From assembly GCA_964016885.1 (NCBI GenBank), contig OZ024743.1, forward strand, positions 55,924,001-55,988,000: 64,000 nucleotides of DNA, given 5' to 3'. Below, piece by piece: positions 1-64,000 of the stretch (position 1 is its first letter; the number at the start of each line of letters is the position of its first letter). The translations under genes and the position numbers were made by a program. The DNA is from Eledone cirrhosa. Its lineage: Eukaryota. The notes beneath the pieces are model-generated. The model did not search any database. It was not told the DNA's origin and was given only the letters and a program-made list of their open reading frames with translations.

Positions 1-44
1 TATGTAATCCATGTGCAACCATGCAGTATTCTTCTCCCCTTGTT

Positions 45-410
<366 letters not shown>

Positions 411-520
411 TTAATATAGAAATATTAAAACTGTTATACTCTGCTATGTATTGAGTACCTTACTTACTGTGGTTACCTCCGTTTCAACCCGGAATAACGT
501 ATATATATATATATATATAT

Positions 521-1005
<485 letters not shown>

Positions 1006-1029
1006 AAAAAATAGAATATATATATATTA

Positions 1030-1292
1030 TAGATAACGAGGAATCAATGATGCATCAAAACCCAATTTATTAACATATTACACATGTTTCTCCGACGACC
1101 AGTTCAAGGCAGGATCTTTTACAGATCGAACCCGACTGTGCATTCACAAGGTCTTCAGATATGTTTAGCGCTTTCAAAGCATTTCATCGGATGCAGAGTT
1201 AGGTTCGATCTGTAAATGAGTTGATCGTCGGTGAAACATATGAAAAGTGTTAATAAATTGTGTTTTGCTGCATCACTGATTCCTCGTTATCT
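1030..1292. mobile_element. Diverged inverted-repeat PLE tail with a hammerhead-like motif (1072-1165, minus)
   Basis: 1030-1110 is the reverse complement of about 1215-1292. Minus strand reads AACATAT-CTGAAGA-(~60 nt)-GAAA-CATGTG-TA-ATATGTT. Confidence 0.55.
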
Positions 1293-1387
1293 ATAATAAT
1301 TGTTTCTACTTTTGGCACAAGGCCAGCAATTATCCAGTGCATTACTGGTACTTCATTTTATCGACCCTGTAAGGATGAAAGGCAAGT
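1293..1387 (-). mobile_element. tRNA-derived SINE (octopus OK/OR-like), 3' fragment
   Basis: Matches the fuller copy at 29428-29621. Confidence 0.7.
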
Positions 1388-1459
1388 TATACTCTGCTCT
1401 GCGCTAGCATCGAGTGCTCAAACGGCATACCGCCTACGGACGTATTTACCTGCAACACT

Positions 1460-1581
<122 letters not shown>

Positions 1582-1829
1582 TAACAAATTTAATATACAA
1601 CTGGCTTCTACAGGACTAGAAGTGTTTCATTTGAAAGAAATTGAGTATTTACTTACTGTGGTTACCACCGATTGAACCTGGGACTCACACATATATATAT
1701 ATATACAGAGAACTCACTAGCAAAACCGAAAACTATAAGAGCTGAAAAATATCTGTTAACATGTTAAAATATACCCCACACCTTACAGACACATTCCTAC
1801 TGACCATCCCTCTACCACGAATTACTCTG

Positions 1830-1870
<41 letters not shown>

Positions 1871-1989
1871 TCTTAATAGGCATTTGAACTGTCAACAGGC
1901 TGCGGTTCGCACACACATTCCTGCTGACCATTATCACAACAACGAACCTCTTTACTACTACTACTACACACACACACACATATTTGTTT

Positions 1990-2430
1990 TGAAAGACTTA
2001 TTTTTCAGTGACTTCTCAATCAGCCGACACAAACCTACATTTGGCGCAAAATCAATTTTTAACATTCACATGACCTCTACCGACCAATCAAAATTGTTTC
2101 GACCACAAGAATTTTTGCAACACGAATTGGCGCAAAACTTATTCTAATACCGCTGGAGCCACTTTTTTAACATAAAAACAGGTAGAATTTCCAAAACTAA
2201 TCAGATTAGAGCAAACATCACGGACGCTCTATCTCAAAATTATTTTTGAAAAGCTTTAGAAATGCGCAACCGGTAAAAGTTAAAACCAAAAACTGAATAC
2301 TAACCAATAATATTACTAATTCTCACTGATTCCTAATTAAAATATTTTTCACTGTGAACAATTTGTCAGCATTTTCTTTTCCGTTTACCAATATATCATA
2401 GCTTGTGTGTTACACCTCTATTCTTTTAAA
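1990..2430 (+). mobile_element. (TA)n-associated repeat family G (probable PLE terminal region)
   Basis: Same sequence recurs at 23253-23645, 37921-38144, 39696-40079 and 44386-44712, mostly as inverted pairs in (TA)n. Confidence 0.6.
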
Positions 2431-2441
2431 TATATATATAT

Positions 2442-2476
<35 letters not shown>

Positions 2477-2479
2477 CAT

Positions 2480-2543
<64 letters not shown>

Positions 2544-2716
2544 GGGGGGGGTGACTCCCATGTACGTCAATACTCATCTTTTTCCATTTCTCCGAGGGTT
2601 GTTAACCCCACTATCAGGCTAAATAATTTCTTTAATTTCTTTAGTCAAAATACGGCGATAGCTTACATTTCTAATAATTTCAAACCCACTCGCTGTTTCG
2701 AAAATATTCTTACTTA

Positions 2717-2751
<35 letters not shown>

Positions 2752-2760
<9 letters not shown>

Positions 2761-4122
2761 AGAACAAAAGATGGTTAAAAGAGTTCCATGTATTTTATTA
2801 TGCGCATTTCAAAAACAAATATCATCATGCAATAATATTTGTGTTTTCATCAGATAAAACAGGAAGACATGATATGAAGGTTAAAAAATACTTGTGGATA
2901 GTTCAGTTTTAAATCAACATATGAGAAGTAGTTTTAGATTGATGTGTGATATTGGGAAAAATATTTTATTTAGAGGGGGGGGTGGAAAGGATGAAAAAGA
3001 GGAGGAGGAGATGAGAGTAAAAAGTGGAGAGGGAGGAGTATAATGAGGAAGGATGAGATAGGAGGAGAGATGGGTGATAGAGAGAGAGAGATAGCTTTTA
3101 TAACTGAGAAAGATATATTGTTTTACAAAGAGAGGTTGAAAACCGTTGGAAGATAATGTATAAATTAAAAGAATTTGAAAATTAACGAAGAGAAAAATAA
3201 TGTAAAGTTAAGGTTTGTATATTGAGGGGTTTGATAATATGTGCGATGAAAAAGAAAATGTTAATATGTATTGAGAATAATATTTAAGGGTTTAATAATA
3301 TGTGCGATGTTAAGAAAATGTTGATATGTATTATTAAAAGGAACAACAGGTTATTTAAGTAAGGAAATATTGTGAGATGAGCATGAATGAGTTAGATGAA
3401 AGGGAGAAAAGAATAATGAATTGAGGATGAATAATCTAACGTCAAAAAAATGTATATGTTTACGAAGGATTTTTACAAGGTGATATAGAGTAAGAATGTA
3501 TTGTATTATGTAATAATTGATTCTATGTTAGGCAAGAGTGAGAAAAGGTACAGATTAGGGGTTAGACATTAAAAGAAGAAGAGAAGAAAGGGAAGTGATA
3601 AATAGGAGCGATGTAGAATGAGTAACAAGTATTATAGAATGTATAATAACCTTTGAAATAAGGTAGAAAGATGGGTATATTTTTAAAAGAAGTGTATATA
3701 TATATATATATGTGCCTTTGAGAAAAAGATTCTAAATTGATAAAGAATTGAATATTAGCTGTATACTTTGTGAAATGTTTTATGGAATTTATGCAAGCAG
3801 ATAGAAAACAAGTCAGTGCGTCTATTTATTATAGAATCTAAATTAGAAATAATGGTAAATTTTTCATTTAGACAGAGATTGCAAATTTTGGATAGAGAAC
3901 TGTTCAAGTATGAGGACGCAGAAGAAACCTTCTTCCAAAAGATGCTATATTTAATATTTTTGTCTTTCAAGTACCATATGAAATGCGCATAATAAAATAC
4001 ATGGAACTCTTTTAACCATCTTTTGTTCTTATATATTATGTATACTCCAGTCCTACAAACTGTAGAGTGCTTCTTATCCGATATCTGCATTGCTTTATTG
4101 TTCTACAATAAAACTCACCTCC

Positions 4123-4126
<4 letters not shown>
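2752..4126 (-). mobile_element. 5'-truncated PLE family C: GIY-YIG C-terminus (3755-3977), 3' tail, and inverted tail copy (3978-4126)
   Basis: IWYLKDKNIKYSIFW...CNLCLNEK...INRRTDLFSICLH motif; homologous to 35134-37882; (TA)n flanks. Confidence 0.85.
2791..2859 (-). ncRNA. Type I hammerhead ribozyme (PLE family C)
   Basis: TTTTAT-CTGATGA-long stem II-GAAA-TGCGCA-TA-ATAAAA, with a palindromic stem III. Confidence 0.85.
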
Positions 4127-4174
<48 letters not shown>

Positions 4175-4216
4175 CATACATACATACATACATACATACA
4201 TACATACATACATACA

Positions 4217-4248
<32 letters not shown>

Positions 4249-4252
4249 ATGT

Positions 4253-4705
4253 TAGGTCACTCTTGAGTGCTACTGGTAACATGTAACCCAATACAACCTG
4301 TCGCATGGTCGGGTCGTCGGTGACTAAACCCTAACTCCACCAAGTTTACTTGGTGAGGAGGGAGTTTTGGACACTCTGCAGGACAAAAATCAAAACCTGA
4401 CATAGGGCGGAAGAACTCCTAAGAGTAAACAGCCATCTAAAAAAAAAAAACGTCCTGCCAAATCAATGGATGGCAGTAGATCCAGCTGCACGCATTAAAG
4501 ATTGGTTTAGTGGTTCTGAGAACAATGGGGCTTTGCAAATGATCAATGCAAATTGACAATGGAAAGGCGCACCCGCTCGAGTTAGAAGAGAACTATTGAC
4601 TTTCAGGAGAAGCAGCGACCCCTGATTGTATTCAGCAATCGAAACAAATATGAAGTACACCAAATCCAATACTCCTAGGGCGGCCCTCGTTCTTCTTATT
4701 TGCGA
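4253..4705 (+). mobile_element. RTE-type 5' end fragment
   Basis: Shares about 190 bp of 5' sequence with the 5019/15763 family, then diverges. Confidence 0.55.
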
Positions 4706-4800
4706 GTGTATATATATATATATACATGTGTATATATACACACACACACACGCACACACACACACACACACACGCGCATACACACACACACACACACACA

Positions 4801-4889
<89 letters not shown>

Positions 4890-5018
4890 TGTATATATAT
4901 GATATGTATGTATAAGATCTTTGATCTTATTCTACGGTGTATATGGCGCATGTCTCGGACATGACTCCCTTAATTTAATTTAATTTAATTTATTTCGGAT
5001 ATGTATGTATATATATAT

Positions 5019-5626
5019 CAGGTCACCAGTTGGTGCTACTGGTAACATGTATCCCAGTACAACCTGTCTCGTGGTCGGGTCGTTGGCGACTAAGCTGGCA
5101 ACCCCACCAAGGTTTCTTGGTGAGGATGGTGACCGTGGACATCCTGCAGGACTAAAAACAAAACCTGTCAAAGGGCAAAGGAGCTCTTAAGAGTCAATGG
5201 CCATCCAAAATCACCGGGATAGATGACTCCTTAGCCTTTGTCAAGGCAGAATTCTAGGAGAAGGAAAACTCTGATATAACACCTGCAACCCTGATGGTAT
5301 CCAATGATGTTGACTTATTCTTCTTTTTGGTAAATATCATCTTGGTTAAGAGAGTGGGACTGGCTTTGTGCAGTGACTTTGCTCACTATAAAAGCTTCAC
5401 GGCACAGGCATTGCTTTATATCTGGAGATCTCTCTGCACTTGTCGTCACATGGTACCATGGGCCCAGCACTATGTGTCAATAATTGTCACAAGTGTAGTG
5501 TTTGAACCAGAGTTTTCAAGTCGCTGGCTGGACTAAAAAGTCACACTTGTTCAGCGCATCGGTAGGGGTTCTCCTACATGGATATAGAGTAGTGGCCGTA
5601 CTCGAAAACGAGTTGGCAGCCACCAT
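5019..5626 (+). mobile_element. Non-autonomous RTE-derived element (~600 bp), subfamily 1
   Basis: Near-identical copy at 14342-14930; same ends (CAGGTCAC...GGCAGCCACCAT) abutting (TA)n/(TATG)n. Confidence 0.7.
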
Positions 5627-5964
5627 ATGTATGTATATATATGTATGTATATATGCATATATATATGTATATATGTATATATATATATATATAAGGAGGA
5701 TTAATCATTTTTTAAAAGGTAATATTTGAAGCTCTAGTTAAACTTTAATTAGTTACCTACCTAGCTATGTGTGATTACACACTTTACAAATTATCCCCTG
5801 TGATTGTTTCATGCGTTTATTTTAAATATATATATATGTCAATCAATTTCTAGTTGATATAAAATGCTCGGATCTATTCATTGGAATCTTTTATCTTATT
5901 CTACAGTGGATATGGCGCTTGTCTCGGACATGACTCCTTTAATTTAATTTTATTTATTTCGGAT

Positions 5965-6500
<536 letters not shown>

Positions 6501-7032
6501 CTGGTTTGGACAGCCAAACTAAACTAGGTAGTCAATCATAGTCTATGATGTACACTGCAGCTAAAATTTCCTCCTACTCATTTCTCTACATCCACCGCCA
6601 ATGTCTTTATATTATCTCCCTCTTCTTCCTTATTTGAAACTCCCCTCTCACCCTCTCATTCTCCCTCCCCTTTTCTCTCTTTCCTTCTTTCTCTCTACCT
6701 CACTCTCTCCCTTTCTCTTCTTCTCTATCTTTCTCTCTCACTCTCTGTCTTTCTCTCTCCCTCTCTCCATCTTATATCAATAGAATTACATTTTAAATCA
6801 TTTGCCAGGTCGTTTATGAATTCCATTCTGTCGGACATCTTCATATTATTGTATGATGGTATATTCACCAACCCCAACCTTTCTGCTATCTACCAGCTTC
6901 TGACTTCTTTCACCAGACCCTCTCCATTTCTTTCTCTTCGTTTTTCTTCTCGTTTTCGCTTATCCCCAACACCACAGCCACATATACATATACACATATA
7001 CATTCAAACACTCATATATATATATATATATA

Positions 7033-7248
7033 TAACAAAGAAAGTGTGGTAAGGAACCAGCTGGACCATAACGCACTATATTACTCGATACTTAAGGTAA
7101 TAAAATGGGTAATAGGAAAAAAGTTAGGACCCCGACGGCTGAGCTCCGGCCGTGTCGACAGCTAGATTCGAACCAATTCGGATCTAGCTGTCAGATCTAG
7201 CTGTTGAAACACCTGGAGCTCAGCCGTCGGGATCCTGACTCTTTTCCT
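7033..7248. mobile_element. PLE tail family B inverted pair
   Basis: Matches 767-948; arms join inside the hammerhead stem II region. Confidence 0.7.
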
Positions 7249-7535
7249 ATATATAAGTACACGACATAAATTGTCTCATAATCTATAGTCACATAATTTA
7301 GAGTCACGCATACACAGACACACGGATGCACACGCGCATATACATAGTCTCATGTACAAGTATATCTATATAAGATACAATTAGAGAAATATATATATAT
7401 ATATAGATAGTAATAATAATAAATGAGAAAATCCAAAGAGGGATCGATAAGGATAAATATATTTCAAATATATAAGAAGCTTAGCTTCTCAGGCTTCAAT
7501 TTTTGAAAAGCCTTCGAATAGTTGGTGAATTTCAG

Positions 7536-7912
7536 TCACGCGGTCTCCAGGCTCTGGTTCAACTCGGTCGGATGACTTTTTTCGTAGAACTCGTGTGTCT
7601 TTTCGATGATTCGCTCTCGATCCACTGTTAGGGAACTATCATCATCTATGACTCCTGTGAATTGCTGTCTTCTTTTGCCTAATTTCTTCTTTGCCATTTC
7701 GAAGCCTTTAACTTGCTTCACGATTTGTTGGATGGTTGTTGTTCTGATGTTGCGAGAGTCTTTTCATTGCTTCTTTTGGATAGTTTTGTTAAGTTCTGCT
7801 GCTTCAAACATTTCTTTGGCTATTGTCGGAGTTTTGAAGTTTCTTCCATTTTCCTCTGAGATGAAAACTTGCTTGCTTCTTTTGATTTTGGTCTTCCACT
7901 CGCTGGCTGCTG
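7536..7912 (-). pseudogene. RTE-clade LINE ORF fragment (region between APE and RT)
   Basis: KQVKGFEMAKKKLGKRRQQFTGVIDDDSSLTVDRERIIEKTHEFYEK resembles RTE ORFs; frameshifted. Confidence 0.6.
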
Positions 7913-7987
7913 TTATATATATATATATATATCACAATTTCATACACAAGATCTCCTTGTCTCTTTCGCGCCATATTTGGCTGTTGT

Positions 7988-8033
<46 letters not shown>

Positions 8034-8038
<5 letters not shown>

Positions 8039-9018
8039 AAGAATTTATATCTAGTAACATATATATACATACAAATGCATATCGATGCTAGCAAATATAT
8101 AGGTTTTGTCTTAATAACATTGTGGTTCAATGCATGGGGTTGCAGAACAATAATATAAGAGACGTAAGATAAGAAAATTATAAAATTAACTTACTTACTA
8201 AAATATCACTTCCAACTAATTAGTTTCTGGAATGGAGTAGAATGGAGTAGATACATCTTCCGAAGAAGGTGTAGAGAAACATCCCGTCATCAGGAAAGTC
8301 AATTCTCATATAAGTTTCCAGGCAAAGCGAGGACACTGGAAGCTTATTAAAAAATAAATCAGTGAATAGGAAATAGCAAAGCGTGGACTTACTTCCTAGC
8401 CATTGAAAAAATCACTGCCTCTGTGTCCGTGGCAAATTCAAAAAGAATCGAACACGTGACGTCGAGGTCAATCTGTGGAAAGTGGGTTGTTAATAAGACA
8501 GCGGCCGGCCTACTACAGTAGTAGCAGTCATGGCCAGTATTGCTCGACAAATATTTTGGAGATAATAATAAAGAATTTATATCTAGTAACATATATATAC
8601 ATACAAATGCATATCGATGCTAGCAAATATATAGGTTTTGTCTTAATAACATTGTGGTTCAATGCATGGGGTTGCAAAACAATAATATAAGAGACGTAAG
8701 ATAAGATTGACCTCGACGTCACGTGTTCGATTCTTTTTGAATTTGCCACGGACACAGAGGCAGTGATTTTCTCAATGGCTAGGAAGTAAGTCCACGCTTT
8801 GCTATTTCCTATTCACTGATTTATTTTTTAATAAGCTTCCAGTGTCCTCGCTTTGCCTGGAAACTTATATGAGAATTGACTTTCCTGGTGACGGGATGTT
8901 TCTCTACACCTTCTTCGGAAGATGTATCTACTCCATTCTACTCCATTCCAGAAACTAATTAGTTGGAAGTGATATTTTAGTAAGTAAGTTAATTTTATAA
9001 TTTTCTTATCTTACGTCT

Positions 9019-9022
<4 letters not shown>
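8034..9022. mobile_element. Repeat family F: inverted (about 8150-8470 vs 8705-9022) plus direct (8034-8172 vs 8566-8705) duplications in (TA)n
   Basis: Near-identical arms; PLE-like tandem/inverted organisation. Confidence 0.65.
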
Positions 9023-9059
<37 letters not shown>

Positions 9060-9555
9060 CAATTTCATACGCAAGATCTCTCTGCCTCTTTTGCGTCACC
9101 TTTCTCTCTTCCTCTCTCACCCTCGCTATCTCTCTATCTCTCTATCTATGCATCTACCTCTATTTTTGCCTGTCCCTCAATTACTCTCCAATAAAATATC
9201 TTTTTCTCATAACATAGTCAATGTCGGTAAGAATGCTTTTTGGTATTCGTATCACATTTTTGTATTCTCAGTTCAAATCCCGCCAAGGTCAGATTTGCCT
9301 TTCATCCTTCCGAGATCGATAAATAAATCACCAGTCAAGTGCAGTGGTCGATTCTTCCTAAATATCTTTCTTAATTTCTCTCTCTTGCTCTCACTTTCTT
9401 TTTCTGGAAGAAATCAGTTGTGTTCCAGCTTGGAGAGGGATGGGTCCCGCAAGTTTAAAATGCATAAGATACGCCATATATCAGTATAGCATTCATAGTC
9501 TCCATCGGAATGTAATACTTCAGGCCATAACATATAATCTATATCTGACGCAGAT

Positions 9556-9660
9556 CTGGCAGTGTAGTTAAGGTTTTAGTTTAGCAACCACATGGGTTCA
9601 GGTTCATTCACTCTGCGTGGCACCTTGAGCAAGTGCCTGTTACTATAGCCTCAGGTTGAC
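9556..9660 (+). mobile_element. CORE-type tRNA SINE (OR2-like), decayed
   Basis: A/B-box-like head and CACCTTGAGCAAGTGCC CORE-like motif. Relatives at 12655-12915(-), 16585-16830(+), 43452-43830(+), 44790-44880(+) and 60310-60560(-). Confidence 0.5.
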
Positions 9661-10028
9661 ATCGGCAGACCTGCCAACCTCTAAAAACCCAAACGGGGAG
9701 TACCATGAAAAAAGTGACACAAAACGAGGAGAAATGAGGCAAAATGGGGAGATTTTACATAATGAAAGCTATACACATTTTCACAAAGTGGGTGGGAAAT
9801 CTCCCCGTCGGACGGGGAGAGTTGACATGTCTGCCTATGCTTTGTGAGCTAAATTCGAAAATATGTAGACGTCATATATACATTTGTGTGTGCGTTTGTT
9901 TATGCTTATTTCCTGTAATTTGGTGGTTTTTGCAAAAAATAGATCGATGAAATAAGTACCAAGCTTGAAAAGTACATTTTTCTTGTTTTAGTGAAATGTA
10001 TACAGCCGGGAAATTCAAACTGCACAAA

Positions 10029-10064
<36 letters not shown>

Positions 10065-10075
10065 TGTATGTATGT

Positions 10076-11043
10076 TATCTCTTTCTCTTAATTTCGAGTA
10101 TATATTTTTGACCGGCCACCTCCTGGTGGCAAGGTTGTAAAAGAAAAGAAATTGTCATCCCTTGAATCGCAAGAATGTTTTGTAAATTTTGAAGGTGCCA
10201 GCTATCGCAGCCATTTGTAGACTATGAATTAGGGAGCTGCGCTCTTTGTCCGCAAATTCAAGTTCAGTCATACTTTGGTCCAAGCGGGTTGGTATATAAC
10301 CCGAAGCTCCAATAATGATGGGTATGAAGCTAAAGGTGTATCTTGGATACTGGATTTGTAAACTCCTCATCAATGGTCCATAGATGTCCTCCTTCTCCTG
10401 TATTTTTCTGACAACGTTTACATCAAGTGAGCAGCTGATCTCCACAACAGAACACGTTTTCAATCTGTGGTCCCAAATAACAATATCAGGCCGGTTGTGA
10501 TTTAATTTGGTGGCAGTTTTTATTTTCAGGTTTCACCAGTATTCCTTAGTGCCATCTGTCTCAATATATTCTTCCTCGTTTGTTGTTAATTTTGTTTTCC
10601 GAAGTGCGTTCCAGATGGTTCTAGCTATCCCATCGTGTCTCATGGGGAGGTAGTAGCGAGATGACATTCTTTCGCAGCTGGCAACAATGTGGCTTACATC
10701 CTCGATCTTTGTTTTACATAGCCTACATTTATTGTCAGCTGCTGGCCCTCTTCTTTTGTGCAGCAGATATTTGGTAGGGAGTTCTTGTTCCTGTATTGCA
10801 TAGAGATATCCCTCAAGGTGTGATGTCATAAACTTGTCGGAACTCCATGCCAGGCTTTTTGAGTGGTTTATCCCCTCTATGGTCTGTGTCTTACGTCTCA
10901 AGTATCCATGCACAACTTTTTCTGTAAATTGGTCAATTTTTTCATCTTGTTTGAACATTGAATAGGATCTTCTGATTTCTCTGGGTGAGAGATTTATATC
11001 AGGCTTTATTCCATATCTCTCCTCCAGATCAGTCGCTATTCTA
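10076..11043 (-). mobile_element. R2/R4(Dong)-superfamily non-LTR retrotransposon, 3' part (CCHC knuckle + RLE endonuclease)
   Basis: CRLCKTKIEDVSHIVASC, RHD, then RPDIVIWD...VVEISC (PD-(D/E)xK-type); one in-frame stop; flanked by (TATG)n. Confidence 0.85.
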
Positions 11044-12269
11044 ATGATATTTTTTTTATATGTATGTATTTATGTATGTATATATTTATATATGTATGTT
11101 TGTATTTGTGTATGTATAATTGTATTTATGTATGTATGTATGTATGTATGTATGAATGCATGTATGCATGCATGTATGTATGTATGTACGTATATGTATG
11201 CATGTATGTATAGAAAGATAGGGGAGAGAGAAGTTGAATTCAAAGGCGGAACACCAGTATTTACGTGGGGCTAAAGGATGCATTTGCACTCTATCGCTAT
11301 ATCCACCATTGTACGTCTAAATGTTACTGACAGACATGACTATCCATTCATATTTCATATGTAGATTATGTTTCATGGAAGTTCGTAAATTATACGAAAT
11401 ATTTTCATAAATATTTCGTATATTTCGGAATATATTTTTAAAAATTTAACAGATTGAAATATTGTTTTATAAATTATTCATAAAATTCAACAAATTATTT
11501 TTGTTGGAAATTTTCCTAAATGGATGTCAACGTTTTGTTTATGTTTAAAGACACCAATTTATTCATTATTAATCTGCTAAATTGAGTAATTCATTTCAAA
11601 TAACTGGGGCTTCTCTTTTATTAGTATGAGGTAATAATGCCGTAGACATTTTGTTCGCGGGGTGCAGCTGAGACACACCGCCTATACTGGGGTGTAGAAT
11701 CTGCAGCTTCCTCCCCCACATTAACCATATTTTCGCCATCTAATTTTTTTCTTTTTCTTTCTATTGTATTATTTTATTTATTTTCAATTCTATGAATGAG
11801 TTATGTTGCATGGTATTGGGTTTCTGATTGTATATTCTTTTATTCTTTTACTGGTTTCAAATATTAGACAGTAGTCATGCTGCGGCACTGACTTGATTAT
11901 TTAGTCAATCATATCAACCCCAGTACTATTTTTCAAGTCTGGTTCTTAATAGGTAATTTACGAGATATAATAACAGACACAGACAAACGTAAACTCAGAC
12001 AGCCAAAAATATATGGCTGTATCGCCAAAAAATTGTTAGTATGAAAGGCATAAATAATAGACAAATGCACGTAACGACTGGTAAACTGATAAATCTCTGC
12101 GTTTCTGTGTTGGACCTCCGTTGGTTTCGTTGATGAATGTTCCAGTTGTTTGATCAACGAGACAGCCTACATATTAAATTAACCAGCAAATGGCAAAACG
12201 TTCCATAAACACGTGTACCCAGTATTAGTCTTTTCTATTGTTATTACCAAAGGAAGTGTTCTGATAAAC

Positions 12270-12556
12270 TTTCTCTTTAGGTCCCAGATCACTTTGTGCC
12301 ATCTCGTCTAACACGAAACTCACAACGTCTTTACCCGGGTGTTGTTGTGGTTCCTCGAATAAGGAAGTCTTTCTACGATCGTAGCTTTTTACCGCGAACT
12401 GCCAGACTTTGGAACTCTCTTCCATCTCATTGTTTTCCTCCTTCTTATGAGCTGAGCTCTTTCAAGTCTAAAGTAAATTCATTCCTTTCATTTTCTCCTT
12501 CATCATAGTCTCTTACACTAAGTAGTTTCTCGCCTTGTTTGAGAGTCTCAAGACAA
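12270..12556 (+). mobile_element. CR1/Jockey-group LINE 3' end
   Basis: SFLPRTARLWNSLPSHCFPPSYELSSFKSKVNSFL C-terminal motif followed by an A-tail. Confidence 0.75.
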
Positions 12557-13385
12557 AAAAAAAAGTTGTTAGCATCTTCAGCATTCAGCTATGCTACATC
12601 CACCGTCTCCATGATGTTGTTGGATTTCCGTCAGTTGCGACGACGAGGGATCCAGTTGTTAGAACAACGGAACAGCCATCGCGTGAAATTAACATGAATG
12701 TGGCTGAGCCCAACAGAGACACGTGCACTGTTAGCATAATTTTCAAAAAGATTCAGCATGACACAATATATGTGATTACAGGCACAAATCATTTTTTTTT
12801 TAACTGGATGGACAGGACCAACATGAAATAAAGTATCTTTCCTAAGTGTACAATGCATCACCTGATCCAAGAATAATTTGTTAGCTGAATACACTAACCA
12901 CTAAGCCACGCGCCATGACATAGCTATATGTAATCAATAAAACTAACAGTTGCTAGAAGGGTGAAGATAGCCGCGTAGCGGTTAGATGTTGCCAGGAAGT
13001 TAGGTGTAGTTATGATGGATGTGTTGATATAGGTGATTGGACATGGCAGCAGACAGGTGGAAACAAGCTTGACAAAGTATATTAAGTTATCTTTTCAGGA
13101 TTCTTGCTCCATTTTACACCTTTATTGCTTCACACCTTCCAGCTATTGACATTTATTAATTAGTAGTAACCCTTTCACAGCCTTTACTATTTAGTATTTC
13201 TCTATGTGTACGTCTGTATGTGTGTATGCATGTATGTGTGTATGCATGTATATGCATGCACATATGTATGTATGTGTGTGTGCATGTATGTATGAATGTA
13301 TGTATGCATGTATGTATGTATGTATGTATGCATGTATGTATGTATGTGTGTATGTATGTATGTATATATGCATGTATGTATGTAT

Positions 13386-14267
13386 GTTCTTCTGGTTTTA
13401 TAATTTCACAAAGTTTTACCAATAGAGAGAGAGTCGGTTTCTAACATAGATACAAGACTCTCTCATTGGAATTTACACAACATCAACTAGGTAGATATGT
13501 ATGTATGCATGCATGTGTAGATATGGATGTTATTGTATGTGTGGATGTGGATGTTTTGAGTTGTATGTGTGCATGTGTATATGCTTTGCATCTGTACATG
13601 TGTATATGCAGTTATTAGATGCAAAATTTCTGGAAGGTTTTACATATTTTTACTGTTTCATTAATGGATTGTACTTGTAATTTCATAACTAGTTGTGTTC
13701 TTTCTGTTCCTGTGAAGCCTAGCTTCTCAAGATTTGTATTGAGGCAGTTACTAACATACCGCAGTACCCCAATAATCACAGGCATAAATCTGAAGGTGTA
13801 ATCAGGGTGGAGTATCTGCAGATTTCTCACCAGTTCTGCATAAGTATTCTCTTTTGATATTATATTGGCATCTGCTGGGCAGCTAATTTCCACTACTGTG
13901 CATGCTTTCTTCTCCCTGTCCCATATCATATCTGGTCTGTTATGCCTTCATTTTATTGGGGTTTTTACTGGAACATTCCACCAGTACTCTTTCATGTTAT
14001 GTACATGGATGTCTTCCACATTGCTGTAGCTTTTAATGTGTTTATTATCGGGGCTATCTTTTTTACGAACTGCATTGTACAGTGTTTTGGCCACTACATC
14101 ATGCCTCATAGGTAGATAGTACCGCGATGATATCTTTGGACAGCTGCTGATGACATGGGTGATATCCTCGTTGTTAGTTCTGCAGAGTCTGCATTTGTTA
14201 TCACATCTAGGTGTTTTGCCTGCATCCCTATCTCTTTTGTGAATCAGGTATTTCGTGTTAATCTCCT
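13386..14267 (-). mobile_element. R4/Dong-like RLE non-LTR element, 3' part
   Basis: CRLC...HVISSC, MRHD, RPDMIWD...VVEISCP; paralogous to 10076-11043. Confidence 0.8.
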
Positions 14268-14341
14268 GTATGTATGTATGTATGTATGTATGTATGTATG
14301 TATGTATGTATGTATGTATGTATGTATGTATGTATGTATGT

Positions 14342-14930
14342 CAGGTCACCATGTATCCCAGTACAACCTGTCCCATGGTCGGGTCGTTGGCGACTAAACT
14401 GGCAACCCCACCAAGGTTTCTTGGTGAGGAGGGTGACTTTGGACATCCTGCAGGACTAAAAACAAAACCTGTCAAAGGGCAAAGGAACTCTTAAGAGTCA
14501 ATGGCCATCCAAAATCACCGGGAGAGATGACCCCTTAGCCTTTGTCAAGGCAGAATTCTAGGAGAAGGAAAACTCTGATATAACACCTGCAACCCTGATG
14601 ATATCCAATGATGTTGACTTGTTCTTCTTTTTGGTAAATATCATCTTGGTTAAGAGAGTGGGAATGGCTTTGTGCAGTGCCTTTGCTCACTATAAAAGCT
14701 TCACGGCACAGGCATTGCTTTATATCTGGAGATCTCTCTGCACTTGTCGTCACATGGTACCATGGGCCCAGCACTATGTGTCAATAATTGTCACAAGTGT
14801 AGTGTTTGTACCAAAGTTTTCAAGTCGCTGGCCGGACTGAAAAGTCACACTCGTTCAGCGCATCGGTAGGGGTTCTCCTACATGGATTTAAAGTAGTGGC
14901 CGTACTCGAAAACGAGTTGGCAGCCACCAT
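14342..14930 (+). mobile_element. Non-autonomous RTE-derived element, subfamily 1
   Basis: Near-identical to 5019-5626, inserted in (TATG)n. Confidence 0.75.
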
Positions 14931-15259
14931 GTATGTATGTATGTATGTATGTATGTATGTATGTATGTATGTATGTATGTATGTATGTATGTGCGTATGT
15001 GTGTATGCATGTATGTATGTGTGTATGTATGTATGTATGTATGTATGTATGTATGTATGTATGTATGTATGTATGCATGTATTCATGCATGTATGTATGT
15101 ATGTATGTTTGTGTGTATGTATGTATGTATGTGTGTATGTATGTATGTGTGTATGTATGTATGCATGTATATATGTATGTATGTATGTGTGTGTGTGTGT
15201 ATGTATGTATGTATATATGTATGTATGTGTGTATGTATTTATGTGTGTATTTATGTGTG

Positions 15260-15683
15260 TATTCTGGTTTTATAATTTCACAAAGTTTTACCAATAGAGA
15301 GAGAGTCGGTTTCTAACATAGACACAAGACTCTCTCATTGGAATTTACACAACATCAACTAGGTAGATATGTATGTATGCATGCATGTGTAGATATGGAT
15401 GTTATTGTATGTGTGGATGTGGATATGCTTTGCATCTGTACATGTGTATATGCAGTTATTATATGCAAAATTTCTGGAATGAAATATATATTTTTACTGT
15501 TCCATTAATGGATTGTACTTGAGATTTCCTAACTAGTTGTGTTCTTTCTGTTTTTGTGAAGCCTAGTTTCTCAAGATTTGTATTGAGGCAGTTACTAACA
15601 TACCCCAGTGCCCTAATAATCACAGGCATAAATCTGAAGGTATAGTCCGGGTGGAGTATCTGCAGATTCCTTATTAGTTCTAC
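15260..15683 (-). mobile_element. Second copy of the R4/Dong-like 3' end
   Basis: Closely matches 13386-13840. Confidence 0.75.
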
Positions 15684-15762
15684 ATGTATGTATGTATGTA
15701 TGTATGTATGTATGTATGTATGTATGTATGTATGTATGTATGTATGTATGAATGTAAGTTGT

Positions 15763-16306
15763 CAGGTCACACTTGAGTGCTACTGGTAACATGTAACCCA
15801 ATACAACCTGTCGCATGGTCGGGTCGGCGGTGACTAAACCGGCAACCCCACCAAGTTTACTTGGTGAGGAGGGTGATTTTAGACATCTTGCAGGACAAAA
15901 AACAAAACCTGACAAAGAGCGGAAGAACTCATAATTGTCAACGGCCATCCAAAAGTGTGTAAATATGTATATACACATGTACTGCGCGGTTAAACCACTG
16001 GGAGTGAAGGACCCCTAGCCTTTGTCAGGGCATTCTTCTAGGAGAAGGCAACTCATGAAACTGGGATAACTCCGATATCAAACCTGCGGCTCAGTAGTTA
16101 CCGATGATGTTGATCTTTTTTTTTTTTCGGGTTATAGCTACTGTCGCTCAGAGAGTGGGATTGGCTCAGTGCACAGTATTTCTTTACTTTAAAAATAAAT
16201 CTTCACGCACAGGCATTGCACGATGGCATTATGGCATTAGTTAATAATTATTAATAATGTTATATTGTGCAATGGCCATACTCGATAACGAGGGGGCAGC
16301 CATCAT
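15763..16306 (+). mobile_element. Non-autonomous RTE-derived element, subfamily 2
   Basis: Close to 63495-64000; same 5' end as subfamily 1, 3' end GGCCATACTCGATAACGAGGGGGCAGCCATCAT. Confidence 0.75.
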
Positions 16307-16367
16307 GAATGTAAGTATGAATGTATGTATGTATAAATGCATGTATGTATATATGTATGAATGTATG

Positions 16368-16411
<44 letters not shown>

Positions 16412-16929
16412 GGTATGTATCCTATAGTATGCGCGGATCTGTATGCTTTGAGTTATATGTGTACATGTGCATATATTTTCTATCTATACATGTGTGTATA
16501 TGCAGTTACTACATGCAGCATTTTGGGAATGTTTTACATAATTTTACAGTTCCATTCCTGTACTTGTAACTTCCTAACTAGTCGTGTTGGGCTTGCAATT
16601 GAGAGGTTGTGGGTTCGATTCTCGGATCGGGTGATGCATTGTGTGTTTGAGCAAGACACTTTATTTCACGTTGTTCTAGTTTACTTAGCTGTAGAAATAA
16701 GTTGCGGTTACAACATTGGTGGCGAGGTGAGGGAAGGATGGTATGCATGGGTGACTGATAGTCTTCAGTAAACAACCTTTTCCAGGCGTGTGCTTCGGAG
16801 GGAAACTTTCTACATGCAAAACCATGGTCATTAGTGACCGATGGGGGCCTTTAAAGTATGTATATATATATATATATATATGTATGTAGGTATGTATGCA
16901 TGCATGTATGTATGTATGAATGTATGTAT

Positions 16930-17485
16930 GCTTTTGAAGCGCTCGAATCGCATACAAGAAAGTAAAAGGATGTCAGGAAAAGCATTGCAGTTACATTTCC
17001 AGACAGCAATGGTCTTCTTATGGCGCGGCGCTGACATGCAGCGTCTGTGCAAGACTCTGCATCAGCAAAGCTGGACTCAAAAGTTATCTTCGCAGTCATA
17101 AAGTGAGACCAGTGGTTGACTACAAGGCTGCTGTTGGAGATGCTACTTATCATACCTGTCAAGCATGGGGAAAAGTGTGTAGATCAGCAGGAGAACTCAA
17201 ACACCATGCAAAGTACATGAAGTCCAACCACAACTGGCTATTGTCAGTGAATGTTTTTATCATGGTTGCCAACTCTGTTGAAAACATTTTAGATCATTCG
17301 CTGGGCTAAAAAGCCACATTCAATCGCAACACCGATAATTATTAATATATATATGTGTGTGTGTGTATTTTTATTTTATTCTTTTTTAATTATATTTTTT
17401 TTAATATATATTTATTTATTTTTATATATTTATTTTTTTTTTCATCGTGCGACGGCCATACTCGATAACGAGGGGGCAGCCATCA
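16930..17485 (+). mobile_element. RTE LINE 3' end (C-terminal C2H2-like fingers + 3' terminus)
   Basis: Frameshifted CQAWGKVCRSAGELKHH and FRSFAGLKSHIQSQH segments; ends in the same 3' terminus as 15763-16306. Confidence 0.6.
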
Positions 17486-18031
17486 TATATGTATGAATGT
17501 ATGTATGCATGTGTACATGTAGTTATGTAGGTATGTATGTTCTTCTGGTTTCAATACTTTATAAATATATAAATTAACATAGTCACACGAATCTTTTATT
17601 GGAATTTAGACATCAACTAGGTGAATATGTATGTATATCTGCATGTGTGCGTGCGTGTTTGTGCGAGTATGTGTGTGTGTGCAATTTGTGCGTGTCTGCG
17701 TGTGTGTGTCTGGTTGTTTGTGTGTGTGTGTGTGTCTGTGTCTGCCTGTGCGTGTGTGTGCGCAGGCATGGATGTTCATACATGTGTAGATCTGTATGCT
17801 TTGAGTTATGTGTACACGTGCATGTTTTGTATCTATATATGTGATCATCCAGTTCTTACATGCATATTTTTACAGTTCCATTTATGGATTGTACTTGTAA
17901 CTTCCTAATTAGTCGTGTTGTGTGTACGTATCTATGTAAGTATGTATGTATGTACGTACGTATGTATTTATGTATGGATGTATGCATTATGTATATATAT
18001 ATATATATATGTGTGTGTGTGGGGGGGGGGG

Positions 18032-18130
<99 letters not shown>

Positions 18131-18167
18131 GCGAGGTTTTTTATATGAAATCGTGTGTCGAAACAAA

Positions 18168-19932
18168 TAATGTTATACTTGGGGAGGGTCATATTGTTGT
18201 AATAATATTGCCAGAAATAGTTGTTTCTACGTTAGGCATAAGGCCAGTAATTACCCAGTGTATTACTGGTACTTTATTTTATCGACCCCGTAAGGATGAA
18301 AGGCAAACAGGACACACTTATTTGTTTGGTTGGTTTTCGCTTCTGTATCTTTTATATATCCACAGTTAATTCATTCGGTCCTCCCATGGGAAGGTGGATT
18401 GGGTGGACCAAACCCACATGGACCCCCAAAAACAATGATCAGGTAAGAAAATGGTCGCGCATGCAATAGGGGCTAGTATTAAAACTACCCTAAAGGGCCA
18501 CATATTCAAATTCAACGAAAATTATCTACACCCAAAATGAGGGAGCAGCCATTGGCGTCAGCATAGCTGGTGACGTTGCCAAACTGTTTATGGTATGGTG
18601 GGAAAGGAGACTCAAAGATCTCCTTGATGAGAGCTCCATAGACCTCATCATGTACTCTCGTTACGTAGACGACATTAATATAGTAATAAGGACACCTCCA
18701 CAAGAGAGTACTAACAAGTATTATTTAGAATGTAGCACAATGGAACGCATCCAGCAGATAGCTAACGCATCCAGAGTATAACCGTAACTATCGACTACTC
18801 TTCCAAACACCCTAACAGTAGACTACCTGTATTAGACATGGAACTCTGGATTAATACTATAGACGAGAGGGCCCAAATTCTCCACTCACACTACGCTAAA
18901 CCTATGGCTTCCAAATACCTGATACTCAAAAACTCAGCAATGTCCAGTAGTGTTAAGTTTAATATACTGATCGCAGACTTGGTACGAGTGATGAAGAACG
19001 TGTCCCGCATGTGCGACCCAACAGAAATGGAAATACACATCCAACACTTCATCAACCGCATGCAGTTCTCTGGCTACAACCAAAGAGACAGAATCAGAGT
19101 ATACAAAGGATCCACGGGGAAGTATAAGACCCTCATAGAACTGGAAATGAAAGGAATTTGCCCATTATACAGGAGCAAATCAAGGAATAGCTTAGATAGG
19201 ACTAAACATAAGATAGGGAAAGCCACCTCATTGTACGACATCCTGAGATGCCAGAGTGTCATGTTCGTGTACGTTACCCCTGGAGGGAAATTAACTAACC
19301 AGCATAGAAAGGCCCTGAGAATGACTCACTTAAAGGTTAAAGTGGTAGAAAAGCCAGGAACTACCATAAAATGCCTGATCAGTAAAAACATACCCTTTTA
19401 AGAAAACCCACTGAACTAATAAGAAATGTGTTATATGTAAAGTAAACCCCCAGATAAACTGTAAAACTAGAAACGTAGTCTATAGCATATAAACACACAC
19501 TAGTAAACTAAGATAGAATACAATAACCGAAACGCAGTCGCCAAAACGCGAACACACACCAAACACTATACACACACACGCAAACGCATGCGCAGAGAAG
19601 AAGACAAAAAATAAATAAATAAACAGGCAAAATAAAAATGGCGTAGATATACAATACAACAGGAGGAACATAATAGTACCACTGATGATGTGCAACGAAA
19701 GAACTTTGTTAGACTATATATATATATATTTTTTTTTATATATATATGTCTGTATTTTTTATATATATATATCTGTATTTTTGACCGTTGGTCAGTCAAT
19801 TGTAAACATTGAGGACCGAATGAATTAACTGTGGAGATATAAAAGATACAGAAGCGAAAACCATCCAAACTGAGTGGGCTCTGTTATTATTTCTGGCAAT
19901 ATTATTACAACAATATGACCCTCCCCAAGTAT

Positions 19933-19940
<8 letters not shown>
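18168..19940 (+). mobile_element. Decayed PLE (YVDD-type RT, start of GIY-YIG) with inverted terminal tails (family H)
   Basis: GAAIGVSIAGDVAKLFM...YSRYVDD, LPVLDMELW, CVICKVNPQINCKTRNVVYSI. 18168-18382 is the inverse of 19810-19940, and a SINE piece sits in the left arm. Degenerate hammerhead at about 19674-19715. Confidence 0.85.
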
Positions 19941-19999
<59 letters not shown>

Positions 20000-20352
20000 A
20001 ACGAGTAGGAGCCCGACGGCTGAGCTCAAGCCGTTTCGAAGTGGGGTGGAAGGACTAGGATGGGATGGGGGGAGAAGGAAATATAGAGGAAACGATAAAA
20101 AATATATAAAAAAATCTTACGTCGACCTTTGTAAGCAGGTGTTACCCATTACAAAGTCGGTAAGTGGGGTGTTACAGCCCTTGTCTACCCCCCCCCCGGG
20201 TCATTATGGGGTTTGAGGGCGAGGTAAGTCCTACGCAATCTGTGTTTGCATGCAGTTACCAGTTCGTCTTTCTTGTTTAGGAGTTGGTCCGTCGAAAACA
20301 GCATTTGTAATGTTTCCTCCGAGCATAAGTTATACGGACGGCGTCCTCCCGT

Positions 20353-21618
20353 CTAAGAGTTGGCTCTGGACAGTAAGCTCCAAGTGAGATTATAGGTTAT
20401 ATTGTTATCTTTGAGGTCCCAGATGTGGCCCGAAAGTGTAGTGGCGTGAAGCCGGGCCGGGTTTCGGAAAGTATGTCTGTGTTGGTATAGCCGGGTCTTG
20501 AAGTCACAAGCGGATAATCCTATATAAGCTTTGTTGGAGGTGTCCGTCCTCACGTTGCACTGGTAGATCACATTACGATCTCTGCATCTGTTATCGAGGG
20601 GGAAAATGGTTCCAACAGGACAGTTACACCTCCTGGTCGGCTCTCCATTGCTATCTAGGTTATTTCTTCGATAGGAGTTGATTTTTTTGTTGTTAGAGGA
20701 GACGATGTTTTGTGCAAAGTTAGGTGTGGTGCTGTAGGAGAGTTTGATGGTATTTTTGTTGATTATGTTGTGGTAGCGGTGTTGTAGTGGGAAGTGTCTT
20801 TCGATGAGCCTAAAGAAGATTTTCCCGATAGGTGTTGTTACTCGGCGTTGTGGGGGGCGGGGATTGAACCATGTTACGTTGCGTGAGCGGCGGTGTCGCC
20901 TGCTGGTTCCGCTAATGGAAGCTGGATAGTAGAATATGTCCTCCCGGAAACCACTCCGCTTGAGGGCCTGGTTGTAATAAGGCGCATGTTCCTCGAATAT
21001 CTGCTCATTAGCGGACAAACGAGATATGCGGAGGGAGATGTTTTTAACCAGGTTATTGGTGATGTTTCTAGGATGGTTTGACCGGCGGTGGATGTAGTGC
21101 AGGTTGTCTTTTGGTTTCCTGTATGGGTAGTACAGATCATTATCGAGGTCAAGGGTAACGTCCAGGAAGTTTACTCGGGTTAGGTACGTTTGTAGGGTTA
21201 TTTTAAATCCCCAGTCGCGGAAGAAGCTGATTAATTGTTTACGGACCCGGTCTGTACTACTGGGGTTGTACCCTTTAAGGGTAAGGAGCCCATCATCACG
21301 GTACAATCCACCGCCGAATGCAGGAAACATATCGGTGAGTTTATCTAGGAATAATCCTATAAGATCTGTGACCTCAGCCGAATCCGTCGCGCCCATACTG
21401 ACGTCGAAGGGGGAGTCGGGAGCTCTCTGTATCCATTTGGAGTTGTCGAAAAGTAGGACTGTCTTCCTGGCGTGGAGGATGATATTTCTTTCCTGGTCGG
21501 TGATGGGCGCAAGTGTCTCGGCAAAGTCCAGGGCGGCCGTAAGGAGCGGTAAGGTAATTGAAGCATAGTAACTCTCTATGTCAAGCTGGATGAATTTTGT
21601 GTCTCGTTTGTCCTCCAT
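20353..21618 (-). CDS. PLE reverse transcriptase + GIY-YIG endonuclease (disrupted at both ends)
   Basis: DIESYYASI, FDVSMGATDSAEVTDLIG, YRDDG, FLDV, SNHP, CNCP, VIYQC...YIGLSACDFKTRLYQH; the C-terminal NLC...LNKKDELVTACKH lies beyond a stop/frameshift. Confidence 0.9.
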   Translation of the reverse strand: MEDKRDTKFIQLDIESYYASITLPLLTAALDFAETLAPITDQERNIILHARKTVLLFDNSKWIQRAPDSPFDVSMGATDSAEVTDLIGLFLDKLTDMFPAFGGGLYRDDGLLTLKGYNPSSTDRVRKQLISFFRDWGFKITLQTYLTRVNFLDVTLDLDNDLYYPYRKPKDNLHYIHRRSNHPRNITNNLVKNISLRISRLSANEQIFEEHAPYYNQALKRSGFREDIFYYPASISGTSRRHRRSRNVTWFNPRPPQRRVTTPIGKIFFRLIERHFPLQHRYHNIINKNTIKLSYSTTPNFAQNIVSSNNKKINSYRRNNLDSNGEPTRRCNCPVGTIFPLDNRCRDRNVIYQCNVRTDTSNKAYIGLSACDFKTRLYQHRHTFRNPARLHATTLSGHIWDLKDNNITYNLTWSLLSRANS

Positions 21619-22609
21619 ATTGCTGAACCATGAGATTACTTCCTGGGTGTTGACCCATAGGCTAAGTCTGGCGTTTTGCTTAACTTTTGGTATAACGCGA
21701 TCTAGGATTTTTTTTACTGATTCTCCCTATGTCGGACTTCGTTGGGTTTATAAGCCTGATAGATGGTTTACGGACGAAATTGGATTACTGGTACTTGCGT
21801 TCTCATCTGATTGCTGCCCCATTTCCGTGATTTCTAGATTTCTTAGTGGTATCTCTGCTTTAGGTTCTCGTATATCAGTATTTATTTATTTTTTGGAGGA
21901 GGGGCGGGGTTCTGAATTAATTTTTCGTATTAAATTTTTCATATATATCGTACGAGCATTTATGTAGTTTGTATTAGAATTTATGTATTGTAGCGGTACT
22001 CTTATATATCGTATTAGTATTTATTTTCGGGATTCTGAATTAATATTTCGTATTAGTTTCGGGACTCTGAATTATTATTTCGTATTAGTTTTTTTTTTTT
22101 TTTTTTTTTCTAAAGTACTTTGGCCCCCTACTTGTTGACCTGTCATTGTAAGATAGATTTGGCCGATTACTACTAACTCATAAAATTCTTTCACTACAAT
22201 CTCGTATTTAGTATTCCGTCCCACCTTTTAAACTTTTCTATAGTTTAGCAGTACCAATGAGAGATTTGATGATTATGGTAGGGGAATAGTAACCAGAAAT
22301 TGTGTTTTTTTATATTTTTTAACATTCTTATTTTTCTCTATATTTACTCCATATAGATTTACTTATTGTTTCGACTTCCTCCTCCTCTCCCCATCTCTAG
22401 TATACTTCTCTTGACCTATTATCCTTAGGATTTTGCTGTAGTTGTCACTCTCAACGCACGACTGGGTTTCCTCCACTCCCTCTCCCTCTTTCTTCTACTG
22501 GCAAGTTCAGCTACCCCTCCCTTCCACAAAATGCCATGATAGAATTATGTGTCTCAACAACAAACTTTTGACCAATCCTTGTGACAATCACTTTTACCAT
22601 ATATGGAAT

Positions 22610-22707
22610 TACCCCCTGAGAAGCTCGGCTATTCATTTACCGGGATAAAAATGTTCATTTAGTTCAAATTTTGCCGTCGAAACGGCTTGAGCTCAGCCGT
22701 CGGGGTC
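22610..22707 (+). ncRNA. Degenerate hammerhead (family B pLTR)
   Basis: ACCCC-CTGAGAA-...CGGC/GCCG...-GAAA-CGGCT/AGCCG-TC-GGGGT; the core deviates from CUGANGA. Confidence 0.45.
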
Positions 22708-22797
22708 CTACTCGTTCCTATTACCCACTCTACTACCCTAAGTATTGAGTACTTTGGTGCGTTATGGTCCATCTGGTTCCTTGCCACATTTCCTTCG

Positions 22798-22900
<103 letters not shown>

Positions 22901-23039
22901 AACGAGTAGGACCCCGACGGCTGAGCTCAAGCCGTTTCGACGGCTAATTCTACTCGTTCCTATTACCCACTCTACTACTCTAAGTATTGAGTACTTTGGT
23001 GTGTTATGGTCCACCTGGTTCCTTACCACATTTCCTTCG

Positions 23040-23129
<90 letters not shown>

Positions 23130-23136
23130 ACATATA

Positions 23137-23252
<116 letters not shown>

Positions 23253-23639
23253 GTTAAAAGAATAGAGGTGTAACACACAAGTTATTATATATTGGTAAAC
23301 GGAATAGAAAATGCTGACAAATTGTTCACAGTTGAAAAATGGTTTAATTAGGAATAAAAGAGTATTAGTGATTGTATGGGTTAGTATTCAGTTGTGGTTT
23401 TAAGTTTTTAAGTTTTTACCGGTTGCGCATTTCTAAATGCTTTTCAAAAATAATTTTGAGATAGAGTGTCCGTGCTGTTTGCTCTTTTTGAAAAGCATTT
23501 AGAAATGCGCAACCGGTAAAAACTTAAAAACTTAAAACCACAACTGAATACTAACCCATACAATCACTAATACTCTTTTATTCCTAATTAAACCATTTTT
23601 CAACTGTGAACAATTTGTCAGCATTTTCTATTCCGTTTA

Positions 23640-23645
<6 letters not shown>
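23253..23645. mobile_element. Family G inverted pair in (TA)n
   Basis: About 23290-23450 is the perfect inverse of about 23485-23645. Confidence 0.7.
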
Positions 23646-23688
<43 letters not shown>

Positions 23689-23777
23689 GTATGTGTGTGT
23701 ATTCAGGTTGTTCCGTTAATCAAACAACTGGTATACTCCTCGTCGGAAGCGAGGGAGGTCCAATAGTTGAATAATTA

Positions 23778-23935
23778 ATTATTTCTACTTTTGGCACAAG
23801 GTCAGCAATTATTCCAGTGCATTACTGGTACTTTATTTTATCGACCCCGTAAGGATGAAAGGCAAAGTAAACCTCGGCGGGATTTGAACTCAGATCATAA
23901 AGGGACGTAACTATGCTGGAAAGCATGGCGTCCGA
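23778..23935 (-). mobile_element. tRNA-derived SINE
   Basis: B-box GAGTTCAAATCCC on the minus strand; matches 29428-29621. A decayed copy lies at 24510-24710. Confidence 0.75.
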
Positions 23936-24164
23936 CTTGAATAATTAATGTTTTTTTAACTATTACTCCCCTCTTTTATATTCCCATTCACACAACGCTT
24001 CTATTACTTCGATCAATGATCAATGTCACATATTGATACTTTGTTCCTGAATATATATATATTGTCTCAATCTACTAAAGAGTGTATTAATGCTTTAATT
24101 TTCTTAGTAACTGTCTGTGTACGGAGAGGTTAAGGTAGCCATAACTACACCAATAACAACAACA

Positions 24165-24231
24165 GCAACTACTACTACTACTGCTACTGCTACTACTACT
24201 ACTACTACTGCTGCTGCTACTGCTACTACTA

Positions 24232-24263
<32 letters not shown>

Positions 24264-24294
24264 ACTACTACTACTGCTGCTGCTACTGCTACTA

Positions 24295-24392
<98 letters not shown>

Positions 24393-24425
24393 GTTGCTGC
24401 TACAGCAGCAACAGTAGTAGTAGTA
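24165..24425. repeat. (ACT)n/(GCT)n trinucleotide repeat
   Basis: Directly visible. Confidence 0.95.
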
Positions 24426-24709
24426 TGAATGAGAATGTCAAGAATAACAACAATAACAACTACAATAACAATTGAATCCTCCGTAATGACAGCAATAACA
24501 ACAACAACATTAATAACAAAATTTCTGATTTAAGCAGAAGGCCAACAATGTGAGGGGAGAGGAAAGTCGATTAAATCTACCCCAGGACATCACCTGTATT
24601 TTAGCGACTCTCTAATGATGAAAGACAAAGCCAACCTCGGCGGAACTCAGAGCATAAAGGGACGTAACTATTACCCAACGTTCTGCCGATACTGCCAACC
24701 TACCGCAGT

Positions 24710-24860
24710 ATTAACAACAACAACAACAACGACGACAACAACAACAACACCACCAACAACAACAACGACAAGACACCACCAATAACAACACCACCAACAA
24801 CAACAACGACAAGACACCACCAACAACAGCAACAAACAACAACAACAACGACAAGACACC

Positions 24861-24901
<41 letters not shown>

Positions 24902-25829
24902 CGACAAGACACCACCAACAAAAACAACAACAACGACAAGACACCACCAACAATAACAACAACAACGACAAGACACCACCAACAACAGCAACAAACAACA
25001 ACAACAACGACAAGACACCACCACCAACAACAACGACGACAAGACACCACCACCAACAACAACAACGACAAGACACCACCACCAACAACAACAACGACGA
25101 CAAGACACCACCAACAATAACCACGACGACGACAACAACAACAACACCAACGACAACACCACCACCACCACCACCAACATCAACAACAACACCACCAACA
25201 ACAACAACGACGACAAGACACCAACAACAACAGCAACAAACAACAACGACGACAACAACAACAACAACACCAACGACAACAACAACACCACCACTACCAC
25301 CATCAACAACAACAACACCACCAACAACAACAACGACAAGACACCAACAACAACAGCAACAAACAACAACGACGACAACAACAACAACACCAACGACAAC
25401 AACAACACCACCACCACCACCACCATCAACAACAACAACACCACCAACAACAACAACGACGACAAGACACCAACAACAACAGCAACAAACAACAACGACG
25501 ACGACAACAACAACAACAACACCAACGACAACAACAACACCACCACCACCATCAACAACAACAACACCACCAACAACAACAACGACTAGACACAACAACA
25601 ACAACAACAAACAACAACGATGACAACAACAACAACAACAACACCAACGACAACACCACCACCACCACCATCAACAACAACAACACCACCAACAACAACA
25701 ACGACAAGACACCAACAGCACCACCAACAACAACAAACAACAACGACGACAACAACAACAACAACAAACAACAACGACGACAACAACAACAAACAACAAC
25801 GACGACAACAACAACAACGACAAGACACC

Positions 25830-25896
<67 letters not shown>

Positions 25897-25950
25897 CCAA
25901 CAACGACAACACCAATAACAACAATAACAACAAGGACAACAACAACAACT
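24710..25950. repeat. Compound (CAA/CAC/GAC) minisatellite with recurring ACGACAAGACACC units
   Basis: Directly visible. Confidence 0.9.
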
Positions 25951-27379
25951 ATATTGGTAATAAGAAGGACAACTTAAATGTCCTTAACGACAATAACAAT
26001 GACAGCAATGAGAACAACTATTGAAACGTCCGTAAAAACAATTATAACAACAGCAATAACGTTAACAACAAACATTTTAACAACATCAATATTGACAACA
26101 ACAACAACAACAACAACAACAGCAGCTGTACAACAATGACAACTACAACAACAACCAAAACGTCGGTTAGGACAACAATAACAACAACAATAAGCATATG
26201 TGTTACTTTGCGATGATTTATTTAAGAGCAGATAACAATCTAGATAATTGTGTATTAGTGTCACAGCAGACCATCCATCACAACGCCACAGTTCGTGGGT
26301 CTCGGGTGCAGTTGGTGTGACAGTTTATAGATATCTTTTCTATATTACACTACATCTAATTACGCTCCATTTCTCAATCTCTACGTATATCATCAAGATG
26401 GATCCTTCTAGAAAATTGCCTCTAATTTGACATTTATAGACATTGATGGTGTAAGATTATGGGTGGAAAATAAGGTCCCAGTTATCCGCCCCTGTCTCTA
26501 GAAAAACATGCTTTATTTTGAGAACCTCATTAAGAAATATTTAATTCATTTAGCGGATTGATACGTCACGTGGACATAGGGTTTCTATAAAATAAGAGGA
26601 TTTTTTTTTCCTTGTTATAGAAAGGACCTGCATCGGTTTCTATGATGACATGTGTTCCTCTTGTAAAATCAACAGAACAGTCTGCTGGTGGAGTTAACGT
26701 GTAAGTGGCTGAGCATTCGACAGACACGTGCACCTATAAATTAGTGACTAAGGTATTCGGCTCTCGATCGTAATGTTCTGAGTTCTATTCCTGTCGACTC
26801 GTTGTATCCTTCAGTAAAATATTTCAATTCACTTTATTCCAATTTACTCACCTGGCAAAAAAAGCTGTAATCTCGGATCTCAAATAATCGACTCCTCCCC
26901 ATCCGCTTATTAATTTTACAGATTTTTCTGTATAGATGGGCAAACATTTCGATATGTCTGGGGTTGAAAATTGACACATATGGTAAAACATTTTCCCTTG
27001 AATATCTATGTTTTGCCCTTTCTCTTCTGTTGGTGATTAGTCCAAGTGGGAAGGCTCAATCCATAAACATACTTTTCAGTTCATCCAGTCTTTGCTAACG
27101 TTTAATTGGGTCCGATACTATTATGCATATTCTTTAGGATGGGTTCAATTTCGTGTTTTGGATGATTTAATGTAAATGGAAGATACTTTTCGGAGTCCGT
27201 GGATTTATAGAAAATGTCTATTCTTCCGTCTGTTTTTATCTACAAACTCTAAAGAGAAGGGCAGGAAAGAGAGAGAATGTGTGTGTTATAGAGAAATAAA
27301 GGAAGAATCAGTTATATATCGGGGCAATAAGAAAGGGTGGATGACATGAACAATATTACAAAAGTAGTACAAAAAGTAT

Positions 27380-27760
27380 TTTATATTGGAGGCGATGATT
27401 CATTGTAAAGGTGCAAAATTGTGCTCATTTTCGACAATAGCTCAGCCTACCCGAAACATGAATATCTTGTAAAAAATATTGCTGTTGGTATTTATTTACC
27501 TCCAAATAGTGCACCAATCTTCTGTTCAAAGAATATTAGGATCATTAAAAGCGAAATACAGGTCACAATTTATGCATGGCGTGTTACTTGATTATCATGG
27601 TAGTAACTCTATAAAAGATTGTCTTGAGGAATTCAACACGAAAGATATGATGCGGGAATTGGCTATGGTATTGATGAATGTGAAAGGACAAGCTCTAAAA
27701 AATGTGTGACATAATCTTTAGCTATTTCACAGCCCTGTAGATTTTAAAGGTTTTTGTATG
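27380..27760 (+). pseudogene. Tigger/pogo DDE_1 transposase relic
   Basis: CKIVLIFDNSSAYP...YLPPNS then (frameshift) ILGSLKAKYRSQF, matching the pogo LL.DN..AHP / FLPPN / II.SLK..YR pattern. Confidence 0.65.
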
Positions 27761-28229
27761 TATAATAATATCATTATTTTAGAGTTAATGCATTATGCAA
27801 AAGATTTTGTCAAGCCTTGTATTTCTGGATATAATGAACGATCTACAAGAGGATCTACACGAGTGAATGAATGCTGACTCGGATGTCTCAGTCGTCTTTC
27901 AAGTAACAAAAGAAATTGTAAGAATGGTACAGGAGAACAACAATGAAGAGGAGGAGTAGGAGGCACAAATTGAGAAAACACTTTCAATTGGGAGGTTTAT
28001 TCGGTTGACAACCGAATTCATTGCATAGTTTGGACAAAGAAATGTTATATCTGAGCTAGAAGTGTAGAATAGGTGTATGACACGAAAAGCTGCAGTTAAG
28101 GAAATGTCGAAATACCCGAAACAGGTAACTCTACCAGAATGTTTTAAAGAATTTAATCAATTTATTTATGATAAAAACTGTATAAACATGATATTATTTA
28201 CAGTAATAATAATAATAATGGTGTCATTT

Positions 28230-29800
28230 ATTGACCACAAGTGCCGATATGTGGGGGACAATACAAAGACACGGACAGTGGGGATTTACAATAAGCTCGA
28301 GTAACTGCACAATAGCAAAACCAATTTAACAATGAAAATATATAAAATAAACTATGCTTAAAAATAACAAAATAAATTCCCCAATAGGGGGGGGGGGGTG
28401 AACCACCCAGGGGCGACTCAGGTCATCCATCAATCCGGAAACACCCAACGCTTCTAGGGCACCCGGGGAGGGAACCTCTCTCCTCCTCAAATTAACCAGC
28501 CTACAGGCGCATAGTCAGAGTAGGCCCACTCACACGAGCCATTCTCGCCACATTCATCCACCTCTTATCAAATGTACTGGGAGAGGGAGGGCAGCACTTC
28601 TCTCTCCACCGTCACCGTCCTTTCCAAGTGAAGCTTGAAGTTGATGAGAGATAGGCCGAAGGGAAAAAGTGTCTGTCTTCAGTCCTTTCAACCTGGTCTA
28701 TCATACAACCTCTTTCGCAACTGCTACCAGACAGAGAGAAATTGCTTGCCCTTCCTGGCCAAAAGACGGCGGAGGTCGATCTTCACTATGGACTCGGCCG
28801 ATATCCGGATCCGTTCTACACGCGACTACAGCTGTTCGACATAACTCCAGAAGTCAGTCATGCAGAGACACTGGACGAGTGCGTGCAGAACGGTTTCGAT
28901 GCTTCGCTCTGCGCGCATCTCGGGCAGGTCCGTCTGACAGCACTTCCGCGCCTGTAGAATTTATCTCGAATCGGCAGTGCCCCCGAGGGATTTCTGGAAG
29001 TTATCCATCGTCCCCGGCTCGGAAATCCTTCGGAACAGACTGGTCAGTTCGACTTTGTCGACGCCCAGAGCATCTCCGAGTGCGTCGTCACATTTGCCCA
29101 CCACTAATCCTCTATAGAACTCAAGAGTGGAAGTTCTACTGACCACATTGCCCGCCTGGTAGTGGCCAGTGAGTGCCTGGCAACATTACAGATGCCACTC
29201 ACCCAGTCTCGGTCTCTTCTTGACCCAGGCCTGCAGTTCAGTCAAAGAGACGAGCTACGGAAAAGCCTGTCTGATAAACGGCTGTTCACCTTTTCACCTG
29301 TTCACCTTTTAGGCAGAATATCTGGAGAATAATAATAATTGTTTCTACTTTTGGCACAAGGCTAGCAATTATCCAGTACATTACTGGTACTTTATTTTAT
29401 CGACCCCGTAAGGGGTCTGGAGAATAAGAATAATTATTTCTACTTTTGGCACAAGGCCAGCAATTATCCCAGTGCATTACTGGTACTTTATTTTATCGAT
29501 CCCGTAAGGACGAAAGGCAAAGTTAACCACGGCGGGATTTGAACTCAGACCATAAAGGGCCGTAAGTCTTTGCTGCAAAGCATGGCGTCCGGCCCTCTAC
29601 CGATACTGCCAATCCACCGCCCTGGAGAATAATAATAATGACAACTATAATGACGCACCGCCGGCGCTCCGATCTTGCGGAGGAGCTCGGCAGTATGGAG
29701 TCCAAGTACGCCTGAGGTCTCAGCGGCGACCGATGCCGAGCAAAATCCTATCAAGCCCCAGGAAACTCTTCCCAGCACACCCCATCCCCAGACGTGACAA
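28230..29800 (-). mobile_element. Tx1/L1-clade LINE 3' part, interrupted by SINEs
   Basis: GALPIRDKFYRRG...CPRCAQSE / ETVLHALVQC zinc-binding segment; GC-rich relative to flanks. Confidence 0.7.
29428..29621 (-). mobile_element. Near full-length tRNA-derived SINE (plus tandem 3' fragment 29330-29415)
   Basis: Minus strand: GGCGGTGGATTGGCAGTATCGG (A box) ... GAGTTCAAATCCC (B box) ... CCTTGTGCCAAAAGTAGAAA tail. CTGGAGAATAATAATAAT is repeated on both sides (TSD-like). Confidence 0.8.
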
Positions 29801-30184
29801 ATGATGACACAGATGTTCTACAAAAAAACCCGAACATTGATTTACTTGTATTCAATTCGAATTTAGATTACATAAATACATTAAATATATATTGTAAGTG
29901 GATTTATAATAAAAATCAAATAAATAAAAGATAGTTTTTTGTTCATAAATTTTACGTAATGTTTTACAGATATCAGCAGCTTATTTTTATTTCCTTTTTA
30001 TATTAATCTACTTACTACCGGGTCACAGTACAGTAAACATATGCCTAATGACTAGTACTTTATCATAAAGAAGCCCAGAAGGCTTGAAGTAGGTTTATGT
30101 CTATGTAAGTTGTATTCTTCAAACTCCAACTAATATGGCAATCAAAGAAGTTGACATCACAAATGAAATTGATGTTATTCTGGT

Positions 30185-30550
30185 CAATTGTTATCTCAAC
30201 AACAACTCATGTTGCTGACACATGAAAGAGTACCACCAAAACTGAAAAACAGCTTGATACTTTCTAACAAAGATGCTTCCAATAGATCCTGGGCATTAAA
30301 TGGCAAGACAGTATCACAAACAAAGATGTGCTTCGAAGAGCCAATGTCACACGCCTGAGTCTTGTCACCAAGAGTACAAGAATGGAACTGGCAGGGCATA
30401 TCCTATGAGTGTAGGACAATATATCAGTAAGAACTTCAATGTCATGGTTGCCAGCTGATTGGAAAAGACCAAAGGGTAGGCCAAAGAAAACCTGGAGATT
30501 CACCCTAAAAGATGACCTGCGTAGGTGTGCACAAACTGGTTTCAAACACT
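30185..30550 (+). pseudogene. RTE LINE RT C-terminal fragment
   Basis: ILGIKWQDSITNKDVLRRA...LAGHIL*...KRPKGRPKKTW. Confidence 0.75.
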
Positions 30551-30716
30551 AATCCTTACTTGAGTCAGGCAAGTAAAATTGAGATGGAGAGTTTGTGTTT
30601 CTTTGTGGTTTCTCTAGCCTCTCAATGACAAACCACAATAGAAACAGTTGCATTTTCAATTTCTTTTCCCTATATATATATATATATATATACGCACACA
30701 CATACACACACGCACA

Positions 30717-30843
<127 letters not shown>

Positions 30844-31358
30844 GTACGTGATGTATACAGGATAAAACATTTGACAGTCATTCGCTATTAATTATTTAAG
30901 GTTATGACCTCCGCCACACAACCCAAGTCTCACCAAAAACCAGGGGAAATCATCAGCAACGCTGTTTTAAACTTGTTAGTGGTTTTGAAGGCTGCATATA
31001 CACTTAGTTTCCGCTGAGAATAAGCTAGAATCTCATAGATTCCGCTGAGAATAAGCTAAAATCTCATAGATTCCTTGCCTATGTATATGAGCTGATGAGG
31101 CTCATTTGCATACGGGACGGTAGCCGGTCAGGCTTAAAATAAGATAGAAATTAGTCTAGGTGCTACACGATTGCGTTGCCCACATATATATATATATATA
31201 TATATACGTATTGTAGTATATATATATATACAGATGCGAGAAAAACCACAAACATCCCATCTCAATTCTACTTTTGAAAATCATAAGAACTGTGAAACCG
31301 GTAAAGGAAACAAATAAATATTCTTAAAAAGACTCCAGTTGCATTTTCGATTTCTTTT

Positions 31359-31422
<64 letters not shown>

Positions 31423-31768
31423 AATAGGGGCTTCACAGGACAAAGACAATGTAAAAAACAACGGAAAGACGGAGTCCCATCTCCTCAGTCATCCTCTGGA
31501 AATCACTACGGTTTCGGATAATTAAGGTAGATACCATTCATTGCATATTGGGACATAAGAAAAGAGGTAGAGACAATTTACGCCTTCAGGCAAATTACAC
31601 AAATATTTAGTGTGTAAGGGCTTAGCCAAAGGATAAATAGTAAAACAGAAGAGAAAGTGTAAAATATGTATTCTATGATATAATCGGGAGAGGATATCTA
31701 CGGACTGTATCATAGTCCATGAGTAGATTGTGTTTATGTACGTGTGCCTATGTTTGTGTGTGCGTGTG

Positions 31769-31815
<47 letters not shown>

Positions 31816-31926
31816 GTGTGTGTGTGTGCGAGTGGTGAAAACATTTTTGAAATGACATGAGGTGGCGTAGAAAAAAAAAGAGACAGTATGAAGAATAGAA
31901 ATCCATAGAGAGAAAGAGAGAGAATA

Positions 31927-31968
<42 letters not shown>

Positions 31969-32049
31969 CAGCAACGGTGGTGGTGGGGGTAGTAGTATTA
32001 GCGATGGCGGTAGAAGAAGAAGAAGAAGAAGAAGAAGAAGAAGAAGAAG

Positions 32050-32080
<31 letters not shown>

Positions 32081-32219
32081 GCTGGAGGAGGAGGAGAAGG
32101 AGGGGGGTTGAAGGCAATGATTACTTGATTTGAGTGGAAGAGGTCAACTCACATATCTCACTGGGCTGTCATCAACTGGGACCGCCATTATCATTAGCTG
32201 TAGCTAACATATCTTGCAA

Positions 32220-33360
32220 CACCATCACCACCACCATCATCACCATCATCACCACCACTACCATCACCACCACCATCATCACCACCATCACCATCATCAC
32301 CATCATCACCACCACTACCATCACCACCACCATCATCACCACCATCACCATCATCACCACCACTACCATCACCACCACCATCATCACCATCATCACCATC
32401 ATCACCACCACTACCATCACCACCACCATCATCACCATCATCACCATCATCACCACCACTACCATCACCACCACCATCATCACCACCATCACCATCATCA
32501 CCATCACCACCATCACCACCATCACCACCACCACCATCACCATCATCACCACCACTACCATCACCACCACCATCATCACCATCATCACCATCATCACCAC
32601 CACTACCATCACCACCACCATCATCACCATCATCACCATCATCACCACCACTACCATCACCACCACCATCATCACCACCATCACCATCATCACCACCACT
32701 ACCATCACCACCATCACCACCACCATCATCACCATCATCACCACCACTACCATCACCACCACCATGATCACCATCATCACCACCACTACCATCACCACCA
32801 CCATCATCACCATCATCACCATCATCACCACCACTACCATCACCACCACCATCATCACCATCATCACCATCATCACCACCACTACCATCACCACCACCAT
32901 CATCACCACCATCACCATCATCACCACCACTACCATCACCACCATCACCACCACCATCATCACCATCATCACCACCACTACCATCACCACCACCATCATC
33001 ACCACCATCACCATCATCACCACCACTACCATCACCACCATCACCACCACCATCATCACCATCATCACCACCACTACCATCACCACCACCATCATCACCA
33101 CCATCACCATCATCACCACCACTACCATCACCACCACCATCATCACCACCATCACCATCATCACCACCACTACCATCACCATCACCATCATCACCATCAT
33201 CACCATCATCACCACCACTACCATCACCATCACCATCATCACCATCATCACCATCATCACCATCATCACCGACAACACTATCATCACCATCATCACCATC
33301 ATCATCGACATCACCATCATCACCATCATCACCATCAACACTATCATCATCATCGCCACC
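32220..33360. repeat. (CAC/CAT) higher-order minisatellite, units marked by CACTAC
   Basis: Directly visible; source of the poly-H, poly-IT and poly-GD ORFs. Confidence 0.95.
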
Positions 33361-33827
33361 ATGGCAGTCATGGTGGTCAACTTTACTCAATATGACACTG
33401 AGAAGTAGCAGCAGTACTGACCCATTTTTTGACCCCTGAATTAATCATAAACACAATGTCAAGATGGCGGCCAAGCATTCTTACTACATATATTCCATGG
33501 ATAGTTATTGTTACTTCACAAAAGAAATATAGGAATAGATTTCTGTTGGGCTCGTCGATTAGTGTTCCAGTTGTTCGATCAATGCTTAGGAAATAAACGT
33601 TTAAGTGACTGATTATTCCACAGACACGTGTACCCATAACGTAATTCTCAGGGATATCAAATTTCAATAATTCTACACAAACACACTGAGGCACACACAC
33701 TGAGGCACACACACATACACACTCTCAGATACACACGCACACACGCACACACATGTATATATACACACACATATAGCGATGATTACAAGAAGAAACCGTC
33801 TGTTTTCGTGGTTGAATATTTCAGAGA

Positions 33828-33937
33828 TACGTGTACCCATAACAGGTGATTATCAAGGAAAATCAGACTTCAGTCATTCTACATACACACACACACGCAC
33901 AGAGGCACAGAGACCCCCCCCCCCCTCCGCACACACG

Positions 33938-33987
<50 letters not shown>

Positions 33988-34117
33988 GTAGTAGTAGTAT
34001 ATATATATATGTGTGCGGAGGGGGGGGGGGGTCTCTGTGCCTCTGTGCGTGTGTGTGTGTATGTAGAATGACTGAAGTCTGATTTTCCTTGATAATCACC
34101 TGTTATGGGTACACGTA
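33828..34117. repeat. Perfect ~105-bp inverted duplication around a (CA)n/(TA)n spacer
   Basis: 33828-33934 is the reverse complement of 34011-34117. Confidence 0.9.
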
Positions 34118-35100
34118 TATAAAATTGAAGAATTATTAGATAAAATATATACAGTATTTCCTCTCCTTAGTCCGTATAAATCAACCACATAAATAATCAT
34201 TTAAACGAAGCTATAAGTTTAAAATGTAACTATGAAGAAATAATAGACAAATGATACAGACTATCTTCCGCGAGGGTCAGCCAGATAAATTTTACCTAGT
34301 TATTTCTTTTAGCCCGTAGAAATTGACTAGACAAATAATCAACTACACGGAGTTAGGTATAAAATAGAAGTTTGAAGAAAAAATGCATATAAACTTTACC
34401 AAAATTCCTCTAATCTCGACTACCGGTAGTTTCGTTCCTTTTCTGTAGATATACCCGATCTTGGATTCATCCACGAGGCTTGGAACTCATTAAGAGACGC
34501 CCCGAGTCTGGACTAAAGTTTCTACCATGATCCCCGCCAGAAATGAATTCAAACATGGCTAAGAACTATCACGTGGCTAGCGGTCAAGGCAGAAATTTGT
34601 GATTAGTTGCCTGTCGGCAAGTAGGCTGGTTACTAAAAAGCGCAGCCAGATACTGCCTAAAGTTTTACTCAACCTTACGGGAGTATATATTAAATTCAAA
34701 GGGATATATGTATATAATTAGACATAGTCACAGATACATATATGAGTTTGGCTACCTTTCACGGTGTGGCTCAATGAAGAATTAATTAAGAAGATAATCA
34801 TTAATCAGAGCTATATATAAAATTGCATATATATATTTATATATACATACACACACACAAACACACACATGCGTGCAGAATATATATAAAAAAAAAGAAT
34901 AAGGAACGTGTATGTATATGAGATAGTACACAAGAGAAGTATGAGATACACACGTGGGTCTGTATACGGGAAATACATTAGGTATTCGTTTTATATTATA
35001 TCATACTCTGCTCTGTAAGAGCATAGAGTGCTCAGCCGGCATACCGCCTATGGAAGCATCTTAGCTACCATCAGACACACACACACATATATATATATAC

Positions 35101-35142
<42 letters not shown>

Positions 35143-36199
35143 AGATCAAAAGATGGTTAAAAGAGTTCCATGTATTTTATTATGCACATTTCAAAAACAA
35201 ATATCATCATGCAATAACATTTGCGTTTTCGTCAGATAAAATAGGGAGACATGATATGAAGGTTAAAACACACTTGTGAATAGTGCAGTTTTAAATCAAC
35301 ATATGAAAAGTAGTTTTAGATTGATGTATGATATTGGGGAAAAAAATGTTATGGGGGGGGTGAAAAAGAGGAGGAGATGAGAGTAAAAAGTGGAGAGGGG
35401 GGGTATAATGAGGAAGGATGAGATAGGAGGAGAGATGGGTGATAGAGAAAGAGAGATAGCTTTTATAACTGAGAAAAATATATTGTTTTACGTAGAGGTT
35501 GAAAAACCGTTGGAAGATAATATATAAAGTAAAAGAATTTGAAAATTAACGAAGAGAAAAATAATGTTAAGTTAAGGTTTGTATATTGAAGGGTTTAATA
35601 ATATGTGGGATGAAAAGAAATTGTTAATATGTATTAAGAATAATATTTAAGGGTTTAATAATATGTGCGATGGAAAGAAATTGTTGATGTGTATTATTAA
35701 AAAAATATAAAAATATAGCAATAGTAATGTAATTAAGGATATATTGTGAAAGAAGTAGAAGATTGGATGAATAAGTTAGATGAGCATGAAAGGGAGAAAA
35801 AAATAATGAATTGAGGATGAATAATCTAACGTCAAAAAAATGTTTATCTTTACGAAGGATTTTTTCGAGGTGATATAAAGTAAGAATATATTGTGCTGTG
35901 TAATAATTGTTTCTACGTTAGGCACAATGATAATTGAGAAGTATCAAGGAGGAAAAGGTACAGATTAGGAGTTAGAAATTAAAAGAAAAAGAAAAAGAAA
36001 AAAGGAAAAGAAAAGGAAAAAAGAAAGAAAGGGAAGTGATAAATAGGAGTAATATAGAATGAGTAACTAGTATTATATAATGTATAATAAATAACTTTGA
36101 AATAAGGTAGAAAGATGGGTATATTTTTAAAGAAATATATATGTATATATATATATGCGCCTTTGAGAAAAGGATTTTAAATTGATAAAGTATTAGATA

Positions 36200-37348
36200 T
36201 TAGCTGTATACTTTATGGAATGTTCTGTGGAATTTATGCAAGCAGAGAGAAAACAAATCAGTGCGTCTATTTATTATAGAATCTAAATTAGATATAATGG
36301 TAAATTTTTCACTTAAACAGAGATTGCATGTCTTGGATAGAGAACTGTTCAAGTATAGAGAAGCAGAAGAAACCTTTTTCCAAGAGATGTTATAGTTAAT
36401 ATTTTTGTCTTTCAAGGACCATATGAGTTCTGAGAGTGCCGTGTTGGTTCTTTTAAGTTGGTATTTAAAAGACGAATGATGATTATAAAGACGAGCTTTA
36501 AAGGAGGTGGAAGTGGAGCCAAAATAGGTGAAGGAATTGGTGTCAGTTATAACTTTACATTCGTAGATTAATTTTTTTTCAAGACAATGGTTGTTGAGAG
36601 GACATTTATTTTTAACAGGGCAATTGCAATTGCTATTAGAGAGATTAGCAGAGTTATTAACAAGTGACCTATTGTTATCTATAGAAGGAATTGGATTGGA
36701 GAAGTTATTTACGATAGGAATACTAGTTTCTTGATTTAGAATGGGATTAAGAACATTTAGCGAAGTTGCGTTTGACGTTGTATTTGGGTTTGCAGAAATT
36801 AGCCTAGAGTTTACAATGACGTCGGGAGTACTATTACTATTATTATGATATTCAATGTTGGAAGGAAGAGATTTAGTATTTAGTATTTTATTGTTGTGTT
36901 TAGAGATAATGTTGGAGATGTTGGAGGAGGTCGAATAGGAAAATTTTATAGTGTGTTTGTTAAATATTTTACTATAGATATGTGAGGGAGGGAAGCATTT
37001 ATTTAAGGCACTAAAGAATAATTTAGGAATATTATTATTAATAGAGATGGAGAAAGGAGCATTATACCAGATTATGTTTTTGTATCTAGGTCTTTTATTA
37101 AAGTTATTGGAATGATCATGATTAATTATTCTACTGTAAGATCTTCTAGAATTTGTTTCTTTACTATATTTGATTTTATCAGGATAACCGGCTTTAGAAA
37201 GCGCGTTATTATAGTAATTGGCGTTAGCATCAAAGATGTTTTTATTAGAAGATAGGTTAGATATTCTTTTTCCAATATTACTAACTATAACATTCTTAAT
37301 ATTAGTGGGGTGGTTAGATTTAAAATTAACATAATTTAGGTTCTCATT
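36200..37348 (-). CDS. PLE RT thumb + linker + GIY-YIG, uninterrupted ~383-codon frame lacking its start
   Basis: Manual translation: NENLNYVNFKSNHP...KRISNLSS...YYNNALSKAGY...IIWYNAPFS...IKFSYS...CNCPVKNKCPL...LIYECKV...YFGSTSTSFKARLYNH...CNLC...CLH. Confidence 0.85.
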   Translation of the reverse strand, partial: NENLNYVNFKSNHPTNIKNVIVSNIGKRISNLSSNKNIFDANANYYNNALSKAGYPDKIKYSKETNSRRSYSRIINHDHSNNFNKRPRYKNIIWYNAPFSISINNNIPKLFFSALNKCFPPSHIYSKIFNKHTIKFSYSTSSNISNIISKHNNKILNTKSLPSNIEYHNNSNSTPDVIVNSRLISANPNTTSNATSLNVLNPILNQETSIPIVNNFSNPIPSIDNNRSLVNNSANLSNSNCNCPVKNKCPLNNHCLEKKLIYECKVITDTNSFTYFGSTSTSFKARLYNHHSSFKYQLKRTNTALSELIWSLKDKNINYNISWKKVSSASLYLNSSLSKTCNLCLSEKFTIISNLDSIINRRTDLFSLCLHKFHRTFHKVYS

Positions 37349-37685
37349 GTTTCTCTTCGTTAATTTTCAAATTCTTTTAATTTATATATTATCTTCCAAC
37401 GGTTTTTCAACCTCTCAATGTAAAACAATATATTTTTTCTCAGTTATAAAAGCTATCTCTCTCTCTCTATCACCCATTTCTCCTCCTATCTCATCCTTCC
37501 TCATTATACTCCTCCCCCTCCACTTTTTACTCTCATCTCCTCCTCTTTTTCATCCTTTCCAACCTCCCCCTCCACCTCAAAATTTTGTTTCCCAATATCA
37601 CACATCAATCTGAAACTACTTTTCATATGTTGATCTAAAACTGCACTATTCACAAGTGTGTTTTAACCTTCATATCATGTCTCCC

Positions 37686-37756
37686 TATTTTATCTGACGA
37701 AAACGCAAATGTTATTGCATGATGATATTTGTTTTTGAAATGCGCATAATAAAATA
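37686..37756 (+). ncRNA. Type I hammerhead ribozyme (inverse copy at 35173-35243)
   Basis: TATTTTAT-CTGACGA-stem II-GAAA-TGCGCA-TA-ATAAAATA. Confidence 0.85.
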
Positions 37757-37879
37757 CATGGAACTCTTTTAACCATCTTTTGATCTTATATATTATTTAT
37801 ACTCCAGTCCTACAAACTGTAGAGTGCTTCTTATCCGATATCTGCATTGCTTTATTGTACTACAATAAAACTCACCTCC

Positions 37880-37926
<47 letters not shown>

Positions 37927-38138
37927 GAGATAGAGCGTCCGTGATGTTTTCTCTGATCAGAGCAAACATCACGGACGCTCTATCTCAAAATTATTTTTGA
38001 AAAGCATTTAGAAATGCGCAACCGGTAAAACTTAAAACCAAAACTGAATACTAACCAATACAATTACTAATTCTCATTTATTCCTAATTAAACTATTTTT
38101 CACTGTGAACAATTTGTCAGCATTTTCTATTCCGTTTA

Positions 38139-38213
<75 letters not shown>

Positions 38214-39633
38214 CTGTATATATATATTTGTGTGTCTGGTGGTAGCTAAGATGCTTCCATAGGCGGTATGCCGGCTGAGCACTCTATGCTCTTACAGAGC
38301 AGAGTATGATATAATATAAAACGAATACCTAATGTATTTTCCGCATACAGACCCACGTGTGTATCTCATACTTCTCTTGTGTACTATCTCATATACATAC
38401 ACGTTCCTTCTGTTTTTTATATATATTCTGCACGCATTTTCTGTGTACGGTCTGCGCATACTATGTACTGTAAGACCATGAACGCCCTTTATGTGGCTTT
38501 GCGTGAAGATTCCATACGTGGATTGATCCATGTTCGCAACGTAACATCTCTGTAGACACACATCTGGGCGCACTCTTTCATGTATAGAACACTGTGTATC
38601 TCTATGTGCCGTTATATGTATATTTTTAATATATTTCATATTTTTATATATATATATGTATATACGTATAATGTATGTATATATATATATGTATATATTT
38701 TTTTTTATATGTGTACATGTTTATAACAAGATGCATCCTTTTATGTACGACCCATTGTGTATCTTTATATGACTTTGTGTATATTCTGTTTATGTATATA
38801 TATAGATATATTTTTTTTATCCGTGCGTGGGTGTGTATGGGAATATGCGCTTATTTGTAAGAGTGTATATGGGCCAGTGTGTGTGTGTGTGTACAAGCAC
38901 CACTGTAAGGAAAGGGCTTGTTTGTGTGTGTATATATATATATATATATATCTTTATATATATATATGCGTGTTTACGAGCGAGTGTGTATCTGTGCGTG
39001 TATATATGGGTACGTGTGTGTATATGTATGTGTGCGTGGGTGGAGGGGGGGTCTATGTACATGTCTGTACGTGTTTGTGTGTACGTGTATACTTACGCGT
39101 ATGCATGTGTATGAGCATGTGTGTGTGCGTGTTGATGTATATAGGCTTGTGGGCATGTGTCGATGTATGTACGTGCCTCTCTGGATGCATGTATGCGTAT
39201 GTTTATATGTTTATATGTTCTCCTTAATGTGTGGGTATAGCGGGAGTCTATACGTACGACTGTCGTTGTGTGGTTGTGTGTGTGTGTCTGAGTGCGCGCG
39301 TAGATGTGTGAACTACCAAACACAGCAGTAATTCATTGAAGTGTAGCAGACATGGAAAGGGCGGACTGATACCTGTTGTCAGATTTATGATGACGTAGCC
39401 AACCAGCAGCCAATCACTGGACGCGCGAAGAGGATGAAGTTTTTGACGGTACTGGCCCAGAGGGTCAGATACCCCAGTGAGAGAATATGCTCCGAAATCA
39501 TTAGAACTGTCCATCGAACCTGCGGATCTAGAACAGACAGATCCACACACTGATTGTGTCCCGAGCTGTCCGCCGGCGAAACAATTGTAACACACAATAA
39601 ATTGAGTTCAGATGCATCACTGATTTTTCGTTT

Positions 39634-39695
<62 letters not shown>

Positions 39696-39700
<5 letters not shown>

Positions 39701-40072
39701 TAAACGGAAAAGAAAATGCTGACAAATTGTTCACAGTGAAAAATAGTTTAATTAGGTATAAGTGAAAATTAGTAATAGTATTGGTTAGTATTCAGTTTTG
39801 GTTTTAAGTTTTACCGGCTGCGCATTTCTAATGCTTTTCAAAAATAATTTTGAGATAGAGCAGCAAACATCACGGGCGCTCTATCTCAAAATTATTTTTG
39901 AAAAGCATTAGAAATGCGCAACCGGTAAAACTTAAAACCAAAACTGAATACTAACCAATATTATTACTAATTTTTACTTATTCCTAATTAAACTATTTTT
40001 CACTGTGAACAATTTGTCAGCATTTTCTTTTCCGTTTACCAATATATCATAACTCGTGTGTTACACCTCTAT

Positions 40073-40079
<7 letters not shown>
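39696..40079. mobile_element. Family G inverted pair in (TA)n
   Basis: 39696-39861 is the inverse of 39877-40045. Confidence 0.7.
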
Positions 40080-40117
<38 letters not shown>

Positions 40118-40159
40118 GGAAGTTATAGTTCACTTGAAGCATTGTGTAATGAGGTATAA

Positions 40160-40365
40160 ACGTTTGTGTTTGTAAAGCCACAACAATGCAGGTACGGATA
40201 TAGAATATAAATGTAAATGCAAAAGATATTGTTGACAATTAGTCTTTTACCTTAAATTTATTTAAATAAATTTAAGGTAAAAGACTGATTGTCAACAATA
40301 TCTTTTGCATTTGAATTTATATTCTATATCCATACCTGCATTGTTGTGGCTTTACAAATACAAAC

Positions 40366-40372
<7 letters not shown>
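40160..40372. repeat. ~210-bp near-perfect palindrome centred near 40263, in (TA)n
   Basis: CCTTAAATTTATTTAAATAAATTTAAGG centre, with arms matching for about 100 bp. Confidence 0.85.
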
Positions 40373-40429
<57 letters not shown>

Positions 40430-41300
40430 TGGCCGCAAAGTCTGATAAGAGTATTACAATCACTTGTCAGATTATAGAGTTTGGTGTACCGCCAGCCACA
40501 CAAACCTGTAACATATCCTGAACAAGAAATGCCTGTGCTTTGAAGGGTTTTTAAGTGAGGAAAGGCCTTGCACTCGACCAATCCCACTCTCTGAGCATCG
40601 AAAACACCCAATACCATAGTAGGTGCTAATAATTTCATTAAGATAGAGTTAGTGTCTTGTTACTCTGGAGTTTCTCCAGAATGTTACAAATAAAATTGCT
40701 GGAAGAGATGTATGTCTCTTGCACTCGAACTTGTTTCCTAGGCATTGAAATATTACCGCATTAAATAAAGTATTTTTATGTTCACTTTTCTACACAAATC
40801 ACCACATTTATTGTGTGATAACAGTAGTAGAATAAGCTAAGTTTCAGATTGCGAGGGAGAGAATGAGGAGGTAGACACAACTATAAGAAGAAGTAAAGAG
40901 AAGAAATGGTATCGGTAGGAGGTTAGGTAATGGAAATAGATAAACCAAGAGGAATGGGAAGAGGAAAGATAACGTAAAAATAAGTAATTGAACTTACGTA
41001 TATAAGACATGCAATGTCATTATAGAGGAGAATCGATAAAGAAGAAGATAAAGCTGAGAATCTGCTATAAATGTATGGACGTCTATAAAAAGGTGATGTT
41101 GTGGTTCTAGTGTTTTGTCAGTATGAATCAGATATTGAATGGACAGAGAGAAATCAAAGAGAAAAATGAGCTTCGGAAATATCTTGGGATAGGAAAAATC
41201 AGGAAATGACACGAAGTACCCAATATTGTATTGAAACCATCCAGCGATGCAGATTACATAATGCATTGACCAAAAAGTGTTAAAGTCACTTTCATAACTT

Positions 41301-41334
<34 letters not shown>

Positions 41335-41439
41335 GCATCATCGTCGTCCTTGTTTTCATCATTATCATTATCATCATAATCGTGCATGTCATCATAATTA
41401 TCATTATTATCATCATCATCGGTATTTGAACTCAGTCCT

Positions 41440-41570
41440 TTACGGACTGAGTTCAAATCCCGCCGAGGTTGACTTTGCCTTTCATCCTTACGGGGTCGAT
41501 AAAATAAAGTACCAGTAATGCACTGGGATAATTGCTGGCCTTGTGCCAAAAGTAGAAACAATTATTATCA
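41440..41570 (+). mobile_element. tRNA-derived SINE, 5'-truncated
   Basis: B box GAGTTCAAATCC and family tail. Confidence 0.75.
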
Positions 41571-41732
41571 ACGTCGTCATCATCATTATCAACATCACCA
41601 TCATCATCACGGACTTCGACTTATCATCGTCGTTGTCATCGTCATCATCCTCTTCCTCCTTGTTATCATCATCATCATCGACATCGTTTTTATCATCGTT
41701 GTCATCGTCATCAATCTCCTCATTATTATCAC

Positions 41733-41767
<35 letters not shown>

Positions 41768-41818
41768 CTATCATCATCAATGTCATCATCATCATCACCA
41801 TCATTACCATCATCATCG

Positions 41819-41854
<36 letters not shown>

Positions 41855-42140
41855 CCAACATTGTTATCGCCATCATCATCATCATCACCATCACCGTCGC
41901 CATCATCATCACCATCATCATCATCATCATCACCATCATTGTCATCACCATCACCATCGCCATCATCACCATCATCATTATCACCACCACCATCATCATT
42001 ATCACCACCATCACCGTCACCATCGCCATCATCATCATCATCATCACCATCGTCATCACCACCATCATCACCATCATCACCATCACCATCATCACCATCA
42101 TCACCATCACCACCATCGTCACCACCATCAGCATCATCAG
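41570..42140. repeat. (CAT)n-rich compound repeat
   Basis: Directly visible. Confidence 0.95.
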
Positions 42141-42459
42141 CTTAACTAAAGTAGACTAGTCAGTGGAGATAGAGCCGCAGATAAAATGGAGTTTAAATCT
42201 GTTGGACTTTCATTGCATGATAGTAAATGTGATCGTGGCATTGTGGCAGGCATCATGTTGCATAACCATCAGAAAGAGAAGATCGATTCATCATAGTGTA
42301 ATATTATTGCTCTGGTCATGATTGATATTTTTGGTGGGGTGGACAGTGGGGGGGGGGGTGCTGTTGCTGTTTTTTGTTTTTGTTTTGTTCTTGTTTTTAT
42401 TTTTTTAGAGAGGTCACGTGAGAACAACAGAAAGTTGGGTTGTTTTTTTTAAATCATCC

Positions 42460-43450
42460 GTGTGTGTGTTTCTGTATGTGTGTGTGTTTGTGTATGTGTG
42501 TATGTTTATTTATGTATGTTTGTGTATATGTATGTGTTTGTAAGTGTGTGTGTGTGTGTGTATGTGTTTGTGTGTATGTTTGTGTGTGTGTGTTTGTAAG
42601 TGTGTGTGGGTATGTGTGTGTTTGTAAGTGTGTGTGTATGTTTATGTATGTTTGTGTCTATGTGTGTGTTTGTAAGTGTGTGTGGGTATGTGTGTGTTTG
42701 TAAGTGTGTGTGTATGTTTATGTATGTTTGTGTCTATGTGTGTGTTTGTAAGTGTGTGTGTGTTTGTGTATGTGTGTGTGGGTATGTGTGTGTTTGTAAG
42801 TGTGTGTGGGTATGTGTGTGTTTGTGTATGTGTGTGTGGGTATGTGTGTGTTTGTAAGTATGTGTGGGCATGTGTGTGTTTGTAACTGTATGTGTGTGTG
42901 AATGTTTGTGTATATGTGTGTGTTTGTGTATATGTGTGTGTTTGTAAGTGTGTGTGAATGTTTGTGTGTGAGTATGTGTGTGTTTGTGTAGGTGCGTATG
43001 TTTGTGAGTGTGTGAGTATGTTTGAGTGTGTGAGAGTGAGCGTGTGTGTGTGAATGTGTGTGTATGTGGGTGAGTGTATGTGTGTGTATGTTTGTGAGAG
43101 TGTGTGAGCGTGTATGACTATCTTTGGGTGTGTGCGTGTGTGCGTTTGAGTGTGTGTATGTTCGTGAGTGTGTCTATATGTTTCTGGGTGTGTGTTTGTG
43201 TGTGTGTGTATTTGTGAGTGTATTTATGTTTAGGTGTGTGTGCATGTGTGTGAGTGTGTGTGCGTATACGTGTGTGTATGTGTGAGTGTGTCTGTGTGTA
43301 TGTGTGTATGTTTGTGTTTGTGTGTATGTTTGTGCGTGTGTGTATATTTGTGAGTGTGTTCATGTGTGTATGTGTGTGTGTGTATGTGTATTTTGTGTGT
43401 TTATGTGTGTTTGGAAGTCTGTGTATGTATGTTTTGTGTGTGTGTGTGTG
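42460..43450. repeat. Degenerate (TG)n compound repeat
   Basis: Directly visible. Confidence 0.95.
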
Positions 43451-43506
43451 AACGCAGCATTGGCGAGCAGTTAAGACGTTCGCTTCATAAAGATTAAGTC
43501 CTAGGT

Positions 43507-43726
43507 CAGGTATGTCAAACTAAGGGTCCCCCAAGGACCACATGGGTCACATATGTTTTGTCTGAGGGCCACACACGGCAACTAATTGGGCACATTACAA
43601 CTATTTTATTTTTATTTTATAGTACAAAGATAAAACCTGCGCGCGCTGTAAAAACCCTTGTGCGGGCCGCAGGCATGCTTGTAAAGGGCCGCATGCAGCC
43701 CGCGGGTCGGATGTTTGACATGCCTG
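43507..43726. mobile_element. hAT (Charlie-like) MITE inserted in a CORE-type SINE
   Basis: TIRs CAGGTATGTCAAAC / GTTTGACATGCCTG; 8-bp TSD TCCTAGGT/TCCTATGT. Confidence 0.85.
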
Positions 43727-44036
43727 TCCTATGTGACACATTGGGAAAGTGATTCATTTATCATAGCCTCGGATCAACCTATACCTTTTCCGTGAAATTG
43801 GGTAGACAGAAACTGTTTGGAAGCCCGTAGAATGAACTGTGTCTGAAATTCAACGAAACAACTTTGTCGTTGCTGTGTCCACTACGTTCATGGTGTATGT
43901 TTATGTGGAATGCTCAGCCACTTTCACGTTAATTTTATGAGTAGGCTGCTCGTTTTTCCGAACAACTGGAAAATCACCCTTGTATGTATGTCTGTGTGTC
44001 TGTGTGTCTTTCTGTATATGTGTATGTGTGTATGTA

Positions 44037-44129
<93 letters not shown>

Positions 44130-44222
44130 GTTATATAGTAAGGTGCAATATTGGTTGTGTAAAATGGTCCAATAACTTTATGTTAGCAATATTAAGTTCT
44201 CCACGCTTTTGTATATCTCCAA

Positions 44223-44322
44223 TTCCATTCATTTTCACCTGATGAGATCAGTGATAATCGATCATGGCTTCACAATCGATCTATCTCTTATTGAAACATG
44301 TGTCGTGATTAAATGATTGGAA
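44223..44322 (+). ncRNA. Type I hammerhead ribozyme in a PLE-type tail (44127-44352) between (TA)n tracts
   Basis: TTCCATTCATTTTCAC-CTGATGA-(47 nt)-GAAA-CATGTG-TC-GTGATTAAATGATTGGAA; GUC site; extended bulged stem I. Confidence 0.75.
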
Positions 44323-44349
44323 TTTTACCTTGCCTTCGGATTTTCATTT

Positions 44350-44390
<41 letters not shown>

Positions 44391-45299
44391 TAAACGGAAT
44401 AGAAAATGCTGACAAATTGTTCACAGTTGAAAAATGGTTTAATTAGGAATAAAAGAGTATTAGTGATTGTATGGGTTAGTATTCAGTTGTGGTTTTAAGT
44501 TTTTAAGTTTTTACCAGTTGCGAATTTCTAAATGCTTTTCAAAAATAATTTTGAGATAGAGTGTCCGTGCTGTTTGCTCTGATCTGATTAGTTTTGGGAA
44601 TTCTACCTGTTTTTATGTTAAAAAAGTGGCTCCAGCGTTATTTTTGTGTTGCAAAAATGCTTGTGGTCAAAACAATTTTGATTGGTCGGTAGAGGTCATG
44701 TGAAACGCACAGACATATATATATATATATATATATCTGTGCGTTTGATTTTGTATATGTAAGAGGGATTAGAGATGTTACTTCACTACATGATTTGTTA
44801 GTGTGTTCAGCTCACGATCAGAAGGACGGGATTTCGATTCTCAGCGATACATTGTGCCCTTAAGCAAGCCATTTTTTCATAAAGTATTATTGTTGCTATT
44901 GTTGATTTGTTGATGCTGTTGCTACGACTCACGCCGATGAGGTTAATTCTAATGGGAGGTTTCTCGAGGGTTTTGACAATAGGGGTCTCAATCCTATCTT
45001 GAAAAGTCTTCCAACTGCACCCGGTAGCGCATACTCATATTGGTTTGGTAGATTTTCTACGAAGTTACATCTCATAGGAGGTTTCTTTGGTGTCTTTAAT
45101 AATAGAGATCGCAGACTTTCCATGTAAAGATGCCAGCTTCTATATTAGATTCATTACCTCAGTACTGAGCGATTAAGCATCACTGATGATGGATTAACGA
45201 TACTGAAATACACATATTCGGCATTCTCACATTTCTACTAAGGTAGCTATGGTAGGATCTACTAATTAAAATAATTAGAGGTAATTAGTGTTTATTATG

Positions 45300-47020
45300 C
45301 GTAAAACATTTTTTCTTCCATATATCTGTTACCGGTACCATGACATAGTTCCTCCTCCAACTTATCCAGTCTAGCATTTCCCTCTGAATTTCCCCTGCCC
45401 CCAACAAGGAGTCATCTTCAAGAATATCCTTCAACGCTGTGGTTGGGCTCCCAATTCGTCTGCACGTATCAGGTTTCCAGAAAAGAACTCTGCCAGTAGA
45501 GTTAATGTCCGTTTAATACGAGCTTCCTGCACTTTATACAGTCAGAAAGGCGAGGGTGTGAGCCATAGAGGGATTTGTTTGCTACGTGTGTTCTCTGGGA
45601 TATATAGTGGGCCTTTCTCAACATCTGGGTGAAAGTGCCATTAATTCTGTTTGGTAGTGTTTTTATCAGTGTCCATGACTCGCATCCGTAGAGGAGAATA
45701 GACATAACCGTTGCTTTGAATAGCTTCATTTTTCTGGTTTTCTTTATCGGAGACACCCAGGCCTTTTTTAGGGAGTTGAGAGTCCCCTCCTCATGTCTTG
45801 CCTATTCTGGTGTCCACATCATGCTCTGTGTCATAAAACTGCCAAGGTACAAGACGTCATCCAGTTCCTCAATCTTCGAACATGTCTAGCGCATGCATTT
45901 GTTTATTTGACGTTTATGAATTTTGTTTTGCCAGCATTCAAGACGGGTCCAATGGACTCCGCTGCAGTCTCCATTCTGTGAGGCACGTCCTCGGCTTCTT
46001 TGCGGGTGTTTTCCAGGAGAGCTGTGTCATCTGCGTAAACCACTTCAGGTAGAACTTCCGTCAGATTTGGGGTGCTTTGTCGACTTTTCAGTATTATTCC
46101 ATCTGACGGTTCAATGGCATTATGCAGTGCATAATCATGGCATATCACGAAATGGAAAGGGGTCAAAGGATATCTCTGGAGAACTCCGGTCCCAATGGAT
46201 AATAGGTCTGAGTTTCCCTAGGATTTCATCACTTTAATTACATTCACAATCTGATGGGATACCTCATAACCGAGAAGGATTTTGAGGATCTTGTTTCGGT
46301 CGATCGAATCAAAAGCCTTCTTGAAATCTATTAATAAAATTGTGGCCTCCTTCTTGTGATTCTGTACCTCCTCAACAATCCTTCTTAGATCCAAGATGTG
46401 TAAGGCAGTCGAACAAAATGGCTGAAATACATTTTGCCTCTAATGCAGTCTGCTGTCTATATTTGATCTGATCCTATTCAGGATCATCCTATTGTAAGTC
46501 TTTGCTGTAATTGGCATAAGACTGATGCCTCTATAGTTAATGTGGATAGTAAGGGCACCTTTTGGGGTACTGGAATTATTGCCGATATTCTCCATGCCTG
46601 AGTTTCGATGCAGAAGTCTCTTAGAAACTTGCGAGCTTTGGGTAGTTTCTATAGGTCTACATTTAGGCCATCAAACCCAGGAGATTTGCCTGGTTTCATT
46701 GCGTTTAGTGCATTGTTCACCTCTTCTATGGAGAATTCAGCAATGTTTACCTCTGGATGGACTTCAAATACTGGATCAATCGGTGTGTCAGACTCCAATG
46801 ATTGTCAGCTGATAGGTGTTTGTGGAAATGCTTCCTCCATGTCACAAGGCAGTCTTCTCCTTGGATATATATCACAGTCTTCCTCATCTTCTTACCAAAA
46901 AGTTCTTTTATCAGTGTCCAAGCTTCTCTCGGTGTGTTGTTTCTATTCTCAAAATCAGCCAGATTCTTACAACCTCCAGATGATTGAAAATATAGCGTTG
47001 AATTATCTGTGTTAGCGCTA
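45300..47020 (-). pseudogene. Decayed RTE LINE RT region
   Basis: NYRGISL, DFKKAFDSI, VVYADDTALL, KLFKATVMSILLYGCESWTL; several frameshifts. Confidence 0.9.
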
Positions 47021-47023
47021 TTG

Positions 47024-47070
<47 letters not shown>

Positions 47071-47092
47071 ATGATATATATATATATATATA

Positions 47093-49099
47093 TTGGAATA
47101 AATGCTCTGAAATAGCGATATATATATGAATATAGACATAGAATATTCGAAAATATTCTGTATGTTTATAATAAACATTTTGAAGACCTAATCGCTATAG
47201 AATAGAATACGTCACGTATTACAATTAGATTCTCGATAAAAGCAAGGGAAGTAATCTACGCGTTTCATTCTTGTTAGAATTCATCAGGACTACATATCCA
47301 GTGCTTTTATCGAGAATGACACAGCTAGAGACTTATAGAATACTTAGCTGTGTACAGGAACTGGTTTGAAAGAGCGGTTGCCGGTCCGGCAGAAATTAGA
47401 AATTGGAATAAATGCTCTGAAATAGCGATATATATATGAATATAGACATAGAATATTCGAAAATATTCTGTATGTTTATAATAAACATTTTGAAGACCTA
47501 ATCGCTATAGAATAGAATACGTCACGTATTACAATTAGATTCTCGATAAAAGCAAGGGAAGTAATCTACGCGTTTCATTCTTGTTAGAATTCATCAGGAC
47601 TACATATCCAGTGCTTTTATCGAGAATGACACAGCTAGAGACTTATAGAATACTTAGCTGTGTACAGGAACTGGTTTGAAAGAGCGGTTGCCGGTCCGGC
47701 AGAAATTAGAAATTGGAATAAATGCTCTGAAATAGCGATATATATATGAATATAGACATAGAATATTCGAAAATATTCTGTATGTTTATAATAAACATTT
47801 TGAAGACCTAATCGCTATAGAATAGAATACGTCACGTATTACAATTAGATTCTAGATAAAAGCAAGGGAAGTAATCTACGCGTTTCATTCTTGTTAGAAT
47901 TCATCAGGACTACATATCCAGTGCTTTTATCGAGAATGACACAGCTAGAAACTTATAGAATACTTAGCTGTGTACAGGAACTGGTTTGAAAGAGCGGTTG
48001 CCGGTCCGGCAGAAATTAGAAATTGGAATAAATGCTCTGAAATAGCGATATATATATGAATATAGACATAGAATATTCGAAAATATTCTGTATGTTTATA
48101 ATAAACATTTTGAAGACCTAATCGCTATAGAATAGAATACGTCACGTATTACAATTAGATTCTCGATAAAAGCAAGGGAAGTAATCTACGCGTTTCATTC
48201 TTGTTAGAATTCATCAGGACTACATATCCAGTGCTTTTATCGAGAATGACACAGCTAGAGACTTATAGAATACTTAGCTGTGTACAGGAACTGGTTTGAA
48301 AGAGCGGTTGCCGGTCCGGCAGAAATTAGAAATTGGAATAAATGCTCTGAAATAGCGATATATATATGAATATAGACATAGAATATTCGAAAATATTCTG
48401 TATGTTTATAATAAACATTTTGAAGACCTAATCGCTATAGAATAGAATACGTCACGTATTACAATTAGATTCTCGATAAAAGCAAGGGAAGTAATCTACG
48501 CGTTTCATTCTTGTTAGAATTCATCAGGACTACATATCCAGTGCTTTTATCGAGAATGACACAGCTAGAGACTTATAGAATACTTAGCTGTGTACAGGAA
48601 CTGGTTTGAAAGAGCGGTTGCCGGTCCGGCAGAAATTAGAAATTGGAATAAATGCTCTGAAATAGCGATATATATATGAATATAGACATAGAATATTCGA
48701 AAATATTCTGTATGTTTATAATAAACATTTTGAAGACCTAATCGCTATAGAATAGAATACGTCACGTATTACAATTAGATTCTCGATAAAAGCAAGGGAA
48801 GTAATCTACGCGTTTCATTCTTGTTAGAATTCATCAGGACTACATATCCAGTGCTTTTATCGAGAATGACACAGCTAGAGACTTATAGAATACTTAGCTG
48901 TGTACAGGAACTGGTTTGAAAGAGCGGTTGCCGGTCCGGCAGAAATTAGAAATTGGAATAAATGCTCTGAAATAGCGATATATATATGAATATAGACATA
49001 GAATATTCGAAAATATTCTGTATGTTTATAATAAACATTTTGAAGACCTAATCGCTATAGAATAGAATAGAATACGTCACGTATTACAATTAGATTCTC
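47093..49099 (-). repeat. Tandem array of a 310-bp hammerhead-containing unit (~6.5 copies, 6 ribozymes), left arm
   Basis: AATGCTCTGA recurs at 47101, 47411, 47721, 48031, 48341, 48651 and 48961. Confidence 0.97.
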
Positions 49100-52000
49100 T
49101 AATTTCTGCCGGACCGGCAACCGCTCTTTCAAACCAGTTCCTGTACACAGCTAAGTATTCTATAAGTCTCTAGCTGTGTCATTCTCGATAAAAGCACTGG
49201 ATATGTAGTCCTGATGAATTCTAACAAGAATGAAACGCGTAGATTACTTCCCTTGCTTTTATCGAGAATCTAATTGTAATACGTGACGTATTCTATTCTA
49301 TAGCGATTAGGTCTTCAAAATGTTTATTATAAACATACAGAATATTTTCGAATATTCTATGTCTATATTCATATATATATCGCTATTTCAGAGCATTTAT
49401 TCCAATTTCTAATTTCTGCCGGACCGGCAACCGCTCTTTCAAACCAGTTCCTGTACACAGCTAAGTATTCTATAAGTCTCTAGCTGTGTCATTCTCGATA
49501 AAAGCACTGGATATGTAGTCCTGATGAATTCTAACAAGAATGAAACGCGTAGATTACTTCCCTTGCTTTTATCGAGAATCTAATTGTAATACGTGACGTA
49601 TTCTATTCTATAGCGATTAGGTCTTCAAAATGTTTATTATAAACATACAGAATATTTTCGAATATTCTATGTCTATATTCATATATATATCGCTATTTCA
49701 GAGCATTTATTCCAATTTCTAATTTCTGCCGGACCGGCAACCGCTCTTTCAAACCAGTTCCTGTACACAGCTAAGTATTCTATAAGTCTCTAGCTGTGTC
49801 ATTCTCGATAAAAGCACTGGATATGTAGTCCTGATGAATTCTAACAAGAATGAAACGCGTAGATTACTTCCCTTGCTTTTATCGAGAATCTAATTGTAAT
49901 ACGTGACGTATTCTATTCTATAGCGATTAGGTCTTCAAAATGTTTATTATAAACATACAGAATATTTTCGAATATTCTATGTCTATATTCATATATATAT
50001 CGCTATTTCAGAGCATTTATTCCAATTTCTAATTTCTGCCGGACCGGCAACCGCTCTTTCAAACCAGTTCCTGTACACAGCTAAGTATTCTATAAGTCTC
50101 TAGCTGTGTCATTCTCGATAAAAGCACTGGATATGTAGTCCTGATGAATTCTAACAAGAATGAAACGCGTAGATTACTTCCCTTGCTTTTATCGAGAATC
50201 TAATTGTAATACGTGACGTATTCTATTCTATAGCGATTAGGTCTTCAAAATGTTTATTATAAACATACAGAATATTTTCGAATATTCTATGTCTATATTC
50301 ATATATATATCGCTATTTCAGAGCATTTATTCCAATTTCTAATTTCTGCCGGACCGGCAACCGCTCTTTCAAACCAGTTCCTGTACACAGCTAAGTATTC
50401 TATAAGTCTCTAGCTGTGTCATTCTCGATAAAAGCACTGGATATGTAGTCCTGATGAATTCTAACAAGAATGAAACGCGTAGATTACTTCCCTTGCTTTT
50501 ATCGAGAATCTAATTGTAATACGTGACGTATTCTATTCTATAGCGATTAGGTCTTCAAAATGTTTATTATAAACATACAGAATATTTTCGAATATTCTAT
50601 GTCTATATTCATATATATATCGCTATTTCAGAGCATTTATTCCAATTTCTAATTTCTGCCGGACCGGCAACCGCTCTTTCAAACCAGTTCCTGTACACAG
50701 CTAAGTATTCTATAAGTCTCTAGCTGTGTCATTCTCGATAAAAGCACTGGATATGTAGTCCTGATGAATTCTAACAAGAATGAAACGCGTAGATTACTTC
50801 CCTTGCTTTTATCGAGAATCTAATTGTAATACGTGACGTATTCTATTCTATAGCGATTAGGTCTTCAAAATGTTTATTATAAACATACAGAATATTTTCG
50901 AATATTCTATGTCTATATTCATATATATATCGCTATTTCAGAGCATTTATTCCAATTTCTAATTTCTGCCGGACCGGCAACCGCTCTTTCAAACCAGTTC
51001 CTGTACACAGCTAAGTATTCTATAAGTCTCTAGCTGTGTCATTCTCGATAAAAGCACTGGATATGTAGTCCTGATGAATTCTAACAAGAATGAAACGCGT
51101 AGATTACTTCCCTTGCTTTTATCGAGAATCTAATTGTAATACGTGACGTATTCTATTCTATAGCGATTAGGTCTTCAAAATGTTTATTATAAACATACAG
51201 AATATTTTCGAATATTCTATGTCTATATTCATATATATATCGCTATTTCAGAGCATTTATTCCAATTTCTAATTTCTGCCGGACCGGCAACCGCTCTTTC
51301 AAACCAGTTCCTGTACACAGCTAAGTATTCTATAAGTCTCTAGCTGTGTCATTCTCGATAAAAGCACTGGATATGTAGTCCTGATGAATTCTAACAAGAA
51401 TGAAACGCGTAGATTACTTCCCTTGCTTTTATCGAGAATCTAATTGTAATACGTGACGTATTCTATTCTATAGCGATTAGGTCTTCAAAATGTTTATTAT
51501 AAACATACAGAATATTTTCGAATATTCTATGTCTATATTCATATATATATCGCTATTTCAGAGCATTTATTCCAATTTCTAATTTCTGCCGGACCGGCAA
51601 CCGCTCTTTCAAACCAGTTCCTGTACACAGCTAAGTATTCTATAAGTCTCTAGCTGTGTCATTCTCGATAAAAGCACTGGATATGTAGTCCTGATGAATT
51701 CTAACAAGAATGAAACGCGTAGATTACTTCCCTTGCTTTTATCGAGAATCTAATTGTAATACGTGACGTATTCTATTCTATAGCGATTAGGTCTTCAAAA
51801 TGTTTATTATAAACATACAGAATATTTTCGAATATTCTATGTCTATATTCATATATATATCGCTATTTCAGAGCATTTATTCCAATTTCTAATTTCTGCC
51901 GGACCGGCAACCGCTCTTTCAAACCAGTTCCTGTACACAGCTAAGTATTCTATAAGTCTCTAGCTGTGTCATTCTCGATAAAAGCACTGGATATGTAGTC

Positions 52001-52470
52001 CTGATGAATTCTAACAAGAATGAAACGCGTAGATTACTTCCCTTGCTTTTATCGAGAATCTAATTGTAATACGTGACGTATTCTATTCTATAGCGATTAG
52101 GTCTTCAAAATGTTTATTATAAACATACAGAATATTTTCGAATATTCTATGTCTATATTCATATATATATCGCTATTTCAGAGCATTTATTCCAATTTCT
52201 AATTTCTGCCGGACCGGCAACCGCTCTTTCAAACCAGTTCCTGTACACAGCTAAGTATTCTATAAGTCTCTAGCTGTGTCATTCTCGATAAAAGCACTGG
52301 ATATGTAGTCCTGATGAATTCTAACAAGAATGAAACGCGTAGATTACTTCCCTTGCTTTTATCGAGAATCTAATTGTAATACGTGACGTATTCTATTCTA
52401 TAGCGATTAGGTCTTCAAAATGTTTATTATAAACATACAGAATATTTTCGAATATTCTATGTCTATATTC
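49098..52470 (+). repeat. Tandem array of the same 310-bp unit (~10.9 copies, 11 ribozymes), right arm, inverted relative to the left
   Basis: AATTTCTGCC recurs every 310 bp from 49101 to 52201. Confidence 0.97.
49205..49247 (+). ncRNA. Type I hammerhead ribozyme of the 310-bp unit (repeats every 310 bp; first minus copy 47251-47293)
   Basis: GTAGTC-CTGATGA-ATTCT-AACA-AGAAT-GAAA-CGCG-TA-GATTAC; all core nucleotides intact; predicted cleavage after 49241. Confidence 0.92.
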
Positions 52471-52496
<26 letters not shown>

Positions 52497-52501
<5 letters not shown>

Positions 52502-52804
52502 ATGATATTAAATAAATGGAAACTATATTTATAAAACCATATTTATTTTATTATATATATTTCAAGGGTACCAAAACACTTTGATGCGCTTTCTTCAGAT
52601 AAAATACAAGTTTGTTTTATAAATAGAGACATACCCAGGAAAATCATACCTTATCAGTTGGATATTCTCTGGATAGTGGAAATGTATAATGGATTTTTCA
52701 AACTTATGGATGAATATGCAAATGAATATGTAAATAATTGAAAAACAACCGTTTATTTAAACGACTATGGAGAGAGAGAAGAGAGAAGAGAAGAAGGACA
52801 AAAT

Positions 52805-52861
<57 letters not shown>

Positions 52862-55066
52862 AGGAAAAAAAGCGAAGATGAGTAAAAAAAACTCATATAA
52901 CGTTAATTTGAGGGAAATATATTCGAACAATTATCTATGTAAGTATATATCTTAATAGTATGTGTATTTATATTAAAGGGATATTTTACGATTATTAGTT
53001 GTTTAAAATTTGTTTATAATATAATATTTTTCTTCTGTTATAAGTAGATAAATAAATAAATAAATAAATAAATGGGTATATCATGTTATAGATAGTTGTT
53101 CAAATGTGGGATATTGGTTTTGTATTTTATGTAAATAAATATGTATTTAAAATTGAGAATAATTTAAAATTAAATCAATCATATAAATATAAATATTCTT
53201 ACTTAACTCAGTTAATTTAATTTAATTTAATTTAAAATTAAATTAAATTAACTGAGTTAAGTAAGAATATTTATATTTATATGATTGAAAAGGGAAGATA
53301 AGGAAAAAAACTCCGGTTTTATTTATTTATTCGTTAGTGTGAGACTATTTAGTCAAAATAAGTATGGATGTTTAAGATGTTTTTAAATGTTTTTTTTTAA
53401 TATTTAAAAGAATTTTGAAAAATATTGAAAAAAATATTGAAAAAATATTGAAAAAATATTGAAAAAATTTCAAAAAAGTTTGAAAAAATTTTGAAAAAAT
53501 TCTTGAGAAAATTTTTTTTAAATCTTTTTTTTTTAAATGTTATAAGAGATAAGTAATTTTTAAAAGAATAAAAAATTATTAAAATTAAAATTTTTTTAAA
53601 TTAGAATTATATACGTATATATTATATGAACATTTTTAAGAAGTGGAAGTACAGCAAATGTTAGAGATATTATGATTTAGAGATATCAATATATTAAAAC
53701 CAAGTAGATGAGATTGTTTTAAAATTCGCTGGAATAACCACAATTTTTCTTTCCGAAGATTTGATAAAAAATCTTCAACTTCTCTTTCAAACCTGATATG
53801 GAACTTAAAATGCAAGAATATGGACTATTAATTAGCTTGGGAAACAGTTTCAGAAGCACCCGCGTACCGAAACACAGCTTTATCTAGATTCTGTATTGAG
53901 GAAATTTTTATATTGTTAACTGTAAAAACTCTATAAATCTAAGAACGAATTTATTTAATTCTTGTAGACATCGCCAGAATTCAACATTCAGAACTATATA
54001 TAACTTATAATTTATACTTATAATATTCCTATTAATCTCCATAACAATCTCATCTACTTGGTTTTAATATATTGATATCTCTAAATCATAATATCTCTAA
54101 CATTTGCTGTACTTCCACTTCTTAAAAATGTTCATATAATATATACGTATTTAATTCTAATTTTTTTAAATTTTAATTTTAATAATTTTTTATTTCTTTA
54201 AAAATTACTTATCTCTTATACATTTTTTTTTTAAAGTTTTTTTTTAATTTTCCCAAGAATTTTTTCAAAATTTTTTTTGAAATTTTTTGAAATTTTTTCA
54301 ATATTTTTCTCAACATTTTTTCAATATTTTTCAATATTCTTTTAAATACTTTTTTTTTATATTTTCTCAAGATTAATAACCACTAACTGATTCTGGCTAA
54401 ATGTATCTTAAACATCCATACTTATTTTGACTAAATAGTCTCACACTAACGAATAAATAAATAAAACCGGAGTATTTTCCTTATCTTCCCTTTTCAATCA
54501 TATATATATAAATATTCTTTCTTAACTCAGTTAATTTAATTTAATTTAATTTAATTTAATTTTAAATCATTCTCAATTTTAAATATATATTTATTTACAT
54601 AAAATACAAAACCAATATCCCTCATTAGAACAACTATCTATAACATGATATATCCACAGTGAGTGTGTTCTGTTATTAATTCTGGCAATATTACACAAAT
54701 ATGACCCTCCCAAGTATAACAATATTTATTTATTTATCTACTTATAACAGAAGAAAAATATTATATTATAAACAAATTTTAAACAACTAATAATCGTAAA
54801 ATATCCCTTTAATATAAATACACATACTATTAAGATATATACTTACATATATACATAGATAATTGTTCGAATATATTTCCCTCGAATTAACGTTATATGA
54901 GTTTTTTTTACTCATCTTCGCTTTTTTCCTTCTTCTCTCTCTCTTCCTTTCAGTATTTTGTCCTTCTTCTCTTCTCTCTTCTCTCTCTCCATAGTCGTTT
55001 AAATAAACGGTTGTTTTTCAATTATTTACATATTCATTTGCATATTCAGCCATAAGTTTGAAAAGT
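52497..55066. mobile_element. AT-rich PLE: GIY-YIG C-terminal relic (~53720-54005, plus) with ~1-kb inverted 3' regions
   Basis: STSLSNLIWNLK...AWETVSEAPAY...FCIEE...INLRTNLFNSCRH; about 52697-53718 is the inverse of about 54044-55064. A family-H tail fragment is inserted at about 54655-54722. Confidence 0.8.
52544..52606 (-). ncRNA. Type I hammerhead ribozyme
   Basis: TATTTTAT-CTGAAGA-AAG...CTT-GAAA-TATATA-TA-ATAAAATA. Confidence 0.8.
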
Positions 55067-55104
55067 CCCCAAACAGCCTGAATTATTAGCCTAACTGTAC
55101 GGCT

Positions 55105-55243
55105 AATAATTGTTTCTACTTTAGGCACAAGGCCAGCAATTACCCAGTGCATTACTGGTACTTTATTTTATCGACCCCGGAAGGATGAAAGGCAAAGTCA
55201 ACCTCGGCGGGATTTGAACTCAGATCGTAAAGGGACGTAACTA
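55105..55243 (-). mobile_element. tRNA-derived SINE
   Basis: Family match with B box. Confidence 0.75.
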
Positions 55244-55423
55244 TAAATAATTCAGGCTATTTGTTTACAAACAAACCGAGCATTATAATAAATGTTCGGT
55301 AAACTCATACATACATATATATATATATGTGCATGTATGTATGTGTATGCATACTACTATACGTCCGTATACATATGTATACATATATATGTATACATAT
55401 ATGTATGTACGTATACATACTTG

Positions 55424-57495
<2,072 letters not shown>

Positions 57496-57528
57496 GTATA
57501 TATATATATATATATATATACCAATATA

Positions 57529-60190
57529 TTGGTGAGGGAAATAATACCTGTCTCCCCGCGAGTGTTGAGGGTGACCTTCAATGGAAACCTAAGACTGACT
57601 GTCATCTCAGCCTATAGTCCAACTGAGGGAGACACTGATGTGAGTGCGGAGGAGTTCCATTATGAGGTGTGTAGAGCTGTCAACACCACATAAGCTCACA
57701 ACATCCTGCTTGTTCTGGGGGACTTCAATGCACATCTGAGTAAGGAGAGCAGTGAAGATCCTTGCTGGTACTTCAATAAAAACACCAACCGAAATGGAAG
57801 ACTACTGAGAGACACCCCCCTACAGGAGAATTTGATAGCAACCAACCTAAGGTTTAGGAAGAATCCGGGGAAGATGTGGACATACATCTCAGATATTCAC
57901 CTGTCCAAGTCCCAGATTGAATTCATTCTGGTGAGGAAAAAGTGGCGGAATAGTGTTCTGAACACAGAACCATACAACTATTTCAGTACACTGGGCAGTA
58001 ACCACCGGCTTGTTATGAGTGAGGTCCGGCTGAGCTTAAGAAAGAGCAAGGCTCAGCCCCAGAGAGCAATCTATGACTGGAGAACTTTCAACGAAGATGA
58101 TAATCTACAGGAGAGGTTCACAGTAGAAATGAGGAACAGGTTCAGTGCTCTGTGTGGAGAGGCAGAGGAGGGAGAGATTGGAGGGACTGAGGAGTGTGTG
58201 ACGAGGAGGTACGGATACTTCACCATTGCAGTGGCGGAAGCAAGTGAGACCCTGGTGTCGAATAGAAAGAACAAGAGGAAGCACGTCAGTTCTGCAGACC
58301 CAAAGGTGTGTGCAGCCAGAGAACCCCTGAAAGTTGCCAAGGACCAATTCTAAAATGATCGTACGGAGGAGAGGAAGGAGAATATGGAGGTGATGAGGGA
58401 AGAACTCTGTATCGCTTACACCGAAGCCAGAGAGGAGGAACTGTTCGAGAAGATCAGAAGTGTGGAGAGAGCGGTTAACAAGTCTGGATGTAAAGAGAGC
58501 TGGATGATCATCAACGAGATCACAGGGAGGAAAAGGTGTTCGAGTCAGATCCAAGGAACAGGCCCTGAGTATAGGAAGAGGAAATGGCTGGACCATTTTA
58601 GGACCCTACTAGGAGAGCCGCCCTCCCAAGCCCAGAACACTGGAGAGATCAGGTGGCTGCTTGAGAGACTGGATATTGAGACAGGACCCTTCACCAGAAA
58701 GGAGCTTCAGAGAGCCAAGAAGAAGATCAAGGAGGGCAAGGCTCATGGGATAAGATGGGGTGGCATCAGATGTGTGATTTTGATGGTATCATCCAGGAGT
58801 TCTGTAACCAGGCACTGGCGAAAGGAGTTGCCTCAAATCAGTGAAGGATTAGTAACAGTCTCAGTGCCAAAGAAGGGAGATCTCTCTAACACCAACAACT
58901 ACAGGGGGATCTCACTGACGTCACTTGTGGCAAAGACCTCAACAGGATGATTCTTAACAGGATCCAGCCCGAGATGGAGAAGAAGCTCAGGGACAACTAG
59001 AACAGCTTCAGAGAGGGAAGATCAACCACCAGTCACATCCTGATGCTGAGGAGGATATTAGAGAGAGCTAGAGCAAAGTGCCTTCCTGCAGTTATGGTTT
59101 TCATTGACTTTAGGAGGGCCTTTGATTCTGTGGACCGTCACTTCCTGATGAAGATCTTACAGGCTTATGGAATCCCCAAGAAGATAGTGGACCTGATATC
59201 ACTGCTCTACACCAACACCAAAGCCCAGGTCATTACACCTGATGGGATGACAGAGTTCTTTGAGATACTGGCTGGTGTACTCCAGGGAGATACATTGGCT
59301 CCCTAACTTTTTATCATCGTAGTGGACTATTGTATGCGCCTTGCACTGGAGAAACACCAGGATTCTGGCTTTACTGTAGCACCGGCTCAGAGCAGGAGAG
59401 TTAAGGCGAAAAAGGTATCGGATGCTTAATTTGCCGACGACATAGTTTTGGTGACAAATACAGTGAAGGAGGCAGAGGATTTGATGCAGGAGGTTGAGAC
59501 TGTGTCGATGAGTGCGGGGCTGAGAATGAATGAGATTAAGACGAAGTATCTGGCAGAGAATATTAAGAAGCCAGTGAAGATTACTAATATAGGCGGGAAG
59601 CCGCTGGAATTGGTTGAGGACTTCCTGTATTTGGGAGCAAAGATTGGGAATACGGAAGATGATGTCGTCGAGAGGAAGAGCAAAGCCTGGGCGGCGTGCC
59701 ACAGCTTGAGATCGGAGTGGAAGTCGGGCCCTCGTAAAAACCTGAAGATCCATCTCTTCGTTGGTGTAGTGGAGTGTGTGGTGCTGTACGGGTATGAGAC
59801 TTGGACACTGACCAAGAAACTCACTCAGATGGTGGATGGGTGCTACACGAGAATGCTGAGGATGGCTCTGAACATTAATCAGTATACACTGAGGATGAAG
59901 AACTCAGAGCTGTACGGGAGCCTCCCAAAAGTCAGCTCGAAAGTGACAGAGGAGACTAAGGTTAGCTGGACATGCTCACCGACATCCAAAGTTGACACTG
60001 CACTCTGTGCTCCTGTGGGAGCCCCTGCATGGAAACACTGGAAGAGGAGGCCCGAGGTTAACATATGTTGATTCCCTAAGAACAGACACTGATCTCTTGG
60101 AGACACAGGACATGGCAGCGATAATGAGGGACGGAGACCGCTGGAAAGAACTCGTCCATGGATCTCGGGAATTTTACCCGCCCTAGACAT
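57529..60190 (+). pseudogene. RTE LINE (APE endonuclease + RT), 5'-truncated and disrupted
   Basis: ISAYSPT, VLGDFNAH, SNHRLV, NYRGISL, FIDFRRAFDSV, GVLQGDTLAP, FADD, VVLYGYETWTL. Confidence 0.92.
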
Positions 60191-60274
60191 AATATACAAA
60201 TGGCTTCTACAGGACTAGAACTGTTGAATTGAGTACCTTACTTACTGTGGTTACTCCCGATTGAACCCGGGATA

Positions 60275-60309
<35 letters not shown>

Positions 60310-60655
60310 CTGACACTCCATCAGTTTCTCGTGAAATTAACATGCATGTGTACTCTTAACGTAGTTCTCATGGAGATTCAGCGTGACACAGCGTGTGACA
60401 AGGTTGGCCATTCGAATTAGAGGCACAACTCATTTTTGCTAGCTGACTAGACTGGAGCAACGTGAAATCAGTGTCTTGCTCAAAGAGTCAACGACCAACA
60501 GGGAAATAAACACCCGACTTTATGATCGTGAGCCGAACGCCATAACAACTAAGCAACACACCTTTATTTTTAGGATACCAAATAAATGAAGTCCTAGATA
60601 TGTGAGCAGTATTCTGTTGTCTTGAGCTTTGTAATGGGTCAGCTTTGATGAAACT

Positions 60656-60847
60656 TACTCTCGCGTCCCAAATAATAGCGTGGGGGCTGTAATGATTTTA
60701 ATGTATAAAGAAAAATAATTATCGCAGGAATGCTACCACTTAAAATGATATTTAGCCGGAGATCATAATTTAATAAGCGGGGAGGGGTGGAAAAAATCTG
60801 AAAAAATAATGAGTTGGGGGAGGACGATTATTCGAGGCCCCAGAGTA
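60656..60847. mobile_element. Putative TA-flanked MITE
   Basis: Imperfect TIRs TACTCTCGCGTCCCAAATAAT / ATTATTCGAGGCCCCAGAGTA. Confidence 0.45.
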
Positions 60848-62779
60848 TTTTTAGGATATCATATGAAGTTGTCATTAACCTATTGGAAATTGACACATGT
60901 GTAGATCTCCATTAGATTTGGCTTTACAAAGGCAGTATTTGTGGTCATTAATGAAAGAGAGATATTCGAGATGAAGAAGAAAGGATGGTGATATTGCTAT
61001 AATACAAAAGTAGGCATTTTAACTGACTGGCAAAAGAAAGGTTCGGCAACATACTGCAACTTGTCCTTGGAATTTTGGATGTTATTATCTGTGAAATAAA
61101 CTTAAGTACATTTTATGAGGATTCCATTCCAGAGTCAATGCAGATTGTTTCAACTTTATTCAAGAGTTCTAAGAATATATTTATTAATCACAAAGCACTG
61201 CAATTTAGAATTCTTGGAATAAGAATCAACCGACACGAACACGCATCTAAATAATCTATATAATACTCATAATGATTATGATTGATATGACAGGGAACTA
61301 TTTAACAGAAGTCAGGATTATTAAAATAAAGTTGTATTTCCTTATATATGTTGGTGTTTAATAAACTGTGGATTATAGAAATTACAATCACCTCAGATTT
61401 AATCAGATCGCGTTATATTAGCATTGCTAGTAATATATGTTGCCAGTTAATAGCAACATAAATCGTATCATCTATATTTGAATAACAACGCAGACATACA
61501 CATAGGCACATATTCTATGTATTGATAGTGACATAGTGTCTCGCATATGATCAATATGAATACTGCCAAACAAAGATATACATTTTCAATATTGATCAGT
61601 ATCGATAATAGTTAGCTCATAAAAATTCTGTTCTGACCCATCGAATCAATCCTCAAAGACCGTATGTAAATTTAGTTTTCATATTAAAGCGAAAGTGTCT
61701 TTTGAATAAGGGAGTACAACGACTACAACTTATAACGAGAAGCAGACGATCAAAGGTGTAGATGATGTTTTTATTAGCAAAAGAAGATAGAGGGCGCTAT
61801 GAAACAGCACAGAAATGTATATTGATTGTTTATTGGACCAAGCTCTCAAAGTTATTATGTCATAAAACAGGGTATATTTTTTCCTTGTAATTTTTCGCAG
61901 ATGAAAGAGTGTTGATATTATATTTCTTTATTGAACATTCTACATTAATCTTTTGCAACAAATCTTCTCCAAATACCCCTTAGCTTATCGGTATTCCACG
62001 CCATTTTACTTTCACACTGATTATTACCAAATATTAAAAAAAAAGAAGATGAGACATATGTATGATAAATTTGGATACATTTTCATAATTCTCGCCATAA
62101 CTACTTACTTTCGTGACTTCTGCAGACTTTCTCCTAAGTATTTACTACAAACACAAGCACACACAAACACAAGCACACATAAACACACACACGCGCATAC
62201 ATACATACATACATACATACATACATACATACATACATACATACATACATACATACATGCATACATAATGCATACATGCATACACACATACATGCATACA
62301 TACATACTACATACATACATGCATGCATACATACATACATGCATGCACGCATACATGATGCATACATACATGCATGCATACATGATGCATACATACATAC
62401 ATACATACATACATACATACATACATACATACATACATGCATATATAATGCATACATGCATACATACATCCATACATACATGCATACATACATTCATGCA
62501 TACATGATGCATACATACAAACATACATACATACATACATACATACATACATACATACATACATACATACATACATGATGCATACATGCATACATACGTA
62601 CGTACATACATATATTTATACATACATATATAGATGCATAAACATACACTACAGACTGGGTGAGCACACATACAACCGTTACACACATATAAACACACAC
62701 TCACATACCAACCCAGCCGCACACACATCAATTTCAATCTATACATATATATTATACATATGCATAATTTGTGATTGAT

Positions 62780-62965
62780 GAATGTGTAAGGAGATAGTAA
62801 AAGCTGATATACATTAATCAATGGCACATAGATATCCTCCTTCTCTTGTATTTTTCTTACTACATTAACATGGAGTGGGCAGCTGACTTCTACAATAGGG
62901 CTTCTTTAGAATCTGTGGTATCAAACAGCAAAATCTTTCCGGTTGTGTTTTGATATGACGGCAAT
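62780..62965 (-). mobile_element. R4/Dong-like RLE fragment
   Basis: IVEVSCPLHVNVVRKIQEKEDIY matches 10380-10460. Confidence 0.75.
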
Positions 62966-63494
62966 ATGTATGTATGTAATGTATGTATGTATGAAATGTA
63001 TGTATGTAATGTATGTATGTATGTATGTATGTTTGTATGTATGTTTGTATGTATGAAATGTATGTATGTAATGTATGTATGTATGTTTGTATGTATGTAT
63101 GTGTGTATGTATGTTTGTATGTATGTATGTAATGTATGTATGTATGTATGTATGTATGTATGTATGTATGTATGTATGTATGTATATATGTGTATGTGTG
63201 TGTATGTATGTATGTATATATGTATGCGTGTTTGTATGTATGTAGGTATGTATATGTGTATGTATCTATGTATCTATGTATGCAAAGTATGTGCGTATGT
63301 GCGTATGTATGTCTTCATGTATGTATGCATCTATGTATGTATGTAATGTATGTAATGTATGTATCTATGTATGTATGTACGTATGTATGTGTGTATGTAT
63401 GTTTGTATGTATGTATGTATGTATGTATGTATGTATGTATGCACGTATGCATGTATGTATATATGCATGTATGTGTGTATGTATGAATGTATGT

Positions 63495-64000
63495 CGGGTC
63501 ACTCTTGAATGCTACTGTTAAAATGTAACCCAATACAACCTGTCGCATGGTCAGGTTGTCGGCGACTAAACCGGCAACCCCACCAAGTTTACTTGGTTGT
63601 GAAGGGTGATTTTGGACACCCTGCAGGACAAAAAACAAAACCTGACAAAGGGCCTAAGAACTCAACGGCTATCCAAAAGTGTGTAAATATGTACCGCGCG
63701 GTTAAACCACTGGGAGTGAAGGACCCCTAGCCATTGTCAGGGCATTCTTCTAGGAGAAAGCAACTCAGGAAACTGGGATAACTCTGATATAAAACCTGCG
63801 GCTCAATAGTTACCGATGATGTTGATCTTTTCTTCTTTTCGGGTTATAGCTACTATCGTTCAGAGAGTGGGATTGGCTCAGTGCACAGTCTTTCCTCACT
63901 TTAAAAAATATTTTCATGCACAAGCATTGCACGATAGAATTAATTAATAATTATTAATAATGGTATATCGTGCAATGGCGATACTCAATAAGGAGGGGGC
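63495..64000 (+). mobile_element. Non-autonomous RTE-derived element, subfamily 2 (runs off the window end)
   Basis: Matches 15763-16306; preceded by (TATG)n. Confidence 0.75.

What the first reader, a model, noticed from the sequence alone, without database searches (positions are those of the whole stretch)
47093..52470. Bidirectional 17-ribozyme array of a 310-bp non-coding unit: candidate fresh retrozyme (circRNA) insertion
Seen: about 6.5 units on the minus strand and about 10.9 on the plus strand are joined 5'-to-5' near 49098. Units are essentially identical; I see only two substitutions (about 47854 and 47950) and one AATAG duplication (about 49066). The ORF track lists nothing inside the array, and each unit has an intact type I hammerhead. 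Established: metazoan non-LTR retrozymes are short hammerhead-bearing tandem repeats that yield monomeric and circular RNAs and are thought to be mobilised by PLEs (work of de la Pena and colleagues). Inference: read-through transcripts self-cleave to 310-nt monomers, which circularise and are copied by rolling-circle reverse transcription. That would give long multimers primed from both ends of a (TA)n target. Whether this family has been described I cannot tell.
Basis: partly seen in the sequence, partly recalled or inferred. Interest (0 to 1): 0.9.

Follow-up and report, generated by a model that had tools for sequence, protein, structure and literature searches.

The report
Two-armed Penelope-built hammerhead retrozyme array
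This is one young copy of a 310-base non-coding repeat with a predicted self-cutting RNA motif, present about 16,000 times in this animal genome, mostly as back-to-back arrays laid out like the genome's Penelope-type jumping genes, so such an enzyme likely wrote it into DNA from both sides of a break, probably by running round one small RNA circle.

Summary
In detail: 6.5 units on minus and 10.9 on plus, joined head-to-head, 17 type I hammerheads, plus an unnoticed target duplication. It is one insertion of a dispersed family (16,374 unit matches, 1,314 matches to one end). Of 40 insertions sampled by that end, 38 have an inverted second arm. One arm ends at unit position 165, the other near 130-139, both in (TA)n. 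Two young intact Penelope-like (PLE) families here show the same long-end/short-end layout. Both arms share one haplotype in 44 of 45 insertions, although 25 haplotypes occur. Locus-fixed changes favour A>G; scattered ones do not. Best reading (0.6): a PLE enzyme extends both nicked target strands and copies one probably circular monomer repeatedly. Not shown: self-cleavage, any RNA, circularity, the partner PLE. Some long arms show later local duplication. It is a non-LTR retrozyme; the layout is known for PLEs, and I did not find it described for retrozymes in the papers read. This scan has already noted this family, with the same reading, on other DNA of this genome.

The parts
47092..49099 (-). 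Long-ended arm: 6.5 units, 3' end at unit position 165 (numbering from the first base after the predicted GUA cut), 5' end at position 23; 6 hammerheads, 2 substitutions, one 5-nt duplication
49098..52480 (+). Short-ended arm: 10.9 identical units, 5' end at unit position 167, 3' end in the unit's (AT)4 tract (position 130-139); 11 hammerheads
49098..49099 (.). Head-to-head junction with 2-nt overlap (TC)
49181..49269 (+). First plus-strand type I hammerhead with extended helix I: core CUGAUGA at 49211, helix II 4 bp with loop UAACAA, helix III 2 bp around palindromic ACGCGU, predicted cut after GUA at 49241
47040..47077 (+). Left copy of the target-site duplication, (TA)n-CACAATGATAT; its exact length is blurred by the TA run
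47078..47091 (+). 14 nt of (AT)n between the duplicated target and the long end, absent from the right-hand copy; likely added during insertion
   Evidence: the cause is inference
52471..52508 (+). Right copy of the target-site duplication; its first 10 nt are shared with the unit's own (AT) tract
52498..52610 (-). Target context: decayed hammerhead-bearing 3' end resembling that of another PLE family, into whose (TA)n tail the array inserted

Best explanation
The array is one insertion of a young, dispersed, non-coding hammerhead repeat (a non-LTR retrozyme) with the end layout of Penelope-like elements, likely made by a PLE reverse transcriptase-endonuclease that extended both nicked target strands while copying one probably circular 310-nt RNA many times. 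Steps: (1, inferred) read-through transcripts fold as double hammerheads and cut after GUA; monomers are ligated to circles, in which the 2-bp helix III would limit re-cutting. (2, inferred from published PLE biochemistry) a PLE protein acting in trans nicks both strands of an AT-rich site in a staggered way, 12-13 nt apart where it can be read. (3, pattern shown, enzyme inferred) one DNA end starts cDNA at unit position about 165 and the other at about 127-139, with 2-3 nt or (TA) pairing. (4, inferred) each synthesis runs round the same template for a random number of turns. (5, pattern shown) the two cDNA ends join through short microhomology or a short templated patch, giving the head-to-head junction. 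(6, shown for a few long arms) units are later duplicated locally.
For: Family size: 16,374 exact matches to a 28-nt unit motif; 1,314 long ends and 735 short ends running into TA. Layout: 38 of 40 insertions picked only by the long end have an inverted second arm, ending at 138-139 by BLAST; 1 is single-armed, 1 unresolved. Of 18 clusters listed without regard to ends, 14 are two-armed, 3 single-armed, 1 unresolved, none tail-to-tail. Coding PLEs here do the same: family B has one end at 31 and one at 114 in 5 of 5 two-armed loci; family A one at 6407 and one at 6544 in 2 of 2. Published: PLEs often carry an inverted 5'-truncated copy and a 30-40-bp tail at one end only (PMC8557442, passages); a purified PLE nicks and extends both strands, is predicted to be a dimer and starts at two internal sites (PMC11167929). 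One template: both arms share the haplotype in 44 of 45 loci, with 25 haplotypes in the set and a chance match of 0.07-0.105. Independent arms: long-ended arm longer in 26, shorter in 19, rho 0.24, p 0.11. No run-off at the cut: 2 of 90 arm 5' ends lie within 6 nt of it, 3.5 expected. Burst origin: 34 of 39 non-fixed substitutions in arms of 4 or more units are singletons, against 0.37 expected under a neutral coalescent. RNA stage: locus-fixed changes are A>G 8, T>C 1 (of 22; p 0.009), non-fixed 4 and 8 (of 52); Fisher p 0.004. Ribozyme conserved: 0 of 24 fixed variants hit the 12 invariant core positions, while the free N7 position varies in 10 loci; across three related families 94% of helix cells pair, with C3-G8 changed to U3-A8. 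The double-hammerhead fold of a dimer is within 0.3 kcal/mol of the minimum. Junction overlap of 2 nt or more in 19 of 29 ungapped junctions, null 18%. Target duplications of 12 and 13 bp at two non-TA sites (L034; L253; read by eye).
Against: No cleavage, RNA or circle was observed. No partner was found: neither intact PLE family, nor the 3' regions held of six others, shows similarity to the unit, and the end spacings of the two intact families (83 and 137 nt) differ from about 35 nt. In vitro the anole PLE used unprocessed RNA and did not need hammerhead cleavage (PMC11167929), which favours linear templates. L067 is mosaic: 276G in 7 of 7 units of one arm and in only the 2 junction-side units of 6 in the other. 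The 45-unit arm L080/L220 carries repeated variants in 9, 9, 5 and 2 units, and L052, L056 and L057 have some too; L080/L220 and L056 were not in the singleton count. L074 has one mirrored variant. Singletons may be sequencing errors. The A>G excess could come from selection for G-U pairs instead of editing. A whole-unit covariation test between two families was null (18 of 46 changed pairs kept, null 17.5). The commonest haplotype (287T, 33 of 45 loci) breaks the base pair at the foot of helix II.
Confidence: 0.6

Rival explanations
1. Same PLE enzyme and same two start sites, but the template is a long uncleaved linear read-through transcript of a parent array, primed twice as in L1 twin priming (recalled); the hammerhead is dispensable for the copying step.
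For: The purified anole PLE inserted unprocessed RNA and did not need its hammerhead (PMC11167929). Eight of nine frog retrozyme dimers did not cleave in vitro (preprint 10.64898/2026.07.22.740005). The L067 mosaic fits one heterogeneous linear RNA. Very long source arms exist (45 units).
Against: Long-ended arms do not stop next to the second start site (4 of 45 5' ends at 125-155, 4.5 expected; hand count). Many haplotypes are private to one locus yet present in all its units (19 of 25 seen once), which needs a single-unit bottleneck. The A>G excess is in fixed, not scattered, changes. The core stays invariant.
Confidence: 0.2
2. Insertions begin short (about one unit per arm) in the PLE layout, and the tandem arrays then grow in place by unequal crossover or slippage, as suggested in the Discussion of Li et al. 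2026.
For: Repeated variants with block periodicity in L080/L220, L056, L052 and L057. Local growth would also leave both arms with one haplotype.
Against: 34 of 39 non-fixed substitutions are singletons against 0.37 expected. Older related families have shorter, not longer, arrays in the copies seen (these were top-scoring hits, not a random sample). Coding PLEs here form tandems of 3.5- and 6.6-kb units in the same layout.
Confidence: 0.1
3. The inverted arm is a fold-back (self-primed) DNA copy of the first cDNA, as proposed for palindromic PLE junctions (Arkhipova et al. 2013).
For: A mirrored variant in the near-palindromic L074, and short templated patches at several junctions. The junction-side units of L067 match the other arm.
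Against: Either arm can be the longer one (26 against 19), and both outer ends are fixed. Near-symmetric junctions are not enriched (4 of 42, 2.8 expected).
Confidence: 0.08
4. The inversion is a long-read fold-back or assembly artefact.
For: No listed public record bridges this junction (lists were cut, and the tool states that a hole proves nothing).
Against: Unequal arms, different flanks, a direct target duplication, and the same fixed pair of ends in 38 of 40 loci and in coding PLEs.
Confidence: 0.01

Closest known systems
Metazoan non-LTR retrozymes (Cervera and de la Pena 2020, PMC7229834, parts 2-4 of 6 read; Li, Clavereau and Pollet 2026, 10.64898/2026.07.22.740005, parts 1-3 of 5 read)
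   Same: Tandem units in the 150-450 bp range, a type I hammerhead in each, no ORF, GC under 50%, target duplication longer than 4 bp, co-occurrence with PLEs; weak palindromic helix III as in axolotl HHR_Amex1; a U-U mismatch at the foot of helix II in the commonest haplotype, as in HHR_Amex2.
   Different: The two opposed multimeric arms, the fixed long and short ends and the one-haplotype-per-insertion pattern are not described in the text I read (the preprint has 0 occurrences of 'head-to-head' or 'orientation'; supplements of both papers not seen). No sequence similarity to a PLE terminal repeat was found here, unlike 24 of 57 Xenopus families. Expression and circularity are shown there and untested here.
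Endonuclease-bearing Penelope-like elements (PMC8557442 and PMC3846280, passages; PMC11167929, parts 1-2 of 4; PMC4209133, passages)
   Same: Inverted 5'-truncated copy, 30-40-nt tail at one end only, (TA)n bias, tandems, two internal start sites, target duplications of about 8-13 bp, hammerheads predicted to act as dimers. Circular templates were already proposed for PLE tandems (PMC4209133).
   Different: No ORF; 310-nt unit; up to 45 units per arm; it must be moved in trans, and the partner is unidentified.
L1 twin priming
   Same: Head-to-head junction with microhomology inside one target duplication.
   Different: Here the inversion is the rule, the second start site is fixed, there is no poly(A), and the first arm does not stop at the second priming site.

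Membership tests
Metazoan non-LTR retrozyme | Short tandem repeats of 150-450 bp | tested here: met
   310 bp
Metazoan non-LTR retrozyme | Type I hammerhead motif in every unit | tested here: met
   17 cores; fold; covariation across three families; Rfam match below gathering score
Metazoan non-LTR retrozyme | Non-coding, low GC | tested here: met
   No frame of 100 aa inside; GC 33-35%; no tRNA
Metazoan non-LTR retrozyme | Dispersed mobile copies, with target duplications longer than 4 bp when visible | tested here: met
   duplication in the window, 12 bp in L034, 13 bp in L253; most sites unreadable in (TA)n
Metazoan non-LTR retrozyme | Self-cleavage | not testable with these tools
   Predicted for dimers only
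Metazoan non-LTR retrozyme | Expressed as linear and circular monomer RNA | not testable with these tools
   No RNA holder listed; contigs cannot tell a circle from a tandem
Non-autonomous PLE-mobilised element | Inverted 5'-truncated copy at the 5' end | tested here: met
   38 of 40 and 14 of 18
Non-autonomous PLE-mobilised element | 30-40-nt tail at one end only | tested here: met
   Ends at about 165 and 127-139; 131C lost at the short end in 30 of 42 loci, placing most short ends at or before 130
Non-autonomous PLE-mobilised element | Microsatellite target bias | tested here: met
   41 of 45 and 42 of 45 ends; 40 of the loci were chosen by a pattern that includes TA at the long end
Non-autonomous PLE-mobilised element | Intact PLE families of like age in the genome | tested here: met
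   830-aa family, 150 of 150 scored copies 98-100% alike; 784-aa family
Non-autonomous PLE-mobilised element | Sequence shared with the terminal repeat of an identified autonomous partner | tested here: inconclusive
   None found in 1.13 Mb of held loci covering 3' regions of about nine PLE families, some incomplete; other families were not sampled
Autonomous PLE | RT plus GIY-YIG ORF | tested here: not met

The most novel reading that the evidence does not exclude
Twin rolling-circle retrotransposition: a PLE dimer holds one ribozyme-made RNA circle, each subunit starts at its own site (long or short) from one side of the break, and both run round the circle. The PLE 'tail at one end only', the inverted copy and the tandems would then be one reaction, recorded more than a thousand times by a 310-nt parasite whose lineage kept both start sites through three waves of spread. 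The extra (AT)7 in this window would be telomerase-like repeat addition, so these elements would lengthen the (TA)n tracts they are found in.
Probability: 0.4. Interest if true: 0.8.

Novelty: new variant of a known kind. Interest (0 to 1): 0.6.

Why it matters
How PLEs, the retroelements whose reverse transcriptases are closest to telomerase, make their tandem and inverted insertions is named as open in the papers read. Retrozyme mobilisation by PLEs rests there on co-occurrence and terminal-repeat similarity. This family offers more than a thousand very young insertion products of a 310-nt substrate, together with intact PLE proteins in the same genome. It yields sharp predictions (two start sites, both strands, multi-turn cDNA, one template per insertion) that an existing in vitro assay can test. 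It also bears on how ribozyme satellites such as those of newts arise: as ready-made multimers rather than by slow local amplification.

Tried and rejected
A DNA search of the genome with the whole unit returned nothing, because common words are skipped; patterns were used instead. No RNA holder listed. Contigs of six runs of unknown kind hold the unit; none listed bridges 49098. An empty-site allele was sought with a left-flank pattern; only the window matched. The partner search failed: a Pfam scan missed the PLE fragments, and blastn, nhmmer and tblastn found no PLE attached to or resembling the unit or its two older relatives. Whole-unit covariation between two families was no better than null, probably through helix register shifts; only the hammerhead helices passed, on 8 rows from 3 lineages and with a structure I named myself. 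One search held one row in the wrong orientation and was discarded. A shuffled-pair test for target duplications gave 3 of 45 loci at 4 or more informative letters (null 0.15%) but missed L034, so that case and L253 are read by eye. Three of 45 loci failed anchoring in the junction script and are left out of its counts. Loci with fixed indels were left out (non-fixed part). The sigma-70 scan is irrelevant to an animal; no promoter was identified. I first took the PLE at 55-57 kb for a Naiad; its endonuclease is C-terminal, so I dropped that label.
Full report
Observation. The array is as described. A minus arm of 6.5 units (47092-49099) and a plus arm of 10.9 units (49098-52480) of a 310-bp unit are joined at their 5' ends with a 2-nt overlap. 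The plus arm is mismatch-free; the minus arm has two substitutions and a 5-nt duplication. There are 17 hammerhead cores. I number the unit from the first base after the predicted GUA cut. The minus arm ends at position 165; the plus arm ends in the unit's (AT)4 tract at 130-139. The string (TA)n-CACAATGATAT lies in direct orientation at both ends, and 14 further nt of (AT)n separate the left copy from the arm. The right flank is a decayed hammerhead-bearing end resembling that of another PLE family.

The ribozyme. It is type I, with a 6-bp helix I extended by a 16-bp stem, a 4-bp helix II and a 2-bp helix III around the palindrome ACGCGU. PMC4209133 (passages) and PMC7229834 describe such motifs as working in dimers. 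For a dimer transcript the double-hammerhead fold scores -112.4 kcal/mol, the unconstrained minimum -112.7, and two single hammerheads with the A15.1-U16.1 pair enforced -94.3. Among 24 distinct locus-fixed variants none hits the 12 invariant core positions; the free N7 position varies in 10 of 45 loci, and the three helix I substitutions keep pairing. However, the commonest variant (287T, 33 loci) breaks the foot of helix II. Two older related families exist: one with copies about 90% alike and 66% identical to this unit, one with copies 70-79% alike. Across 8 rows from the three families 93.8% of helix cells pair, and C3-G8 becomes U3-A8. That is three lineages only, and a whole-unit test was null. 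Cleavage was not tested.

The family. The genome has 3.0 Gb. A 43-nt hammerhead string matches 2,528 times, a 28-nt motif 16,374 times, the long end followed by TA 1,314 times and the short end 735 times. I fetched the first 40 long ends on contig C1 not already held. Of these, 38 have an inverted second arm that ends at the short site, 1 is single-armed and 1 unresolved. Among the 18 clusters in the first 100 motif hits, chosen without regard to ends, 14 are two-armed, 3 single-armed, 1 unresolved and none tail-to-tail. In loci carrying 131C the short end has lost that letter in 30 of 42, so most short ends lie at or before 130, about 35 nt from the long end. Two insertions outside TA runs show 12- and 13-bp target duplications, read by eye (L034, L253).

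The PLE footprint. Craig et al. 2021 (PMC8557442, passages) list for PLEs partial tandems, an inverted 5'-truncated copy at the 5' end, a 30-40-bp tail at one end only, and (TA)n bias. Frangieh et al. 2024 (PMC11167929, parts 1-2 of 4) show a purified PLE nicking and extending both strands and starting at two internal sites that define the tail, and predict a dimer. This genome holds at least two young intact families with a C-terminal endonuclease, of 830 and 784 aa. Their two-armed copies have one long and one short end in 2 of 2 and 5 of 5 loci, all running into (TA)n. The retrozyme therefore carries the layout that coding PLEs of this genome carry. Its partner was not found: there is no similarity to these or to the held 3' regions of other families, and the two intact families' end spacings are 137 and 83 nt.

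One template, copied many times. In the 45 two-armed loci analysed there are 25 fixed haplotypes. Both arms share the haplotype in 44; a chance match would be 0.07, or 0.105 among the 36 loci with both arms over 340 bp. Arm lengths are weakly or not correlated, and either arm can be longer (26 against 19), which excludes a simple fold-back copy from one fixed side. Arm 5' ends are spread evenly (p 0.47), with 2 of 90 near the cut site, so synthesis does not run off at a cleaved 5' end. Junctions show overlap of 2 nt or more in 19 of 29 ungapped cases against 18% by chance; 13 others of the 42 scored have gaps, some of which arise only because a nearby variant stopped the extension. Non-fixed substitutions are singletons in 34 of 39 cases against 0.37 expected, as for units made in one burst, though errors would look the same. 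Fixed changes are A>G 8 against T>C 1; non-fixed changes are 4 against 8. This fits A-to-I editing (recalled) of a single template that was then copied throughout, not units drawn from many RNAs; selection for G-U pairs could give part of it. A covalent circle cannot be told by these data from a cut monomer whose ends are held together by helix I and jumped by the enzyme.

Against. L067 is mosaic between and within arms, and L074 has a mirrored variant. The longest arms show repeated variants (L080/L220 at 45 units, L052, L056, L057), so local duplication or multimeric templates act at least there. The anole PLE did not need hammerhead cleavage in vitro, and 8 of 9 frog retrozyme dimers did not cleave. 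No RNA run was listed, no listed record bridges this junction, and no empty allele is in the assembly.

Comparison and novelty. By unit size, ribozyme, lack of coding, dispersal and target duplication this is a non-LTR retrozyme; the RNA-level features are untested. PLE mobilisation and circular templates were proposed before (PMC7229834 Discussion; PMC4209133; preprint 10.64898/2026.07.22.740005), and the inverted layout is known for PLEs (also PMC3846280, passages, which proposes self-priming). I found no description of two-armed retrozyme arrays with fixed asymmetric ends, or of one haplotype per insertion, in the text read or in the listings of searches. The library lacks most subscription papers, and I could not see the supplements of PMC7229834 or of the preprint. 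My reading was recorded before I consulted earlier notes. Those notes show that other agents of this scan reached the same reading for this family elsewhere in this genome, which is not independent evidence.

Verdict. A real, very young insertion; a new variant of a known kind, valuable because it makes the proposed PLE and circle mechanism testable. Interest 0.6.

Noticed in passing
window 96-287: A different small hammerhead element inserted head-to-head between two (TA)n runs (cores at +228 and -223), with more of it beyond 408.
   Followed up: partly
window 30815-31021 (-): Decayed copy of the oldest related retrozyme family, whose members have a U3-A8 core and the same two end sites.
   Followed up: yes
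window 19937-21726 (-): 5'-truncated copy of the 784-aa PLE family, ending in (TA)n at its short end; the family has a U3-A8 hammerhead with a long helix II that a standard pattern misses.
   Followed up: partly
window 55404-57390 (+): Decayed PLE with C-terminal endonuclease and a hammerhead at 57255; 127 scored relatives at 78-94% (self excluded), several with an inverted terminal repeat.
   Followed up: partly
window 36320-37348 (-): Fragments of a further PLE family.
   Followed up: no
L201-L204, L216-L217: The 830-aa PLE family forms tandems of 6.6-kb units (five frames in a row on C6) and showed no hammerhead with the patterns used.
   Followed up: partly
L205:57-1514: Another tandem hammerhead family with a period of about 466 bp.
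   Followed up: no
L211, L213, L214-L215: Both arms of coding PLE insertions also share locus-private variants, seen by eye.
   Followed up: no
runs X4, X5, X6 on window 48962-49262: Three runs under three other organism labels each hold the unit as one 340-nt record (310 + 30) at depth 18-34; kind of run unknown, and tandem DNA gives the same shape.
   Followed up: no
L057 junction: 272 nt of unrelated sequence lies between the two arms.
   Followed up: no
window 45903-47015 (-) and 57694-60071 (+): Decayed LINE-type reverse transcriptase fragments; RVT_1 matches at 45903-46217 and 59001-59303.
   Followed up: no
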